This document shows positions 1 through 64,000 of a stretch of 64,000 nt of DNA, one piece after another. The DNA is from Longimicrobiales bacterium (GTDB taxonomy: Bacteria; Gemmatimonadota; Gemmatimonadetes; Longimicrobiales; Gaopeijiaceae): NCBI GenBank assembly GCA_965249725.1, contig CBDFMQ010000002.1:1248001-1312000 (forward strand), written 5' to 3'. How positions within the stretch are numbered: the stretch's first letter is position 1; every line of letters starts with the position of its first letter. Both the position numbers and the translations under genes were made by a program. The notes under the pieces are model-generated. The model had not been told where the DNA came from. It made no database searches and was given only the letters and a program-made list of their open reading frames with translations.

Positions 1-478
1 AGCCCGGCGGAAAGTCAGCCGGGCGCTGACTGATGTTGAGTCCCACCCCGACCACCACCGCGTTCCCGCCCACTCCCTCGCAGAGGATCCCCCCCACCTT
101 GAGACCGTCCACCAACACGTCATTCGGCCATTTGATTCTCGGCCTCAGCCCACGGCAGGACAACTCGATCGCCCGGGCGGTCGCGAGCCCGACCAGAATG
201 GGGGTCAGAGAGGGAGCACCCTCCTCTTTTGGCCGCAGCAGGAAAGACATCCAGAGGCCCAGACCCGCAGGGGACTCCCAGTACTTGCCCCCTCGCCCCC
301 GGCCGGCCATCTGCGTCTCGGCGATGACGGTTGTGAATGCCGCCGCCCCCTCCGCGGCAAGTTCCCTCACCCGATCATTGGTGGACGGAAGCGCATCGTG
401 GGCCTCGAGATGCGGCAGGCCCCAAAGGCGCTGCCACGCCGCCAGAGGCTCACCCTCCCACGTGTCGAGGCGGCTCAT
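1..478 (-). CDS. birA: Biotin--[acetyl-CoA-carboxylase] ligase (partial, runs off the window start)
   Basis: Not in ORF track. Manual translation from ATG at 478: MSRLDTWEG...LPSTND...IAETQMAGRGRGGKYWESP...IKWPNDVLVDGLKVGGILCE...VVVGVGLNI, giving the STN, GRGR, KWPND and KxxGIL biotin-ligase motifs. Confidence 0.93.
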   Translation of the reverse strand, partial: MSRLDTWEGEPLAAWQRLWGLPHLEAHDALPSTNDRVRELAAEGAAAFTTVIAETQMAGRGRGGKYWESPAGLGLWMSFLLRPKEEGAPSLTPILVGLATARAIELSCRGLRPRIKWPNDVLVDGLKVGGILCEGVGGNAVVVGVGLNISQRPADFPPG

Positions 479-482
479 CACC

Positions 483-1271
483 TCATCCTGCCCAGACGAG
501 GTAACCCAGGAACGCCGCGCCCACCACCCAACAGTAGACACCGAATCGATAAAAGGTCTGTCGCGCCAGAAACGCGACGAAGACCCGGATCGCCACGACA
601 CCGGTTGTAGCAGCCGCCACCGATCCGGCGATCAGTACTCCCGTTGTCAGCCCCACTTCGGTGTTGGTCGTCCCCAGGAGCTGCAGAACCGCCGCTCCTG
701 TGATGGCCGGAATCGCCATCAAGAACGAAAATGCCGCCGCCTCTTCGGCGTCGACCCCCATCCACAGCGCTGCCACGACGGTGGCTCCTGATCTTGAGAT
801 GCCCGGTACCACAGCGAAGGCCTGGGCCAATCCTATGACCACGGCGGCCATCAAGCCCAGTCCGGGCCAACTGTCCCGCCGCAAGGCTGCGCGGGTCGTC
901 CAGAGCAGGGACCCGGTGACCAGGAAGGCCAGGGCCGGTACGAGCGGGCTCTCAAAGAGAGCCTCCACCGAGGTCTTGAAGAACGCTCCCACAACCACGA
1001 TGGGAAGATTGGCGAGCACTAGGAGGCCGATGTAGCGTAGGGCGTGAGCCTCGCCGCCGAGCGCACCGGCAACGAGCTTCCGGATACGTTCGCGGTAGAC
1101 CAGCACGATGGAAACGAGGGTCGCCAGGTGCACGGCCACTTCGAACTGTACCCCTGGAATGTTCAGACCCAGGAGGATCTGTCCGAGCACGAGGTGGCCG
1201 GAACTGGAGACCGGCAGGAACTCGGTAGTTCCCTGAAGGAACCCCAAGAAGATCGCTTCCCAGAAATTCAC
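483..1271 (-). CDS. uppP: Undecaprenyl-diphosphate phosphatase
   Basis: QGTTEFLPVSSSGH and PGISRSGAT motifs, multi-TM. Start moved to GTG at 1271, which overlaps the bshA stop (GTGA). Confidence 0.95.
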   Translation of the reverse strand: MNFWEAIFLGFLQGTTEFLPVSSSGHLVLGQILLGLNIPGVQFEVAVHLATLVSIVLVYRERIRKLVAGALGGEAHALRYIGLLVLANLPIVVVGAFFKTSVEALFESPLVPALAFLVTGSLLWTTRAALRRDSWPGLGLMAAVVIGLAQAFAVVPGISRSGATVVAALWMGVDAEEAAAFSFLMAIPAITGAAVLQLLGTTNTEVGLTTGVLIAGSVAAATTGVVAIRVFVAFLARQTFYRFGVYCWVVGAAFLGYLVWAG

Positions 1272-2419
1272 TCGAGACGCCCGTGCGTCCGGTTGTGTGA
1301 CTCCACCGCCCGTTCGTAGCACGCCTCGTACGCCGGCACGATCCGTTCGACCGAGAAGCGCTCGACGGCAATGGAGCGACCCGCCTCACCGAGGCTCCGC
1401 TGCAGACTCGGATCGCCCAGGATCTGGAGGGCCCCCTTCGACATGCCTTCCACATCGCCGACCGGGTAGACGTATCCCGCCTCTCCGTGGGGCAGCAGCT
1501 CTGGCACACCCCCGATCGAAGACGCGATGACCGGCACCCCCGACGCCATGGCCTCCAGAGCCGCCAGCCCGAAGGACTCGGAGCCGCTGGGGAGCAAGAA
1601 CAGATCCGCGCAGGGGAGCAGCTCTTCAACGGAATCATGCTTCCCCAGGAAGACGACACGGTGGCCGATATCCAAGGCCCTGGCCCTCTCCTGTGCACGC
1701 GGTCGGTCGGGTCCGTCGCCGACCATGATCAGCCGGGACGGAATCTCCGCGGCGATTCGGGCAAATATCTCGACCACGTCCACCACCCGTTTTACCGGCC
1801 GGAAGTTTGACACGTGCATCACGATCTTCTCGCCCTCTTCGGCCAACGTCGAGCGGTAGCACGGCTCCTTGGCCGGATCGTATACCTCGGTGTCGATAAA
1901 GTTGGGGATCACGTCGATCCGCTCGGCGGGAACCTCGAAGTCCCGGGCCGTTTCGTCGCGAAGATACTCGGAGACAGCCGTGATGCCTGTGGAGCGGAGG
2001 ATGGAGAAGCGGGTGATGCGCTGGAACGACGGATGCAGGCCCACCAATGTGATATCCGTGCCGTGGAGCGTCGTCACGACCGGCACACCTCCCTCCCCCA
2101 GCATCTCCTGTGCGATCCACGCCGACGTCGCGTGGGGAATGGCGTAGTGGACGTGCAGCAGGTCGAGGTCGTGAGTTCGCGCGGCATCGTGAAGCGCCAC
2201 CGCTAGCGCCAACGTGTAGGGAGGGTGCTCGAACAGCGGATAGTGTTCCATCTCTACTTCGTGAAAGAAGATCCGCTCATGAAAGTGTCCGAGCCGAAAC
2301 GGCTGTGCGTAGGACACGAAGTGCACTTCATGTCCCCGCTTCGCGAGTTGGATGCCGAGAGACGTCGCGACGGCCCCCGAGCCCCCATAGGTCGGGTAGC
2401 ACGTGATTCCGATCTTCAT
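1268..2419 (-). CDS. bshA: N-acetyl-alpha-D-glucosaminyl L-malate synthase (GT4, bacillithiol biosynthesis)
   Basis: MKIGITCYPTYGGSG, HVHYAIPHA, TTLHGTDITLVG, HVSNFRPVKR, ESFGLAALEAM. Confidence 0.93.
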   Translation of the reverse strand: MKIGITCYPTYGGSGAVATSLGIQLAKRGHEVHFVSYAQPFRLGHFHERIFFHEVEMEHYPLFEHPPYTLALAVALHDAARTHDLDLLHVHYAIPHATSAWIAQEMLGEGGVPVVTTLHGTDITLVGLHPSFQRITRFSILRSTGITAVSEYLRDETARDFEVPAERIDVIPNFIDTEVYDPAKEPCYRSTLAEEGEKIVMHVSNFRPVKRVVDVVEIFARIAAEIPSRLIMVGDGPDRPRAQERARALDIGHRVVFLGKHDSVEELLPCADLFLLPSGSESFGLAALEAMASGVPVIASSIGGVPELLPHGEAGYVYPVGDVEGMSKGALQILGDPSLQRSLGEAGRSIAVERFSVERIVPAYEACYERAVESHNRTHGRLE

Positions 2420-2432
2420 GCTGGTTGCCCCC

Positions 2433-3371
2433 TCATCCGTCCGCCACCAAAGCGAGTCGCCACGCCTCGACTACCCGGGCAGCCTGATCTTGCACAGGCT
2501 GAAGAGCATCCACGCGGACCACGTCGTCCGGTACTTGGTTCCTGAACCAGGTGAGCTGCCTGCGAGCATATTTCCTCGTTACGGATCGCATTCGATCCAG
2601 AGCCTCATCCAGACTCGTTTCCCCGGCGAGATAAGCGGCGACCTCGCGGTAACCGGTACCCGTCATGCCCGGGTCGTCGGGTCCATACCCCTCCGCCAGT
2701 AGCTGCTCGACCTCAGCGACCAACCCTTCTTTCGCCATCCGGGTTACCCTGGCGTCGATACGGCGGTCCAGTTCCTCCCGAGGCATTTCCAGGATCACGA
2801 TGACCCCGGCGAGCGGGGCCTCGTCCTGTGGCCCTTGTGCGTGCCACCAACTCAGCGGCCGCCCGGTAAGGAGCGCCACCTCGAGGGCTCGTCCGAGGCG
2901 ATGGGGACCGCCCTCCGAGGCTACGGCCGCACGCCCGGGGTCGAGGCGCTGCACCCAGCGCTCGAGTTGCTGCCGCGGAAAGAGCGTCAGATGCCGCCGT
3001 AACGCCTCGAGGCGGGCGGTGTCCATCTGCGGCTCGCGGAACATCGGATCCGTGAGGGCCTTGAGAAAGAACCCCGTGCCCCCGACGACGAGCGGCACCC
3101 GCCCACGCGCATGGATCTCGGCGATCCAGCCCCGTGCATCCCGGCCGAACTGCCCCGCGCTGTACGTCTCGACCGGATCGCGCGTGTCGAGACCGTGATG
3201 CGGAACGCTCTCCCGGAACTCTTTGCTCGCCTTGTCGGTCCCGATGTCCATGCCCCGATAGACCTGGCGCGAGTCCATACACACCATCTCGGCGTCGAGC
3301 GTATCGGCAACGCGCATGGAGAGGGCGGTCTTGCCGGATGTGGTAGGGCCCGTGATCGCCAGGAAGTCCAT
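2433..3371 (-). CDS. miaA: tRNA dimethylallyltransferase
   Basis: GPTTSGKT, DSRQVYRGMDIGTDK, VGGTGFF, YARRQLTWF; follows mutL. Confidence 0.96.
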   Translation of the reverse strand: MDFLAITGPTTSGKTALSMRVADTLDAEMVCMDSRQVYRGMDIGTDKASKEFRESVPHHGLDTRDPVETYSAGQFGRDARGWIAEIHARGRVPLVVGGTGFFLKALTDPMFREPQMDTARLEALRRHLTLFPRQQLERWVQRLDPGRAAVASEGGPHRLGRALEVALLTGRPLSWWHAQGPQDEAPLAGVIVILEMPREELDRRIDARVTRMAKEGLVAEVEQLLAEGYGPDDPGMTGTGYREVAAYLAGETSLDEALDRMRSVTRKYARRQLTWFRNQVPDDVVRVDALQPVQDQAARVVEAWRLALVADG

Positions 3372-3396
3372 GAGTGGCTTGTCGACGGAGTGCGGG

Positions 3397-5157
3397 CTAG
3401 CGCCCGAACTTCCGCTCCAACTCGTCCTTCCCGAGTCGCACGATCGTGGGGCGACCGTGCACGTCGTGATAGGGCAGCTCGGTGGCGAAGAGCTGATCGA
3501 ACAGTTCCTGCATCTCGGGCTCGTTCAGCTTCTGGCCTGCCTTGATGGCCCCTTTACAGGCGAACATCATCGCGATCTTCTCGTGTTGGTTCTTGGCCGC
3601 GCGGGTGAGATCGGAGCCCTGGACCAACTCCTCCATCATCTCCCGGAAGCACCGCTGGGGATCGAAGTAGGGATGCGGATCCGGGACGGCGTGAACGATG
3701 ATCGTGTTGCCTCCAAAGCCCTCGACCTCGAACCCGACTCGATTGAGCATTCCGGTCAGGGTCTCGGCCTCCTGGAATTCCGCCTTCGAGAGCCCCACGG
3801 TGAGCGGAAACAGCAGTCGCTGTCCCGTCTGACCCCCCTCTTCGAAGGCGTCCATGAGACGTTCGAAGAGGATCCGCTCGTGAGCGGAGTGTTGATCGAT
3901 GATGATCAGGCCTTCGCGGGTCTCCGCCAGCACGTACATGTTCAGGACCTGCCAGAGGCGTGGGCGCTCCTCGACGAACGGAGCCGGGCTGATCTGGGCG
4001 GCCCCGGCCTGGCCTCCTGCTCCGTCATCCATCGCGTCGGCGGACAGGAACAGAGCCGTCTGACTCTCTCCCTCCTTCGGCTCACTCGAACCGCCAGAGG
4101 ACCGCCCCGGCTCGCGGACCGCCAAACGCGGTGCTGCGAGCTGCGTATCCAGGGTCGCCGCACTCGGTTCAGCGGTCAGACACTCCCGCACCGCCTCTTC
4201 CACGAAGGACTCCACTGACGCGGTCGATCTGAACCGCACCTCGGCCTTGGCCGGATGGACGTTCATGTCCACGGTGCCGGGTGGCATCTGCAGGTAGAGA
4301 AAGACCCACGGACGCACCTTGTCCGAAATCGTAGTACGGTAGCCTCGGTCCACTGCGGCCATCAGGGCGCGGCTGCGAAACGGACGTCCGTTCACGAACA
4401 GGTTCGCCCGGCGTAGGCCGCTCTGGGCCGCATCGGGTCGTTGGACGAGCCCACGCACGGACATGCCGTCTCCCTCCGCGGTCAGCACGATGAGCGTACT
4501 CGCCACCTCCCTGCCCCAGATGGCGCTCACCCGCGCCGCGAGGTCCTTGGCCGGCGGCAGGTCGAGAAGAGTTCGTCCGTCCGACTTGAGCGTAAAGCCG
4601 ACCGAGGCATTGGCCAGCGCGAGAACCGTGACCGTCTCGCTCACCGCCCGCGTCTCCGCGGCCACCGCCTTCAAGAACTTCGATCGAGCCGGAGCGTTGA
4701 AGAACAGGTTGCCCACCTCTACCGTGGTGCCGCGGCGCCGGGCCGCGTCGTCGACACCGCTCATGGTCCCGCCCTTGACCCTGACCCGGGTCCCCACCTC
4801 GTCGTCGCCACCCTTGGTATCGAGTGTCATGCGAGAGACGGCGGCGATGGCGGGCAGCGCCTCGCCGCGAAAGCCGAACGTCACGACCGACTGGAGATCG
4901 ACCGCCGCGCGGATCTTGCTGGTGGCGTGCCGATCCAAGGAAAGCAGCGCATCTTCGCGCGTCATGCCCACGCCGTCGTCCGTCACCCTGATTCGGCGCT
5001 TCCCGCCCCGCTCGAGATCGATATCGATCCGGGTGGCCCGCGCGTCCAACGCGTTCTCGACGAGTTCCTTCACTACGGACGCAGGCCGCTCCACCACTTC
5101 GCCGGCGGCGATTTGGTTGGCGACTACGTCTGGAAGAACCTCGATGGTGCGTGGCAT
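3397..5157 (-). CDS. mutL: DNA mismatch repair endonuclease MutL
   Basis: NQIAAGEVVERPASVVKELVENALDA, GFRGEAL, DQHSAHER, ACK and HGRP motifs; likely start ATG 5157 (MPRTIEVL). Confidence 0.97.
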   Translation of the reverse strand: MPRTIEVLPDVVANQIAAGEVVERPASVVKELVENALDARATRIDIDLERGGKRRIRVTDDGVGMTREDALLSLDRHATSKIRAAVDLQSVVTFGFRGEALPAIAAVSRMTLDTKGGDDEVGTRVRVKGGTMSGVDDAARRRGTTVEVGNLFFNAPARSKFLKAVAAETRAVSETVTVLALANASVGFTLKSDGRTLLDLPPAKDLAARVSAIWGREVASTLIVLTAEGDGMSVRGLVQRPDAAQSGLRRANLFVNGRPFRSRALMAAVDRGYRTTISDKVRPWVFLYLQMPPGTVDMNVHPAKAEVRFRSTASVESFVEEAVRECLTAEPSAATLDTQLAAPRLAVREPGRSSGGSSEPKEGESQTALFLSADAMDDGAGGQAGAAQISPAPFVEERPRLWQVLNMYVLAETREGLIIIDQHSAHERILFERLMDAFEEGGQTGQRLLFPLTVGLSKAEFQEAETLTGMLNRVGFEVEGFGGNTIIVHAVPDPHPYFDPQRCFREMMEELVQGSDLTRAAKNQHEKIAMMFACKGAIKAGQKLNEPEMQELFDQLFATELPYHDVHGRPTIVRLGKDELERKFGR

Positions 5158-5167
5158 TGCGCCCTTC

Positions 5168-5932
5168 TCAGGCTTCGAGTGCGTAGAACCGATTCGCGTT
5201 GGCGGTCGTGGCCGCGACGACGGCCTCGACACTCTCTTCGCGAATGTCGGCCAGCGCCTCGATCACCCGAACGACGAACGCCGGCTCATTGCGTTTGCCG
5301 CGATGGGGCACGGGGGCCAGGTAAGGCGAATCCGTCTCGGCCAGTATGCGATCCCCGGGCACGGTCCTTACGGCCTCGTGGCCGTCAAATTTGGCAAACG
5401 AGACGATGCCTGAAAAGGACACGTAGCACCCGACGTCCAAACCGGCCTCGAGGAGCTCCATGCTGCCCGTGAAGCAGTGGAGTACCATGCGCACCGAGGG
5501 CGGAGCATTGCGGATCAAAGCGATGGTGTCGTCCTCGGCCTCACGACTGTGGATCACCACCGGAAGATCCAGCTCGTGCGCGAGTTCGATTTGGGCCTCG
5601 AACCACTTGCGCTGCAGATCCCGAGGAGAATGATCGTAGAAGAAGTCCAATCCGGTCTCGCCGATGGCCACGACCTCGGACCGACCGGCAGCGAGCTCCC
5701 GTACGCCCTGCAGATCGTCTTCACTCGCCTCGGCTACCTCGTGGGGATGAACGCCTGACGTGGACCACATTCCGTCATGGGCGGCGGCCAGCTCGACCGC
5801 GACACGGGCATCTTCCAGATTGGAAGCGATGGTGACGAGGCGGGTCACCCCGGCCCGGCGGGCTCCATCGACGACGGCCGCCCGATCTTCATCGAAGCGG
5901 CCGTCCGTCAAATGGCAGTGACTGTCAAACAC
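5168..5932 (-). CDS. tatD: TatD-family hydrolase
   Basis: DSHCHL, GVHPH, IGETGLD, HSR, HCF, ETDSPYL. Confidence 0.93.
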   Translation of the reverse strand: MFDSHCHLTDGRFDEDRAAVVDGARRAGVTRLVTIASNLEDARVAVELAAAHDGMWSTSGVHPHEVAEASEDDLQGVRELAAGRSEVVAIGETGLDFFYDHSPRDLQRKWFEAQIELAHELDLPVVIHSREAEDDTIALIRNAPPSVRMVLHCFTGSMELLEAGLDVGCYVSFSGIVSFAKFDGHEAVRTVPGDRILAETDSPYLAPVPHRGKRNEPAFVVRVIEALADIREESVEAVVAATTANANRFYALEA

Positions 5933-5954
5933 GGGCTAGTCCCGGGGAAGGACA

Positions 5955-6911
5955 CTAAGCGGGGGCCGCAGCCCTCTTTTCCTTCCGATCACGACGGGCC
6001 GATCCGTCGCCGAACCGCTTCTGGATCTCCAAGAGAGCGGGTGACGCCACGAAGATCGACGAGTAGGTCCCGATCATGACACCCAGGATGAGCACCAGCG
6101 TGAAGTCACGGATCACCGCACCACCCACGAAGAGCAGTGCCATCAGCACGGCGATCGTGGTACCGGATGTGAGAACGGTACGCGGAAGCGTTTCGTTGAT
6201 GGAGCGATCGACCAGGGCCACTGGATCTTCCCGCCGTCCACCCTTGGCGTTCAGGTTCTCCCGGATCCTGTCGAACACGACGATGGTGTCGTTCAGCGAG
6301 TACCCGACGATGGTGAGAATCGCCGCGACGGTAGGCAGAGCGATCTCGATCCTGAATATCGCCAAGAAGCCCAGCGTGATCATGATATCGTGGGCCGTCG
6401 CGATGACGGCCGCCAATCCGAAGCGAAGCTCGAATCGAAACGCCAGGTAGACCAAGGTCAGCAGGAACGAGAACAGGATTGCGAGGGTCGCCTTCTGCTG
6501 GAGCTCTCCACCGATCTTGGGACCCACCGTCTCGGTGCGGACCACGTCGAATGCCGTTCCACCGAAGGCAGCCACGAGCTGAGCTTCGATCTGACCACGC
6601 ACGACATCCACTTCCTCGTCTCCCAACGAGGCACGCACCACGAACTCGTTCTCTTCCCCGAATCTCGTGATGGGCGGCGCCTGCGAGCCACCGAGGGCCG
6701 CCCGCAGCTGTGCTGCCGTAGCGGGCTGGTTGAAGCGGACCTGGATGAGAGAGCCGCCCGTGAAGTCCACGCCGTAATTCTGCCAGCTACCGACGGAGAC
6801 GATGTTGAAGATCATCCCTGCGATTCCCAGGAGAATCACCGCCGCAGAGACCACGTAGGCCCTATGGCGCCACTCGATGAAGGGATAGTTCGCTTGGTTG
6901 AAGAATCGCAT
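5955..6911 (-). CDS. secF: Protein translocase subunit SecF
   Basis: GVDFTGG, VGPKIGGEL, GYSLNDTIVVFDRIREN. Confidence 0.97.
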   Translation of the reverse strand: MRFFNQANYPFIEWRHRAYVVSAAVILLGIAGMIFNIVSVGSWQNYGVDFTGGSLIQVRFNQPATAAQLRAALGGSQAPPITRFGEENEFVVRASLGDEEVDVVRGQIEAQLVAAFGGTAFDVVRTETVGPKIGGELQQKATLAILFSFLLTLVYLAFRFELRFGLAAVIATAHDIMITLGFLAIFRIEIALPTVAAILTIVGYSLNDTIVVFDRIRENLNAKGGRREDPVALVDRSINETLPRTVLTSGTTIAVLMALLFVGGAVIRDFTLVLILGVMIGTYSSIFVASPALLEIQKRFGDGSARRDRKEKRAAAPA

Positions 6912-6921
6912 GAATTGAGTC

Positions 6922-8541
6922 TCAGATGCTGATCGGGTCGGAAGCTTTCTTCCCCGACAGGTACATGAGGAAGAAAGTCCGGGTTACAAAAAGGGCCGAG
7001 AAGAACGACGCCACGATTCCAATCGACAGCGTCACGGCGAAGCCTCGGACCGGCCCAGTTCCGAACTGGAAGAGTATGAGCGCCGTGATGAGCGTCGTGA
7101 TGTTCGCGTCGACGATGGCCGACAGCGCGTGGGCAAATCCCTCATCGACCGCCGTGCGAGTCGCACGTCCCAGGATCAGCTCTTCACGAATTCGCTCAAA
7201 GATCAGAACGTTCGCGTCCACAGCCATCCCCACGGAGAGGATCAGGCCGGCCATTCCCGGCAGAGTCAGCGTCGCACCGATCGCGGCGAGGCCACCCAGC
7301 ACGAGCATGGTGTAGACGGCCAGGGCCATCACCGCCAGCATCCCGGCCGTCTTGTAGTAGAGGATCATTACGATCACGACCCCGACCATGCCGATCATAC
7401 CGGCGATCTTGCCTCGATCGATCGAATCCTGTCCGAGGGAAGGACCTACGGTCCGCTCCTCCATGATCCTCAGCTTGGCCGGAAGCGCACCTGCGCGGAG
7501 CACCAGCGCGAGGTCCGCGGCTTCGGCGATGTCGGCGTTACCCATCTCGATGACGCCGGTCGCTCCGATGCGATCCCTGACCACCGGTGCACTCACGATC
7601 TCGTTGTCGAGCACGATCCCGATGTTGTCGCCCACGTGCTGAGTCGTGAACTGGGAGAAGCGCCTCCCGCCCGCCCGGTTGAGCTGGAAGCTCACCTGTG
7701 CCTGGTTGAACTGCGGATCCCGCTGGGCCACCGCGGCTTCGAGCTGCTCACCGGTCATGAAGGCGTCTTCTTCGGTCACGTAGAGACGCCTGTAGGTGCG
7801 CGCTCCGACTCCGATGGGCTCCGTCTCCCAGTGGAGTGAGATGTCACGGGGCATCGCGATCCGTACCTCCGGCAACGCCAGGAAGGTCATGGCCGTCTCG
7901 ACATCCTCGACTGCGACCAAATAGGTACCCACCACATCGCCCGAGGCCAGGAGAGCCGTGAACGGCCTCAGATTGACCTCCTGCTCCTCCTCTACGGCAG
8001 CGTCTTCTTCAGTGGCGGTGCTATCGGCCTGCGCCGAATCGGCGTCCGGACTCGCGAAGATCAAGTCCTGTAGATCTTGCGAGGGGCCTTCGGTATCACG
8101 CCCCATCTCTCGGAGCGCATCCACCCCGAGAGCCCCGACGATCTGTCGGTCGATCCGCGCGAGGGCCGGTTCGAGCTCAGTCACCGGCACGACGAGCTTG
8201 AACTCGAGGAACGCCGACTGCTGGATCACGTTCTTGGCGCGATCCTCGTCTTCGTTGCCCGGCAATTCGACGACGATCCGCTCGGATCCGATCTTCTGAA
8301 TCAGCGGCTCCGCCACCCCGAATTCATCGATGCGGGTGCGGAGAATTCGTTCCGCCCGGTCGATCGCGTCGGAGCGGGCATCGGCCGTCATCGTGCCCTC
8401 TGGATCGTCCACCTCGAGTACCAGGTGCATACCGCCCTGGAGGTCGAGACCGAGCTTGATCTCGTTCGTGATGAGGTAGCCGACGCTCATGCCGACCAGC
8501 GCCAAAATGACGATGAGACGGCCTCGTACGGATTTGATCAT
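6922..8541 (-). CDS. secD: Protein translocase subunit SecD
   Basis: LGLDLQGG, VGPSLG, GMAVDANVLIFERIREE, GPVRGFAVTL. Confidence 0.97.
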   Translation of the reverse strand: MIKSVRGRLIVILALVGMSVGYLITNEIKLGLDLQGGMHLVLEVDDPEGTMTADARSDAIDRAERILRTRIDEFGVAEPLIQKIGSERIVVELPGNEDEDRAKNVIQQSAFLEFKLVVPVTELEPALARIDRQIVGALGVDALREMGRDTEGPSQDLQDLIFASPDADSAQADSTATEEDAAVEEEQEVNLRPFTALLASGDVVGTYLVAVEDVETAMTFLALPEVRIAMPRDISLHWETEPIGVGARTYRRLYVTEEDAFMTGEQLEAAVAQRDPQFNQAQVSFQLNRAGGRRFSQFTTQHVGDNIGIVLDNEIVSAPVVRDRIGATGVIEMGNADIAEAADLALVLRAGALPAKLRIMEERTVGPSLGQDSIDRGKIAGMIGMVGVVIVMILYYKTAGMLAVMALAVYTMLVLGGLAAIGATLTLPGMAGLILSVGMAVDANVLIFERIREELILGRATRTAVDEGFAHALSAIVDANITTLITALILFQFGTGPVRGFAVTLSIGIVASFFSALFVTRTFFLMYLSGKKASDPISI

Positions 8542-8664
8542 TCGGGCGGTCTGTCCTTAGGATTGTGGCGATTTCAAAGCCCAGTAACCTCGCAGGCTCA
8601 GTGCACGCCTGTCAATCTACCGGGCACACCGCTCGGAGGGTCCCTCGAGGGGGTGAACCCCGGC

Positions 8665-9735
8665 TCAGAAGTACAGGTAGGCCTGAACCTTGAGTGACAG
8701 GTCGGTATCCCCCTGCTGTGGCATATAGACGTCTAAATTTGTGCCGACCTTGTTCCTCCCGGAGACGAACAACGACAGCCCCGGGGTGATCAGCCAGGCA
8801 GCGTCTGCTGCGGTGGCGGTGTCAGGATCCCCCCAGCTGACCCGGGCCAATGGCTCGATCCCTGACCAACGCTCTGAATCGAGAGGGATGTAATACGTGA
8901 CGACGGCCTGGCCGGTCAGGAAGCGAGCCGGGTCCCCGTCGTCGAGAGCCTTCCAGTTTTCGCCCCCGACTACGGCGGCTTGGAGATGCAGCCCCTCGTA
9001 CCATCCCCCCCAGTCGACATCGGCACCGTATGCCTTGGCGAACTGGGCGCTCCCCGCCGCGTCCGGATAGTCGTGAATGCCGGTAAAGGCACCTATTTCC
9101 ACATCGTCGGCGAGCTGCACCGCCCCTCGTACGGAATACGACTTGGCGTCGTTCTCGTCATCGTTTACGGCCACGCCGGTGCCGTTCGTCAACGTGGCTG
9201 AATACGAAAGTCGTCCGGCCGACCCCGCAATCCGAAGTCCCGTGTCCCGACCCGAGAACTGGAGCTTCTCAGTGAGTCGGCTGAAGGTACAAACGCCGCC
9301 CGTACCGGTGCAGGTCCCGGCCCCGCGAACGCGTCCATCACGTTCGATGATGGCAAGTTGGGTGCTACTGCTCAATTCGAACAATTCTGACGCACGCTTG
9401 AGGCGCCCAATGGAGACCTCGAAAGCTGGATCGAAGTTGAGACTGATGTATGCATCCTGAAGCCCTACCTCGTCGTTGCGGGCGAAATCGGCGATCAGGC
9501 GACCTTCGAAGAACTCCGAAACCTCGACGCCGAAGAAGAAACGTGCACGCCGGAGGAAGGTCACAAACGGTGGCGCATCGTCATGGGTAGAACTCGCCGC
9601 CTGGACCTGCAGCCTTCCCCCTACGGTGATCGTGGCCGCCCGAGCCTTGATCTCGGTCTGGCCCAAAGCCGTGAGGGGGGTCGCGAGGGCGCAGGCGAGA
9701 GCGATCACCGCGGCCTGTCTTAGGACTCGATTCAT
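8665..9735 (-). CDS. Outer-membrane porin (OprO/OprP-like)
   Basis: Signal peptide, FLRRAR and LQDAY motifs, alternating beta-strands, C-terminal YLYF. Confidence 0.75.
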   Translation of the reverse strand: MNRVLRQAAVIALACALATPLTALGQTEIKARAATITVGGRLQVQAASSTHDDAPPFVTFLRRARFFFGVEVSEFFEGRLIADFARNDEVGLQDAYISLNFDPAFEVSIGRLKRASELFELSSSTQLAIIERDGRVRGAGTCTGTGGVCTFSRLTEKLQFSGRDTGLRIAGSAGRLSYSATLTNGTGVAVNDDENDAKSYSVRGAVQLADDVEIGAFTGIHDYPDAAGSAQFAKAYGADVDWGGWYEGLHLQAAVVGGENWKALDDGDPARFLTGQAVVTYYIPLDSERWSGIEPLARVSWGDPDTATAADAAWLITPGLSLFVSGRNKVGTNLDVYMPQQGDTDLSLKVQAYLYF

Positions 9736-9882
9736 CGTGTCTCATCGGGTTGGATACATCGGTGCTTCAACGGCGATGCTCGGAACATCGGGCATCAGAG
9801 GCGATTCACAACCCTATCTGACATCAAAAGGGGCCGCGTTACCGAGACGTTACAGGGTGTGACCGGGTAGTACCGGGAGGGG

Positions 9883-12354
9883 TTACATCACGGCCCGTCG
9901 AAGCACCGCGCGGACCCGGGCGATGAACCGCTGAGCATCGACGGACTTCTCGAGATAGTCGTCGGCGCCGGCCTCCAGGAGCTCTCGCTCCACACTCTCG
10001 TTTCCAAAGGCCGTACTGACCAAAACCGGAATCGCGGCGGTGTCCTTCGAACCGCGGATACGGTCGAGTACCTTGCGGCCATCCAGGCCGGGCATGCTCA
10101 GGTCCAGGATGACGAGGTTGTAGTCCGGATCGAGCTTGAGCATGTCCAGGGCCTCGAAGCCGTCCTTGGCCATGGACACGACATGTCCCTCGGTTTCCAG
10201 GATGGCGTTGTACATGAGCCGGGCCTCTTCGTCGTCGTCGACCACGAGGATACGAGTGGGGCCCTTGTCCTCCTCCACGTCGTCCTCCGCGGCCACACCA
10301 CCCAGGGCGCGCTCGACCTCGACCAGGGTCGTCTTCCCCTGGGTGACCCAGTCGAGAGCCACTTGGTGCATGGTCCTCATCCCGCCCTGCTGAGCGATTC
10401 GGAATAGCGTCTGCCAGCCCTTGCGAGCCTCGATGGCGGCCTGAAGACGCGGTCCGGACATCATGACTTCATTCACCGGGAGCCGGCCCTGGTAACCGGT
10501 AAAGCCACACTCGGCACAACCCACGGCGCGGACCACAGGCTCGATCTCGTTCTGCTCGGTGAGGCGCTGTTCCTCAGGAGTGAGCTTGCCCCGCACCGGC
10601 TCGGCGCAGGCACCACACACCCTGCGAAGGAGGCGCTGGGCGATGGCGCCACGAAGGGTCGAGGCAAGAGTACTGTAGGCCACGCCCATGTCCGCCATCC
10701 GGGCAACAGCGCTCACGGCATCGTTGGCGTGGACGGTCGCGAGCACGAGGTGACCCGTCATCGCGGCGTGGGTCGCCGTCTCGGCCGTCTCGTGATCCCG
10801 GATCTCACCGACCAGGATCACGTCGGGGTCCTGGCGCAGGATGGCTCGCAGAGCACGACCGAACGTCACGCCCTGCTTGGTCTCCACCTGCGTCTGAGTG
10901 ATATTGGCCAACTCGTACTCGATGGGGTCTTCGACGGTCATAATGTTGACCTTGCCGTCCGCCCGCTCACGAAGCGCCCCATACAACGTCGTCGTCTTCC
11001 CGAAGCCCGTGGGCCCGGTCACCAGAACGATGCCCTCACGCAGACTCAGAAGCTGACGCAGGCGGTCGAGCTCATAGGAAGGCAGGCCGAGATCTTCGAG
11101 CGTCTGAGCAGCATTGGAGTCCAGGACCCGGATCACGCACTTCTCGGCGACACCAGCGGGAATCGTGGACACGCGGAGGTCGTACGCAAGATTGTGGATG
11201 CGCACGCGAGCCTTGCCGTCCTGCGGCCTCAGCCTGTCGGCGATGTCGAGCTTCGAGAGGATCTTGATCCGAGAGATCACCCGGTTCATAGCCGACATGG
11301 GGAGGTCCATGTGCTTCCTGAGCACGCCGTCGACTCTGAACCGAATCGCTCCGACCTTCCGACCGGGCTCGACGTGGATGTCGGACGCACCCTGCACGAT
11401 GGCATCCCTGATGACGAGGTTGGTCAGCTTCACGACCGGGGTAGACGCGGCATCCTCCGAGGAGATGGACTCCGGGCCCATCTCCTCGACCAACTTCACC
11501 GCGTCCTCGTCGAAGTCCTCGGCTTCCAGCGTATCGAGGAGGCTCTCGATCGCCTGCTCAGGCGAGAACCGTTGGTCCAGTGCTTCCTGGATAGCGGTCG
11601 GGGAGGCGACCTGGAATATGGTCGTGCGTCCCGTGCTGAAGCTCAGGGCGCGCTCGGCCTCCACGTCCGTGGGATCGCAGGTCGCGACCAACAGATGCCG
11701 ATCGGTCTCATAGAGGGCGAAGATGTTGTGCTTACGAGCCATGGGCTCGGGCACCAGTAGTACGGCGTTGGGATCACGCGCCGCGAAATCCACCACATCG
11801 AGACGGAAATACTCGGCGACCAAATCGCAGAGTCGCGCGTCGTCGATCTTGTAGTTACGGCTGACCACGGGCCACGCATCCTCGGCCGGCGCGTCGGGAC
11901 GCAGATCCGGACGCTCGCCCTCGAGCCCCGCGCGCTCCGCGATCCGCACCATCCAGTGGATGGCCGTCGCCCCAACCGCCACCGCCTGGACCGCCGGTAC
12001 ATGGTCGGGGTCGGTGTAGACGACCTCTTCCTCTACGTCCTCGACATCATCCTCGAGGCTGTCTCCTTCATCCTCCGCCGTGTCCTCAACCTCGGGGTCC
12101 GCGTCGGTGTCCGCGGCCTCTTCCGTCTCCTCGCCCTCCTCGGCCTCCTCGACCTCCTCGGTGTCCGTGGCGTCCTCGATCTCCGCCGCGTCCTCCGGAG
12201 CCTCTGGATCATCGATGATCAGGTCGGCACCTTCGCTGTCATCCATCTCCTCGGAGATTTCCTCATCAGCCAGGACCTGATCCTCCGTATCCTCGTCGCC
12301 GAGCTCGAGCACGGGCTCGTGAGCGTCCACGGAATCGGTCTTCATATCGTCCAT
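9883..12354 (-). CDS. PilB/GspE-family secretion ATPase with acidic N-terminal extension and C-terminal receiver domain
   Basis: ASDIHVEP, RFRVDG, PQDG, Walker A GPTGFGKTT, EDPIEY, RQDPDVILVGEIRD, TGHLVLATVH, CGAC/CAEC; C-terminal ILVVDDD...ILDLSMP...DYLEK. Confidence 0.92.
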   Translation of the reverse strand: MDDMKTDSVDAHEPVLELGDEDTEDQVLADEEISEEMDDSEGADLIIDDPEAPEDAAEIEDATDTEEVEEAEEGEETEEAADTDADPEVEDTAEDEGDSLEDDVEDVEEEVVYTDPDHVPAVQAVAVGATAIHWMVRIAERAGLEGERPDLRPDAPAEDAWPVVSRNYKIDDARLCDLVAEYFRLDVVDFAARDPNAVLLVPEPMARKHNIFALYETDRHLLVATCDPTDVEAERALSFSTGRTTIFQVASPTAIQEALDQRFSPEQAIESLLDTLEAEDFDEDAVKLVEEMGPESISSEDAASTPVVKLTNLVIRDAIVQGASDIHVEPGRKVGAIRFRVDGVLRKHMDLPMSAMNRVISRIKILSKLDIADRLRPQDGKARVRIHNLAYDLRVSTIPAGVAEKCVIRVLDSNAAQTLEDLGLPSYELDRLRQLLSLREGIVLVTGPTGFGKTTTLYGALRERADGKVNIMTVEDPIEYELANITQTQVETKQGVTFGRALRAILRQDPDVILVGEIRDHETAETATHAAMTGHLVLATVHANDAVSAVARMADMGVAYSTLASTLRGAIAQRLLRRVCGACAEPVRGKLTPEEQRLTEQNEIEPVVRAVGCAECGFTGYQGRLPVNEVMMSGPRLQAAIEARKGWQTLFRIAQQGGMRTMHQVALDWVTQGKTTLVEVERALGGVAAEDDVEEDKGPTRILVVDDDEEARLMYNAILETEGHVVSMAKDGFEALDMLKLDPDYNLVILDLSMPGLDGRKVLDRIRGSKDTAAIPVLVSTAFGNESVERELLEAGADDYLEKSVDAQRFIARVRAVLRRAVM

Positions 12355-12356
12355 GA

Positions 12357-13262
12357 TCAGGGCACCATAGCCCTTCTCTTGTCTCGCTTCTCGACATACA
12401 TCGCGGCGTCGGCCTTCGCGAGAAGTTCGTCGAGGCTCATGACATCTTCACCGACGTACCGGGTCGTCCCGATACTGAGCGAGAGCTGGAACTGCTCCTT
12501 CGTATTCTGATTGAGTTCGCTGAGCTCGTCCCGGAGCCGCTGCACGAGTCGGGCCACATCCTCACTCGTCGCCTCCATGGCCAGGACGGCGAACTCGTCT
12601 CCTCCCATACGCGCGATGATGTCGGAACGACGGAAGGTCGTGCTTAGTGTGTCGGCCACGCACCGGAGCGCGCGATCTCCGACATGATGTCCGAGCGTGT
12701 CGTTGATGGTCTTGAAGCGATCGATGTCCAAGTAGACGAGCGACACGCCCCTGGACGTGCGGCGGGCCAGCTTCAGGTACTGCTCACCCAGGTCCTTGAA
12801 ACCGCGTCGGTTGTAGAGATTGGTCAGGTCGTCGATGAGCGACAGGCTCCGCAGAGCCGACAACAGGCGGTGACGCTCGATGGCGTAACGTACGGAACGC
12901 GCTAGAACATTGGGCTCCGCCTCGCCCATCGTCATGCAGTCCTGAGCCCCCCCCTGCACCGTTCGGACCGCGAGATCCTCATCGTCATCCCTGGTGAGCA
13001 CGATGATCGGTATATGGGGGGCGAAGGCGTACATCCGCTCGAAACTCGAGAGCCCGTGACTGTCGGGAAGTTCCGGATCGAGGATCACGGCATCGATTCC
13101 CCCTTCGGAGAGGAGCTGCAGAGCCCGCGACATCTCTCCCACCCATTCCACTTCCATGGACGGCCCCGTTTCACCGTCGAACACCCCCTTGAGGGGATCG
13201 AGGTGCAATGCCTCCGCTTCCACGAGCAGTACCTTCGTGGGTCGGGGTCCTCCGTCGTTCAT
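12357..13262 (-). CDS. REC-GGDEF diguanylate cyclase
   Basis: DDLTNLYNRR, DIDRFKTINDTLGH, RRSD I-site, RMGGDEF; N-terminal receiver-like domain; start set at ATG 13262. Confidence 0.92.
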   Translation of the reverse strand: MNDGGPRPTKVLLVEAEALHLDPLKGVFDGETGPSMEVEWVGEMSRALQLLSEGGIDAVILDPELPDSHGLSSFERMYAFAPHIPIIVLTRDDDEDLAVRTVQGGAQDCMTMGEAEPNVLARSVRYAIERHRLLSALRSLSLIDDLTNLYNRRGFKDLGEQYLKLARRTSRGVSLVYLDIDRFKTINDTLGHHVGDRALRCVADTLSTTFRRSDIIARMGGDEFAVLAMEATSEDVARLVQRLRDELSELNQNTKEQFQLSLSIGTTRYVGEDVMSLDELLAKADAAMYVEKRDKRRAMVP

Positions 13263-13467
13263 TACTGGGTCAGCCTCCGGGTCGTGGGGGTTCGCACCGA
13301 ACCTGGCTCTCGGCAAGGCCTGGGGAATCGACCAATTTGTTCGTGGCGAACACGTTCGACGGTGACAACGACAACCGCCAAATCGCTCTAGCCAAGTTAT
13401 AGAGACGCCCGCGGCCACGCCAAGACCTCGTCACGTGTGCCCGCGCCGACCTCGCGCCCTATAGACC

Positions 13468-13501
13468 GAAAGACGGCCCTGGGGGTTCCCCCGGGACCGT
13501 C
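13468..13501 (-). terminator. Probable intrinsic terminator of the ECF/HEAT operon
   Basis: Minus strand GACGGTCCCGGGG-GAAC-CCCCAGGGCCGTC then TTTC, about 60 nt after the stop at 13562; short U-tract. Confidence 0.55.
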
Positions 13502-13561
13502 CCTCGGCAGCGCTGGGCCCAGGCCCACAAAGCCCGGCATCTTCATCGTTCGGTAGGTAGA

Positions 13562-14254
13562 TCAGCCCCCTCGCAGGATCTCCTCGAAGAAGTCGATCAC
13601 TCGGTCGTCATCCGTCTGAGAAAGCCAGAACACCGCACTGCGCCTCACATTCGAGTGGTGCGACGTACGGGCAACCTCCATGAGCCTCGGGACGGACTCG
13701 TCCTCGGATCGCTGCGACAGGGCGAAAACAGCCGCCTCTCGCACATCGGCCTCCTGGTCGTCGTCCCCTGCCTCGGGCTCTCGTCCACCTGCATCCGCCA
13801 CTTCCTGGCCCAACCAGAAAACGGCCTGCTCTCGAACGTCCTCATCCAAGCGCCGATCTCGCGCCATCTCTACGAGTTCGGGCCAGACGGCCACATCGCG
13901 AGCAATCATGGCGGGCAGGATCGCGGCTGCCGAAGCGTTTCGGGGCGCGGGGCCGATGTCGATGTCGGTGACCTCACCGCCCCTCACACGGAGTTCCACC
14001 TGTGCGACGCCCGTGGAGCAGTCGCCTCTATCTCTACTCCGGCGGGTCCACGAGCCACCCCAGTTCATGCTGCCACCCTCACAGATCTCCACGTCATCGT
14101 GCGTGGCGTAGTGGAACACGACCCATCCGTCGGGTGCCTCGCGCACCTCACGGTCGAGCGACTGGCCCGACACCGGAAGGGTCATCCCCCCCAGAGTCAT
14201 CGCGCCGAGGGTCATCACGAGTGGCGCGGTCAGGGCCGTCCACCGCGGGCTCAC
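13562..14254 (-). CDS. Secreted HEAT-repeat protein
   Basis: Signal peptide; three VRxxAVFxLxQ repeats; GTGA overlap with upstream gene. Confidence 0.82.
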   Translation of the reverse strand: MSPRWTALTAPLVMTLGAMTLGGMTLPVSGQSLDREVREAPDGWVVFHYATHDDVEICEGGSMNWGGSWTRRSRDRGDCSTGVAQVELRVRGGEVTDIDIGPAPRNASAAAILPAMIARDVAVWPELVEMARDRRLDEDVREQAVFWLGQEVADAGGREPEAGDDDQEADVREAAVFALSQRSEDESVPRLMEVARTSHHSNVRRSAVFWLSQTDDDRVIDFFEEILRGG

Positions 14255-15645
14255 CTCGAACCTCCACCGCGGATCAGGCTCATCAGGAACTCCGGTACGC
14301 GATGGTCGGCCGTCTGTCCGAGCCAGAAGATCGCGTTCTTCTGCAACTCGGCATCCTGCTCCTCGCGGGCGATTTCCATGAGCTGGTCAACCGCCTCGCT
14401 CTCGTCCGACGTCTGCGAGAGGACGAAGATGATCTGCTCCTTCATCTCCCGGTCGGACACGCTCGTGTAGAGTCCGGCGAGCCTGCCCACATCGAGACCC
14501 GCCTGCCCGGCCCAAAACAGAGCGTTCTTCCGCACCTCGATCGGCTCGGCACCGTCCAGCGCCCGCTCCAGCAGCCAGTCGCCGTCCTCCGGCTCCCCGG
14601 ACTGGGCCACTCCGAAGATGATCTTCTCTTTCAACGTCTCGCTGTCCGCGCTGGAATAGAGCTCGCGGAGATACACCCCACCGCCCGCGCTCTGACCCAG
14701 CCAGAAGATGGCGTTCTCCCGCAGTTCTTCCGGCGCGTCGCGGCGCTCCGCGTACTCTTTCAGGATGTCGGTCGCACGATCACCGAGGTGCTGGGACAAG
14801 GCGAAGATCGCCTTCTCCTGGAGCTCGCTCTCTTCCGATGTCCTCAGGATGCTCTCGAGGGCATCGACTGCCTCGGGGGAGTCGACCTGGGAGAGCCAGA
14901 AAACGGCCTGCTCCCGCACTTCGGCATCCGGATCCGGATTCCGGTGGGCGAGATCGAGAAGGATGTCCACCGTCTCGCTCGTCATGTGCTGCGAGACGAG
15001 GAATACCGCCTGCCGCCTCAGTTCTACGGAGCACTCGTCCCGGCTCTCGAGGACTTCCTGGAGGATCGGGAATGCGCGTTCTGCATTCATGTTCAGGAGA
15101 GCATTCAGCGCCATCGTGCGCAGTTCCTGATCCTGCGAATCGCACGGCCCTGAGGCTCGCTCCTCTCGGGTCCGAGTGGCTCGCTCCTGCACACTCCGTC
15201 CGGCATCTCGGTTACCCCGTCGTGCCAAAGCACCCTCGATCTGCACCCGCAAAACAGGGGCGTCTACACGGGTCGAGGCATCGGGATGCTCGTCCGCCTG
15301 AGCAGCCAGTAGGTCGAGGGCGGTCTCCATGCCCCCCATCCTGCCCTCCCGGTATAGCGCGAAGGCCTCGAAGTAGTAGGAATCCCCTACGTAGACCGAG
15401 GTCGGGTAATCACGGCGGAGCTGTGAAAACAGGCGCGCCGCCTCGCGAAACTCCGAGTTGTTCAAGGCCCGCCGGGCGTCTCGGTAGACCGCTTCCGCCG
15501 TATCGGCTCGGATTTCGAGAGCCTCGGACGCGGCTCGTAGCCCACTTCCGGCTCGAGCTACCGACGCCTCCTGCGCAGCGGCCGAATCAGCCAATCCCAA
15601 GATCACCATTCCCGTCAACGCCAGCATTGTGGACGTCCGCATCAC
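14251..15645 (-). CDS. Secreted TPR-like + HEAT-repeat protein
   Basis: Signal peptide; helical YRDARRALN...YPTSVY...YYFEAFALY region; multiple RxxAxFxLxQ repeats. Confidence 0.85.
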   Translation of the reverse strand: MMRTSTMLALTGMVILGLADSAAAQEASVARAGSGLRAASEALEIRADTAEAVYRDARRALNNSEFREAARLFSQLRRDYPTSVYVGDSYYFEAFALYREGRMGGMETALDLLAAQADEHPDASTRVDAPVLRVQIEGALARRGNRDAGRSVQERATRTREERASGPCDSQDQELRTMALNALLNMNAERAFPILQEVLESRDECSVELRRQAVFLVSQHMTSETVDILLDLAHRNPDPDAEVREQAVFWLSQVDSPEAVDALESILRTSEESELQEKAIFALSQHLGDRATDILKEYAERRDAPEELRENAIFWLGQSAGGGVYLRELYSSADSETLKEKIIFGVAQSGEPEDGDWLLERALDGAEPIEVRKNALFWAGQAGLDVGRLAGLYTSVSDREMKEQIIFVLSQTSDESEAVDQLMEIAREEQDAELQKNAIFWLGQTADHRVPEFLMSLIRGGGSR

Positions 15646-15650
15646 CCCTC

Positions 15651-16457
15651 CTAGATTCCAGCCTGTATGGTCCCGGTCGGAAGCACCGACCGAATCCGCA
15701 GCATCATGTCGTTGTCGTCGAGCCCCTCGTTGATGAGGTCGAGCTCATCCCCGCGGACTCCTTCGTCGAATTGACCCGGAGACAGCCGGGCCACCTGTAT
15801 CAAAATGACCTCGAGATCCTCCAACAGCTCACGGATGACCTGGTCTTGCGCGGCCGGTGAGTCGAGCAGCAGGCGGGTCTGCAGCAACAGCGTGCGTCCC
15901 CACTGGCTGACCTCGGCGTCGATCCTCCCGGCTCGCGCGTCGGAGCTCACCAGGCTCAGAACGGATTCCGTGCGCGTGAGGTAATCCACCGCCACGGCCC
16001 GGAACGGACCTTCCGCCGCACCGTCCGCCGCCACCTCCGTTGGCGTCCCCACCGGCGTCCCCACCGGCGCCTGTACTGGCGTCATCGACATGCGGCCGAG
16101 TCCGACGCCCAACACCAACAGCGCCGCGGCGGCGGTCGCCAGCCCCGTCCACTGCCTCCGCCAAACGGGTTTCCGGGCGTCTCTGGTCTGGCGGACCTCG
16201 CCCAGAGAGACGACGTCCGCCACTTCGCCTGGCGTGCCCGGAAGAGCGGCTTCGATGGCACCCCACATCTCTTCCCGTGGCGTATCCGGCGGGCGCTGAT
16301 AGTCCTCTCGCATGCCCGTGAGGACTTGCTCGGGCGACGCCGCGACCAACTCCGCCTCGATAGCGTCCCAGATTGCATCCCGTGGCGTTTCCGGCGGGGC
16401 GTTATAGGCCTTTCGCGTGGCCTCCAGCCATTCGTTGAATCTGTGGTCGCTCGTCAT
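15651..16457 (-). CDS. Putative membrane anti-sigma factor
   Basis: Start ATG 16457 overlaps the sigma stop (ATGA); one TM (GLATAAAALLVLGVGLG); helical C-terminal domain. Confidence 0.75.
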   Translation of the reverse strand: MTSDHRFNEWLEATRKAYNAPPETPRDAIWDAIEAELVAASPEQVLTGMREDYQRPPDTPREEMWGAIEAALPGTPGEVADVVSLGEVRQTRDARKPVWRRQWTGLATAAAALLVLGVGLGRMSMTPVQAPVGTPVGTPTEVAADGAAEGPFRAVAVDYLTRTESVLSLVSSDARAGRIDAEVSQWGRTLLLQTRLLLDSPAAQDQVIRELLEDLEVILIQVARLSPGQFDEGVRGDELDLINEGLDDNDMMLRIRSVLPTGTIQAGI

Positions 16458-16993
16458 GCGTACTCCTCCGCGAAGTCGCCCAGCATGTCCCGTAGCTTGG
16501 CCCGCGCTCTGGAGAGCCGTGCTTTCGAGGTCCCCTCCGCCACATCCAGCGTGGTGGCGATCTCGTTGTGGCTGTAGCCCTCGAGGTCGTGCATCAAAAA
16601 CACCGTTCTGTACAGCTCTGGAAGCCCGTCGATGGCCTCCTTCAGCCTGCTCTTCATATCGGGCTCCGCTGTCGTGGCCGGAGCCGTGAGGTACGGAGCC
16701 TCGTCGAGCGTGCGCTCTCTTGTCCGGCTTCGCTGGACCTTTCTGAGCCCGTTCAGAGTCACCGACACCGCGATCGAGTGAAGCCATGTCGAAAACGAAG
16801 CCTCTTCGCGGAACTGATCGAGCTTCTGGTAGGCCCGCACGAACGCTTCCTGAGTGAAATCGCGCGCCAAGTCGTCGTCTCCGGCCATGCGATAGGTCAG
16901 GCGGTAGATGCGATCGACATTGCTGTCATAGAGCTCGCGGAACGCGGTATGCTCTCCTTGTCGGGATCGCTCGATCAGTTCGTGCTCGCTCAA
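16454..16993 (-). CDS. ECF RNA polymerase sigma factor
   Basis: AFRELY, DFTQEAFVRAY, FSTWL, GYSHNEIA, GTSKARLSRAR; start TTG 16993 preferred over 17110 (uncertain). Confidence 0.93.
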   Translation of the reverse strand: MSEHELIERSRQGEHTAFRELYDSNVDRIYRLTYRMAGDDDLARDFTQEAFVRAYQKLDQFREEASFSTWLHSIAVSVTLNGLRKVQRSRTRERTLDEAPYLTAPATTAEPDMKSRLKEAIDGLPELYRTVFLMHDLEGYSHNEIATTLDVAEGTSKARLSRARAKLRDMLGDFAEEYA

Positions 16994-17038
16994 AGCGCCT
17001 GGCCTCGTGTCTTCCGCCTGTGTTTCTCTGTTCGACTG

Positions 17039-17067
17039 TTCGACACAGTGTTCTCCGGAAGCGTTGC
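17039..17067 (-). promoter_or_regulatory. Candidate ECF-type autoregulatory promoter
   Basis: Minus strand GCAAC-N16-GTGTCGAA, resembling the AAC (-35) / GTC (-10) ECF pattern, just upstream of TTG 16993. Confidence 0.45.
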
Positions 17068-17176
17068 GGGGTGGGACGTCCAACCATACGCTTCGTCCCA
17101 TGAGCGGCAAAGCGCACGTGCCTTCTCAGTGTCCCCTTCGCTTCGAGGCCCACCCGAGACCGGCCGTGGTATCCAG

Positions 17177-17875
17177 ATGAAGCGACTCCTCCAGGTGCTC
17201 ATGGGCACTCTTGCCGGCCTGATCGTAGCGCTGGCCGTCGTGTGGCCGCGGGGGCAGAGCCCGGCGGTGTCGAGCGGCTTCCAGCCCTATCCGGCGCCGG
17301 ATTTCACCTTGGTGAGCCACACCGGCGACAGCGTTTCACGATCCGACTTCGAAGGCGAAGCGGTAGCCCTCTTCTTCGGGTACACGAACTGCCCGGACGT
17401 CTGCCCACTCACTCTCGCCAAGCTAGCCGAAGCGAGTGCCGCGAACAGCGGCCCCGTAACCCTCGGTGCCGCGAACAGCGGCCCCGTAACCCTCGGTGCC
17501 GCGAACAGCGGCCCCGTAACCCTCGGTGCCGCGAACAGCGGCCCCGTAACCCTCGGTGCCGCGAACAGCGGCCCCGTAACCCTCCTGTTCGTCACCGTAG
17601 ACCCGGAGAGGGACTCGGCGGAGCGCCTGGCCGAATACCTGGGTGCGGTGGACCCGAACTTCATCGGGCTTCGCGGCACCGTCGACGAGATTCGGAGCGT
17701 GGCAGACTCGTACGGCGTCTACTTCGAGCAGAGCACCGAAGACGACACCATGTTCGGCCATTCGGCGCGGACGTTTCTGATCGATCGGGATGGACGTGTC
17801 GCCGAGAGCTTCCTCCACGACGCCTCGACGGAAGAGATCCGCGTCCTCCTGGAGGTGGTGGCGACGAGACGGTGA
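17177..17875 (+). CDS. SCO1/SenC-family copper chaperone with internal in-frame repeat
   Basis: ATG 17177, N-terminal TM, FFGYTNCPDVCP, VTVDPERD, distal His (FGHSA). Confidence 0.92.
   Translation: MKRLLQVLMGTLAGLIVALAVVWPRGQSPAVSSGFQPYPAPDFTLVSHTGDSVSRSDFEGEAVALFFGYTNCPDVCPLTLAKLAEASAANSGPVTLGAANSGPVTLGAANSGPVTLGAANSGPVTLGAANSGPVTLLFVTVDPERDSAERLAEYLGAVDPNFIGLRGTVDEIRSVADSYGVYFEQSTEDDTMFGHSARTFLIDRDGRVAESFLHDASTEEIRVLLEVVATRR
17436..17584 (+). repeat. 30-bp tandem repeat x5 (GTGCCGCGAACAGCGGCCCCGTAACCCTCG)
   Basis: Identical units start at 17436, 17466, 17496, 17526 and 17556 (last 29/30); encodes AANSGPVTLG. Confidence 0.98.
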
Positions 17876-18276
17876 ATCCGGTCCGGTTCGCTCGCGTTGT
17901 CGCCTGCTTGACGGTCGTATGTGCCGTCGCATGTGTGGAGGCACCGGAGGCCGCCCTCAGGGCCTCGCTTCGGTTTTCGCCGACACCGCCATCCGTGGGC
18001 CCGGCCCGCCTCATCCTGGAGTTGACCGACTCCCTCGGCCGCCCGGTGACGGATGCATCGATCCGGATTGAAGGCCGCCCGATCGACGGGCCTACCCGGT
18101 CAGTGGCGTCGACCCCAGCACGAGAAGAGGGTGCGGGCCGATACGTGGTCGACACCTACGACTTCGACGTAGCCGGCCGGTGGGTCCTGGAAGTGCGAGC
18201 GCGGACAGCCGCCGGCTCGGAGTTGGCGCGGGAGTTCGAGACCTCGGTCTACGGGGGGCCGCCCGGGACGCCCTAG
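17872..18276 (+). CDS. YtkA/FixH-like Ig-fold putative lipoprotein
   Basis: GTG 17872 overlaps the SCO stop; lipobox-like AVAC; PxPPxVG...LTDxxGRPVxDA...GRY...AGRW pattern. Confidence 0.7.
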   Translation: MNPVRFARVVACLTVVCAVACVEAPEAALRASLRFSPTPPSVGPARLILELTDSLGRPVTDASIRIEGRPIDGPTRSVASTPAREEGAGRYVVDTYDFDVAGRWVLEVRARTAAGSELAREFETSVYGGPPGTP

Positions 18277-19664
18277 TCGCCCGACCGCGTGGGTGTCGTG
18301 GGTGCGAGAGATGCCACCGCCTCCGAGGATCCCAGGTCCAACGGAATCGTGAGGCGGGCTCGAGCCCCATTCCCGCTGGCACGGTTCTCCAAGGTCAGAG
18401 TCCCACCGTGTCCTTCGGCAATTTGGCGACACAGGGCCAGGCCGATCCCGCTTCCCCCCGGCTTGGTCGTGTAGAACGGGACGAACAGGTTCCCAGTATC
18501 GCCCGTGAGCCCCGGCCCCTCATCCTCGACCAGCACATGGAGTTGATTGACCACGAGCTTCCAGGACAGCTTCACGCGCCCGTCGGTCTCAAGCGACGCG
18601 TCGACCGCGTTGCGGACCAGATTGATCAGCAGCTGCTCCAGCTGATCTGCGTCCGCCTGAACGGTGAGATCCGGTCCCGGGTCGACGCCCACCTCCATGC
18701 GAGTTTCGACCGCAACGATGCGGCGCACGAGGGCGTCCACCTCCACCGGACCCAGGTTGGGCTCGGGAAGCCTGGCGAGTTGGGCGTAGGAGGCCATGAA
18801 GCGCCCCAGCGACTCGGCCCTACCAGAGATGACCTTCAGGCCGCTGCCAACGTCTTCTTCTATCTCTGGGGGGAGGGCCTTGCGCTGCGTGAGACTCTGG
18901 AGGCTACCCGCGATCGACTTGATCGGCGCCAACGAGTTGTTGATCTCATGACTCAGTACTCGGATGATTCTCTTCCAGGCCTGACGCTCCTCTTCTCTGA
19001 GGGCTCGACGGAGATCGGAGAGCACGATGAGGCGCAGCGGCTGCCCCTCCTGGCGAACGACGGTCCGGCGCACTTCCCAGCGCCCCGTGCCGCCCGGATG
19101 GTTGAGCTCGAGCGTGCGGGGTGCGACGCCATGCAAGGTGTCGCGTAAACGGAGCTCCGCGGCCGACATCCCGATGACACGCTCGGCGGGCTGACCCAAC
19201 AGGCTCTCACCCGCCCGATTGAGGAGTCGAAGGGTCTCGTCCTCATCGAAGGCGAACACGGCGAGGTCTACCTCTTCCAGCACCTTGCGCAGGAGCGCCG
19301 TCGCCTCGACCGCTCCGAGTCGCTGCTCCCGCAGGACCTCCTCGAGGGCATTGGCCTCGAGGTAGGTGATGGCGAGAGGACCCTTGGTGCCGGCCCCCCT
19401 GAGACGTATCGAGAAGTCCCCCTCGCGGAGGGCAGCCAACATGTTCGACAGGGTTTGGAGCGGGCGAACGACCCTCTCCCTGACGGCGTACGAGAACCCG
19501 AACCAGCTCCCGAAGAGGAAAACCGACAGGGTCCACTGAAGACGAGCCGAGTAGTCTCCCAGCCACAGAAAGCCGAGGGCGAGAGCCATTCCCGGCAGTC
19601 CCGAGAGAAGGACCAACAGAACGATGCGGTAGTCGTGCCGGACCTGCTCCCACCACCGTCTCAT
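18273..19664 (-). CDS. Sensor histidine kinase (2 TM, HAMP, PAS-like)
   Basis: LSHEINNSL, NLVRNA, DEGPG, FVPFYTTK, GSGIGL; start ATG 19664. Confidence 0.94.
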   Translation of the reverse strand: MRRWWEQVRHDYRIVLLVLLSGLPGMALALGFLWLGDYSARLQWTLSVFLFGSWFGFSYAVRERVVRPLQTLSNMLAALREGDFSIRLRGAGTKGPLAITYLEANALEEVLREQRLGAVEATALLRKVLEEVDLAVFAFDEDETLRLLNRAGESLLGQPAERVIGMSAAELRLRDTLHGVAPRTLELNHPGGTGRWEVRRTVVRQEGQPLRLIVLSDLRRALREEERQAWKRIIRVLSHEINNSLAPIKSIAGSLQSLTQRKALPPEIEEDVGSGLKVISGRAESLGRFMASYAQLARLPEPNLGPVEVDALVRRIVAVETRMEVGVDPGPDLTVQADADQLEQLLINLVRNAVDASLETDGRVKLSWKLVVNQLHVLVEDEGPGLTGDTGNLFVPFYTTKPGGSGIGLALCRQIAEGHGGTLTLENRASGNGARARLTIPLDLGSSEAVASLAPTTPTRSGD

Positions 19665-19674
19665 GCAGTCCTTC

Positions 19675-21054
19675 TCATTCGGGCTCCCCTCCGAGATCGT
19701 AGCGCTGAAGCCGTCGATAGAGGGCACTGCGACTCAGTCCGAGCTCGTCGGCCGCTTTGGAAACGTTGCCGTCATTCCGGCTCAACGCCCTCTCTATGAG
19801 GAGCCGCTCCGCCTCATCCAGGGTGAGATCCTCCATCTGAGGACCACCCTCGGCCCGTCTCCGGAGCCCGAGGTCCTCGGCGCAGATGCGATCGCCCTGG
19901 GCCATCAGGATGGCGCGCTCGACCGTGTGCTCCAACTCCCGGACGTTCCCCGGCCAGGAGTGGCCGATGAGCGCCTGCATGGCGTCGTCTGCGAACCCCT
20001 CGACCCGACGACCGTATCGGGTACGCTGCAGCTCCAGGAAGTGGAGGGCCAGGCTCATGATGTCCTCCGTGCGTTCCCGCAGAGGTGGAAGACGAATCTC
20101 GACCGTGTTCAGGCGGTAGAGCAGATCTTCCCGGAAGTCACCGGAGGCCAGCAGTTCAGCGAGATTGGCATTTGTGGCCGAGAGAATCCGGACGTCGACG
20201 TGGCGAATCTTGGAAGACCCGACCCTTTGGATCTCGCCGGACTCCAGCACCCTGAGCAGCTTGGCCTGCTGCTGTCGGGAGATGTTGGCGATCTCGTCCA
20301 GGAAGAGTGTGCCCTGATGGGCGAGCTCGAAGCAGCCGATGCGGTCGGTCTTGGCATCCGTGAACGCCCCTTTCACATGCCCGAACAGCTCGCTTTCGAA
20401 CACTCCCTCCGAGAACCCTCCGGCATTGATGGCGACGAGCGTGTGCTTTGCTCGCTCCGACACCGCATGGAGCCAACGAGCCACCACCTCCTTGCCGGTG
20501 CCGTGCTCCCCGGTGATGAGCACGTTCGCCTCGGACGGCCCGACCCGCTCCATGATACGGAGGACGGGCTCCATGGCCTTGGACTGTGCGATGAAGTCGG
20601 GGGTGTCCTTGCCCCGCAGGAGGCGATTCTCATCCTCCAGGAGCTGACCACGCCGCAAAGCTCTGCCGAGCTCGACCTGGGTCTTGAGGGCCTTGAGTAG
20701 CCGTTCGTTGTTCCACGGCTTTTCTACGTAGTCTCTCGCGCCGCGACGCATCGCCTCCACCGCCCCGTCCACGCTGCTCCAGGCGGTCATCACAAGAACC
20801 GGTAGGGTGTCGTCGAGGCTACGAAGCTGCGTGAGCAGGTCCATGCCCTCTTCCCCGGAGGTCGTGTCCCGGGTGTAGTTGAGATCCATCAGGATCACGT
20901 CGAAGTCCCGCTCTTCGACCTTGGACAGGACCCCAGAAGGGGAGTTGACCGTTACGACCTCGAATCCCTCACCCTTGAGCAGGAGGCGTAGAGCCTCGAG
21001 CACGTCCGCTTGGTCGTCCGCGACCAGCACACAAGCAGCTTCGGAGGCACCCAC
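19675..21054 (-). CDS. Sigma54-dependent response regulator (REC-AAA+-HTH)
   Basis: ADD...MDLNY receiver, GEHGTGKE, ESELFGHVKGAFTDA, LFLDEI, WPGNVREL, Fis-type HTH. Confidence 0.95.
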   Translation of the reverse strand: MGASEAACVLVADDQADVLEALRLLLKGEGFEVVTVNSPSGVLSKVEERDFDVILMDLNYTRDTTSGEEGMDLLTQLRSLDDTLPVLVMTAWSSVDGAVEAMRRGARDYVEKPWNNERLLKALKTQVELGRALRRGQLLEDENRLLRGKDTPDFIAQSKAMEPVLRIMERVGPSEANVLITGEHGTGKEVVARWLHAVSERAKHTLVAINAGGFSEGVFESELFGHVKGAFTDAKTDRIGCFELAHQGTLFLDEIANISRQQQAKLLRVLESGEIQRVGSSKIRHVDVRILSATNANLAELLASGDFREDLLYRLNTVEIRLPPLRERTEDIMSLALHFLELQRTRYGRRVEGFADDAMQALIGHSWPGNVRELEHTVERAILMAQGDRICAEDLGLRRRAEGGPQMEDLTLDEAERLLIERALSRNDGNVSKAADELGLSRSALYRRLQRYDLGGEPE

Positions 21055-21067
21055 CGTCTCGACCGTC

Positions 21068-21739
21068 CTACTCGTCGACGATCCAGCCGTCTTTCAGCTG
21101 GACGATTCGCTGCCCGAAGGCGGCATAGTCTTCGTTATGTGTGACCTGGATGATCGTAGTACCCTCGCGGTTGAGCTGGGCTAGTAGATCCATGATCATG
21201 CGGCCCTGGCTCGAATGGAGGCTCCCGGTGGGCTCGTCGGCCAGGATCACCTTGGGCTCCGCGATGACGGCCCGGGCAACTGCCACCAACTGCTGCTGCC
21301 CGCCCGAGAGCTGGGTCGGATACAGGTCCTTCTTGCCGACGATCTGGAACCGGTCCAAAGAATCGGCCACGATGGCCTGGCGCTCCTTCCGCTTCACGTT
21401 CCGGTACGAAAGCGGAATCTCGAGGTTCTCATAGACCGTGAGATCGTCGAGAAGATGATACTGCTGGAAAACGAACCCGACGTAGCGCTTGTTCAGCTCG
21501 ATTCGGGTACGGGACCGCATGGCGTGCACCGGCTCGTCACCAAGCCAGTACTCGCCGCGCCAGTCGCCGTCGAGCATCCCCATGATCGAAAGCAGTGTGG
21601 ACTTTCCGGCGCCTGACGGACCCATGATGGTCACGAAATCCCCCGCCCCAATCTCCAGATCGATCCGTCGCAGAACGAACGTCTCGCCCGCCCCGGTCTT
21701 GTACGACTTCTCGATTCCCCTCGTCTTGATCAGTGCCAT
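21068..21739 (-). CDS. ABC ATP-binding protein (MacB/LolD type)
   Basis: [26 protein letters not shown]; no TM domain. Confidence 0.94.
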
Positions 21740-21785
21740 GGTTCCATTCGTTGAAAAATCGGCCCGGCAGGGACTCCATGATCTC

Positions 21786-21883
21786 TATCGGCTTACATGG
21801 AAATGAGTTACGCCGTTTTATCTAAGACACTAGATAAGTCAGGAAGGTCCCTGTCTCCCGTTAGGTGTCCCAAAATCGGACAC
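21786..21883 (-). promoter_or_regulatory. Regulatory region: 25-bp symmetric motif (21786-21810) and GTGTCC-N7-GGACAC inverted repeat (21865-21883)
   Basis: TATCGGCTTACATGGAAATGAGTTA and GTGTCCCAAAATCGGACAC seen directly; same spacing as at 25916-26013. Confidence 0.6.
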
Positions 21884-21954
21884 TCGCGAGGGCACGTCAA
21901 CGTTACCCGCGTGAATACGTGGCGAGATCGAGTCGGGATTCACCCCCCAACGCA

Positions 21955-21980
21955 GAAGGGCGGCCCGAAGGCCGCCCTTC
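21955..21980 (-). terminator. Hairpin/terminator downstream of the first ABC ATPase
   Basis: Perfect 11-bp stem GAAGGGCGGCC-TTCG-GGCCGCCCTTC (C-UUCG-G loop on minus strand); weak U-tract. Confidence 0.7.
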
Positions 21981-22029
21981 CCCACACCACGACATCGACA
22001 CCGCCCAGCGCCGAGATCCGCGGTTCTTC

Positions 22030-22812
22030 CTAAACGTCGAAGCCGCTTTCCTCGAGCTCGTGCGCATGCTCGGCTCGCTGGGCATCTTCCTGATCGACGA
22101 CCTGGCCGTCGAACAGATGCACCGAACGCTGCGCCACCGTGGCGTAGCGCGGATCGTGCGTCACCATGCAGATCGTGGCACCCTCGTCGTGGAGCTCGTT
22201 CATCAGGTCCATGACCGCGTTGCCGTTCTTCGAGTCCAGGTTACCCGTCGGCTCGTCCGCCAGCAGGATGAGGGGTTTGCCCACAATGGCCCGGGCCACC
22301 GCCACACGCTGCTGCTGACCGCCCGAGAGCTGGCTCGGGTAATGCGTCATGCGGTGGGCCATGCCCACCCGCTCCAACGACGCATTCACGCGCTCCTTCC
22401 GCTCACTGCCGGCCATTCCACGATAGGTGAGCGGTAGCTCGACGTTCTCGAAGACCGTCAGGTCGCCGATCAGGTTGAACGCCTGGAAGACGAACCCGAT
22501 GGCCTGGTTGCGGATCTTGGCCCGCTGCGAGGCCGTGAGGTTGGCGACCGGCTCGCCGTCGAGCAGGTAGTCGCCTAACGTGGGCGAATCCAGCAGCCCG
22601 AGAATCGAGAGTAGAGTGGTCTTACCGCAGCCCGACGGGCCCGCGATGGAGACGAACTCTCCCGCCGCGATGCTCAAGTGAATGTCGGACAGAGCGTGGG
22701 TTTCCACCTCTTCCGTGTAGAACACCTTGCTCAGTCCCTGCAGGTCGATCAGACCCGCCTCGTTCGCCCTCTCGCCACCGTTTTCCATCACCCCTCCGTT
22801 GCGGTAAACCAC
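22030..22812 (-). CDS. ABC ATP-binding protein (MacB/LolD type)
   Basis: VETHAL, GPSGCGKTT, LSGGQQQR, LADEPTGNLD, MVTHD; true start may be ATG 22788. Confidence 0.95.
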   Translation of the reverse strand: MVYRNGGVMENGGERANEAGLIDLQGLSKVFYTEEVETHALSDIHLSIAAGEFVSIAGPSGCGKTTLLSILGLLDSPTLGDYLLDGEPVANLTASQRAKIRNQAIGFVFQAFNLIGDLTVFENVELPLTYRGMAGSERKERVNASLERVGMAHRMTHYPSQLSGGQQQRVAVARAIVGKPLILLADEPTGNLDSKNGNAVMDLMNELHDEGATICMVTHDPRYATVAQRSVHLFDGQVVDQEDAQRAEHAHELEESGFDV

Positions 22813-22862
22813 TGGTTTGCCCTATGAGCGTCTGTTCCGGTCGCCCCTTGGGAGGCCTCCGG

Positions 22863-22901
22863 CAATCTCTCCTACCAATCGCTCCTACCAATCGCTCCTA
22901 C
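22863..22901. repeat. 13-bp tandem repeat x3 (CAATCGCTCCTAC)
   Basis: Units at 22863 (one mismatch), 22876 and 22889; the last includes the MFP stop codon. Confidence 0.85.
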
Positions 22902-24151
22902 CTCAAGCGTACGCGATCGAAGCCGTCCCACTGGGACATATCAGACAGAATCACGATATCGCCCGGCTGTAGCCCTTCCCTGACCTCGATCTCGTTAACC
23001 GAGCTGGCCCCGAGCATCACATTGATGCGCTCGGCGAACTGACCGTCCTCAACAAGCATGAACATGCCGACCCGCTGGTTGGCCTGGCCGTACGCCGGCC
23101 GACCCACATAGGTGACGTCGTCCAGTCGTTGGATCACCACGTTGCCGTCCACACTCAGATCGGGACGCGCACTCCGCGGCAACTCGGCCGGCAGAGCCAC
23201 GTCGATGGTCACCGTACCGTTCTGGACGGAGGGATCGATCCGGACCACGCGACCCTCGATGGTGTCGTTCCGCGTGTCGATGTAGGCCAGCTGACCGGCC
23301 GCGATGTCTTGAGCCTGCGTCTGTGGGATTCTGATCTCAGCCTTCAGCCGTCCGGGCTGCACCACACGAGCCAACGTTCCGCCGGACTGGACCCACTGCC
23401 CCTCCTCGAGCGGCAGCTCTGCCAGGACACCGGAAACGCCGGCCGTCACCTGGAAGGACGCCACGCGATCCCGGTTGAACGCGACGATGTCGGAGAGCCG
23501 GTTGATCTGGATCTGTTGCGCGTCCAGCTGGTCGGGAACCGAGGTCTCGAGGACCTCGAGCTGCTGTTCCTCCAACTCGATACGCTCCTCGAGCTCCCCG
23601 ACCGCATCTCGGGTCCTGGCCAACTCAGTGGCCGCCACGAGTTCCGGATTGGTGTCGTACAGGCGCTGGTTCGTGGCGTGATCACGCTGCGCATTCCGAT
23701 AGAGCGTGCGGGTCTGAGCCACCAAGCCCGCCTGAGCCAGGCGCTGCGTCTGCAACGTCGCGCGGAGCTGAATCAGCGCCGCCTCCGCGGTGGACAGCTG
23801 CTGCTGAGCCTGGAGCAGCTGGACCTCGACGTCAGGATTGCTCATCCGAATGATGACCGTGTTCGCCTCGATCTCCGTGCCCGGCAGAATCATGATCTGC
23901 TCGACCCGGCCGGCCGTGAGAGCCGTGAGCCACCGCATGCGCTCGGGCACGAGCGTGCCCGGGCCCCGGACCTGACGCACCATGGTCCCATGCTCGACCG
24001 TGTCCATCCAAACCGTAGCGGCATCCACACTCGGAGCCGCGGGCTGGAGGTTCCTGAGCACGGCAGTGATCAGGATGACGGAGATCGCCGCCACCGACCA
24101 CTGGATGACCTTCTTTCTGGTCTTCGGTTTCGGATCGCGTGGGATGTCCAC
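22898..24151 (-). CDS. Periplasmic adaptor / membrane fusion protein (MacA/HlyD type)
   Basis: MDIPR start, TM, VRGPGTLVP, coiled coil, GLQPGDIVILSD. Confidence 0.92.
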   Translation of the reverse strand: MDIPRDPKPKTRKKVIQWSVAAISVILITAVLRNLQPAAPSVDAATVWMDTVEHGTMVRQVRGPGTLVPERMRWLTALTAGRVEQIMILPGTEIEANTVIIRMSNPDVEVQLLQAQQQLSTAEAALIQLRATLQTQRLAQAGLVAQTRTLYRNAQRDHATNQRLYDTNPELVAATELARTRDAVGELEERIELEEQQLEVLETSVPDQLDAQQIQINRLSDIVAFNRDRVASFQVTAGVSGVLAELPLEEGQWVQSGGTLARVVQPGRLKAEIRIPQTQAQDIAAGQLAYIDTRNDTIEGRVVRIDPSVQNGTVTIDVALPAELPRSARPDLSVDGNVVIQRLDDVTYVGRPAYGQANQRVGMFMLVEDGQFAERINVMLGASSVNEIEVREGLQPGDIVILSDMSQWDGFDRVRLR

Positions 24152-24224
24152 GGATTTCCTCGCTCTTTACAAGTTCGACGCCGACTCGGCTCCAGCCGCC
24201 CGGCGAGATAATCGCTAACGGATG

Positions 24225-25721
24225 CTACGCTTGCGGGCGGAGCCGCTGCCCTACCGCGTTCTCGAGGTTGGCCAACTCGATGTGGAACGTATAAAGCGCG
24301 TCCAAGTAGGCCCGTTCGGCGTCGGCCGTCGTGCGTTCCGCGTCGAGCAGCACCAAGAAATTGTCCGCTCCCAGGCTGTAGCGGGCACGGGCGAGCTCTA
24401 GTTGCTCCCCAGCCACGACCCGGTTGCGCTCCTCGACTTGCACCACGTTGTAGGCAGTCGCCAAGCCGTCGTGCGCCGACGTTACGGCCGTTCTGAGCCG
24501 CAGCTCCTCGGCACGACGAAAGTGGACGGCGTCCTCATAGGCGTTGGCCGCTTGCGAAGCCTGCCGCTCCCTGCTGAAGCCGTTGAAGAGCGGGAAGCTG
24601 ACGTTCAACTGTGCCCTGAACGGCTGCCTGTTGAAGCTGAACGGGAAGACCTCGTTGCCCGCGAGAATCTGACTCCGGTCGGTGTCGCTGAGCCCGAAGG
24701 AAGCGCAATCCCGGGGGAAGCCCTGCAGAGGCGAGCTCAACCCCGAGGAGATGCCGTTGAACAGCTCGCAGTCGGCGATACTCCCCTGGACTCCCCTCTC
24801 GGCGCTGTTCACCAAGAACTGTCCATTCTCGATCTCCTGCGTAAAGCCCTGCCACTGCGCCGAGAGCTGTACGCTCGGAAAGTAGGAGCCCCGGGCCTGT
24901 CGGAGATTGGCCCTACGAGCACCCTCACTGGCGACCAAGGCCTTGAGCTGAGGATGAATCTCGAGGGCCAGGGAAATCAGCGCACCATCGGTCCAGGTGG
25001 GCTCGAACACCGCGAACTCGCTGACGAGTTCGACTTCGTTGGCCATGTTGAACCCGATGTTCTCCAGCAGCCGGAACGTCTCTACTCGGAGCGCCGACTC
25101 GGACTGGAGTAGCGCTACCGAATCTCGCCCCATTTGCACTTGAGCCTGTTTGGCATCGGTGACGATGGCGGCCTGAGCGTCCACCCGGGCCTGAGCGATC
25201 TCGAGATTCTCTATGGAGCTCTCGACCTGACGCCGGGCGACCTCCACCTGGTCCCGCGCCCGCAGGGCGGTCATGTACTGGAGTGTCACCAGAGACTCCA
25301 TGGTGAACTCCGCAGCGACGGTGCGTGCGTGCGCCGCGCTGCGATCGGCCTTAGCGCTGGGGACGCCGAAGAGGGTGTTGCCGTCAAGCGTATACGACGC
25401 CTGGATCGAATAGCCCGAAGTATACAGCGCGCCCTGATCGACGCCGCCCGTATTGATGGTACCGATCCGGGAAACGCCGGGAGCCCGATAGGCCGCCTGC
25501 CCGAAGACCGTGAGCGACGGGACCAACAGATTGGTGACCGCCTCTCGCATGGCCCAATCGAACGCCGCCTCATCGTTCTGCGTGGCCAGGAAGGTCGGGT
25601 TGTTCTCCCGGGCCAAATCGATGGCGCCCTCGAGTGTCAGCCTTTCTTGTCCAAAAGCCATGGTCGCGGTCGCCATCAGGGCCGCCGCCACCAGGGTCAG
25701 GGCTCGTTTTGCTTCGCTCAT
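24225..25721 (-). CDS. TolC-family outer-membrane protein
   Basis: Signal peptide from ATG 25721, LTLEGAIDLARENNP, YFPSV, FPLFNGF, ARYSLG, LENAVG. Confidence 0.92.
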   Translation of the reverse strand: MSEAKRALTLVAAALMATATMAFGQERLTLEGAIDLARENNPTFLATQNDEAAFDWAMREAVTNLLVPSLTVFGQAAYRAPGVSRIGTINTGGVDQGALYTSGYSIQASYTLDGNTLFGVPSAKADRSAAHARTVAAEFTMESLVTLQYMTALRARDQVEVARRQVESSIENLEIAQARVDAQAAIVTDAKQAQVQMGRDSVALLQSESALRVETFRLLENIGFNMANEVELVSEFAVFEPTWTDGALISLALEIHPQLKALVASEGARRANLRQARGSYFPSVQLSAQWQGFTQEIENGQFLVNSAERGVQGSIADCELFNGISSGLSSPLQGFPRDCASFGLSDTDRSQILAGNEVFPFSFNRQPFRAQLNVSFPLFNGFSRERQASQAANAYEDAVHFRRAEELRLRTAVTSAHDGLATAYNVVQVEERNRVVAGEQLELARARYSLGADNFLVLLDAERTTADAERAYLDALYTFHIELANLENAVGQRLRPQA

Positions 25722-25883
25722 ATCGACCTCTAGGACTCGAATCAACGTCCTACCTCCACAACAGTTCATGGAAAAACGGAAAGGGATTCGACCGGAGCCA
25801 GCCAACTTCGCCAACCGCCACTGCCACACCGTGCACCGCACCCTCCGATCGAACCCCACAGACCGCGTTTGATCCTTTCTAAG

Positions 25884-26013
25884 GGAAGCTTCGTGCCAAA
25901 ATCGGCCATATCCCTTAAGTCGTTACACGGCAACATATTGTGGCGATTATCGGAAAGGGTGTATCCCGCGCGGGATGCTCGTCTGCGGGACCCCGCTTCC
26001 CATTAGCGAACAC
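25884..26013 (-). promoter_or_regulatory. Candidate sigma54 promoter of tolC with IHF-like motif and activator boxes
   Basis: TGGCACGAAGCTTCC (25898-25884; -24 perfect, -12 TTCC instead of TTGC); TAAGTCGTTACACGGCAACATATTG (25916-25940); ATGCTC-N7-GGACCC (25975-25993); GCTTCC-N7-GAACAC (25995-26013). Confidence 0.6.
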
Positions 26014-26075
26014 CCTCTAGAGACAGTGTTCGATGGGGTGGAGATGCGGATCAGGGGCTAGCGCTCGATGTGCCG

Positions 26076-26444
26076 CTACCCCTCCAACCTCTCATTCAGC
26101 ACTGTCCGAAGTCGCTCGAGCTCTTCCTTGGACATGCCTCGCCCAGCAATGAGGTGGGTGAGGAGGCGTACCGTGGAACCCGAAAAGAGCTTTTGGGTCA
26201 AGCGGTTCAGGTGGCTCACCTGGGCCTCCTCCCGCTCGACCAGCGGATGGTACCGGTACGCGCGTCCCTCCGGCCGGTGACCCACGTACCCCTTGTCCTC
26301 TAGCGTTCGGAGGATCGTGAGGACCGTCGTGTAGGCCAACTCGTCCGTTAGTTGCCCCCGGACATCGGCTACTGTGGCCGATCCGTGGTCCCACAGAACA
26401 GCCATCACATCGAGTTCACGCCCAGTGAATACCACGTCCTCCAA
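26076..26444 (-). CDS. BlaI/MecI/CopY-family repressor
   Basis: RELDVMAVLW, LAYTTVLTILRTLEDKGYV, GRAYRYHP, LFSGS. Confidence 0.94.
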   Translation of the reverse strand: MEDVVFTGRELDVMAVLWDHGSATVADVRGQLTDELAYTTVLTILRTLEDKGYVGHRPEGRAYRYHPLVEREEAQVSHLNRLTQKLFSGSTVRLLTHLIAGRGMSKEELERLRTVLNERLEG

Positions 26445-26460
26445 CCTTGCCTCCTCTTAT

Positions 26461-26489
26461 CTACGATAGGACTAGTAGTAGTGTAGTCC
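26461..26489. promoter_or_regulatory. Candidate BlaI-type operator
   Basis: CTAC-N6-ACTAGT-N6-GTAG dyad (26461-26486), overlapping GGACTA-N9-TAGTCC (26469-26489), 16 nt upstream of the blaI start. Confidence 0.6.
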
Positions 26490-26625
26490 GTCTAAAACGC
26501 ACGGTCAACGAGACCTGTCGACGCCGGGAGATGGGCAGGAAATACCGCCCAGGGGCCGACGTATGTTGGCCATCATGGGTATGCATTTTGCCGAACTGCC
26601 CCGTCGAAAACCTGAGGACACCGAC

Positions 26626-27159
26626 ATGCTACGAATCCGACTCCAACTCCTGGCGGCGACTCTATTCGCCTGCGTACTCGCGGCGTTGCCGGCGGACCTG
26701 GCGGCGCAGAACGCGCCATGCGCGGGAGGGGAACATCGCCAATTCGACTTCTGGATCGGTGAGTGGCGGGTGGAAAGCCCCAACGGTGCCGTCGTCGGAC
26801 ACAACACGATTCGTCGAGTCACCGATTGCTTCCTACACGAGAGTTACACGACCCCAACGGGGTTCGAAGGGCAGAGCTTCAACATTTTCGACGGTGCTCG
26901 GGGTGTTTGGCACCAGAGTTGGGTCGACAACGGCGGGGTCCTTCTGCAATTGGACGGCGGTATCGAGAACGGCAAGATGATCCTCAAAGGGCCAGGAGTC
27001 GGACAGGGCGGAGTCGCCATCGTGAACCGGATCACGTGGTCCGTAGAGGGTGGAGACCCCGACCATGTACGGCAGCTCTGGGAGACGTCCTCGGACGACG
27101 GTCGGACCTGGGCGGTGAGCTTCGACGGGCACTACATGCGGGAAGCGAAAGAGGACTAG
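26626..27159 (+). CDS. Secreted hypothetical protein (DUF1579-like)
   Basis: RBS GAGG + ATG 26626, signal peptide, RQFDFWIGEW, WHQSWVD, VRQLWETSSDDGRTW. Confidence 0.7.
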   Translation: MLRIRLQLLAATLFACVLAALPADLAAQNAPCAGGEHRQFDFWIGEWRVESPNGAVVGHNTIRRVTDCFLHESYTTPTGFEGQSFNIFDGARGVWHQSWVDNGGVLLQLDGGIENGKMILKGPGVGQGGVAIVNRITWSVEGGDPDHVRQLWETSSDDGRTWAVSFDGHYMREAKED

Positions 27160-27545
27160 GACCCGTCGCTCGGGGCGGAAATCCCGGAAGACGACTCGGC
27201 TCGACACCCCATGCGGTGTCGGTGTCCTGCGAAGAAGCGGTAGCTCCGCTCCACGATCGGACGAGCGAAGGGCACTCGGAACACCCAGGCGAACCATGTG
27301 CCCCGGGGCAGAATGCGTAGGAGTTCCTCCAACGCAGCGGCCCCCGATAACGTGCTTCCGTCGGGCGCCACGAGCTGGATTGACGCGGTGAAGTCTTCAG
27401 GCGTGATCCAGGGGAAGCGTTCCTTCACACCAGATCCCTGTGAGGGGACGATCTCGAGAGCCTTCTCGCGGTCCCACCGCCGCAGCACTGCCGCGAACCG
27501 ATGGCAAACGGAACACTCTCCGTCGAACACGACCGTGTAGTCCAC
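27156..27545 (-). CDS. DCC1/DUF393 thiol-disulfide oxidoreductase family
   Basis: VVFDGECSVC (DxxCxxC), YRFFAGHRH; start GTG 27545. Confidence 0.85.
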   Translation of the reverse strand: MDYTVVFDGECSVCHRFAAVLRRWDREKALEIVPSQGSGVKERFPWITPEDFTASIQLVAPDGSTLSGAAALEELLRILPRGTWFAWVFRVPFARPIVERSYRFFAGHRHRMGCRAESSSGISAPSDGS

Positions 27546-27752
27546 CTGCCAATTCTCCGGTTCACCGGACTTCCGTATCCCTGAACGCCCGGGTCGGGAG
27601 CAGTGATGGCCCGCATCAGAAACGATGATGGCCCGCTTCCTGCACTTGTTGTTCCTCGTCCGTGCGCTCGTGTTCCGTTCCGTCACGCGCCGGGTCAGCC
27701 TATCTTGCCGCGGCCCCGCCCCGTAGCGACGACCGAGAGAGACCGGAGAGAG

Positions 27753-28697
27753 ATGTCGGACCCCCTGCCCTATAGCGAACTCGAACGTAGGCTCGGCACC
27801 GGACGGCTCGAGGTCGATCAGCCGCTGGCCCCGCTGACCACGTTTCAGATCGGCGGCCCTGCCGATCGCTTGTTTCGTGCCCGTACGGCGGACGACCTAG
27901 CCGAGTCGGTCCTGGCGGTGCGCGAATTGGGAATCCCTCACTTTCTGCTGGGCAAGGGAGCCAATGTACTCGTCGGTGACCGTGGATTCCGGGGCGTGGT
28001 CATCCGAGGCGAGGTGGGCGGCGTGGACTTCATCGAGCCGGATCTCGTGAGGGCCGGCTCCGGCGTCGAGACCTATCCCGACCTCATCGAAGCTACTGTC
28101 GCACGAGGGCTGGCCGGCCTCCATCACTACGTCGGGATTCCGAGCACCGTGGGAGGAGCGATTTGGCAGAATCTGCACTTCCTCTCTCCGGCCCCTGAGC
28201 GGGAACGCACGATGTTCATCGAGGAAATCGTCGAGGCGTCGGACATCCTCTCCCAAGAGGGCGAGAGGCATACGGTGACCCGGGACTACTTCGAATTCGG
28301 ATACGACCACAGCATTCTCCACGACCGAGACGACGTGGTCCTTTCCGTCGACTTTCGCCTCTCGCCTGCACCGGAAGGGGATCTCCGACGGGTCATGCGA
28401 GAGAATCTCGAATGGCGAAGCACTCGTCATCCGGACCTGCTTACGCATCCCAGCGCCGGGTCCATCTTCCAGAAGATCGAGGGGATCGGGGCGGGACGAC
28501 TCGTCGATCAATGCGGGCTGAAGGGCCACGTCCATGGTGGCGCCCAGATCTTCACCGAGCACGCCAACATCATTGTGAACCTGGGAGGGGCCACGGCGGC
28601 CGACGTGCGCGCACTCATCGACCTGGCTCGAGAGACCGTCTCCCGGGAGCATGGCTATGACCTCGTGCCGGAGATCACTTTCGTGGGGGAATTCTAG
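27753..28697 (+). CDS. murB: UDP-N-acetylmuramate dehydrogenase (divergent)
   Basis: TTFQIGGPA, LGKGANVLVGD, GIPSTVGGA, SAGSIF, AGRLVDQCGLKG, HANIIVN, C-terminal PEI. Confidence 0.88.
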   Translation: MSDPLPYSELERRLGTGRLEVDQPLAPLTTFQIGGPADRLFRARTADDLAESVLAVRELGIPHFLLGKGANVLVGDRGFRGVVIRGEVGGVDFIEPDLVRAGSGVETYPDLIEATVARGLAGLHHYVGIPSTVGGAIWQNLHFLSPAPERERTMFIEEIVEASDILSQEGERHTVTRDYFEFGYDHSILHDRDDVVLSVDFRLSPAPEGDLRRVMRENLEWRSTRHPDLLTHPSAGSIFQKIEGIGAGRLVDQCGLKGHVHGGAQIFTEHANIIVNLGGATAADVRALIDLARETVSREHGYDLVPEITFVGEF

Positions 28698-28708
28698 AGA
28701 GCCCTGAC

Positions 28709-29389
28709 CTAGCCGGGCCGGCGAGCCTGTCCCGCGAGCTCCTGAAGGAGATCGGTATCCAGGTCGTGCCCGCCTGCGTGTGTCATCGTTCGGAACGGTA
28801 TGTCCATCTCGAGCAGCCGCGCCTCTTGTCTGTCGTGGGCCACCTCCGAGACGTGGTGATCGGACAAGCCGCGAGCCAGAACCAGGTCGATGTCGGCCAG
28901 TCGGGCCGGGGCCCGCTCGAGGTCCAGGTCGTCGGGCGGATACGCACCCCAACAGATCAGGGTTCGTACCGGCATCTGTCCCGCGACCACCCAACGGCAG
29001 GCCGTGTGCACACCCTGAGAAAACCCCAGGACGACAAGGCTCTCGAGGACCCCACCCACCTCGGTCTGCACCTCGCCGAGGACCGCATCGAGATACCTCA
29101 CGTAGTCGTGGATTTCGTTCAGTCGGTCCTCCCGGGTCATCCATGTTGCACCGACCGGGTCGCCGGGACCGTGTCGTCGCGTCCCGTCGTCCAAGTAGAA
29201 GCGCGACAGGGCCTCGGGGGCCACGATGAGGCGAGTCCCGTCGTCGAGAGCGCGGAACCGCCGTACGAAGCGACTAGCTAGCTGACGATATCCGTGGCAG
29301 ACGAACCATACCTGCCGTGTATCTGGACCGGCCGTGCCCAGAGTGAAGTAGCGAGCGGTCTTGGCGACCTCGATGTGGCGCTCCTCCAC
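28709..29389 (-). CDS. Alpha/beta hydrolase (phospholipase/carboxylesterase-like)
   Basis: HGY, GATWMTREDR, GFSQG nucleophile, D, GGH. Confidence 0.88.
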   Translation of the reverse strand: MEERHIEVAKTARYFTLGTAGPDTRQVWFVCHGYRQLASRFVRRFRALDDGTRLIVAPEALSRFYLDDGTRRHGPGDPVGATWMTREDRLNEIHDYVRYLDAVLGEVQTEVGGVLESLVVLGFSQGVHTACRWVVAGQMPVRTLICWGAYPPDDLDLERAPARLADIDLVLARGLSDHHVSEVAHDRQEARLLEMDIPFRTMTHAGGHDLDTDLLQELAGQARRPG

Positions 29390-29395
29390 GTCGAC

Positions 29396-29764
29396 TCAGA
29401 TCCCGAACCACAGGAAGACGGTGTAGCGTAGGAATCCCACATGGGAGAGCAGGAAGAGCACTAATACAGCCCGCCGCCACCTACCTCGCTCAACTTTGAA
29501 ATTCTTGAGAGTGAGGCCGATCGGCAGGAGCAAGAGCCATCCGATGTAGGGGAGAAAATGGCCGGCCAGCGTTGGCAGGGTGTCTAGAAACACGGACGGA
29601 TTCGCGGCCCGTCCCAGTCCTCGGAGGAGTGTCCGCAGACCCAGTGGCAAAAGCACGCAGTACTCCGGAATGACGAAGAGGGCGTTCACGAAGAACAGCA
29701 TGCCCTCTCGAGTCTCGATCCAGGGTTCCTTGGAGATTTGTAGCCGTTCGGCAGAAGAAGACAT
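29396..29764 (-). CDS. Hypothetical membrane protein
   Basis: 122 aa, about 3 hydrophobic segments, 6 nt upstream of the hydrolase. Confidence 0.6.
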   Translation of the reverse strand: MSSSAERLQISKEPWIETREGMLFFVNALFVIPEYCVLLPLGLRTLLRGLGRAANPSVFLDTLPTLAGHFLPYIGWLLLLPIGLTLKNFKVERGRWRRAVLVLFLLSHVGFLRYTVFLWFGI

Positions 29765-29825
29765 GGAACCGTATGCGGCTTTCGGTCGTCATATGGTGTG
29801 GGGCCCCCGCAGTCCCATGACGGAC

Positions 29826-29956
29826 GGTACGCCGAGGGTACGCCGAGGGTACGCCGAGGGTACGCCGAGGGTACGCCGAGGGTACGCCGAGGGTACGCCG
29901 AGGGTACGCCGAGGGTACGCCGAGGGTACGCCGAGGGTACGCCGAGGGTACGCCGA
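29826..29956. repeat. 11-bp tandem repeat x12 (GGTACGCCGAG), intergenic
   Basis: 11 perfect units from 29826 plus one 10/11 unit, no spacers. Confidence 0.98.
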
Positions 29957-30075
29957 AAGGTGTCAGCGCCCGCTCGGGCCGGCAACCGTCAGCGTCATCG
30001 GCGGAGGCTCTGCGGATCCTTTGCTCCACCGCGAGGTCAGGCTATGCTGAACATCATACGAAGAACCGCCTGAAA

Positions 30076-32463
30076 GTGACGGGAATGAGCCCAACACCAG
30101 CCGCCACCGCTATCCTCTGCGTCGGATTGCTCATCACGCCCGGCTCGGGCCGCGGACAGGTGCCGGATTCCCTCGCGCAAGAGTCGGACTCCCTGGCACA
30201 GACGTCCGAGTCCGGAGAGAACCCCTTCGAGGGTTTCGAAACCCACTTTCTCGCCAACGGGCTCAAAGTCTGGTTCAAGCGTCTACCCGACGCCCCCAAT
30301 GTCTCCGTCAGCGTCACGGTCCCGTACGGATCTCACTCGGACCCGCGCGGCAAGGAGGGTCTGGCCCACTTCACGGAGCATATGCTCTTCTCCAACCACC
30401 GGGGTCGATCAGAGCAAGAGGTCAAGGACGCCATCGAGAGCCTTGGTGGGCGGCGCAATGGCTTCACGACGGCGGACCACACGTGGTACTACACCACGAT
30501 CGACAAGCAGCACGGGCTATTCGCCATCGAGTGGCTCTCCCGTATCGTCTCTCCCCACGCGATGGAACCGGAGGTGGTCGAGAGGAATCGACAGCCCATC
30601 GCCATCGAGACGAATGCGCGACCCCGCGAGGTATACGAGCGTGTCTGGGCCTTCCTGAATCCATCGCTTCTGATGCCGCCGGACTTCTGGCAACGAGAGT
30701 TCAGGATGGACACCCGGGGCCTGCGGCCACTGGACCGTTGGAGCACGCTCCACCGGATCACATCAGAGGACCTGCGTGGCTTCTACGAGACGTACTATGT
30801 GCCGGCAGCCCTGACGCTGACGATCGTCGGCGACCTCGACCGTGACGAAGCGATCGCGATGGCCGAGAGCACGTTCGGTACTCTCGAGCGAAGAGCCGTG
30901 CCTCCGCGAGGGATGGAGATCGAGGATCCGAACCGTACGAGAGCCACTTATGTGTGGGGGTTCCCGTCCAACGTGCGCTATACGGCTCGGTTCAAGTTCC
31001 TCCACCCGAGTGCAGAAGACGAGCTCATGATCCTCTTCACGAGGGATCTGCTCAATCGGCGGCTGAACCAACGCTTGCGGTACGGTGAGCAGAAGGCCGT
31101 CTATAGTCTCCAGGTCGCCTCGTCGAAGCGAGGGCCTGCAGCCTTCCTCCAGGTGAGGGGCTCGATCGACCCCGACGAGTACGACTTCGCGCTCGGAGTC
31201 ATCGAGGAGGAACTTCAGTCGCTCCGGACCGGCACGTTGGATCCGGTCGCTTTCGAGGCGGACCGGACCGCCGTGATCGAGCGCCTCCGGAGCGGAAACC
31301 AGACTGCGGAGGCTCTGAATTTCTGGGTGTATCGGAACTTCTACGATCCGGACACGTACTCGGACTTTCCGAATGTATTGGGATTCTACGAGGGCGTGAG
31401 CCAGGAGCAGGTAGCTTCGTTCACCGATCGCAACCTCGTTGCCGAGCGTGAGGTCCTGTCGATCCTGCGCATCCATCCGATCAGCCAGGAGCTCATGGTG
31501 CTGGCTGTCCTGGCGTTGGTGTGGGGTGCCATCCGGGTAGTGGGATGGGGCCTCACAAGCTCCGTCACCATGAGTGACATTCGGTATGTGGCCCGCTTTC
31601 GAGTGCCCATCGTCTTCAGGATCGTGGCGTTCTTGGTCCTCGGTGGAGTCGGGCTGGTCGTGGCTCGCGTGACCTTCTTCGGCCTCCAATGGATCACGCT
31701 CGCCTATGTGGCTACGGTGGACGACTACACCATCCAGATGGGGAGCTATGCCCTCATGCTCGTCTCAGTGTTGGCGCTGTTCCTGGTGTATCTGTCCCGT
31801 CTTCCGCGAAAACTCCTGATCTTCCCAGACCACGTGCGCGTGAAGTCGCTGGCCTATCGCTCTCGGATCTTCAAGCCTGAGGACCTGCAGGAGATCTCAC
31901 TGCGCCGGTTCCACCGGGTCTGGCTCAGCAAGGACCTCTTCCGGTGCTTCCCGATGGCCCTTGGCTTGGTGCGACCCGGTATCTACCTGCGGCCCGCCAA
32001 GGGACGGGCGTACTTTTTCCGAACCCGCGACATGAAGGAGCTGATCGAGGTCCTCGGCTCCTGGCGTGGAGAGCCGATCACGACCGCGATTCATGAACAG
32101 AAGGTCGATGCCCAGCCCGGTCGAAAGGACGAGACCGGCTCACCGGAGGAGGCGCCACCAGACAAGGCGCCACCCGAGACAGCCGCCGAAACGACGCCAA
32201 GCGAAGCCGACACGCCCGTCGCAAAACCTCCTGCCAAGCGTAGCTCAAAGGCCGGGGCCGAACCCAAGCGGGCCCCTGCGGCCGCCTCTCCCGAGGCCGG
32301 CGCGTCACCCGAGGCCGGTGCGCCAACTGACGAGGATGACTTCGACGACGTCGACTTCGACAGCATCGGGCTCACAGACGCGGAGATGGAAGAGCTTCTC
32401 GGTGAAACGAGACGGGACAGCCCGCCGGACGACCCGACGGACGACTCGACGGACGAGAGCTAG
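30076..32463 (+). CDS. M16 (insulinase-family) zinc peptidase fused to a membrane module and acidic tail
   Basis: LANGL, GLAHFTEHMLF (HxxEH), NGFT, YYVP; three hydrophobic segments after about residue 470; low-complexity C-terminus. Confidence 0.85.
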   Translation: MTGMSPTPAATAILCVGLLITPGSGRGQVPDSLAQESDSLAQTSESGENPFEGFETHFLANGLKVWFKRLPDAPNVSVSVTVPYGSHSDPRGKEGLAHFTEHMLFSNHRGRSEQEVKDAIESLGGRRNGFTTADHTWYYTTIDKQHGLFAIEWLSRIVSPHAMEPEVVERNRQPIAIETNARPREVYERVWAFLNPSLLMPPDFWQREFRMDTRGLRPLDRWSTLHRITSEDLRGFYETYYVPAALTLTIVGDLDRDEAIAMAESTFGTLERRAVPPRGMEIEDPNRTRATYVWGFPSNVRYTARFKFLHPSAEDELMILFTRDLLNRRLNQRLRYGEQKAVYSLQVASSKRGPAAFLQVRGSIDPDEYDFALGVIEEELQSLRTGTLDPVAFEADRTAVIERLRSGNQTAEALNFWVYRNFYDPDTYSDFPNVLGFYEGVSQEQVASFTDRNLVAEREVLSILRIHPISQELMVLAVLALVWGAIRVVGWGLTSSVTMSDIRYVARFRVPIVFRIVAFLVLGGVGLVVARVTFFGLQWITLAYVATVDDYTIQMGSYALMLVSVLALFLVYLSRLPRKLLIFPDHVRVKSLAYRSRIFKPEDLQEISLRRFHRVWLSKDLFRCFPMALGLVRPGIYLRPAKGRAYFFRTRDMKELIEVLGSWRGEPITTAIHEQKVDAQPGRKDETGSPEEAPPDKAPPETAAETTPSEADTPVAKPPAKRSSKAGAEPKRAPAAASPEAGASPEAGAPTDEDDFDDVDFDSIGLTDAEMEELLGETRRDSPPDDPTDDSTDES

Positions 32464-33866
32464 TCTCCGGACGCTACAGCGTCATCGAGGTGCAGCCGGG
32501 TAAGATCCCGCGCGAAGCGAACACGCACTCGCACCAGCAGAAACAATGACACCGCCGCGAGACCGGCGGCCATTCCCCACCAAAGCCCGAGCGGGCCCAG
32601 ACCCGCTCGGAATCCGAGATACAGGCTGATCGGTAGCCCGATGAGCCAGAAGCCCACCAGGTTCACGGCCATTGGCGCCATCGTATCGCCGACGCCTCGA
32701 AGCGCGCCCGACGCCACGGCCTGCAATCCATCGAAAACTTGGAAGATGCCGGCCACCGGAATGAGAGTGGCAGCCAACCCGACCACCATTGCGTCCGAGC
32801 TGTAGATCCGAGCGAGCATGTCCGGCACGGTCAGGAACGTGGCGCCGAAAAACACCATCATGCCGCCGACGAACAGGAGCCCTGCGCCCGCGGAGCGCCT
32901 TGCCTTCGCCGGGTCCCCTGCCCCCACGGCTCGTCCGACCAGGACCGCCGCAGCCTGGGTGACGCCCACGGCCGCCATGAAGGTCAAGCTCGCCAGGTTG
33001 ATCGCCACCTGATGGCTCGCCATGGGGATGGTACCGAGCCACCCCATCGCGATCCCGATGACACCGAAGGAACCGAACTCGAGAAAGAACTGCACACCGA
33101 TAGGCGCCCCCAGTCGGAACATGCGACGAAGGGGAGCGGGATCCATCGCCCCTGGTCGTAGCGGCCACAGGTAGGGCCGCAGCACGGGCCACGCCACGCC
33201 GAGCAACGCGAAGAGCATGACCCAACGGCTGAGCGTGGTGGCCCAGCCCGAGCCCACGGCGCCCATCGCCGGAAAGCCGAGATTACCGAAGATGAGCACC
33301 CAGTTGAAGAAGACGTTCGCGAGGTTTGCCAAGACGATGACCGCCACGATCGGGGCCACGCGTCCCATCGACTGAAGGCTCTGGCGCAACACAATGAAGC
33401 CGTAGAACGGCAGCACACCGGGAATCGAGACGAGCGCGTACTCTGCGGCGATCGGAATCACATCAGGCGGCTGCTTCAGAAACGTCAGGAAGGGCAATCC
33501 AGGGGTCAGACATAGTGCCGTGAACAGCGAAAGGACGGCCGCCATCACGAATCCGCGCTGAATACCACGTGCGATTCCAGCCCGGTCTCCGGCTCCGAAG
33601 GCCTGAGATACGACCGGGTCCAGGGCGAAAAGAGCACCCAGGCCGAAACTCGCGGTCAGAAAGAAGTAGAGATTCCCAAGAGCGACAGCCGCGAGGTCGC
33701 GCGGCGACACATGGCCCACCATGACCGTGTCCACCGCCCCCATCATCATGACGCCTACCTGGACCGCCGCGACGGGCATGGCCAGGCGGATCAAGGAGAC
33801 GAGGTCTGCCCTCTCCGGAATCATCTGGCGTACGACGCGCATGAGCAGGGCAGATCGGGGTGGCAC
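32460..33866 (-). CDS. MATE-family efflux transporter
   Basis: VDTVMVGH, NWVLIFGNLG, GAVGSGWAT, FDGLQ...GALRGVGDT. Confidence 0.94.
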   Translation of the reverse strand: MPPRSALLMRVVRQMIPERADLVSLIRLAMPVAAVQVGVMMMGAVDTVMVGHVSPRDLAAVALGNLYFFLTASFGLGALFALDPVVSQAFGAGDRAGIARGIQRGFVMAAVLSLFTALCLTPGLPFLTFLKQPPDVIPIAAEYALVSIPGVLPFYGFIVLRQSLQSMGRVAPIVAVIVLANLANVFFNWVLIFGNLGFPAMGAVGSGWATTLSRWVMLFALLGVAWPVLRPYLWPLRPGAMDPAPLRRMFRLGAPIGVQFFLEFGSFGVIGIAMGWLGTIPMASHQVAINLASLTFMAAVGVTQAAAVLVGRAVGAGDPAKARRSAGAGLLFVGGMMVFFGATFLTVPDMLARIYSSDAMVVGLAATLIPVAGIFQVFDGLQAVASGALRGVGDTMAPMAVNLVGFWLIGLPISLYLGFRAGLGPLGLWWGMAAGLAAVSLFLLVRVRVRFARDLTRLHLDDAVASGD

Positions 33867-33955
33867 AAGAGACGCAAAGGACCGCGCCGGCCTGGGAGGG
33901 CGTGCGGTCCGAGAAGGATAACACTTTGCGTTGAGGGCCGGGATCGCTCCGCCGA

Positions 33956-34243
33956 CTACTCCCCGAGAGCCTCGTCCGACTCCAGTACGCGAGTCCCTCG
34001 ATCCCGCCTGATACGGTCCATTCGGATCTCGAGGAGGAGATTGCGCTCCTCCTCCAACTCACTCCGATCGTTCACGCTCGCGCGCCGTGTCTTGGGCACG
34101 GCAAACATAGAAATGAGCGTGATGGGAAAGCCGAGCCAGAACGCAGCGAACCGTTTGAAGCCGCGCTCACCGTCGCGGACGTAGGCGCAGTATGTGAAGT
34201 TGGCAGCCACCCAGACGAAAGACCCCAATAACCCACTGACCAT
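33956..34243 (-). CDS. Small hypothetical membrane protein
   Basis: RBS GGAGGA, two hydrophobic segments, charged tail. Confidence 0.6.
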
Positions 34244-34272
34244 CCTCTTCCTCCCTACCCGGATGTTCCGGG

Positions 34273-34452
34273 CTACTCACCATTTCGGCGGGGTCGCCGC
34301 ACCAACTCCCCGCCGCAGTTGGGGCAGAGACTCTCCATCGCCTCCGCACATCCCGGACAGAACGTGCACTCGTAGCTGCAGATGTGAGCTTCGTCACCCG
34401 GACCGACCGGGCGTTGGCAATGCTCGCATGTACTACGCATCTCGAGGGTCAT
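34273..34452 (-). CDS. DUF1272-family cysteine-rich small protein (59 aa)
   Basis: Not in ORF track. Manual translation [59 protein letters not shown]. Confidence 0.9.
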
Positions 34453-34593
34453 TTCGTCCGTTTCGTGCAGTGGTCCCCGTCCCGCTGCCTACACCACATG
34501 GCCCCGGACGGTCGGAGTCCCGTGACGGGAGTCGACGCCGGACCGTATCTTGGCTCTCGAATCGCGATGGCCGTACTGCTTCCTAGGTGCCTG

Positions 34594-35076
34594 ATGCCCC
34601 GTAAAGCCGAATCACCCGGAATTCGCCTCGAGCAACTCTGGAATCGACTCTCCGCCTTTCCCGGCGGAGGTTGGGCGTTCAGTAGGCTTCTCCGCTTCAT
34701 GGTTCCTTACAGCGGGTCCATCGGCGCCCGGGTCGAAGCACTCGAGCCCGGATACGCGCGCGTCTCGCTCCAGGACCGACGTCGGGTCCGAAACCACCTC
34801 CGGTCGGTACACGCGGTGGCGCTGGTCAACCTGGGAGAGCTCACCAGCGGCTTGGCCATGCTCACCGGCCTGCCCCCGACGGTACGTGGCATCGTAACCG
34901 GCATCTCCGTGGAGTACACGAAGAAAGCGCGTGGCCGGCTGGTTGCCGAGTGCCGATGTGACCCGCCTCCCGTGACCGAGTCCATCGACTACACCGTAAC
35001 CGCCGAGGTTTGCGATGCCGAAGAGGACGCGGTGGCCCGAGTGTCGGTCAACTGGCGCCTGGGACCGGTGGAGTGA
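34594..35076 (+). CDS. Hotdog-fold thioesterase (DUF4442-like)
   Basis: [32 protein letters not shown]. Confidence 0.85.
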
Positions 35077-36095
35077 ACGACGGCCCGCCAATACCGGAGG
35101 TTCCCACTCGGCTCACGTCCGACGCTGGAATCCGGGTGCCGATCATCTGTGGCGCCATGTACCCCTGCTCCAATCCCGAGCTGGTGGCGGCGGCCTCGGA
35201 GGCCGGTGGCCTCGGTGTGCTGCAGCCGATATCGCTCACCTACGTCCACGGATACGAGTATCGCGACGGCCTCTGCCAGATCCGGTCGCTCACCGATCGG
35301 CCCATCGGCATGAACGCGCTGATCGAGCAGTCTTCGCAGACGTACCGCAAACGCATGGAGGAGTGGATCCAGGTGGCGTTGGAAGAGGGCGTCCGCTTCT
35401 TCGTGACGTCCCTCGGCAAACCGGATTGGGTGGTCCGCATGGTCGAGCCCTTCGGAGGATGCGTCTACCATGACGTCACCGAGCGGAAATGGGCGCAGAA
35501 GGGCGTCGACTGCGGAGTCCACGGGCTCATCGCCGTGAACACCCGCGCCGGAGGTCATGCCGGGGAGCTCGACGTCCGGGCGCTACTGGACGATGTGGGA
35601 GACCTGGGGCTTCCGGTCGTGTGCGCAGGGGGCGTCGGCACCGAACGGGAATTCGTTGAGGCCCTTCGACTCGGTTACGCCGGCGTTCAGATGGGGACCC
35701 GGTTCATCGCCGCGAGTGAGTGCTCGGCCTCTGACGAGTACAAGCAGGCCATCATCGACGCTGAAGAAGAGGACATCGTTCTCAGTGAGCGGATCACGGG
35801 CGTACCCGTCGCGGTGATCAATACCCCCTTCGTTCGGCGGATGGGGCTCAAGGCGGGGCCGCTCGCCCGTTGGATGCTCAGAGGCGGCCGTACCAAACAC
35901 TGGATGCGCACGATCTACGCCCTACGTTCGCTGTGGCAGTTGCGGCGGTCCTTGCGCGCAACAAGCGGACGCGGCGATTACTGGCAGGCCGGGCGGAGCG
36001 TCGCCGGCGTGGACGGAGTCGAGCCGGTGCACTCCATCGTGCGTAGATTCGCCCTCGCGGCCGCGGCCGCTCCGCCTGGACCGACGACCGAATGA
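35073..36095 (+). CDS. Nitronate monooxygenase-family flavoprotein
   Basis: [39 protein letters not shown] overlap. Confidence 0.88.
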
Positions 36096-36114
36096 CGGAC
36101 GACCGACGGCCCGA

Positions 36115-36147
36115 CGACCGAGTGATCGGCGACCGAGTGATCGGCGA
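36115..36147. repeat. 15-bp direct duplication (CGACCGAGTGATCGG x2)
   Basis: Adjacent identical copies at 36115 and 36130, intergenic. Confidence 0.75.
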
Positions 36148-36175
36148 ATTCCACATCCCTACCGGGAGAACACAC

Positions 36176-37486
36176 ATGCTCCGACGCATTCTATGCCTCA
36201 CCGCTCTCTTCCTTCTCCAGCCGGGAGTCTCGAACGCCCAGGAGGCCCGTCGGCGATGGGAGAGGATGGCGCAGATCCGCCAGGAGAAGTTCGACCTCGT
36301 CCTTCCCGAAGCCATGCGTGAGAACGGGATCGACATGTGGATCACGGTCATGCGTGAGGGCCATCTCGATCCGCTGTACGAGGATCTCGGTCGAGGCTAC
36401 GTCGGCTCCACGGCGTACTACATCTTCACGGACCGGGGCGGCGACCGGATCGAGCGCGTAGCCCTCGGCGTGGGCGGTTATCTGCTAGAGCAGAACGGTG
36501 CGTACGACATGGTGACCGGGCGCTACGACCTCCGCGAGTTCGTCCAAGAGCGGGACCCTGGGCGCATCGGCGTCAACATGTCCGAGTCGATCGGCGGGGC
36601 CGACGGCCTTTCGCACACGTCGTATGGGGCGCTGGTCGAGACGCTGGGCGAGCCTTATGCATCGCGGCTCGTGTCGGCCGAGAAGCTCGTGTCGGACTTC
36701 CGTTCGCGCCGGGTCGCTTCAGAGATCGTGGCATTCGGGGAGGCCGGTGAGATGTCCAGGGAGATCGCGGAGCGTGCCTTCTCGAACGAGGTGATCACCC
36801 CCGGCGTCACCGCCCTCGAGGACGTCGCTTGGTGGATGATGGACCAGCTACTCGAGCGTGGTCTCGGCTCCTCGTTCGACATGCCCTCCGTGTACATCAC
36901 GGGCCCCTCGGGCGTGGAGGCCACGTCGTCCGACCGCATCATCCAGCGTGGGGACCTGATGATGATCGATTGGGGTGTCGGGTACCTGAATTTCTACACG
37001 GACATGAAGCGCACCGCTTATGTGCTCAGAGAAGGCGAGGTCGAGGCCCCCCCCGGCATCCAGAACGCGTTCGACCGGGGCGTCGAAGCCCGGACGGTCA
37101 TCAAGAACACCATCAAGCCAGGCATGACCGCGAGCGACAACTTCGACTTCATCCTGGAGGCGTTGTCCGGAGCGGGGTTCAGCATCATGGAGACTTTCAA
37201 CCAGCCTTCGGACGACCCTGAGGTGACCGACATCATGACCGGCAACCATTCAGTCGGTAATCTGGGCCACGGAATTGGCCCGTCTATCGCGTGGTTCAAT
37301 CCCACCCGGATGACCTACGAGGTGGTGCCGGGCAACTTATTCTCGATCGAGCTGTTCGCCTACACCGCCGTGCCCGAGTGGGGTGGAGCGAAGGCCCGCA
37401 TTCCCCTCGAGGACGACGCGATCGTGACCGCGCGGGGAGTCGAGTGGCTGTACCCGGTCAATTCCAGAATCCTGCTCATCAGGTGA
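36176..37486 (+). CDS. Secreted M24 metallopeptidase
   Basis: RBS GGAG + ATG 36176, signal peptide, IDWG...YTD, HGIG, SIE, LEDD metal ligands. Confidence 0.87.
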   Translation: MLRRILCLTALFLLQPGVSNAQEARRRWERMAQIRQEKFDLVLPEAMRENGIDMWITVMREGHLDPLYEDLGRGYVGSTAYYIFTDRGGDRIERVALGVGGYLLEQNGAYDMVTGRYDLREFVQERDPGRIGVNMSESIGGADGLSHTSYGALVETLGEPYASRLVSAEKLVSDFRSRRVASEIVAFGEAGEMSREIAERAFSNEVITPGVTALEDVAWWMMDQLLERGLGSSFDMPSVYITGPSGVEATSSDRIIQRGDLMMIDWGVGYLNFYTDMKRTAYVLREGEVEAPPGIQNAFDRGVEARTVIKNTIKPGMTASDNFDFILEALSGAGFSIMETFNQPSDDPEVTDIMTGNHSVGNLGHGIGPSIAWFNPTRMTYEVVPGNLFSIELFAYTAVPEWGGAKARIPLEDDAIVTARGVEWLYPVNSRILLIR

Positions 37487-37533
37487 GCGACCCAGGCGTG
37501 AGACATCCTGAGGAACATCCAGAGAGACACAAC

Positions 37534-38478
37534 ATGAGGTACACCATGAAGCACTCTATGAAGAGGCTGCGGTTCACATCGGCCTGGTTCGTGACGCTGC
37601 TCGCTCTCGCCACCTTTGCTGTCCTACCGACCCCGGGTCACGCCCAGGACGGGTTGAAGGTCCATATCTCCGTCGACATGGAGGGCGTGGTCGGCGCGGT
37701 GACCAGCGAGCAACTCGGGCCGGGGGGCTTCGAGTATCAGCGGTTCCGCGAGTTCATGACGAACGAGACCAATGCCGCCATCGAGGCCGCCCGCGCCGCG
37801 GGTGCGACCGAGATTGTGGTGGCCGACTCCCACGGTAACGGTCAGAACCTCCTCATCGACCGGCTGCCCAGCGACATCACGCTGGTCCGCTCGTGGCCGC
37901 GTCGATTGGGCATGATGCAGGGCATCGACGAGTCCTTCGACGCCGCCATCTTCCTGGCGTACCACTCGAGCACAACCAACCCGAGGGGCGTCCGGGCACA
38001 TACGATGTCCAGCGGGAACTACGCCGCGGTGACGATCAACGGAGTCGAAATGCCTGAGGCCGGAATCAATGCGGCCCTCGCGGGACACTTCGGGGGGCCC
38101 ATCGTCATGATCTCCGGCGATGACGCCATCGTCGAGGAGGCACAGACCCTGATCGGCCCCATGGAGGGAGGGATCGTGAAATGGAGCTATGGCTTCCATT
38201 CCGCCCGAACGCTCATGCCGGAGGCCGCGTACGCACTCATTGGTGAGAAGGTCACGAGGGGGATCGAGCGTATCGGCGAGTTGGAGCCGTATCGTTTCGA
38301 GGCTCCGCTCGAGGTGGAGTTGACCTTCAAGAGCTATATGCCCGCCGAGGTGCTGAGCTATTTGCCCAATGTCGAGCGGGTCGACGCACACACAGTGGGG
38401 TTCACGGCACAGGACATGGTCGAGGTGGTCACGTTCTTCCAGTTCATCGGCGAGTTCAACAGCTCCGCGACGCCGTAG
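37534..38478 (+). CDS. M55 D-aminopeptidase (DppA-like) with signal peptide
   Basis: ISVDMEG, ADSHG, AYH, AHT, PEA, ISGD; start could be 37534, 37546 or 37558. Confidence 0.9.
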   Translation: MRYTMKHSMKRLRFTSAWFVTLLALATFAVLPTPGHAQDGLKVHISVDMEGVVGAVTSEQLGPGGFEYQRFREFMTNETNAAIEAARAAGATEIVVADSHGNGQNLLIDRLPSDITLVRSWPRRLGMMQGIDESFDAAIFLAYHSSTTNPRGVRAHTMSSGNYAAVTINGVEMPEAGINAALAGHFGGPIVMISGDDAIVEEAQTLIGPMEGGIVKWSYGFHSARTLMPEAAYALIGEKVTRGIERIGELEPYRFEAPLEVELTFKSYMPAEVLSYLPNVERVDAHTVGFTAQDMVEVVTFFQFIGEFNSSATP

Positions 38479-38535
38479 GCGCGAAACGGATGTCCGGTCC
38501 GTGCGTCGCACGGGCCGGACGGCTCCGCCCGCGAA

Positions 38536-39264
38536 CTAGCGAGAGCCCAGGTACTCGCGCACGAACTGGTGATGGCTACGGGCTTCTTCGGGAGTGCCAA
38601 GCTGATGGGTGGTACCCGCCACCATCCAGGTGACCGTGTCGGCCAGAGCAAGGACATCCGTGACGTCGTGGCCTGTCACGACGACCGCGCACCCCTGCCC
38701 CGCAAGCTCGCGAAGGGCCCTCGCAACGGCGGCCCGGTCGGTCGGCGTGATCCCCGCGAAGGGTTCGTCGGCGAGAAGGCACGTCGGACGACGCAGCAAC
38801 GCGAGAGCCAACTCGGCACGCCGTCGTTCACCACCCGAAATCTGGAAACACCTCTGCCCAACGATGTGTGCGATGCCCACGCGCTCCGCGACCGAGAGGT
38901 GATCGCCAAAAGGATCACCACCGTGTCGGGGGGATTCAGGTCGAGCAGCTCGGGCGGCAGCCTTCAGATGTCCCTCTACGCTGTGCGCGGGAGACAACAG
39001 ATCACGCTCCGGAAGGTAGAACACGCCGAGGCGGGCCAGCCGATGGGGCGCCGGATTCTCGAAGGTGTGCCCACCCACCTTGACCACTCCGTAGTCGGGC
39101 CGCTTAAGACCGAACGCGCACTCGAGCAGCGTCGTCTTCCCGGATCCATTGCGTCCCAGCAGAGCAGTGACGCTGCCGGCGCTGCCCCACAAGCTCGCGC
39201 CCTTGAGTACCTCGAGGCGCCCGAAGCTCTTTCCCAGGGACTGAGCCGTGAAGACGTGACTCAC
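38536..39264 (-). CDS. ABC ATP-binding protein (LptB-like)
   Basis: GRNGSGKT, ISGGERRR, LADEPF, TGHD; GTG 39264 overlaps upstream stop. Confidence 0.88.
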   Translation of the reverse strand: MSHVFTAQSLGKSFGRLEVLKGASLWGSAGSVTALLGRNGSGKTTLLECAFGLKRPDYGVVKVGGHTFENPAPHRLARLGVFYLPERDLLSPAHSVEGHLKAAARAARPESPRHGGDPFGDHLSVAERVGIAHIVGQRCFQISGGERRRAELALALLRRPTCLLADEPFAGITPTDRAAVARALRELAGQGCAVVVTGHDVTDVLALADTVTWMVAGTTHQLGTPEEARSHHQFVREYLGSR

Positions 39265-39572
39265 CGGAAGAGAAGTACGACTTGGAGCAGTACTTCCGAT
39301 CCGGCCAGCACGAGCCAGCCTGAGAACCACATCCCCACGCGAGACACACCGAGGTTGGCGAGGAAGATCCGGTAGCGGAGTTGGCGGGCATCGACCATAA
39401 CGAGAATCGACCCGACCGTGATGACCCACACCACGGACGCCCAGGAGTTGGCCGGAAAGCCGTTGGCCCGAGCGATACCCAACGCCACGGCATGCAAGAA
39501 CGTCCAGACGGCGAGAGCGCTGACCCCGAGACGTAGGACAAAGCCTGGAGCCGCCCTCACATATCCCATCAA
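39261..39572 (-). CDS. Small 3-TM membrane protein
   Basis: Three hydrophobic segments, IFLANLGVS loop, coupled to the ABC ATPase. Confidence 0.65.
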   Translation of the reverse strand: MMGYVRAAPGFVLRLGVSALAVWTFLHAVALGIARANGFPANSWASVVWVITVGSILVMVDARQLRYRIFLANLGVSRVGMWFSGWLVLAGSEVLLQVVLLFR

Positions 39573-39612
39573 GGTCCGGAGCTCACGGGCACGAGGCGTC
39601 CCTGAGGAGCCC

Positions 39613-40497
39613 TCACGGCATCTTGAGTTCCACCAACTCGATCAGTTCACCTGACGGGCCGACTACGGTCGCCGCCCTACGCGTTCCGTAGGGCGCCTCC
39701 GAGTACGCACGGGGCGGCACCACCCAGGTCAGGTCATCCCGGTCGAGGGAATCGACATAGTAGGTGGCCATCGCCATCCCGGGGGGCAGCTCCCCCTCGA
39801 TCCGTGGCCGCTCGGTCGTCCTCGAGCTCGATCCGTCCAGCTCTTGGAGGCATCCGCCGGGAAGCATGATGACGTGGAGCCGGTTGTCTCCTCCCCCCAT
39901 CCTGAAGGGAGAGGTACCCGGCACTCGAAAAAGGTCCTCATAGAAAATCTGTGATGCCCGGGGGTCACGGGTCGTGACCAGAGTCATGATCACCTGGTCC
40001 ACGAACGACTTCGCCCTCGCGAACGGCATGTTGGGTACGTCGCCGTCGAGCTGCGTCAGATACAAGGCTTCGCCGTCGGGCCCAACAACGCGGAAGTTGA
40101 TGATGTCCTGCGAGAAATCGAGCTGAATCTCGCGCATGCCCGACTGCTGGACGAAAGGGCTGCCTCTGAGGGCATGCGACAGGGTATAGGTGTCTTGAAC
40201 AATGATCTCCGCGGTCGACCACCCATAGGACCGAAGCGGTTCGAAGCCCTGGGTCGGCGGGGCCTCGACCACTCGCAGATAGGTTCTCGCCCCCGACTCG
40301 GGTCCCAGGAGGATGTATGGCCGCCCCGCCACGTTTGGCGTGCCCCAACTCTCTGCCAGTTCCGCTGAGATCTCACCCTCGGCCCGAACTTCATAGCTGA
40401 GATGCGTTTCGTAACGAACCCGCACCGCGTCGAGGTCGGGCGAGGTGAACGTCATCATGGCGATCGGACATATCGCAGCTACGACTTCGGTTAGCAT
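39613..40497 (-). CDS. VOC/glyoxalase-like protein
   Basis: Two VOC-like halves ending VVGPDGEALYL and VVGPSGELIELVE. Confidence 0.75.
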   Translation of the reverse strand: MLTEVVAAICPIAMMTFTSPDLDAVRVRYETHLSYEVRAEGEISAELAESWGTPNVAGRPYILLGPESGARTYLRVVEAPPTQGFEPLRSYGWSTAEIIVQDTYTLSHALRGSPFVQQSGMREIQLDFSQDIINFRVVGPDGEALYLTQLDGDVPNMPFARAKSFVDQVIMTLVTTRDPRASQIFYEDLFRVPGTSPFRMGGGDNRLHVIMLPGGCLQELDGSSSRTTERPRIEGELPPGMAMATYYVDSLDRDDLTWVVPPRAYSEAPYGTRRAATVVGPSGELIELVELKMP

Positions 40498-40502
40498 GGT
40501 TC

Positions 40503-40814
40503 CTATCCCTCCGGGTGATCCTCATTTAGGCCCACCTGGGCGTCCTCCGCGTCTCCGTCGGCTTCCGAGCCCTGCTCATCGTCCGCCAACATCCCCGCGT
40601 CGGCCAGTACCTTCCGCGCTCGCGCCTCGTCCTCCACCCGCACCACAACGCGCGCAGGGTTCACGAACGCCAGGCCTACGTCCATGCCTCCAGCATCGTC
40701 GATGAAGAGCGCCGAAGGCACGTCAGCGTCCTCGAGGTACCCGTGGGCGAGTTCCGCCTGGTGTCGGTAGTGGAAACGCGCCACGACCGTCGTGGGGACT
40801 CTGGCCCGACTCAT
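40503..40814 (-). CDS. DUF2007-like putative signal-transducing protein
   Basis: AELAHGYLEDADVP...ARVVVRVEDEARARKVL. Confidence 0.78.
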   Translation of the reverse strand: MSRARVPTTVVARFHYRHQAELAHGYLEDADVPSALFIDDAGGMDVGLAFVNPARVVVRVEDEARARKVLADAGMLADDEQGSEADGDAEDAQVGLNEDHPEG

Positions 40815-40859
40815 GGAGTCACGGGAGCCTTCGACACCGATGCCGGCGCCAACGTGCCT

Positions 40860-41975
40860 CTACCCCGGGAAGAGCGATTCATCGATCGCCGGTACCAGCC
40901 GGACAGCGTTCTGGTAGTAGATCTTCCTGAGCACGTCCTCCGGTAGGTCCAGGCCATACATCTGCCAGAACGCGTGGTATTTCCGGTAATAGTCGAAGTA
41001 ATCGTCGTCCGTTTCGAATACCTGGAAGTAGGTGTAGAACTCCTCCTGGTTGTAGGAGTCCTTCCCCATCAGGACTCGGTCCTGGTACTGCCCGAGCCAC
41101 TTGGCACCGAAGCGAGGCTGCCGGCCGAGCTCGTAGATCACGGCGCCCAGGCCGACGTTCATGTTCGGAATCTCGTCGAGCAGCGCCCCGAGGCGCCCCA
41201 GATCGTGGCCAAGCCAACTCATGTGCGCCGAGATGAACGTCGTGTTCGAGTGTCGCCGAAACATGTCGTGCTGCTCACCGATGATCGTCTCGAACGGCGC
41301 GCTCTTCCCCGGAGGCTGAATTCGACCGGGACGAAGCTTGAGTTCGAGCCACCGCTCGTTGAACCGATCGTGAGGCTGCCAAAACTCCGCCGGATCGGCT
41401 GAGTGAATCAGCACCGGGATGCCCAACTCACCCGCCTTGTCCCATACGGGCTCCAGGCGCGGATCGTCAACGGGAATTCTCTTCCCGTCCGTATCGAGAG
41501 CCGAGAGACCGAGGTTCTTGAAGATCTTGAGTCCGGCGGCACCATTCCGGACGTCTTGCTCGAGCTGTGCCGCGGCTCGGTCACCCCACCCGGGCTCTCC
41601 GACGCCCTGGAAGCTCACGTTGGCGAAGAACACGAACCGGCCGGCGTGGCCCTGTGTCATATTCTCGAGCCCCGAAACCAAGGCGTCACCGCTTCCCCCG
41701 GAGAGGTTCACCATGACGGCCATGTTGAGCTCGTCCATCTCGGCCACGAGCCCAGCTACATCAGCGGCCGACATGCGGGTCGCCCTCTGATGACCGTGGA
41801 TGTCCACGAACGGAAAGCGAGCCCGGGTGAGCGGATGTTCAGAGACGACCAGCGTCTTGCGGGGCTCATACTCCTCGATGGTCGGATCTTGGGCCGCCAA
41901 CTGTGAAAGCCCCCCGAACACCGGTATCGAGGTGAGGGCGAGAAGCACCGCGAGTACAGAAGTGTTGAACCGCAT
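40860..41975 (-). CDS. Secreted amidohydrolase-family protein
   Basis: Signal peptide from ATG 41975, DIHGH, GLKIFK, LIHSADP, AH, GKD. Confidence 0.88.
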   Translation of the reverse strand: MRFNTSVLAVLLALTSIPVFGGLSQLAAQDPTIEEYEPRKTLVVSEHPLTRARFPFVDIHGHQRATRMSAADVAGLVAEMDELNMAVMVNLSGGSGDALVSGLENMTQGHAGRFVFFANVSFQGVGEPGWGDRAAAQLEQDVRNGAAGLKIFKNLGLSALDTDGKRIPVDDPRLEPVWDKAGELGIPVLIHSADPAEFWQPHDRFNERWLELKLRPGRIQPPGKSAPFETIIGEQHDMFRRHSNTTFISAHMSWLGHDLGRLGALLDEIPNMNVGLGAVIYELGRQPRFGAKWLGQYQDRVLMGKDSYNQEEFYTYFQVFETDDDYFDYYRKYHAFWQMYGLDLPEDVLRKIYYQNAVRLVPAIDESLFPG

Positions 41976-42112
41976 TCGTCTTACTCCGTGGTCAGGCTCC
42001 GTCCATGCCGGCTCCGCAGATCGCAGCCGTCCGATATCATGCGATGCACAGTGGGACCCCGCACCTACCCCGACAGTTTCTCGTCGATGCGTCTTCGGGC
42101 CGGCGCCTGCGG

Positions 42113-43012
42113 TCAGGGGGGAGCGGTATCGCCGTCCCAAACCAAGTGGTGGATCCCGTTTCTTCCGAATCTCTTCACCGCGTACATCGCCTCGTCGGCG
42201 ATACGCAGCGCGTCACGACTCGTCTCTACCGCCACCTCGAAGGTCACGACCCCGATGCTGAACGTCACCGGCCACCCGCCCTTCTTCATGGCCAGAACCA
42301 GGTTTCGTTCGAGCTTCTCCAGGACGGCGCTGGACGGTCCGCCGGTGGTTTCCGGCAGGAGTGCTGCGAACTCGTCGCCACCGAGACGCCCCAGGATGTC
42401 GGTCTGGCGGGTGCTGGATCGCAGCGTGTCCGAGACCCGCGTCAGGACTTCGTCACCGGCGTCGTGGCCCTCGAGGTCGTTGACCGCCTTGAAATGATCC
42501 AGATCGATGTAGGCCAAGGTGAACGCTCGCCCGTAGCGGGACGATCGAGCTAACTCGGCGTCGAGCCGGGCTATGAAGGACCCCCGATTGAGCAGTTGGG
42601 TGAGCGCGTCGGTGGCGGCGAAGCTGGCTTCTTCCCTGAGTCGTCCCCTGAGTGCAGCCGCCAGCCAGGCCACCACGACCAACAGAAGGGCCAGGGACGC
42701 GACGTTCCAGACGATCAGTCCGGGGTCTTGCGTTCCACCCGTCAGTAGCGGCACTCCCACGAGCGTGAGAGCCGCGAGAACGGCGAGGGCATAGGCGATG
42801 CCCGAACGAGCCAACCACGCGGCCAGAGCGATCGGTCCGGCGTAAAGGGGCAGCAGCGACAGCGTCGGGCCCACCAAGAAGTCCAGGATTCCGAGCAAGA
42901 CCACGAGACCGACACCGATCCGACCTACCGTGCGTTCTGGCCAGCCCTCGATAGACTCCCGGACTCTACTCGTAAGGGCCCTGAAGGGACCTAGAGATTG
43001 TCCCTCAGCCAC
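42113..43012 (-). CDS. Membrane-anchored GGDEF diguanylate cyclase
   Basis: About 4 TM, TDALTQLLNR, DLDHFKAVND, RQTD I-site, RLGGDEF. Confidence 0.93.
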   Translation of the reverse strand: MAEGQSLGPFRALTSRVRESIEGWPERTVGRIGVGLVVLLGILDFLVGPTLSLLPLYAGPIALAAWLARSGIAYALAVLAALTLVGVPLLTGGTQDPGLIVWNVASLALLLVVVAWLAAALRGRLREEASFAATDALTQLLNRGSFIARLDAELARSSRYGRAFTLAYIDLDHFKAVNDLEGHDAGDEVLTRVSDTLRSSTRQTDILGRLGGDEFAALLPETTGGPSSAVLEKLERNLVLAMKKGGWPVTFSIGVVTFEVAVETSRDALRIADEAMYAVKRFGRNGIHHLVWDGDTAPP

Positions 43013-43257
43013 TGGTTCTCACACCGGACGTCCTGCCAGGCTGCTTCTCGGTTGGACTCGAGTACGAAGATCCCGTCGTCGGGGTCGAGAAGCTCCCAGA
43101 GCTTGTCTCGGATATCAGCAGCGGAGTCATCCGTGACGACCGCCCAGGCATGCTCGAGGATCTGCGCATTGGCAGGATACGATTTGAGCTCGGTGAAGAA
43201 GTTGATGTAGGCCGCTCGGGGTTGTTTGAGCTCATATGAAATGATGTAGCACCGCAT
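42991..43257 (-). CDS. Small Cas2/VapD-like ferredoxin-fold protein
   Basis: MRCYIISYEL...AW...IRDKL...LDPDDGIFV...AAW...WLRDNL. Confidence 0.65.
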   Translation of the reverse strand: MRCYIISYELKQPRAAYINFFTELKSYPANAQILEHAWAVVTDDSAADIRDKLWELLDPDDGIFVLESNREAAWQDVRCENQWLRDNL

Positions 43258-43357
43258 GCGTGACCCTTACCACTCCGTCCGATGAGAGGCACCCAATCCG
43301 ACGGTGTACGCCGGACGGCACCGGAATCGCCAACCCGCCCACAGGCTCCACAAGATC

Positions 43358-43831
43358 CTACGGAGATCCGAGCTTCGCCAGCCCGGCCATTTCGCGGGCG
43401 AGAAGGTGGACCTCGGTGAGTTTCCAATGGGCTCGGATACAAACTACAGCAACCAGCATCAGAGCCAACGCCACGACCAACCCGCCGCCGCTCAACTGGC
43501 TGGGGGAACGCACCAACTGCAGGCCCCTGGTCACCACGACATAGCCACCGAACAGATAAGGGACGAAGCTGCCCACATCGATCAGGCCGGACCATGGACT
43601 TCTCGTCTCCATCACCCGCTTCACGGCTTGGGTACCGTAGGCGACCGTGGCCGCAGCCGACAATAGCGCTCCCAGGAACACGATCATGTAGTCGGCACTG
43701 CCAAACCCGAGCCGAACACTCTGGACCAAACCGTAGACGGCGAGCAGCGCCAGCGACGGGAGCGCGCGCCCGATCCTGGCGGCGGCCAGACGCTCGACGG
43801 CTCGAACGACTTCGGCACCCGCCTGGCTCAT
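43358..43831 (-). CDS. Hypothetical membrane protein (about 4 TM)
   Basis: RBS AGGAG + ATG 43831, four hydrophobic segments. Confidence 0.65.
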   Translation of the reverse strand: MSQAGAEVVRAVERLAAARIGRALPSLALLAVYGLVQSVRLGFGSADYMIVFLGALLSAAATVAYGTQAVKRVMETRSPWSGLIDVGSFVPYLFGGYVVVTRGLQLVRSPSQLSGGGLVVALALMLVAVVCIRAHWKLTEVHLLAREMAGLAKLGSP

Positions 43832-44058
43832 ATCTGCTCCTGAATTCCCCATTCTGAATGATCGTCCCAAGCAGAATGGTGCGCCAGAGAACCGGTGGTG
43901 GGCGGCCTGGCGCATTCGCACCGCGGGAACGGATCGGCCGCCCACGGGGTCTTGCTGCTGGGAGATTCGACCGCGTTTCGGCGTGGCGCTATAGTTGGAT
44001 GGTTGGGTGGTAGAATCGTGGGCCCTTTAGGGGACTCACGTTGGTCGGGGGGAATTCG

Positions 44059-45153
44059 TTGTTCACACGCTGCATCTTTTGTCATTCGCCCTTCCCCGAG
44101 AACGGGGTCTTCGGGCGACTGCCTCCGGGACGCCGCCTGGCGTTCGACCCCGGACGAGGCCGACTCTGGGTCGTCTGCTCCGGTTGCCACCGCTGGAACC
44201 TCTGTCCCATCGAGCAGCGCTGGGAGGCACTTCACCAACTCGAGCGCATGGTGCGCGACAAATCCCAACTGGTCGCGGAAAGGGACAACATCGTACTGCT
44301 ATCGGCTGGAGAGCTCTTCCTGATCCGAGTGGGCAAGGCCGGGCTCGCCGAGCAGGCGTGGTGGAGATATGGTCGGGAGCTCAACGCACGACGAACCCGA
44401 TTCCAGGGCACCCGTTCTCAAATCACGGCCTATACGTTCGGCGCCATGGCTTACCTCTCGGACATGGTCGGGCTGGGTGACGAGGATCTGAAGATCGGCT
44501 GGGACGACACCCCCGCCGTGGACATCCTCCGGTGGCGCCGGTTCGGGTGGGCAGCCTGGCACGGGAGCGTCGATTGTCCGTACTGCAACAGCTCGCTGAA
44601 AGCCCTTCGATACGACCTCTCGTGGTGGGTCTACCCTTGCGTCGACCCGGCGACCGGGAATGCCACTGTAGAGGTTCCGTGCCCCCGGTGTGACCCGTGG
44701 AACCCCGAGAAGGTCTATCGCATCGACGGGCCCGACGCTCAGAACGTCCTGCGACGGGTGCTGGCCTACCAGCACATCGCCGGTGCAGCGGAGACCACCA
44801 TCAAGGACGCGGCCCATCTCATCGAGAGTGAAGGGTCACCCGAGGCCTTCGAGATGCGGGTAAGCCGGGAGCGGAAGTCGCTGTGGGGGATGGGTAGACC
44901 GCAGTCCATCGCCTTCGAAATCGCGCTCAACGACAGTGTGGAGCGACGCATGATGGAGCTCGAGCTGAAGTCGCTCGAGTTCATGTGGAAGCGGGAAGAG
45001 GAACTGGCCCGCATCATCGATGAAGAGCTGACACCGGAGGATGTTCGAGACCGACACCCCAGGCGGCTGCCCGTCACGGTGGCGGCTAAGAGGCACACCA
45101 GCGAAGACGTGGGCAGGCTACTCGATGGCGCAAGCGGTGGATCCGGAGACTGA
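44059..45153 (+). CDS. Hypothetical protein with four CxxC pairs (two putative zinc ribbons)
   Basis: CIFC, CSGC, CPYC, CPRC; likely TTG start 44059. Confidence 0.75.
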   Translation: MFTRCIFCHSPFPENGVFGRLPPGRRLAFDPGRGRLWVVCSGCHRWNLCPIEQRWEALHQLERMVRDKSQLVAERDNIVLLSAGELFLIRVGKAGLAEQAWWRYGRELNARRTRFQGTRSQITAYTFGAMAYLSDMVGLGDEDLKIGWDDTPAVDILRWRRFGWAAWHGSVDCPYCNSSLKALRYDLSWWVYPCVDPATGNATVEVPCPRCDPWNPEKVYRIDGPDAQNVLRRVLAYQHIAGAAETTIKDAAHLIESEGSPEAFEMRVSRERKSLWGMGRPQSIAFEIALNDSVERRMMELELKSLEFMWKREEELARIIDEELTPEDVRDRHPRRLPVTVAAKRHTSEDVGRLLDGASGGSGD

Positions 45154-45182
45154 TGTCTCGAGCAACTGATCGCTACGGGGCG

Positions 45183-46454
45183 TCACCCCTCCGTAGGCGA
45201 TCCCTCCAACAGACCTTCCAGCGCCAACTCCTCGGCTCCGTTCTCCGTACAGATGGCGTAGTGGCTCTCCCGGGACCCGTACATGGCCACGCCCGCGTAC
45301 TCGCCCTTCTTGTTCAGGACGAAGAAGCGAACATCGAAGGCCGGTAGGCCCCGGCTGTTCAGGAGCCTCTCTTCGACGGTGTTGTCCCTGATGCGCCTCA
45401 GGGCCACCATGCCAGCGTCCTTTGGGCTCATGCCGTTCCGCATGCTCTCGACGATCAAGAACGACGCCAGATTGAACAGGTTGGCCTCTCCCCGCCCGGT
45501 GGATCCCGCTGCCCCGACGGCTCCGTCCACATAGAACCCCGCCCCGAGGATCGGCGAATCACCTGCCCGGCCGGGGATCTTCCAGGACAGACCCGACGTC
45601 GTGGTGACACCACAGATCTCTCCCTGCGGTGAAATCCCGTTCGAAGTCGTGGTGCCCCAGAAGCTGTCTGCAGAGATGAGCCCCTCTCGGACCATCTCGA
45701 GCCCGGCCTCGTAGAAGGCGCGTGAGCGGGCCCTCTCATCCTCGGGCGACCGGGCCGCCGACCGGAGGCCGGCTCCGCCCGAGGACTCGGACCCAAACGC
45801 GGCTTCCTCGCCTCGTCCCGCCCCTCCACCACGGGGGCCTCGCTGCTCGGGGTCGAGGAAGTGCGAGGGATCGATTCGACGCTTCCAGTTCAGCCATAGC
45901 GACCGCGACTTCTCGGTATTCAGATCGTCTTCGATCGTCATTCCCAGCTGGCGCGCGAATTCACGTGCCCCATGCCCGACGAGCAGGTGGTGGTCCGTGA
46001 GTTCCATCACCGCCTTGGCGACCAGCGATGGTGTCCGAACCCCCTCGATGGCAGCTACGCCACCCGCCCACTTCTTGGGCCCATGCATACAGCAGGAGTC
46101 CAACTGAACCACGCCGTCCGCGTTGGGAAGCCCCCCGTAGCCGATCCCGGACTCCTCGGGATCCAACTCGGGGATGTTGACCCCCGCGATGAGCGCATCG
46201 AGCACGTCCTCCCCGCGAGTGATCCCCTCGAAGGCCCGCTCGACGCTGCTCTGTGGGCCGCCGTTCTTGTACCGAATGCCGCTGAGGTCGGATACGACCA
46301 CCGGACGGATCAACTGAGGAGTGTGTACGACCGGCGCCTCGACAACGGGTCGCGCGGTGATCGTCTCTTGTGCAGCGGCCGGAACGGCGGCGCCCGCCGC
46401 AACTCCGAGAGTCGCGGTCTGGACGAATTGTCGACGGTTCATGCGCTCCGACAT
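45183..46454 (-). CDS. N(4)-(beta-N-acetylglucosaminyl)-L-asparaginase (Ntn hydrolase), Tat-exported
   Basis: MNRRQF Tat signal, GYGGLPN, QLD, GTT nucleophile region, TTSGL, PGRAGDSPILGAG. Confidence 0.88.
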   Translation of the reverse strand: MSERMNRRQFVQTATLGVAAGAAVPAAAQETITARPVVEAPVVHTPQLIRPVVVSDLSGIRYKNGGPQSSVERAFEGITRGEDVLDALIAGVNIPELDPEESGIGYGGLPNADGVVQLDSCCMHGPKKWAGGVAAIEGVRTPSLVAKAVMELTDHHLLVGHGAREFARQLGMTIEDDLNTEKSRSLWLNWKRRIDPSHFLDPEQRGPRGGGAGRGEEAAFGSESSGGAGLRSAARSPEDERARSRAFYEAGLEMVREGLISADSFWGTTTSNGISPQGEICGVTTTSGLSWKIPGRAGDSPILGAGFYVDGAVGAAGSTGRGEANLFNLASFLIVESMRNGMSPKDAGMVALRRIRDNTVEERLLNSRGLPAFDVRFFVLNKKGEYAGVAMYGSRESHYAICTENGAEELALEGLLEGSPTEG

Positions 46455-46503
46455 GTGTTGCTCTCTCTGCTGTGGTATCGAAAACCTCGGGTCGGCCCGT
46501 ACC

Positions 46504-47202
46504 TCACACATCCATCTCGGAGAGACTACTGGCCCGCTCCCAGATCGCGTCGAACATTGGCTCCGTGAGCCTTCCCGTAAACGTGTTTTGCTGGCTTGGA
46601 TGGTACGAGCCGAGCACGGTGATGTCACCGACGCCGACCTCGACCCCGTGAGTGAACTTCGGGCGCGGACGTGGTACGGCCCCTCCGCGGGCCGCCAGGA
46701 TCCGCAGGACCTGGGCGAACGCGAATCCCCCCAGGGTCACGATGACCCGGACATCGGCGAAGACGTCCAACTCCCGCTCCAAGAAGGGGCGGCACGCGTC
46801 CCGCTCCTCTGGTGTGGGGCGATTGTCCGGTGGTGCGCACCGAACCGCCGCGGTGAGGTAGGCCCCAGAGAGCGTCAGCCCGTCGTCGGCAGTGCGGCCC
46901 TCCGGGCGGCTCGCGAATCCCGCACGGTGGAGCGCCCGAAACAACCAGTCTCCGGAGCGGTCTCCGGTGAACATCCGACCCGTGCGGTTGGCTCCGTGGG
47001 CCGCGGGGGCCAGCCCCACGATGAGTACCGGGGCCGCGGGATCGCCGAAGGACGGCACCGGCCGGCCCCAGTACTCCTCTTCGGCGTAGGCGGCCCGTTT
47101 CGTCCTGGCCACTTCCTGCCGCCATTGAACCAAACGGGGGCACCTGACGCATCCGGTGACTTCAGCATTCAGCGCTGAAAGATGGGCCGCGCCCTCAGGC
47201 AT
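46504..47202 (-). CDS. udgB: Uracil-DNA glycosylase, family 5
   Basis: CxxC, GLAPAAHGANRTGRMFTGD, RCAPP, HPSQQN. Confidence 0.92.
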   Translation of the reverse strand: MPEGAAHLSALNAEVTGCVRCPRLVQWRQEVARTKRAAYAEEEYWGRPVPSFGDPAAPVLIVGLAPAAHGANRTGRMFTGDRSGDWLFRALHRAGFASRPEGRTADDGLTLSGAYLTAAVRCAPPDNRPTPEERDACRPFLERELDVFADVRVIVTLGGFAFAQVLRILAARGGAVPRPRPKFTHGVEVGVGDITVLGSYHPSQQNTFTGRLTEPMFDAIWERASSLSEMDV

Positions 47203-47267
47203 GGTCGGGACCACCCCCTCGTGCGCGACCCATTGGAGTCCTTCCGCAGATGCCTGGTGGCCGTGTC

Positions 47268-47879
47268 CTAGTGGCCGTGTCCCTCTTCGGCGTCTCCCTT
47301 GAAGGAGAACATGATGTGCGCCGAAGGCTTGCCGGGGAACATGATCCACGGGCCGCCCTGGTTGGGCTCAGGGCTCAGTCCGGTGCTCTCCGCAGTCGCC
47401 AACGGGATGTAGGCCGCGTGCACGTGCTGCGCGTCTTCCATATGCAGATTGTGTGCATCGAAGTGGTCCGGCTGTCCCCAGAGGTTATAGACCATGGCCG
47501 CACCGTCCGGCATGGGAATCTTGCCCTCGTCGACCTCGGCCCAGCGCCGCATCTGACGCTCTTGGCCCTTCAAGCCCATGGCCGAAAGCTCACGACCACG
47601 CTGCATGAACGGCTCCAGGGACACATGGTAGCAGGCCGAAGCAAAGCCCTCGTCGCCGGGCTTGTCGGCCAGGCAGATCAACTCGTTGGTCCCCTCACGC
47701 ACGGTCCATAGGGCCCCGTCCTCGCCGTAGGCGCGAACCTCGGCCCCCGCCCTGAACCCCTCGGGCGCAGCTGCCACCGCTTGAGCGATAAGGACGTCGT
47801 TTGAGGCTCCCTGGGCCTGGACTCGGGCCGGGATCAAGACCAACACACCCAGGGTGAGAAGTGCAATCCCATTCTTCAT
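47268..47879 (-). CDS. Secreted hypothetical protein
   Basis: Signal peptide from ATG 47879; REGTNELICLAD, ACYH, PWIMFPG...AHIM. Confidence 0.7.
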   Translation of the reverse strand: MKNGIALLTLGVLVLIPARVQAQGASNDVLIAQAVAAAPEGFRAGAEVRAYGEDGALWTVREGTNELICLADKPGDEGFASACYHVSLEPFMQRGRELSAMGLKGQERQMRRWAEVDEGKIPMPDGAAMVYNLWGQPDHFDAHNLHMEDAQHVHAAYIPLATAESTGLSPEPNQGGPWIMFPGKPSAHIMFSFKGDAEEGHGH

Positions 47880-47979
47880 GATACTCTCCGGTAGTCGAAC
47901 TCGGTTTGACTGCCAATCGAGTTCGTTCCGCCTACCGTTCGAACTCGTCTTGCCTGTCCGCAAACTAGCACAACCGACG

Positions 47980-48564
47980 TCAGGCTTCACTCCCCCACGG
48001 CCGGATGAAGTCCTCGGGATCGATCCCGAGACCATCTGCGATTCGCGTGATGTAGTTGAAGTACGCCACGACCTGCGTGGCGTCGTGAATCGCCACGTCG
48101 TCGAAGCCCAAGGATCTCAGTTGGTCGAGGTGTGCGGGCGTTACGCTGCCCTGCTGTCGGGTCAGCCGGATCGCATGGGCGCAGAGTGCTCGGTCGGCCT
48201 CCGAGAGCGCCGCGGTGGTCCAGTCCCGGGCCACGGCGTGCACGAAGGCATCGGCCTCCTCATCGGTCTCGAACATCGTCTGGACCTCTTCCCGGAGGTC
48301 GTGCGCGTGCGCTTGCGTTCAGTACCGACAGCCAAGTTCGGCCGAGACCACGGTTGCGAGCATCTCTCGTTGAACACGAGACAGCGGAGACGCCCCCATC
48401 ATGACTGCCCCGTAGAGCCGCATGCTGGCGTCCAGAGTGGGAGGGGTAGGACTCATGATCCGGATGATGTTCCACACACGTCCCGCCCGTTTCAGAGCCG
48501 CATCGTACTGCCTCTTGAGGATTCCGGTTGCCTCTGCAATCGGCGTGAGTCGGATCCAAGCCAT
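47980..48564 (-). CDS. AhpD/CMD-family peroxidase-like protein, probable selenoprotein (UGA=Sec at 48321-48319)
   Basis: ORFs 48319-48564 and 47980-48276 are in frame, separated by one TGA plus 14 sense codons: REMLATVVSAELGCRY-U-TQAHAHDL...YFNYITRIADGLG; 194 aa joined. Confidence 0.85.
48283..48300 (-). promoter_or_regulatory. Candidate bacterial SECIS hairpin
   Basis: GACCTC-CGGGAA-GAGGTC beginning 18 nt after the in-frame TGA; G-rich apical loop. Confidence 0.6.
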
Positions 48565-48574
48565 GTCGCTCGCT

Positions 48575-49174
48575 CTAGTCGGAGGGAAATCCGGCAGAGG
48601 CCATGACGCCCTCCGCTTGCTTCAGGTGACGCTTCCCGTGCTCCACTAGGAGGCGCAGCGCGTCCCCCAGTCGGAAGCGCAGCAATCCACTAGCCGGAGA
48701 CGATACCTTGGCCTTGGTGAGATCCAAGGCGCGGCAGCGTTCGATCACGGACACGATCGTGCGCTGCTGCTCGACGAACCGGTGTACGATTCCCGGCTCC
48801 GCGGGCTCACCAGGGCCTAGAGGGGCGGGCTTGAACAATCCCGGTGCCTTCATACGGAGGGTCGAGTCCGGTCCCAGCGATCGTATGAACCGATTCGCCA
48901 GAGGCCCGCTCTCGAACCCTGCATCCGGGTCCGAGGAAGCGACCGATCGCCCCGGGGTCCGATCGATACTCTCGAGGTAGAGCCCATGGGTGGTCAGAAG
49001 ATGGTCCAGGCACTCGGCCACGCTCCACGACTTGGGCGCCGGTCGCCATCCGAGCTGAGCCGGCGAAAGACCCGCGAAACGCTCGGTCGCCCGCTCCGCG
49101 AGCACCTCGCTCTCCTCGGAGAGGGCCGTGAGGTACTCCGACGCCGAATCCCACCTGCGCACTATCTGCCCCAT
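48575..49174 (-). CDS. DinB-family protein
   Basis: WRPAPKSWSVAECLDHL, MKAP, EHGKRHLKQ; start ATG 49174. Confidence 0.87.
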   Translation of the reverse strand: MGQIVRRWDSASEYLTALSEESEVLAERATERFAGLSPAQLGWRPAPKSWSVAECLDHLLTTHGLYLESIDRTPGRSVASSDPDAGFESGPLANRFIRSLGPDSTLRMKAPGLFKPAPLGPGEPAEPGIVHRFVEQQRTIVSVIERCRALDLTKAKVSSPASGLLRFRLGDALRLLVEHGKRHLKQAEGVMASAGFPSD

Positions 49175-49470
49175 CGCCACATCTCCGGTCCCTGGCCACT
49201 CAGCGCCGTCGCTTGGTGCCGGTAGTATCCGTACAGGAGCACCGACCCGGACAGCACGACGTTCACCAGTGACATCTGGTCGAAGGGTCCCTCGAGTGCA
49301 CCGCTCATGATGGCCTCCGGTATGTTCCAGATGGGCAAGAGGATGGAGAGCATGAGAAGCAGAAGGTTCGCGGCGAACGCGAGGTCGGCCACGACGAAGA
49401 TCGGTGTGGCGAGCAGGTAGACCCCGATGAAGCCTGCGTGCCCTTCCAGGGTGCATGCCCGGTCGATCAA
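49162..49470 (-). CDS. Short hypothetical membrane protein (possibly internally deleted)
   Basis: Hydrophobic ORF filling the HAD-DinB gap; candidate TTG 49470 overlaps the HAD stop. Confidence 0.45.
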   Translation of the reverse strand: MIDRACTLEGHAGFIGVYLLATPIFVVADLAFAANLLLLMLSILLPIWNIPEAIMSGALEGPFDQMSLVNVVLSGSVLLYGYYRHQATALSGQGPEMWRWGR

Positions 49471-50174
49471 GCGAGCCCCATGAGCCCGGTCAGCGTCTCG
49501 AGGTCCGGAACCTCGAGGTCCGGCTCCGCGCTGGCGGGCGCAGTCGCCCCCGCCCCCGTCTTTCCGGCCCGCCGATTCACCCACACACACGAGAGTCCGA
49601 GTTCACGAGCGGGACCGATGTCGTGATAGAGACTCTGCGCCACGTGTAGGATCCCCTCCGGGCCGTGACCCAACCGGTCGAACGCAACCGAGAAATTCTC
49701 GTGCGACGGCTTGTACGCACCCACCTGCTGCGCCGTGACCACTTCATCGAAGTCCACACCGAGCTTCCCGGCACTGTGCTCGAAGAGGTCGTCGTCGATA
49801 TTCGAGATAACGGCGAGTCGGTACCGACTCTTCAATGTCGCGAGAACTTCGACCGTGTCGGGGAATGGAATCCAATCCCTGATCGACTCGGCAAGGGAAT
49901 CACGCTCTGTCGCGGAAGGAGTGAAGCCGAGCGCGTCTCCGAAGCCCTCTACGACCTCGCCCAAGATCTCCCGGTAGGGACGATACCCCTCAGCCTCCAC
50001 CGACGACTCGATCCTGCCGAAGAGCGCCAAGACCTTCTCGTCGTCTCTCGTAACGCCATGATCGACCAGGATGGACTGGAGTGCCGCGAGGATTCCGGAC
50101 TCCCAATCGATTAGAGTGCCGTAGCAGTCGAAGGTGATGCAGTCGAACGCTTCGAAGTTCATGGTCGAGATCAC
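49467..50174 (-). CDS. Haloacid dehalogenase type II-like hydrolase
   Basis: TFDCYGTLIDWE, ISN, YKP, HVAQSLYHD. Confidence 0.92.
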   Translation of the reverse strand: MISTMNFEAFDCITFDCYGTLIDWESGILAALQSILVDHGVTRDDEKVLALFGRIESSVEAEGYRPYREILGEVVEGFGDALGFTPSATERDSLAESIRDWIPFPDTVEVLATLKSRYRLAVISNIDDDLFEHSAGKLGVDFDEVVTAQQVGAYKPSHENFSVAFDRLGHGPEGILHVAQSLYHDIGPARELGLSCVWVNRRAGKTGAGATAPASAEPDLEVPDLETLTGLMGLA

Positions 50175-50416
50175 CGTTTCCGGAATCGCTCAACGATGAT
50201 CCCGATCATCGGACCGATGAGGCCACCCACGGTCGCGCCAATCACAGTCATGACTGCCATGGGATTGAGGTGCTGGACCGCAAGTCCGCCGCTGGCCACC
50301 GATCGGTATAGGCTCATGGCGGCGAAGAGTCCGCCGACCGCCGCCGCGCCTATGAGTGTCCAACGAAGCGTGGGGCTGGATCGGGGACCCGTTCCCAGCT
50401 CCGGAGGTGGGCTCAT
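50171..50416 (-). CDS. Small 2-TM protein (81 aa)
   Basis: ATG 50416 overlaps the SulP stop; stop overlaps the HAD start; glycine-rich TMs. Confidence 0.65.
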   Translation of the reverse strand: MSPPPELGTGPRSSPTLRWTLIGAAAVGGLFAAMSLYRSVASGGLAVQHLNPMAVMTVIGATVGGLIGPMIGIIVERFRKR

Positions 50417-51933
50417 TCCTCGACCTCCTCGGTTGGATGCCAGTCGAGCACACCCTGGAGAATGCGCTCGGCGTGTTCGGGTACGCCGACCAACTCCACC
50501 TCGAATCCTCCCTGCTTCGCCTCGTCCATGACTTCCTTCAGCGCCAGGGCCCCGGTCAGATCGATGCGCCCGAGCCCACCGAGATGCAGGACCAGTCGAT
50601 CGGCCTCCCGGGCCTCGGAGAGGCGCTCCGAGGCTATCTGCTCGAGGTAGGCCGCCGATCCGAACCACAGCACTCCCTGAGGCTTCAGATGGACACCCCG
50701 TTCGTCGGTCCACGATTCCACGCCCGGCCTCAACTCCCGCCAAATATGGACCGCAACGCCCGCCAAGATCCCCAGCACGACGGCCTGCTCGATGTGCGGC
50801 GCGAGCGATAGGGTGAAGACAAGCGTTATCCACCCCACGCCCGCCTGAGCGCGAGAGATCCTCCAGAGCGAGGCCAGGAGTCCCAGACGGATGAGCGGAG
50901 CCACTGCCGCGATCACGATGGCTGCGAGAATCGCCCGCGGCAGCGGAGCGAGGATCTGGGCGAACGGCAGGAAGCTGAGTACCGCGATACCCGTGACGGC
51001 ACCGCTCCATCGGGTGCGGGCTCCCGACAGATAGTTGAGGCTGCTCCGCGAGAACGACCCACCTACGGGGAATCCTCCGAACAGGCCAGCCGCTACGTTG
51101 GCGGCTCCCTGGCTGATGAACTCGCGATCAGGACTCCAGGGCATCCGCTCCTTGGTAGCATAGACCCGCGAGATCGAAGCCGCCTCGGCGAAGCCAACCA
51201 GGGCGATCACGAAGCCGGGGAGGATCAGCACCGGCAGGCTCACCCACGGGAGGTCGATGTCCAGTGGCGGCAGACCTACTCGAATATCACCGACGGTCGG
51301 GCCTCCGTATCCAGTCGCGACCGAGAACGCGAGGCCCACCACAGTGGCTATGAGCACGCCGGGCATCAGCGGGTGAACGCGCCGTCCCCCGATGATCACC
51401 GCCACCGTGACGACACCGAGCACAAGGGACGCTGCCTCCCATGAGCCCGGATGTGCCAGGGTCCAGAGCGCTCCCTGAAGCACGCCGTCATTCGCGGCTG
51501 TGACCCCCGCCAGTCCGGGAAGCTGCGAACTGATGATCAGGATCGCTGCGCCGGAGGTGAAGCCGTCGAGCATGGGCCTGGACATCATGTACGAGATCCA
51601 ACCGGTCTTGAGGGCCCCCACCAAAACGCGTGCCGCACCCACGACCAGAGCCAATAGCGCCGCCAGCTTCACATACTCGATCGACCCTGGGACGGCCATC
51701 GGCACGAGCGCCCCCAACGTGAGAAGGGCAGTCAAGGCGACCGGGCCCGTCTGTAGGTAGGGGGAGGACGCGAAGCAGGCCGCCGCGATCGGCGCCACAG
51801 CCGCTGCGAAGAGCCCATGCTGGCTGGGGAGGCCCGCCAACTCGGCGTAGGCCATGGCCTGTGGGATCAGCACGAGAGCCACGCCGACGCCGGCCACGAA
51901 GTCCCTCGCAGACGGGCGTTGAGCTTCCGTCAT
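50413..51933 (-). CDS. SulP-family anion permease with STAS domain
   Basis: DFVAG...IPQAMAYAELAGLP, GPVA, GGSFSRS, C-terminal LWFG...IDLTG; ATG 51933 overlaps upstream stop. Confidence 0.93.
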   Translation of the reverse strand: MTEAQRPSARDFVAGVGVALVLIPQAMAYAELAGLPSQHGLFAAAVAPIAAACFASSPYLQTGPVALTALLTLGALVPMAVPGSIEYVKLAALLALVVGAARVLVGALKTGWISYMMSRPMLDGFTSGAAILIISSQLPGLAGVTAANDGVLQGALWTLAHPGSWEAASLVLGVVTVAVIIGGRRVHPLMPGVLIATVVGLAFSVATGYGGPTVGDIRVGLPPLDIDLPWVSLPVLILPGFVIALVGFAEAASISRVYATKERMPWSPDREFISQGAANVAAGLFGGFPVGGSFSRSSLNYLSGARTRWSGAVTGIAVLSFLPFAQILAPLPRAILAAIVIAAVAPLIRLGLLASLWRISRAQAGVGWITLVFTLSLAPHIEQAVVLGILAGVAVHIWRELRPGVESWTDERGVHLKPQGVLWFGSAAYLEQIASERLSEAREADRLVLHLGGLGRIDLTGALALKEVMDEAKQGGFEVELVGVPEHAERILQGVLDWHPTEEVEE

Positions 51934-52799
51934 GCCATCATCCCCACCAGGGCCTCCTCTGCGAGGGCGGCCAACAGATCGGCGGTGCCGTTCGCCCGAC
52001 CGACCCAGTGCTCGCGGATCGGGCCCAATCCCTCGAGGCGTGTCTCTTGCTCCACCGCCCGCAAGCGAGCTTCCCGGCCCAACCACGAGAGCACCCCGCC
52101 CGGGTCCTGCGAAATGAGTCCCTTGAGGACAAAGGCTCGCTCGCCGGAGCGTAGGCCCAGCTCCAGATCGTCGGCGCAGCGGGCGAGATCGCATCGAAGG
52201 AGGATGAGGCCACTCCGTACCGGAGGCAGAAGCGAGGCCAGGAAGGCCTCGGCCCCCTCCCTTCTCGGATCCGTGATGCCTTCGGCATCCACGAGATGTC
52301 GCGGCGTGACGTCCAGAGCGCCGAGGTCGGCGACCTCGGATCTCAACACGTCCTGGAGCAGCGTGGCCCAAGGACCGTAAAACGGTCCACCCACCTCTTC
52401 CACACGCCGCAGGAAGAGCGGCACCCAGGGCAGTAGGTGTTCCCAGAGCAGCGCCGCCCTGCTGTTCCGTAGAAGCCGGGCCGCCGCCGCGTCGCTTTCC
52501 AGACCCTCGGCCTCGGCGAGGCTCGCCGCCAATCCGAGAAGCCCACTCAGATGATCGGGCTCGTCGGGAGCGTCCTGCCCGAGGGCTCTCCAGAATCCGG
52601 CCACTCGGTCCCGGGCTTCCCCCCCGAGCATGCCCTCGTTCCCGAGGTAGACGGACGCGTATGGTTGGAGCTGCATCAGGAAGACGTCGGCGTACGTCTC
52701 CCCACCCGGCGGTGCGGACAGTTCGAGCAGGTCGGCGAGCTTCCCGTGTTCCTCGGCTGGGGGCTCTGCCAGGGCGGCTAGCGCCCGGAGCAACTCCAC
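51930..52799 (-). CDS. TorD/DmsD-family molybdoenzyme chaperone
   Basis: PYASVY, EPDHL, EHLLPW; start GTG 52799. Confidence 0.88.
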   Translation of the reverse strand: MELLRALAALAEPPAEEHGKLADLLELSAPPGGETYADVFLMQLQPYASVYLGNEGMLGGEARDRVAGFWRALGQDAPDEPDHLSGLLGLAASLAEAEGLESDAAAARLLRNSRAALLWEHLLPWVPLFLRRVEEVGGPFYGPWATLLQDVLRSEVADLGALDVTPRHLVDAEGITDPRREGAEAFLASLLPPVRSGLILLRCDLARCADDLELGLRSGERAFVLKGLISQDPGGVLSWLGREARLRAVEQETRLEGLGPIREHWVGRANGTADLLAALAEEALVGMMA

Positions 52800-52827
52800 G
52801 TGCGCTCCTCGGTAGGGGTCAGATCGA

Positions 52828-55743
52828 TCATGTCCCGTCGTCGGCCTCACGTCGATGCAACTGATACGCCTCCGGCTGAGGGCGCACAGGTCGGTCGAAC
52901 CACTCCGGCCGACGTGTACCATCCGGGCTGACCTGGTCGGCCGGGCGGGTCAGGTCGAGCCACTCTCTGAATATCTCACGAGACCTCGTGGTGTCGACCC
53001 GAATGTCTCCGGCGCTCTCTCCAGGGTCGGCCTTTTGGACCCGGACCGCCTGGTGCCAACAGTGCATCCCCGAAATCGGATCGGGATGGACCGGGAATGT
53101 GAGATTCTGATTCACACCGACGTCAGCCCACCAGATTCGGCCCGTATCTGGATCAGCCGAGTCGTACGCGCCTCCACCCGTAATCCGGCGCATGAACCAC
53201 TCGTTGCCCGACTGGTTCAACGACACGGCAGCCGACACCTGACGCTGCCCCTCGGGTTGAATCTTCCACCGCCCCATGTGGTGGCTGCACGCCACCACCC
53301 CCGGCTTGATGGCCTCAGTGACCCACGCCTTGAGCACGAAGTGCCCCAGGTCCGTCTCGACCCGCATGAGATCGCCGGTCGCAACTCCGTGAGGAGCCGC
53401 ATCGTTGGGGTGGATCCAGAGGGGGTTGGTGTGGGCGATCTCGTCGAGCCACTTCGAGTTGCCGCTCCTGGTGTGGATCTGCACGGGCACCCTGAAGGTG
53501 GGCAGAAGGACCATCTGATCGCTCGCCAAGTTCTGGCGGTGAATGTGGCTCTTGATGTACCCGGGAAGGGCCAACTCCGGCCAACCCCACGCCTCCAGGG
53601 TGGTCGAGAAGAACTCGAGACGCCCCGATGGCGTCGGGAAGCCGCGCCGCACGGAATCGTCCAGCATGATCCCGACGCATCGGCGCTCCTCATCGTCGTC
53701 TGAGGCCTTCGGCGCAGACACCGTATGAGGCGTCGAAGGCTTGTCAGCCCGGCTGAACACTCTGCCGAGCTCATCGGTACCGATCCCCTCCAACTCGGCT
53801 TCCGGCACCTCTTCCTCGTAGAGCGCCCCCACCTTCCGTCGCACCTCGAACGCTCCGTAACGCCGCATGTACTCCAGTGGGGTCAGGCCTTCCTTGGCCG
53901 CGGACTCGGGGAGACCCGGGACCGAGTGATCGAACATCCACCCGTAGTATTCGTCTACCGAAAGGGGCTTCCCCGGCTCCTTCTTCGACTCGAAGTACTG
54001 TCGTATCCCGAGCGTGCCATCGGGGTCGATGCGCCAGGAGAGCTCCATCCAGAACTCGTTCTCCTCCCACACTTCTCCCGGATTGGCCTCGCGGGTGTCG
54101 TCGACATTCTCACCCAGCCGCTCCCTGGCTACGCGGAGCACGGGCTGCCGGAAGCCCACCCACTGGCCGTCGTACTGCTCGTAAGAGTGAACGTCGTGTC
54201 GCTCTGAGCCGAGGCCCATGGGCAGAATGTAGTCCGCGTACTGGGCGGTCTCGTTCCACGTCGGTGTGAGAGCCACGTGCATGCCGACGAGTGCCTCGTC
54301 CGTGAGCGCCTCGATCCAGGAGAAGCCGTCGGGATTCGTCCAGACCGGGTTGTAAACACGAGTGAAGTACGTGTCGAGCTTGCCCCTGCCCTCCAGAAGT
54401 AAGTGCGGGAGCAGGATGGACATCTCGTGGTACGACAGCGGGTACTCGCGGGGCCACAACAGCTCGTTCCACTCGGGGGGACCCGGGGGATTGTAGATGG
54501 GCTTGGGCGTGAACTTGTTCCACGCTGCGGGATGCGTCCCGCCCTCGGTGGCTACGGAGCCGGTAAGCGCACAAAGCATGTAGAGCGTACGCGCCACCTG
54601 CCATCCCCCGAGGTTGCCCGACGCGGCGCTACGCCAAGTGTGGACGGCGAGGCGGGTTCCCGCCTTGGCAACCGTTTCCGCAACTCCCTTGAGGGAGTCG
54701 GGATCAACCCCGGATTCGGCTGACGCGTATTCGAACGTGTACTCTGCGTACAGTTCCTTCAGCACGTTCTCGAAGTGCTCGAAGGTGGCCTCCTCCGTTG
54801 GATGCCTGGCCTGGAGGTACTCTCGCCAATTCCACCAACGCCGCACGAAATCCCGGTTGTACAGGTCGTTCTGAATGAGGTAGTTGGCGATTGCCAGGTT
54901 GATCGCGGCCTCGGAGCCCGGATAGGGTGCGACGTAGTGGTCGGCATGAGTCGCCGTGTTCGAAAGACGGGTGTCGAAGACGATGACCTTCGCCCCACGC
55001 TGGCGTGCTTCGATGATCCGCTGGGCATGCGGATTGAAGTAATGCCCGGCTTCGAGATGGCTCGAGATGAGGAATATGACGTCGGCGTGTGCGAAGTCCG
55101 GGCTGGGGCGGTCCGACCCTACCCACAAGTTGAAGCCGACCCTGGCCCCGGACGAACAGATGTTCGTGTGGGAGTTGTGCCCGTCCACGCCCCACGCAGC
55201 CAACACCTTGTTGGCGAACCCGGCTTCGCCCGGACGTCCTACATGGTACATGACCTCGTTGGCGCGTCCCGACTGCAGCGCCGCACGGATACGCTCGGCG
55301 AGCACATCGAGCGCCTCATCCCAGCTCACGCGTTCCCATTTTCCTTCACCCCGTCGACCCGCACGTTTGAGAGGGTGGAGAATGCGGTCCGGATCCGTGA
55401 CTTGGTTGAGCGTAGCCGGGCCCTTGCCGCAGTTGCGGCCCCTGGAGCCCGGATGCTCCGGATTCCCCTCGAATTTCCGTACTTCCAGGGTGTCCCGATC
55501 GACGTACGCAAGGAGGCCACACGCCGATTCGCAGTTGAAGCAGGTGGTGGGCACGAGCATGTATCGGCGCTCCACCCGGGCGGGCCAGGCGGACGAGTCC
55601 AGCTCCACCCAGTCGTTCCACCGCTCCTTGGGTGGGAAGGCGGAAAGGTGGACCCGGCTGGGACCCGGATAGAAGGTCTCACCACGCGCCTCAACCTCGG
55701 CCCGGGCCGCGGACACACGTTTGTTAAGTTTGTTTAAGTCCAT
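52828..55743 (-). CDS. Molybdopterin (bis-PGD) oxidoreductase catalytic subunit, no Tat signal
   Basis: TCFNCESACG...RNCGKG FS0 motif, RILHPLKR, SHTNICSS, TAQYADYILP, GFPTPSGRLEF, WIHPNDA. Confidence 0.92.
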   Translation of the reverse strand: MDLNKLNKRVSAARAEVEARGETFYPGPSRVHLSAFPPKERWNDWVELDSSAWPARVERRYMLVPTTCFNCESACGLLAYVDRDTLEVRKFEGNPEHPGSRGRNCGKGPATLNQVTDPDRILHPLKRAGRRGEGKWERVSWDEALDVLAERIRAALQSGRANEVMYHVGRPGEAGFANKVLAAWGVDGHNSHTNICSSGARVGFNLWVGSDRPSPDFAHADVIFLISSHLEAGHYFNPHAQRIIEARQRGAKVIVFDTRLSNTATHADHYVAPYPGSEAAINLAIANYLIQNDLYNRDFVRRWWNWREYLQARHPTEEATFEHFENVLKELYAEYTFEYASAESGVDPDSLKGVAETVAKAGTRLAVHTWRSAASGNLGGWQVARTLYMLCALTGSVATEGGTHPAAWNKFTPKPIYNPPGPPEWNELLWPREYPLSYHEMSILLPHLLLEGRGKLDTYFTRVYNPVWTNPDGFSWIEALTDEALVGMHVALTPTWNETAQYADYILPMGLGSERHDVHSYEQYDGQWVGFRQPVLRVARERLGENVDDTREANPGEVWEENEFWMELSWRIDPDGTLGIRQYFESKKEPGKPLSVDEYYGWMFDHSVPGLPESAAKEGLTPLEYMRRYGAFEVRRKVGALYEEEVPEAELEGIGTDELGRVFSRADKPSTPHTVSAPKASDDDEERRCVGIMLDDSVRRGFPTPSGRLEFFSTTLEAWGWPELALPGYIKSHIHRQNLASDQMVLLPTFRVPVQIHTRSGNSKWLDEIAHTNPLWIHPNDAAPHGVATGDLMRVETDLGHFVLKAWVTEAIKPGVVACSHHMGRWKIQPEGQRQVSAAVSLNQSGNEWFMRRITGGGAYDSADPDTGRIWWADVGVNQNLTFPVHPDPISGMHCWHQAVRVQKADPGESAGDIRVDTTRSREIFREWLDLTRPADQVSPDGTRRPEWFDRPVRPQPEAYQLHRREADDGT

Positions 55744-55748
55744 CTATC

Positions 55749-55773
55749 TAATTGCTTACACATCAATGGGTTA
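55749..55773. promoter_or_regulatory. 25-bp symmetric IHF-like motif between NrfD-fusion and Mo-subunit genes
   Basis: TAATTGCTTACACATCAATGGGTTA; right half CATCAA-N4-TTA is one mismatch from WATCAANNNNTTR. Confidence 0.5.
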
Positions 55774-55774
55774 G

Positions 55775-57313
55775 TCATGCTAATGGAACGGCCTGACCGG
55801 CCTGCACGTAGGCGTGCTCGTAGGCCGCCAGACCCAGGAGACCGAGAACCACTACGCCCCCGCCAATCCATGGTGCGAACAACCCGGCCAAGGACAGGAT
55901 GGTCCCCGCCCAGAACCATCGGCTGAACCGTCCGCGGGTCATCTCCACGACCGCCAACCGCGCGTGGGCACTGACATGGGGGAGCGTGACTTCGCCCAAG
56001 ATCATGAGAAGGTGCACGGCCGCAGCGCCCGCAAAACACACACGGAGTACGTTGGCTGCGGCCCCATCCCAAATCGGGGCCAACAAGGACAAGACTCCTG
56101 CCCCCGCCATCACGCACTGGACCAGGAGATGCGGTGGCAGGAGAGGGTTCTGCCACAGGTCGCGAGCCTTGGCCTGAGCGAACAGGTAAGCCGTGTAGAT
56201 GGCGGTCATGGCCGCGAGAGGCCCTCCTGCCCAGGCAAGGCGTCCCGTCAGGCCTATACGGCCGGTAATCTCGGCACCAAGGTGGAGGACGAGCACCGCC
56301 CCGTAGCCGCTGATGATGACACCGCCCCGGACCAGCCAACTTCGCCACTGCGGGCGGGTGAAGATCATGTAGAACCGCTCGGGATGCTCGAGATCCCAAA
56401 TGAGCAGCACCCCCGTCACCGCCAGGAAGGCCAGCCCCACCACCGGGGCGCCGAACGTCCACAGCGAGCTGGTCCCGGAGAGCACCCCGGCCAGAATGAG
56501 CAGCAACGGCACGAGGTATGCACCCGCGGCGACCGACTTGGTCCACGTATAGAAGCTCACCCGCCAATCCCAGGGAGCCCTGTGCAGTACATCGTAGGAC
56601 AGAACGGCCGCGGCCGAGCTGTTCCAGGGGCCCGGGTGCCCCGAGGGGACCTGGTGCGGGACGTTTCCCTGTTCACTCCACATGAACAAGCCGCCATCGG
56701 GCCTTCGGGCGGCCAGGGGATCGAGGGTGACCTGATCCGCACCCTTGTAGTAGAGCTTCGGCAGGGTCTCCTTCTCGGGACGCCGCACCGTGACGGCGTC
56801 TCGATTCACGATCTGGTTGACCGCCGAGGTCGGGTCGGTGAGATCGCCCACCAGCAGCGCCTGTGTGGGGCAGACCACCACGCAGGCGGGCTCCAGGCCC
56901 ATGTCGATGCGGTGAGCGCAGAAGTTGCACTTCTCCGCCGAATGGTCCACGGGGTTGATGAAGATGGCGTCGTACGGGCAGGCAGCCATGCACGCCTTGC
57001 AGCCGATGCATATCGACTTGTCGAAGTCGACGATGCCGTCCGGACGCGCGTGCATGGCCGAAGTCGGACAGGCCGTCACGCAGGGCGCGTTGGCGCACTG
57101 GTTGCACCGAGTGACCTGAAAGGAGCGCCGGGTCTGGGGATACTGCCCCACGTCGACGTACTTCACATAAGTGCGGGTCACGGACAGCGGGACTTCGTTC
57201 TCCGACTTGCACGCCGTGGTGCAGGCGTGACAACCGATGCAGCGGGTGTGATCCACGACTTTCGCCCATTGGGGCGCGTCGGTCTTGGGGGCCGACAGCG
57301 TGTGGGTCTCCAT
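55775..57313 (-). CDS. Four-cluster FeS protein (DmsB/NrfC type) fused to NrfD/PsrC membrane anchor
   Basis: CIGCHACTTAC, CNQCANAPCVTACP, CIGCKACMAACP, CNFC...PACVVVCP; then multi-TM with DLEHPERF, SWLVRG, QAGQ. Confidence 0.93.
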   Translation of the reverse strand: METHTLSAPKTDAPQWAKVVDHTRCIGCHACTTACKSENEVPLSVTRTYVKYVDVGQYPQTRRSFQVTRCNQCANAPCVTACPTSAMHARPDGIVDFDKSICIGCKACMAACPYDAIFINPVDHSAEKCNFCAHRIDMGLEPACVVVCPTQALLVGDLTDPTSAVNQIVNRDAVTVRRPEKETLPKLYYKGADQVTLDPLAARRPDGGLFMWSEQGNVPHQVPSGHPGPWNSSAAAVLSYDVLHRAPWDWRVSFYTWTKSVAAGAYLVPLLLILAGVLSGTSSLWTFGAPVVGLAFLAVTGVLLIWDLEHPERFYMIFTRPQWRSWLVRGGVIISGYGAVLVLHLGAEITGRIGLTGRLAWAGGPLAAMTAIYTAYLFAQAKARDLWQNPLLPPHLLVQCVMAGAGVLSLLAPIWDGAAANVLRVCFAGAAAVHLLMILGEVTLPHVSAHARLAVVEMTRGRFSRWFWAGTILSLAGLFAPWIGGGVVVLGLLGLAAYEHAYVQAGQAVPLA

Positions 57314-57463
57314 GTCGCTCCGGATCGGGTAGACGGTCTAGAAGCCCGGCGAGGGAGGCAAGCGCGTCACCCCCGCAGGCGGCGCATCATAAGCAAACGT
57401 CCTGCCGACGTACAGGTAAGGGAGTGGAGCGTGCCGTAGGCGCAGAACGGCCTCACCGCAGGA

Positions 57464-58813
57464 TCAGAAGCGGTTGTTCACCACGTTGTTGAAGATGGAG
57501 CCGAACTGATAGCTGAAACCGGCCCGAATATTGAACTCGTAGTCGCTCGCCCGTTCACGTCGACGTAGCAGAATCTCCTCGTCGGTCAGCCCCCCTAGGC
57601 GGAGGAAGATCTGATCTCGAATCCGCTCCCAACTGCCACCGGTGTTGAACCGAAGGCCTCGGAATACCCGAATACTCACATTGCCGTTCAGCTCGATACG
57701 GTTCTGTTCCAGGTCGTCGAGAAAGGACGAAGCCTCCAGAGCCAACCAGGAGTCGCCCCACGTCTGACGCTGGAAGAGCCTCGCCTCGAGACTCTGCCCA
57801 GGGCGCGTCTCGGTCAGCTTGCGGAACTCGGTCTCCTCTTCCCAGTCGAAATACTGGACGTTTACTCGGTAGGTCATGGTCAGCGACCGCCGAGGGGCCT
57901 CCTCGTAGGGCCAGAAGCTGTACTCGATTCCCGGTCCGACTTCCAAGCCGAGGTCCTGATTCGATCTGGTGGACGCGCTGGCCTCCGATTCGAATGCTAC
58001 CGACCAGTGATCGGCCAATGCATAGACGATCTCTTGATTCAGGTTCCAGTTGTCACGCGTGTCCACAACCGTAGAACTGTCGCTCAGCTGGAGTTCCTCT
58101 CGTGAGTAACTGCCAAAACCGCTGAAGCGGAACTTCCAAGTGGGCGTGGTTCGACTCGCGGATAGATTGCCCCGGATCCTCGCTTCGTTCTCAGAAGACT
58201 CCTCGTCGTAGTTCCCGTTCAGGCCGACGTTGAATACCCAAAAATCCCAAGGATCCTCAACCTCGTCGCCTGTCACTAGCCGATCCGTGAGGTCTCGCGA
58301 CTCACCCGAACGCTGCACCTCCAGCCCCTCCCCGCTTCCCGCCAACACCGAATAGCGGGCCAGTCCGATGGCGAGAACCTGAGAGATGCCCCTCAGGTTC
58401 TCCTCGGACGTATCCGACCCCAACGACGCGTAGACGAGATTGTCGTCCAGTCCCTCGAGTTCCTGGAGCCCGATAAAGTCGAAACCGTACTCCCTGCCGC
58501 CGCTAGCGTTCGTTTGGCTGGTCATGATGAGATGGACCTGCCCGAGCGTACGGTCCCGGACCCAGTTCACCCAATCGATCTCGGTCCGATAGTAGCTCGA
58601 GTTGCAGATGCGACCCGAGCAATCGAAGAAGACGCGGAGGGCCCCCTGATTGGGGGCGACCTCAGAATCGGCCGCCTCTTGGGCCCGGCTCGCCCAGGGT
58701 GCCAGTAGAAGAACTGCCGCGGTGCCTGCGCCGAGGATAGCGCCCCGCAACAGCCGAGACCTCTTGGGGCCTCTACGCATCACAGTGCTCACAGGTCCGT
58801 CGATCATCCCCAT
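57464..58813 (-). CDS. Putative outer-membrane beta-barrel protein
   Basis: Signal peptide, alternating strands, ends SYQFGSIFNNVVNNRF. Confidence 0.72.
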   Translation of the reverse strand: MGMIDGPVSTVMRRGPKRSRLLRGAILGAGTAAVLLLAPWASRAQEAADSEVAPNQGALRVFFDCSGRICNSSYYRTEIDWVNWVRDRTLGQVHLIMTSQTNASGGREYGFDFIGLQELEGLDDNLVYASLGSDTSEENLRGISQVLAIGLARYSVLAGSGEGLEVQRSGESRDLTDRLVTGDEVEDPWDFWVFNVGLNGNYDEESSENEARIRGNLSASRTTPTWKFRFSGFGSYSREELQLSDSSTVVDTRDNWNLNQEIVYALADHWSVAFESEASASTRSNQDLGLEVGPGIEYSFWPYEEAPRRSLTMTYRVNVQYFDWEEETEFRKLTETRPGQSLEARLFQRQTWGDSWLALEASSFLDDLEQNRIELNGNVSIRVFRGLRFNTGGSWERIRDQIFLRLGGLTDEEILLRRRERASDYEFNIRAGFSYQFGSIFNNVVNNRF

Positions 58814-58965
58814 CCCAGTCTATTGTTCAGCCCCGGCCCCGGAGGCTCTATACGACATGGTCGCCTGCTCAGCCACACTTCAACTGCCTACCAAGTGGAC
58901 ACGGTCACGGTTCTGAACGTTGGAGTCTTCCTCGATCGCCGCACCGGCCGAGTGTCCACCGACCA

Positions 58966-61900
58966 CTACTCGGGCTGGGGCGTGAGTCCGCCGGTGGACC
59001 CCAAAGTACCCGGTCTGACCCGCTCGGAGCGGACACCCACCGGCTGCGGCACCGGCACCGGTCCGGCCGGAACAACCGTCGTCCGCTCACCCTCCGGGTG
59101 TTGATCGGCCGCTTTCGCCTCAGCCTCGGCCTCAGCTTCTTCGTCGAGCACGTGCGTATAGTGCCGTTTGAAGAAGTCCGTCACGTCATCGACGATAGAA
59201 TACAAGACCGGCACCAGGACCAAGGTCAGGAAGGTCGCGAACAGAATCCCGACGATGACGGCAATGGCCATCGGTCCCCACCAGGCCGCCTGTTCACCAC
59301 CCCAATAGAGCTCGGGCTGGAGAGTCGTATAGAGCCCGAAGAAGTCGAAGTTCAGCCCGATGGCCAACGGGACCAGGCCGAGAGCGGTCGTGATCGCCGT
59401 CAGGACCACGGGCCTGAATCGAACGTGGCCACCCCGGACGAGCGCCTCGTGCCGGTCCATCCCGTCCCTGGTCCGCAGCGTGTCGATGTAATCGATGAGG
59501 ATGATGGCGTTGTTCACCACGATCCCGGCGAGCGAGATGATTCCGACCCCCGTCATGATGATGCCGAAGGGCATGCGGAACACCATGAGCCCCAGGAAGA
59601 CGCCAGCCGTCGACATGAAGACCGACGTCAGGATGATCACCGGCTTGACCACCGAGTTGAATTGGGTCACCAGGATGAGCCCAATGAGCATGATCGCGCC
59701 CAGGAACGCATTCTGGAGGAAGGCGGCGGCCTCATCCTGATTCTGTGACTGCCCCGTGTATTGCAGCCGGTACCCGACGGGCAGTTCGGTGGCAGCGAAG
59801 TCGTCCAAGACCTGGCGCACCTGGCCCAGAACGGCATTGCTGTTCAGCCCGGCACGTACATCCGAGCTGATGGTGGCCATTCGCGTCTGGTCCTTCCGAC
59901 GAATGCTGCCGTAGCCGTCGTTGACCTCCCAGTCCGCAACGGATAGCAGCGGAATCTGGGTGCCCTCGTTCATGACGGTGAGGTCCCGCAGGGACTCGAG
60001 CTCGCCGCGGTACTCCTCGGCCAGACGAACCACGATGTCATACTCGTCGTTCCCCGTCCGGTACTTCGCCGCCTCGATGCCCTGGATCGCACCCCGAATC
60101 GCCATCCCGACATCGCGGCTGGAGACTCCATAGAGTGCGGCCTTCTCGCGATCCACCGACACGGAGAGCTCCGGTCGGGCCTCGTCCAGGTCACTCTCTA
60201 AGCCCACCAGCTGTGCGTAGACCGGGTCGTTCTGAAGAATGGTCAGGACTCGATCGGACAGGTCCTTCAGGGTCGCGGGGTCCTCTCCGATGATCTCGAT
60301 GTTCACGGGAGCTCCCCCAGAGGGGCCCTCTTCCATCTGTTCGACCGTGATCTCCGCTCCGGCGATATCCGTTCCCAGTGATGCCTGCATGGCACCCAAC
60401 AGGTCGAACGCATCGAACTCCTGGTCGGCGAACTCGACCATGCTGACCGTCACCCGACCTGCGTCCGGGCCGGAGGCCCCTCCGCCCATCATCGCCGAGG
60501 CACCGCCGCCACCGACCGTGGCCACCACGGACTTGGCATCAGAGATGCCCGGAACGGTCAGGATTTCTGCTTCCAGCCGCCGGGCGATCACATCCGTGGC
60601 CTCGGCACGACTCCCCACGGGAAGATCGATGTCCACCAGGATCTCTTTCGGCGGCATGTCCTCGGGGAAATACTCGACCCCCGCATTGAAGCGGCCGAAC
60701 AACATCAGAGTCACCGCCAGCCCCGCCAGGGAGCCGAAGACCACTACGGCCCGGTGACCGAGCGCCCAGCGCAACGTGGCCTCGTACAGCACCAGGTTCC
60801 GGGGCAGCCAGGACTGCTGGAACCGCTCGGCGATCCGCGCGATGACGAAGTGGTTCAAAGCCCACAAGAACGCCACGGTCGCAGCGAGCAGCACGGCCGT
60901 CAGCAGATTCTGGGTGGCGAAGATCAACAGGACCAACGCCGCGCCCCCCAGGAGGGTCCAGCGCGTCGCCGGGGTCATGGGCGGCGCCGGATCGTCTTCG
61001 AGGCGAAGGAACATCGCACAGAGTACCGGCACGATCACCAACGCCACGAAGAGCGAGCTCGACAGGGCGATGATCAAGGTGGACGGCATGAACTTCATGA
61101 ATTCGCCCACCTGTCCCGGCCAGAACAGGAGGGGCGCGAAGGCCGCCAGCGTGGTCAGCGTCGCCGCGATAACGGGCATGGCCACTTCGCCGGTGGCCTT
61201 CTTGGCCGCTACCCGACGGTCCCAACCCTCTTCCACGTATCGGTAGATGTTCTCCACGACGACGATGGCGTTGTCCACCAGCATGCCCAACGCCAGGATC
61301 AACGAGAACAGCACGACCATGTTCAGGGTCGTGCCCGTCAGTTGAAGGATGACGAATGAGAGTAGCATGGAGGTCGGGATCGAAATGGCCACGAACACCG
61401 AATTCCCCGCCCCGAGGAAGAACAGCAGCACCGCGATGATGAGAATGAGCCCTGAGATGATGTTGTTCTCGAGGCTGCTCACCATGTCGGCGATCTGCAC
61501 CGACTGATCGGACGTGATCTTCACGACGGTGGTGGGCGGAAACTCAGCTTCCATCTCTAGGATGGCTTCCTTTACCAGCTCGGCCGTCTGGATGATGTTC
61601 TCGCCCGAGCGCTTCACCACATCCAGAGTCACGACCGGAGATCGATCGAGGCGGGCAAAGCTCTCACGCTCCTTGAAACCGAACTCCACATCGGCAACGT
61701 CACGTACGTAGATGGGACTGTCACCCTTGGTCATCACCACGATATCCTCGATGACCTGCGGGTCGTCGAATTCGCCATCGACCCGGACCAAGTACTTGAG
61801 AGCACCGACGTCGATGGACCCGCCGGGGATGTTGACGTTTTCGTTGGCAACGGCTTCGATGACGTCTTGGATGGCCAGTCCGTAGAACTGGAGGCGATCG

Positions 61901-62544
61901 AGATGTACGTCGACCTTCACCTCTCTCTCCAGACCCCCTCGGACATCGGCGCGGAGCACGGACGGGATCTGTTCCAGACGGTCTTGAAGGTCTTCGGCGA
62001 TCTCCTTGAGCCGGACGACGCCATACTCACCGGAGAGGTTCACCTGCATGACCGGGAACTCGGAGAAGTCGAACTCCATGATCGTGGGATCTTCCGCCTC
62101 GGCCGGTAGGTCCGGCTTGGCCAGATCTACCTTCTCACGGACCTTCTGGAGTGCCTCTTCCAGGTTTACCGTCGTCTCGAACTCGGCGACGATGCTGGAG
62201 TACCCCTCCACCGACGTCGACGTGAGTTCCTTGACGTCCGAGATCGTGGACAACTCATCCTCGAGGGGACGGGTCACGAGGCTCTCGATGTCGGCCGGGG
62301 AGACCCCGACATACATCGTATTCACCGCGATCATCGGAATCTCGATCTCCGGGAACGACTCCCGCGGAATCGCCCGATATGCCAAGAGACCGGCTACCAC
62401 GATGAACGTCAGAAGCACCAAGACGCTCGTTTGGTGATCCACGGCGACGCTCGTGGCCTTGAATTCCTTGAAGCGGGCCAGGAACCCGGCATCTCGTCGC
62501 GGGTCCATGTCTTCCCCCCTAGATCCGTCCGTTGGTTTGATCAT
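58966..62544 (-). CDS. RND efflux permease (AcrB-like)
   Basis: FPEIEIP, GMLVDNAIVVVENI, GIVVNNAIILID, RFRPVVLT. Confidence 0.95.
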   Translation of the reverse strand: MIKPTDGSRGEDMDPRRDAGFLARFKEFKATSVAVDHQTSVLVLLTFIVVAGLLAYRAIPRESFPEIEIPMIAVNTMYVGVSPADIESLVTRPLEDELSTISDVKELTSTSVEGYSSIVAEFETTVNLEEALQKVREKVDLAKPDLPAEAEDPTIMEFDFSEFPVMQVNLSGEYGVVRLKEIAEDLQDRLEQIPSVLRADVRGGLEREVKVDVHLDRLQFYGLAIQDVIEAVANENVNIPGGSIDVGALKYLVRVDGEFDDPQVIEDIVVMTKGDSPIYVRDVADVEFGFKERESFARLDRSPVVTLDVVKRSGENIIQTAELVKEAILEMEAEFPPTTVVKITSDQSVQIADMVSSLENNIISGLILIIAVLLFFLGAGNSVFVAISIPTSMLLSFVILQLTGTTLNMVVLFSLILALGMLVDNAIVVVENIYRYVEEGWDRRVAAKKATGEVAMPVIAATLTTLAAFAPLLFWPGQVGEFMKFMPSTLIIALSSSLFVALVIVPVLCAMFLRLEDDPAPPMTPATRWTLLGGAALVLLIFATQNLLTAVLLAATVAFLWALNHFVIARIAERFQQSWLPRNLVLYEATLRWALGHRAVVVFGSLAGLAVTLMLFGRFNAGVEYFPEDMPPKEILVDIDLPVGSRAEATDVIARRLEAEILTVPGISDAKSVVATVGGGGASAMMGGGASGPDAGRVTVSMVEFADQEFDAFDLLGAMQASLGTDIAGAEITVEQMEEGPSGGAPVNIEIIGEDPATLKDLSDRVLTILQNDPVYAQLVGLESDLDEARPELSVSVDREKAALYGVSSRDVGMAIRGAIQGIEAAKYRTGNDEYDIVVRLAEEYRGELESLRDLTVMNEGTQIPLLSVADWEVNDGYGSIRRKDQTRMATISSDVRAGLNSNAVLGQVRQVLDDFAATELPVGYRLQYTGQSQNQDEAAAFLQNAFLGAIMLIGLILVTQFNSVVKPVIILTSVFMSTAGVFLGLMVFRMPFGIIMTGVGIISLAGIVVNNAIILIDYIDTLRTRDGMDRHEALVRGGHVRFRPVVLTAITTALGLVPLAIGLNFDFFGLYTTLQPELYWGGEQAAWWGPMAIAVIVGILFATFLTLVLVPVLYSIVDDVTDFFKRHYTHVLDEEAEAEAEAKAADQHPEGERTTVVPAGPVPVPQPVGVRSERVRPGTLGSTGGLTPQPE

Positions 62545-62557
62545 GTCAGTCTCGTCC

Positions 62558-63640
62558 TCACCTCGTCCCGACCACGGTCACGCGATCGCCTGCCGATACT
62601 TGTTGTTGGCCAACCACGATGAGGCGATCTCCGGCTTCCAGACCGCTCTCGATGACCACCCCGTTCTGTTGGCTCGCGCCGGTCTCCACACTCCTGGACA
62701 CCACCGTAGACTCCTCCCCGCTTCCCTCGACCACGAAGACCCTATATCCAGCCTCGACCCGCACGAGGGCCTCCTGGGGGACCACGACGGCATCTGCCAA
62801 GACTCGTCTCACAACCGATACGTTCGCGACCATCTGCGGCTTGACCGTCCCGTTCGGGTTGGGCATCTCCAACTCGATGGGGAACGTGCGGTTCCTCGGA
62901 TCGACGGTCGCGCCGACGTAGCTGAGCACGCCCGCCTTTGAGAGGTCCAACACGTCGAAGAACACGGTCGCCACGGCGCCAACCGCAACGTCGGCTGCAT
63001 ATCGCTCCGGCACGCCCGCCACCACCTTGATCGGGTCGCGCGTGACGACACGAGCAACCTGGGTCCCGACGCTGACCATCGTTCCGACCTCTACCATCCG
63101 CGATTCGAGCACACCGGCGATGGGGGCTCGGATCACCGTCTGACCCAGGCGTGTCTGGAGGAGGGCCAAACGGGCAGCCGCCTGTTCTGCGTTGTACTTC
63201 GCCTCGAGGTACGCGAGCTCAGAGCCGACCTGATCATCTTCATAGAGGCGCTTACGACGCTCCCAGGTCTCGTTCGCCAGCGCGGCCTGCGCTGCGGACT
63301 CCTCCACTTGGCTCTTGAGGATCTCGTCATCGATCCGGAAGAGGGGCTGGCCGGCTTTCACCTCAGTCCCTTTGTCCACGAGTATCCGTCGAATGACGCC
63401 GGACTCCTCGGCGGAGATCGTCACGTCTTGATCGGCCAGCACGATACCGGTGAGGCGGATGATCTCTACGAACTCGCCGCTCACGACGGTCTGTGTCTCC
63501 ACGTTGATGACCCGTGCCGTTCCTTCGATCAGCACTCCGTCGTTCCCGCTATCCACGGCCTCTGCGTCACCGCCGCATGAAGCGACAACAGCGAAGAGTG
63601 CCACCATCAGGCCGCCTCGGACCCTGGTTCGTATCGTCAT
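62558..63640 (-). CDS. RND periplasmic adaptor subunit
   Basis: Lipobox-like VASC, IRAPIAG, VPQEAL, GLEAGDRLIV; start ATG 63640. Confidence 0.93.
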   Translation of the reverse strand: MTIRTRVRGGLMVALFAVVASCGGDAEAVDSGNDGVLIEGTARVINVETQTVVSGEFVEIIRLTGIVLADQDVTISAEESGVIRRILVDKGTEVKAGQPLFRIDDEILKSQVEESAAQAALANETWERRKRLYEDDQVGSELAYLEAKYNAEQAAARLALLQTRLGQTVIRAPIAGVLESRMVEVGTMVSVGTQVARVVTRDPIKVVAGVPERYAADVAVGAVATVFFDVLDLSKAGVLSYVGATVDPRNRTFPIELEMPNPNGTVKPQMVANVSVVRRVLADAVVVPQEALVRVEAGYRVFVVEGSGEESTVVSRSVETGASQQNGVVIESGLEAGDRLIVVGQQQVSAGDRVTVVGTR

Positions 63641-63660
63641 TGCTCCCCGTGCCTCCCTTA

Positions 63661-64000
63661 TCACTGTATGCGGCCCGAAGCGCCATCGGAGTCAACCAGC
63701 GGAACGTATCCCACCGCCTGGTCCAGATTCGCCTGAGCCACCAAGAAATCGTAAACCGCCTGAGCGTAGTTGAATTCGCTCTGCCTGAGCGCTACCTCCG
63801 AGTCCGTCAACTCGAGCTGACTGCTCAGCCCTTCCCTGTACTGCGCGCTCGCAATGCCGAAGCCCCGCTGTGCCTGCCTGACGGCCGACCCCTGGGCTTT
63901 GGCTCGCTCCCGAGCTTCTCCCACCTGATCCCAGAGCGTCTTCACCTCACTCTCGGCCCTCGACCGGGCCAGGCGGGTCTGCGCCTGTGCCTGCCGCAGG
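63661..64000 (-). CDS. TolC-family protein, C-terminal part (runs off the window end)
   Basis: QYREGLSSQLELTD...LDQAVG; frame open to the window edge. Confidence 0.88.
   Translation of the reverse strand, partial: LRQAQAQTRLARSRAESEVKTLWDQVGEARERAKAQGSAVRQAQRGFGIASAQYREGLSSQLELTDSEVALRQSEFNYAQAVYDFLVAQANLDQAVGYVPLVDSDGASGRIQ

Follow-up and report, generated by a model that had tools for sequence, protein, structure and literature searches.

A TGA-interrupted AhpD-like gene of a Longimicrobiales bacterium is predicted to encode a single selenoprotein

Introduction

Two half-ORFs that lie in one frame and are separated by a single TGA codon raise the question whether this TGA is a true stop, a damaged Cys codon or a codon for selenocysteine (Sec) and, if it is read as Sec, what kind of enzyme is encoded. 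The locus is located on the minus strand of a stretch of 64,000 nucleotides from a Longimicrobiales bacterium (contig CBDFMQ010000002.1, positions 1,248,001 to 1,312,000), which is referred to here as the window. An initial annotation of this DNA proposed a hidden AhpD/CMD selenoprotein followed by a SECIS-like hairpin.

AhpD-like selenoproteins were described from the Sargasso Sea as 27 sequences with SECIS elements in COG2128 (Zhang, Fomenko and Gladyshev, 2005; PMC1088965), the COG to which DR1765 has also been assigned (PMC6300522). In GOS, 'AhpD-like 1' is represented by 299 sequences and ranks fourth in abundance in the table given (PMC2398784). The family is catalogued in Table 1 of PMC13188914 under TIGR01926, with a CxxU motif and one Sec, as 'predicted with high confidence', so that the initial annotation was right in treating it as a reported class, and BSepDB has an AhpD-like family page (PMC13326102). 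This makes it one of the most abundant selenoprotein families of the sea, but its listed status is still that of a prediction, and no biochemical study of it was among the papers listed in a literature search.

Results

Translation of the minus-strand frame between 48564 and 47980 gave the arrangement that had been noted initially, i.e., two half-ORFs in one frame with a single TGA in the context C-R-Y-TGA-T-Q-A-H. The frame starts with an ATG at 48564, contains a lone in-frame TGA at 48321-48319 and is then open to the terminal TGA at 47982-47980, which amounts to 194 codons with the internal TGA counted in. The motif around codon 82 is E67-x11-C79-R-Y-U82-T-Q-A-H86. The features of the locus are as follows, where A2 is an alignment of 104 sequences consisting of the window protein and 103 of the 119 available loci.

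47980..48564, minus strand: AhpD-like (TIGR01926) gene of 194 codons plus the final TGA stop, predicted selenoprotein
48364..48366, minus strand: Glu67, proton-relay Glu equivalent to Glu36 of PA0269, invariant in A2, spacing as in PMC3141380
48328..48330, minus strand: Cys79, first residue of CxxU, likely resolving Cys
48319..48321, minus strand: in-frame TGA, codon 82, predicted Sec at the second Cys position of CxxC
48307..48309, minus strand: His86, proton-relay His equivalent to His55 of PA0269, invariant in A2
48283..48300, minus strand: bSECIS-like hairpin GACCTC-CGGGAA-GAGGTC with a 6-bp stem and a 6-nt loop opening C-G-G, encoding D-L-R-E-E-V
48274..48276, minus strand: internal ATG, gene-caller start of a spurious 98-aa ORF

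The expectation that automatic annotation would split this gene was correct: standard ORF calling gives two pieces of 81 aa and 98 aa, and each half is present in the protein databases as its own entry, recorded on six contigs. A joined protein with Cys at position 82 was absent from the protein collection searched. A scan for promoters and terminators gave no signal above shuffles.

The read-through product of 194 aa matches the Pfam CMD family and scores above the cut-off of TIGR01926 (113.4 bits against 81.8, residues 3-184), and all 104 members of A2 match TIGR01926 at an E value of 0.001 or better. Two related families were considered and ruled out. AhpD proper (TIGR00777) scores 25.9 bits against a cut-off of 191.95, and there is no adjacent peroxiredoxin gene. 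The NF041238 family (AhpD_rel_CFYUT) shares the CxxU motif, which reads C-F-Y-U-T in many relatives, and is matched over model positions 151-337, but the score of 65.1 bits is below the cut-off of 175 and the protein has 194 aa against 357 model positions. In A2, E67, residue 82 and H86 are invariant and C79 and Y81 are nearly so; every one of the 75 Sec-form loci has the Glu, Cys, Tyr and His. The two-helix motif with a relay of Glu, Cys, Tyr/His, Cys and His is recognizable as E67, C79, Y81, U82 and H86 on helices 63-76 and 80-93. An AlphaFold2 model based on A2, with Cys placed at position 82, is all-helical with a pLDDT of 97.3, and its unbroken helix 80-93 spans the position of the TGA. 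The top structural match is DR1765 (6k40; TM 0.85, rmsd 1.9 Å, 32% identity), followed by 2pfx, 3c1l, 2oyo and 2prr. In phmmer alignments the TGA aligns with the second Cys of 6k40 and of 2oyo, and a Cys codon (TGC or TGT) occupies position 82 in 12 of 12 non-TGA homologues examined. The TGA therefore takes the place of the second Cys of CxxCxxxH, as had been proposed, and alignment to homologues revealed at this position only the two states anticipated, Sec (TGA) or Cys (TGC/TGT).

In a GTDB scan, codon 82 is TGA in 76 and TGC in 4 of the best 80 of 444 confirmed loci. The record titles of these best 80 loci name Gemmatimonadota, Chloroflexota, Planctomycetota, Acidobacteriota, Actinomycetota and Latescibacterota; the proteins of the TGA loci among them are 48-88% identical to the window protein, and the closest named loci are Longimicrobiales MAGs with 86-87% identity. 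A match was obtained in 35 of the 61 genomes searched. Among the 60 relatives, 22 have TGA at column 82, 8 have a Cys codon only, 4 give weak matches (G011, G030, G045 and G049, E above 1e-4, left out of the Sec/Cys tally) and 26 give no match. Of the 22 TGA-form relatives, 21 gave selA or selB, as did one of the eight Cys-form relatives, counts that overstate the association because the genomes are kin. The exceptions are G009 (78% complete), which carries TGA forms, yet selA/selB were not found in it, and G031, in which selA and selB are present together with a Cys form only; in the other seven Cys-form relatives (78-97% complete) both selA and selB are absent. The initial annotation would have been contradicted by a TGA unique to this genome or by complete relatives devoid of sel machinery; the TGA, however, recurs in 76 of the 80 loci, and the host has the whole Sec machinery. 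L098, one of the 76 TGA loci, and L018 (G001:C11:399358-399940) are put out of frame by one extra base about 15 nt past the TGA, probably through an assembly indel; both were left out of the later codon counts and of the trees, and the tree also omits L051 and L052. Two Sec homologues (L027 and L035) have long acidic or Gly/Ala-rich in-frame insertions past the SECIS-coded helix.

The perfect 6-bp hairpin noted initially is indeed found at 48300-48283, beginning 18 nt past the TGA; its loop lies 24 nt past the codon and its energy is -8.0 kcal/mol. The published bSECIS model specifies a loop of 3-9 nt that starts with G followed by G or U, a stem of 4-16 bp, a spacing of 16-37 nt and an energy of at most -7.5 kcal/mol (PMC13188914). 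Evaluated with our own script rather than with bSECISearch, the hairpin has a loop of 6 nt, a stem of 6 bp, a spacing of 24 and an energy of -8.0 kcal/mol, all within these limits. When the single sequence was folded, the hairpin was not clearly beyond chance (z-scores of +0.47 to -1.23), and in the longest folding window (82 nt) the minimum-energy fold differs from the hairpin. As a chance background, a loose bSECIS filter lets through 84 (4.7%) and a strict 6-bp filter 22 (1.2%) of the 1770 TGA-ended six-frame ORFs of at least 300 aa in this genome. No Rfam RNA family matched the gene or its paralogue.

It is the comparison across species, not the single-sequence fold, which shows that the hairpin is more than chance. 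When the gene and 75 TGA loci were aligned without gaps, the RNAalifold consensus consisted of exactly these six pairs. Pairing is retained in 98.4% of 450 cells across 75 distinct sequences, and 13 cells show compensatory two-sided changes, with C-G replaced by U-A in eight and in five sequences. None of 500 shuffles matched the pairing and compensatory values, and slid controls pair at 25-51%; two further covariation measures were not above shuffles (two-sided-change pairs 117/500, extra pair types 440/500). The Arg codon of the loop is CGG in 46 and CGT in 29 sequences, i.e., 75 of 75 against a background of 38%, and never CGC, the codon that these genes use most often for Arg (46%); two further invariant Arg positions have CGG or CGT in only 34 and 38 of 75 sequences. 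This pattern corresponds to the G[G/U] loop start of the published model (PMC13188914). Likewise, the Leu of the hairpin is encoded by CTC in 70 of 70 sequences (background 35%), and the five sequences with Phe (TTC) instead of Leu all carry GAG to GAA. Because the choice of Arg and Leu codons is constrained in this way, conservation of the protein is insufficient to explain the hairpin pattern. The energy limit of -7.5 kcal/mol is reached by 64 of the 75 Sec loci, and 11 fall short. Thus both the TGA and the hairpin are kept in relatives, and the proposed SECIS identity of the hairpin is supported by the published model, the conservation and the covariation.

The host genome (4.16 Mb, 95.8% complete, 3.9% contamination) contains selA, selB and selD at 560, 325 and 375 bits, all above cut-off, and a tRNA-Sec with anticodon TCA that was found by both ARAGORN and Rfam RF01852 (68 bits against 47). 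The presence of all four genes agrees with the selenium use that had been predicted, and confirms that the host uses Sec, with a number of redox selenoproteins. The selA, selB, selC and selD genes are scattered far apart and form no single operon, and selD carries one in-frame TGA of its own. The Rfam alignment of the tRNA-Sec (G000:C3:1047033-1047129, minus strand; L133:338-430) lacks one base in the 5' acceptor strand, and the tRNA is possibly of the short-acceptor type described in PMC5330540, where such tRNAs occur together with Sec machinery.

The same genome has a second TGA-containing AhpD-like paralogue (G000:C3:1201610-1202134, minus strand; L037) that reads C-F-Y-TGA-I-N-H-H and has its own hairpin, with the loop 16 nt past the UGA. 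This paralogue is immediately followed by a gene for an aromatic amino acid lyase, likely hutH, a link common to 12-13 loci of relatives. In the paralogue group and its close allies, all pairs of this hairpin are present in 20 of 21 TGA copies, whereas the sole Cys orthologue, L022, has a broken hairpin with four of six pairs. Further likely selenoproteins are a peroxiredoxin-like protein with a Pfam AhpC-TSA match at G000:C3:2223709 (plus strand; H-W-U-P-W-C) and a protein at G000:C3:141249 (plus strand; F-V-U-P-W-C) that was classed as DsbA-like by visual judgement alone; behind each of the two lies a hairpin whose loop opens with CGG. Another AhpC-TSA match (G000:C1:708966-709358, plus strand) has an in-frame TGA at a peroxiredoxin-like TxxU position, A-R-T-R-G-TGA-T-I-Q-M, and is followed by a stem-loop. 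A genome-wide scan for CxxU/UxxC with a loose hairpin gave 127 of 1539 candidates, most of them off-frame noise, so that selenoproteins were not counted from it.

A quick tree of 119 rows, midpoint-rooted and with long branches, requires at least three changes for its 12 Cys forms, and a single Cys clade is rejected in an AU test on 46 of the 119 rows (p 4e-8). The four TGC loci (L092, L097, L101 and L104) read T-R-Y-C, i.e., Cys79 is replaced by Thr and Cys is kept at position 82. This TxxC group is nested together with four Sec sisters (L117, L125, L128 and L129) in a clade with 99% support, which itself sits in a 96% clade of 81 rows, 77 of them Sec. In the TxxC genes, relics of the SECIS element are retained with 5-6 of 6 pairs left; selA and selB were not found in the genomes of the four TGC loci (completeness not stated), whereas a Sec sister has both. 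These relics and the result for selA/selB fit reversion, and repeated Sec-to-Cys reversions are likely from the tree, whose midpoint rooting and long branches leave their direction short of proof. Sec-to-Cys changes have been reported in only four families, and none is tabulated for AhpD-like proteins in PMC1794560 (Zhang et al., 2006).

These eight loci form one clade in which the gene lies behind a lipoyl E2 acyltransferase gene, with a gap of 1-5 nt in seven and of about 1 kb in one. No other locus searched gave an E2 match. The host itself has two E2 genes, neither of which adjoins 48564-47980, and 11 peroxiredoxin-like matches, none of them adjacent to the gene.

Discussion

The TGA at codon 82 is very likely decoded as Sec, judging from its conservation and that of the hairpin, giving one protein of 194 residues that gene callers cut in two. 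The gene is real and intact and very probably encodes Sec, and belongs to a family whose members are predicted rather than experimentally verified. A broken Cys codon, due to a nonsense mutation, pseudogene formation or sequencing error, is hardly credible. Assembly-type errors do occur nearby in relatives, as in G001 (L018, with the same pattern in L098), where a one-base frameshift follows just past the TGA. The TGA of the window, however, is kept in 76 of the best 80 of 444 loci across six phyla at 48-88% identity, the frame downstream is open for at least 99 codons in 75 of 75 Sec-form loci, synonymous codons within the hairpin are constrained and each half is recorded on six contigs; this conservation effectively refutes an accident. 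Nor can much credit be given to two real genes whose 81-aa and 98-aa products would assemble the AhpD fold around a true stop, even though both halves are held as proteins in the databases and a GAGG lies just 5' of the internal ATG at 48276. In that case neither protein would contain residue 82 or His86, a Met at the offset of the 98-aa ORF start is found in only 5 of 75 Sec-form homologues, 56 of 75 lack any Met in the 30 codons past the TGA, the frame is always kept, and the Cys homologues are single chains. Reading of the TGA as another residue is very improbable too, whether as Trp or Gly through an altered genetic code or as Cys through an unusual tRNA. Cys at position 82 would also yield a working CxxC and the alignment of the host tRNA-Sec has a gap of one base in its acceptor stem, but short-acceptor tRNA-Sec have been described alongside Sec machinery (PMC5330540). 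Moreover, TGA regularly serves as a stop here: it closes 1770 long ORFs of the genome, the gene itself and 40 of 75 homologues. The non-TGA homologues carry Cys only, and the TGA forms track selA/selB.

With Sec at position 82, the question becomes what the protein acts on. It is in all likelihood a selenol/thiol redox enzyme, and the label 'peroxidase' would follow from the homologues PA0269 and DR1765. A selenoprotein with a non-peroxide substrate, either a reductive dehalogenase like Bmp8 or a detoxifier of hypohalous acid or thiol adducts working with HAD-like and DinB neighbours, is improbable. The CMD-fold debrominase Bmp8 is a fold match (TM 0.74, 17% identity), the peroxidase activity of PA0269 is weak (PMC3141380), and the genes upstream encode a DinB_2 protein and a haloacid dehalogenase that scores above the TIGR01428 cut-off. 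Bmp8 is, however, far more distant than DR1765 (profile E 3e-7 against 2e-49), and with a structural identity of 17-19% a close relationship to Bmp8-like dehalogenases was rejected. The HAD neighbour recurs in only eight loci and DinB in six, all from the closest relatives; among 12 Sec-form genomes searched, a TIGR01428 match occurs in nine and is adjacent in only three; and neighbourhood clustering found no neighbour common across phyla. The physiological substrate, by analogy with characterized homologues, is reasonably likely to be a peroxide or a peroxiredoxin.

In the mechanism that we propose, SelB would bind the hairpin and deliver Sec-tRNA to the UGA at codon 82; SelB/SECIS delivery is the general mechanism (PMC13188914). 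A relay of Glu67 and His86, with Tyr81, would hold Sec82 in the deprotonated state. A hydroperoxide or the disulfide of an oxidized peroxiredoxin would then be attacked by Sec82, and Cys79 would resolve Sec82 to form a selenenylsulfide. This would be re-reduced by a dithiol, most likely that of a lipoylated E2 subunit which receives electrons from NADH through dihydrolipoamide dehydrogenase. The lipoyl donor is favoured because of the E2 gene linkage in eight loci, and as electron donor of this protein it is plausible but somewhat doubtful. In PA0269, a weak H2O2 reductase, the relay consists of E36, C48, Y50, C51 and H55 (PMC3141380); a DR1765 mutant is H2O2-sensitive and the CxxC is required, and AhpD is reduced at the expense of NADH by proteins that contain lipoamide (both reviewed in PMC8945050).

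Residue 82 is favoured as the nucleophile because the four TGC loci lost Cys79 and kept position 82. In AhpD of Mycobacterium tuberculosis, the second Cys (Cys133) is exposed and cross-links to AhpC. In the work of Koshkin (2003), Cys133 is reportedly also the residue that attacks the peroxide. In AhpD of B. thailandensis the first Cys mattered more (PMC6626918), and sestrin is reported to retain only the first Cys (PMC4674687). The attacking Cys thus differs among homologues, so that the M. tuberculosis case is not to be generalized. The overall account, SECIS-guided Sec recoding of an AhpD-like selenol/thiol oxidoreductase that acts in peroxide defence, is highly probable. A more specific scenario, in which the Sec clade represents lipoyl-fed selenol peroxidases wired to 2-oxoacid dehydrogenase complexes, with residue 82 alone essential and with Sec-to-Cys reversion in four genomes of one actinobacterial-type branch, is tentative and rather unlikely to hold in full.

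Compared with known systems, the protein shares with the AhpD-like selenoprotein family a TIGR01926 score above cut-off, CxxU, one Sec, a downstream bSECIS with G in the loop and widespread Cys homologues. There is no defining difference; the host has two Sec paralogues with differently placed hairpins. With DR1765 (6k40), PA0269 and other CxYC AhpD-like proteins it has in common the fold and the relay spacing E-x11-C-x-Y-C-x3-H, and differs from DR1765 and PA0269 in having Sec for the second Cys, in an identity of about 32% and in an activity that is predicted. AhpD of M. tuberculosis (TIGR00777), the model for a lipoyl-E2-fed role, has the same two-helix catalytic hairpin and relay, whereas the window protein has Tyr for His132, a TM of 0.44 and no adjacent ahpC. 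As the selenoprotein family has been catalogued since 2005, the Sec reading is ordinary, not novel, and no new kind of system is revealed. The name Longimicrobiales (Gemmatimonadota) does not occur in the main text of PMC13188914 or PMC13326102; the BSepDB database or tables may already list the gene or clade. What is corrected is the annotation, in that two short deposited proteins are one gene. The member described here is small, soluble and well modelled, its SECIS covaries cleanly, and both Cys and TxxC variants occur naturally, which makes it a convenient test case for the family.

Downstream of the gene are genes for a likely secreted protein without family match and for a uracil-DNA glycosylase; like the upstream neighbours, they recur in close relatives only. 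Further ORFs, none of them broken by a TGA, occupy 51930-57313 (minus strand) of the window. Judged by eye, they comprise a 4Fe-4S/NrfD-like fusion, a molybdopterin oxidoreductase of large size and a chaperone resembling TorD; a SulP-like transporter comes next.

What the first reader, a model, noticed from the sequence alone, without database searches (positions are those of the whole stretch)
50171..57313. Tat-less Mo-oxidoreductase operon coupled to a SulP transporter: candidate cytoplasm-facing sulfur/selenium oxyanion system
Seen: FeS-NrfD fusion, Mo subunit, TorD-type chaperone, SulP, small TM protein and HAD, with short gaps or stop/start overlaps. Neither the Mo nor the FeS subunit has a twin-arginine signal. 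The predicted Mo-ligand region reads HNSHTNICSS. Established: Psr/Phs/Arr/Ttr enzymes are Tat-exported, whereas SoeABC sulfite dehydrogenase is Tat-less and cytoplasm-facing. Inference: an uncharacterised quinone-linked enzyme acting inside the cell on sulfite, thiosulfate or a similar oxyanion, with SulP moving substrate or product. The substrate cannot be determined from sequence.
Basis: partly seen in the sequence, partly recalled or inferred. Interest (0 to 1): 0.72.

Follow-up and report, generated by a model that had tools for sequence, protein, structure and literature searches.

The report
Inward-flipped molybdoenzyme with dedicated sulfate transporter
This is a real gene cluster for a membrane-bound molybdenum enzyme predicted to face the cell interior; it belongs to a family described in 2008 for which I found no published assay, and it most likely oxidises toxic sulfite to sulfate, which the neighbouring transporter would export.

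Summary
The anatomy is confirmed, but the HAD gene lies outside the given coordinates, and it and the small membrane gene are local passengers. The core (FeS–NrfD fusion, then a Tat-less, Cys-liganded Mo subunit) is a known, apparently unassayed family: Duval 2008's Tat-less 'Unk' subgroup, the green-sulfur-bacterial cytoplasmic Psr-like complex (proposed sulfite oxidase) and the 'psrBC–psrA' of Marinimicrobia (Wright 2014). New here: (1) the anchor's Lys/Arg bias points to the FeS side in 90 of 90 fusions and away from it in 73 of 75 Tat-bearing relatives, so it is predicted to be flipped; (2) an AU test rejects a clade with SoeA-like proteins (p=4e-6), so inward-facing arose separately; (3) the SulP subfamily is nearly dedicated (37 of 44 copies beside the Mo gene) but optional (40 of 76 carriers). 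Neighbours elsewhere (MBL–rhodanese, TusA, DsrE2, TauE) point to sulfur; nothing points to selenium. Best guess: cytoplasmic sulfite:quinone oxidoreductase with sulfate export (0.5). This scan found the same family before on other DNA (four earlier findings).

The parts
55775..57313 (-). Fused electron-transfer/anchor subunit 'BC' (512 aa): PsrB/TtrB-like FeS domain plus 8-helix NrfD/PsrC-type anchor, predicted to be inverted so that the FeS side is cytoplasmic
   Evidence: Pfam Fer4_11 and NrfD; AlphaFold model pLDDT 87.6 with 8 long helices at 250-511; Foldseek hits 2vpw_B and 2vpw_C; K+R 11 on the FeS side against 1 on the far side
52828..55743 (-). Mo/W-bisPGD catalytic subunit 'A' (971 aa), no Tat leader; FS0 cysteines C68/C71/C75/C105; predicted Mo ligand Cys196; invariant R170, H192, R201, R212 near it
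   Evidence: Pfam and NCBIfam hits, none over an equivalog cut-off; PDB alignments; invariant in 77 of 77 rows; model closest to ArrA 6cz7 and PsrA 2vpw
51930..52799 (-). TorD/DmsD/NarJ-type maturation chaperone (about 289 aa; start inferred from a ribosome-site-like motif)
   Evidence: PF02613; next to A in 48 of 80 loci of set A, 0 of 80 of set B (Mrp in 52 of 80 there) and 34 of 40 of set C
50413..51933 (-). SulP/SLC26 anion transporter with STAS domain (506 aa); the only SulP found in this genome; member of a subfamily mostly found beside the Mo gene
   Evidence: PF00916 and PF01740; one full-length hit in the genome; 37 of 44 copies within 9 kb of A
50171..50416 (-). 81-aa protein with two hydrophobic segments; lineage-local, not part of the conserved system
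   Evidence: No Pfam hit; 4 of 80 loci, all close relatives; 0 of 40 and 0 of 80
49467..50174 (-).
   Evidence: TIGR01428 138.6 bits, cut-off 125.4; 2 of 80 loci; 0 of 40 and 0 of 80

Best explanation
The cluster encodes a two-subunit molybdoenzyme without an export signal, whose fused FeS–NrfD anchor is predicted to sit inverted in the membrane, and which most likely oxidises sulfite made in the cytoplasm to sulfate and passes the electrons to the quinone pool, while the neighbouring SulP would export the sulfate. Path: sulfite from sulfur catabolism (persulfide dioxygenase-like and TauD-like enzymes; inferred) binds a cationic pocket at Mo-Cys196 (predicted) -> FS0 -> FeS clusters of the B domain -> quinone site in the first helix bundle of the anchor, beside the FeS domain (by homology with PsrC) -> respiratory chain. 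The chaperone matures A. Shown: gene content, lack of a Tat motif, fusion, charge bias, family placement, SulP co-location. Inferred: topology (strong), sulfur substrate (moderate), sulfite specifically, direction, and the SulP cargo (weaker).
For: Topology: K+R higher on the FeS side in 90 of 90 fusions (mean 11.4 vs 0.9), lower in 73 of 75 Tat-bearing Azoarcus-type anchors (2.1 vs 5.7) and in the Sulfurovum anchor (4 vs 10). Tat pattern absent in 120 of 120, 77 of 77, 90 of 90 and 49 of 49 scorable of 120, but found in 14 of 24 longer representatives that include the sister groups. Sulfur context among full-flank loci: MBL–rhodanese 17 of 40, 39 of 53, 7 of 30; TusA 9, 29, 5; DsrE2 9, 29, 6; SulP 12, 22, 20; control loci: SulP 0 of 80, MBL 0 of 80, TusA 3 of 80. 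SulP and TauE (Pfam: sulfite exporter) rarely co-occur: both 2, SulP only 68, TauE only 8 of 203. R. jostii copy follows dsrE and tusA genes. This genome has no PAPS reductase, sulfite reductase or Sat-type ATP sulfurylase hit (95.8% complete), so SulP is unlikely to feed sulfate assimilation; it has TauD-like and MBL–rhodanese genes. In green sulfur bacteria the cytoplasmic complex was proposed to oxidise sulfite from Dsr (PMC3906813). Established redox potentials (recalled): sulfite oxidation to quinone is downhill, menaquinol to polysulfide or thiosulfate is uphill, and an inward-facing site has no obvious redox loop to drive that.
Against: No member has been assayed in the papers I could reach. 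It is not a SoeA orthologue; the named relatives nearest by structure are reductases. In the least biased sample only 10 of 33 long loci had any sulfur gene or transporter by my HMMs (these missed two divergent TauE). In this genome no persulfide gene lies next to the cluster, and a Tat-bearing sulfite-oxidase-fold protein with a cytochrome c partner exists, so sulfite could be exported and oxidised outside. The MBL neighbours pass no NCBIfam dioxygenase cut-off. One Marinimicrobia clade expressed 'psrABC' most under anoxic to sulfidic conditions (PMC5688066; whether that copy is this family was not checked). Loci are kin, so counts overstate independence.
Confidence: 0.5

Rival explanations
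1. Cytoplasmic sulfane-sulfur oxidoreductase: it exchanges electrons between quinone and polysulfide or persulfide (free, or carried on TusA/DsrE2), as the 'Psr' label for Marinimicrobia assumes.
For: PsrA is the top PDB sequence hit; tusA and dsrE2 lie directly beside the core in many loci; Wright 2014 and Hawley 2017 read Marinimicrobia psr genes as polysulfide reductase.
Against: Separate from the Psr/Phs references in both trees; four invariant basic residues near the ligand fit an oxyanion better (inference); MBL–rhodanese neighbours suggest persulfide is already handled upstream; SulP and TauE carry oxyanions; PMC8359478 warns direction cannot be read from sequence.
Confidence: 0.2
2. 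Thiosulfate (or tetrathionate) enters by SulP and is reduced or cleaved inside by this enzyme, giving sulfide for cysteine synthesis in a cell that cannot assimilate sulfate.
For: Best NCBIfam hits are PhsA for A and TtrB for B, both far below cut-off; B-C-A order as in ttr; no sulfate-assimilation genes found; rhodaneses are frequent neighbours.
Against: Quinol-driven thiosulfate reduction is uphill (recalled); the exporter family TauE can replace SulP; TtrA and PhsA references branch outside the clade.
Confidence: 0.13
3. Cytoplasmic detoxification of an As, Sb or Se oxyanion.
For: Top Foldseek hit is ArrA; R170/H192/C196/R201 align with R/H/C/K of ArrA; the Tat-bearing sister in Azoarcus KH32C lies beside arsA and acr3.
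Against: No arsenic or selenium gene family among the recurring neighbour families I annotated from the 160 loci; the ArxA-like reference branches elsewhere.
Confidence: 0.07
4. The substrate is not an inorganic sulfur species; sulfur genes gather here only because the enzyme needs sulfur for its cofactors.
For: 16 of 40 full-flank loci in set A and 23 of 33 long metagenome loci have no sulfur neighbour by my HMMs; Moco genes are neighbours in some loci.
Against: A near-dedicated SulP subfamily (37 of 44), TauE and the reported green-sulfur-bacteria link are not explained by cofactor supply.
Confidence: 0.1

Closest known systems
'Unk' clade, Tat-less subgroup with 60-kDa B subunit (Duval et al. 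2008, PMC2500031)
   Same: B before A, no Tat on A, no separate C gene, oversized B; its list names Rhodococcus RHA1, whose pRHL3 Mo protein is 58% identical to this one with the same layout.
   Different: Duval read the subgroup as lacking the anchor; here the oversized B is shown to contain an 8-helix NrfD domain. SulP and chaperone were not mentioned in the parts I read.
Cytoplasmic Psr-like complex of green sulfur bacteria (PSRLC3; seen only second-hand in PMC3906813, PMC5473276, PMC6338057, PMC9324843)
   Same: Two genes, psrBC fusion, cytoplasmic, proposed sulfite oxidation; the five species named by Wright match the five in Duval's table.
   Different: There it is proposed to take sulfite from Dsr in anaerobic phototrophs; here no sulfite-reductase-family gene was found. 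I could not obtain a Chlorobi sequence to compare.
'psrBC–psrA' of Marinimicrobia (SAR406) and Marine Group II archaea (Wright et al. 2014, PMC3906813)
   Same: psrBC fusion upstream of Tat-less psrA; metagenome locus L402 has the neighbourhood described for fosmid FPPP_13C3 (rpe, rpiB, tkt, Moco genes) and its A is 54% identical to this one.
   Different: Interpreted there mainly as polysulfide reduction; no SulP or TorD described in the passages read.
SoeABC sulfite:quinone oxidoreductase (Allochromatium vinosum, Aquifex aeolicus)
   Same: Tat-less, Cys-liganded, NrfD-type anchor expected to be inverted, quinone-linked (PMC8076601, PMC10100899).
   Different: A-B-C order with a separate anchor; 25-30% identity over part of the length; monophyly rejected. 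It is what the enzyme likely works like, not its family.
PsrABC (Thermus, 2vpw), ArrAB (Shewanella, 6cz7), TtrBCA
   Same: Fold, FS0 motif, Cys ligand, PsrB-like and PsrC-like partners.
   Different: Tat-exported and outward-facing; 18-20% identity in structural alignment; all NCBIfam equivalog scores far below cut-off.

Membership tests
Duval 2008 Unk, Tat-less subgroup | B gene before A, no separate C gene | tested here: met
   BC found in 39 of 40, 53 of 53 and 29 of 30 full-flank loci
Duval 2008 Unk, Tat-less subgroup | B subunit about 60 kDa instead of 26 kDa | tested here: met
   512 aa; 108 fusions of 495-560 aa among the 160 loci
Duval 2008 Unk, Tat-less subgroup | No Tat signal on A; FS0 motif; Cys at the Mo ligand position | tested here: met
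   the Tat test is a regular expression, not a dedicated predictor
Duval 2008 Unk, Tat-less subgroup | Clusters with listed members | tested here: met
   100/100 clade with the RHA1 pRHL3 protein; that this protein is accession YP_709030.1 was not verified
Green sulfur bacterial PSRLC3 | Two genes, psrBC fusion, cytoplasmic A | tested here: met
   architecture matches the descriptions
Green sulfur bacterial PSRLC3 | Sequence orthology to Chlorobi proteins | tested here: inconclusive
   no Chlorobi sequence retrieved; link rests on the matching species lists
Marinimicrobia/MGII psrBC–psrA (Wright 2014) | psrBC fusion, Tat-less psrA, group II fosmid neighbourhood | tested here: met
   L402 context and 54% identity; taxon of L402 inferred from context only
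SoeABC | No Tat, cytoplasm-facing | tested here: met
SoeABC | A-B-C order, three separate subunits | tested here: not met
   BC fusion then A; reference locus L472 is A-B-C
SoeABC | A nests in the SoeA/bSreA lineage | tested here: not met
   AU p=4.06e-06; references L271 and L275 were labelled SoeA-like by architecture and a recalled motif, not by a named record
SoeABC | Sulfite:quinone oxidoreductase activity | not testable with these tools
   needs an assay
Psr/Phs, Ttr, Arr/Arx | Tat export of the catalytic subunit | tested here: not met
Psr/Phs, Ttr, Arr/Arx | NCBIfam equivalog cut-off or nesting in the clade | tested here: not met
   PhsA 195 of 694 bits, ArrA 105 of 1600, TtrA 97 of 1750; trees, which held ArxA-like but no ArrA reference

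The most novel reading that the evidence does not exclude
The enzyme takes sulfur directly from protein-bound persulfide (TusA/DsrE2/rhodanese relay) and oxidises it at molybdenum with quinone as acceptor, giving heterotrophs across many phyla an oxygen-independent, energy-yielding sulfane-oxidation route apart from Dsr, sHdr, Sox and persulfide dioxygenase; it arose when a Tat-exported B-C-A enzyme lost its leader, fused B to C and flipped its anchor.
Probability: 0.1. Interest if true: 0.8.

Novelty: new member of a known kind. Interest (0 to 1): 0.45.

Why it matters
The family is large (76 of 301 sampled Gemmatimonadota genomes; about 1600 matching stretches estimated in GTDB) and has been labelled 'unknown', 'sulfite oxidase' and 'polysulfide reductase' by different fields since 2008. 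If it oxidises sulfite, the 'psr' genes used to argue that Marinimicrobia and Marine Group II archaea reduce polysulfide would instead mark sulfite clean-up by heterotrophs, the missing sulfite step of several green sulfur bacteria would be settled, and cytoplasmic sulfite:quinone oxidoreductases would have evolved twice. The charge-bias switch between sister groups is also a clean natural case of a membrane anchor predicted to have inverted. Cultured carriers (R. jostii RHA1, T. roseum, Natrinema) make all this testable. This window itself adds only one more copy.

Tried and rejected
Hidden Tat leader: upstream frames are closed and no indels in two runs. Single-chain B-C-A fusion: long open frames of 1300-1700 aa are shadow frames; the one joint frame (L104) loses the anchor's C-terminus to a frameshift. 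An 'Sqr' in this genome proved NDH-2-like on reading. Taurine/sulfonate link: no Xsc over cut-off, one TauD-like gene on another contig, and none among the neighbour families annotated. Chlorobi sequences: not reached through a Prosthecochloris plasmid protein, a BC search, the atlas or a metagenome motif scan. Gregersen 2011, a Chlorobaculum sulfite paper and the ArrA structure paper were not held. AnrA (antimonate reductase) as identity of the Azoarcus-type sister group is a recalled lead; one search gave a listing only and did not test it. Expression: no RNA holder listed. Promoter and terminator scan at chance level. Cluster look-up gave no useful names. No complex prediction was run, since A with B is a textbook pair.
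Full report
Observation. The six genes are there, on the minus strand, with gaps of 31, 28, -4, -4 and -4 nt. Pfam and NCBIfam give FeS plus NrfD in one 512-aa chain, a 971-aa Mo-bisPGD subunit, a TorD-type chaperone, SulP with STAS, an 81-aa orphan and a type II HAD. HNSHTNICSS is at 189-198, and Cys196 aligns with the conserved cysteine of PsrA and ArrA. There is no Tat motif and no room for a missed leader; contigs from two public runs show no indel.

The conserved core. The Mo subunit has very many close relatives: the best 120 proteins are all 70-90% identical, and the best 80 of 626 confirmed GTDB stretches span Gemmatimonadota, Acidobacteriota, Actinomycetota, Chloroflexota and others. 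Named plasmids add Thermomicrobium roseum (59%), Rhodococcus jostii RHA1 (58%) and haloarchaea (51-54%). It is in 76 of 301 sampled genomes of the window's phylum and 39 of 48 of its family. The BC fusion was found nearby in 39 of 40, 53 of 53 and 29 of 30 loci with full flanks (set A = best 80 for the window protein, set B = best 80 of 628 for the RHA1 protein, set C = 40 of the 76 carriers chosen by me, at least three of which repeat set A). The chaperone is replaced by Mrp in most of set B. The small protein and the HAD occur only in the closest relatives.

Which way it faces. The AlphaFold model of BC (pLDDT 87.6) has eight long helices after the FeS domain and matches PsrB and PsrC. Using loop limits from this model, Lys+Arg were higher on the FeS side in 90 of 90 fusions (90 of the 108 full-length ones; means 11.4 and 0.9). 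The bias was reversed in 73 of 75 anchors of the Tat-bearing Azoarcus-type group (2.1 and 5.7; two ties) and in the Sulfurovum anchor (4 and 10), whose A gene begins with an SRRSFLK leader. A Tat pattern was absent from 120 of 120 and 77 of 77 A proteins, 90 of 90 BC proteins and 49 of 49 scorable metagenome copies (71 of 120 could not be scored), yet found in 14 of 24 longer representatives. Rows within each group are kin, so this is one contrast seen many times, but it is clear. By the positive-inside rule (established) the FeS side, the quinone site and A are predicted to be cytoplasmic.

Where it sits. In a 48-row quick tree and a 24-row careful tree, the window protein falls in a fully supported clade with RHA1, Thermomicrobium, Natrinema and two Tat-bearing proteins; its sister is a Tat-bearing group that holds the Azoarcus KH32C B-C-A enzyme (97/96 in the careful tree); PhsA, Psr-like, TtrA, ArxA-like and SoeA-like references lie outside. 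Thirteen rows (partial, redundant or very distant) were dropped before the first tree. Holding the five Tat-less members together with the two SoeA-like rows is rejected (p-AU 4.06e-06, LG+G4, long branches present). The SoeA label rests on Tat-less A-B-C architecture and a recalled motif. So the inward orientation most likely arose separately from SoeABC, from an exported B-C-A ancestor.

What is known. Duval 2008 (PMC2500031; I read parts 1-3 of 6, search passages and the whole table S1; the alignment file could not be read) defined an 'Unk' clade with a subgroup that lacks Tat and C and has a 60-kDa B; its table lists Rubrobacter, Rhodococcus RHA1, Nocardioides, four Chloroflexales and five green sulfur bacteria. 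Wright 2014 (PMC3906813; passages) describes psrBC fusions before Tat-less psrA in Marinimicrobia, Marine Group II, Chloroflexota, a haloarchaeon and the same five green sulfur bacteria, where sulfite oxidation was proposed. My locus L402 has the neighbourhood given for their fosmid and 54% identity to the window's A. [quoted passage not shown] PMC8076601, PMC10100899, PMC8359478, PMC5688066, PMC8232776 and PMC3362086 were read as passages. Nine searches showed no assay of a member; subscription journals are mostly outside the library, and supplements other than Duval's table were not opened. The scan's own notes hold four earlier findings on what reads as this family, all leaning to sulfite; they came after my reading was fixed and are not independent evidence.

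The SulP link. Orthologues of this SulP (E<1e-60) occur in 44 of the 301 genomes; 40 of these also carry the Mo gene and 37 have it within 9 kb, but 36 of 76 carriers lack it. It is the only SulP found in this genome. In other sets SulP was near A in 20 of 80, 25 of 80 and 8 of 33 long metagenome loci, against 0 of 80 control loci. SulP and TauE seldom co-occur (2 both, 68 and 8 alone, of 203), and TauE is undercounted. The link is therefore specific but optional, which suits a product exporter.

Substrate. Recurring neighbours are MBL–rhodanese proteins, rhodaneses, TusA, DsrE2, ArsR regulators, TauE and occasionally an Sqr-like protein: at least one sulfane-sulfur gene in 17 of 40, 40 of 53 and 8 of 30 full-flank loci, but only 9 of 33 in the least biased sample. 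Most MBL neighbours keep a PxH..S.C-type motif but pass no curated dioxygenase cut-off. R170, H192, R201 and R212 are invariant in 77 of 77 rows and align with R, H, K and Y of ArrA; that these ArrA residues line its oxyanion site is recalled. This genome (95.8% complete) shows no PAPS reductase, sulfite reductase or Sat, but has TauD-like and MBL–rhodanese genes, TatC, and a Tat-bearing sulfite-oxidase-fold protein with a cytochrome partner. The last weakens any claim that the cell needs this enzyme to remove sulfite. Redox potentials (recalled) favour sulfite oxidation over quinol-driven reduction at an inward-facing site. I put sulfite:quinone oxidoreductase with sulfate export at 0.5, sulfane-sulfur redox 0.2, thiosulfate or tetrathionate 0.13, As/Sb/Se 0.07, other 0.1.

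Verdict. A real, intact copy of a known but apparently untested family, with a lineage-specific transporter. Its value lies in tying three literatures to one family and in the testable inversion and SulP results. Interest 0.45.

Noticed in passing
G000:C3:213507-215036 (L329:15505-16932, minus strand): MBL–rhodanese–rhodanese gene with one in-frame TGA where most homologues have Cys; the genome has tRNA-Sec and a molybdopterin-family gene with one TGA. Candidate selenocysteine persulfide-dioxygenase-like protein.
   Followed up: partly
L339:7452-9481 (G000:C1, about 659.5-661.5 kb): Tat-bearing sulfite-oxidase-fold protein followed by a cytochrome c; SorAB/SoxCD-like pair with no sox genes noticed nearby.
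   Followed up: partly
L084 and L171-L250: Tat-bearing B-C-A-TorD sister group in Proteobacteria; in Azoarcus KH32C it lies in an arsenic island with an arxXSR-like regulator. Possibly AnrA-related (recalled, untested).
   Followed up: partly
L165:7836-11178 (Sulfurovum mangrovi plasmid): The Tat-bearing sister A gene is split by frameshifts in this record and is not annotated there.
   Followed up: partly
L349 (G262) and L345-L348, L350: SulP orthologues away from the Mo gene; in G262 the SulP travels with MBL–rhodanese, TusA and DsrE2, suggesting the transporter belongs to the sulfur module as much as to the enzyme.
   Followed up: partly
L081:6084-6362: CsoR/RcnR-family repressor directly before the core in T. 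roseum; ArsR-family regulators do the same elsewhere. Possible persulfide sensors.
   Followed up: no
window 57464-58813 (-): 449-aa unannotated protein (a homologue has a weak DUF481 hit) upstream of the cluster in four close relatives only.
   Followed up: partly
window 47980-48564 (-): Two adjacent small genes that look like halves of one carboxymuconolactone decarboxylase/peroxidase-like protein, split the same way in L001 and L052.
   Followed up: no
L005, L009, L011, L017, L022, L023, L025, L030, L057: In many Pyrinomonadaceae-type loci the gap between BC and A is filled by inserted small genes (DinB, addiction-module antitoxins).
   Followed up: no
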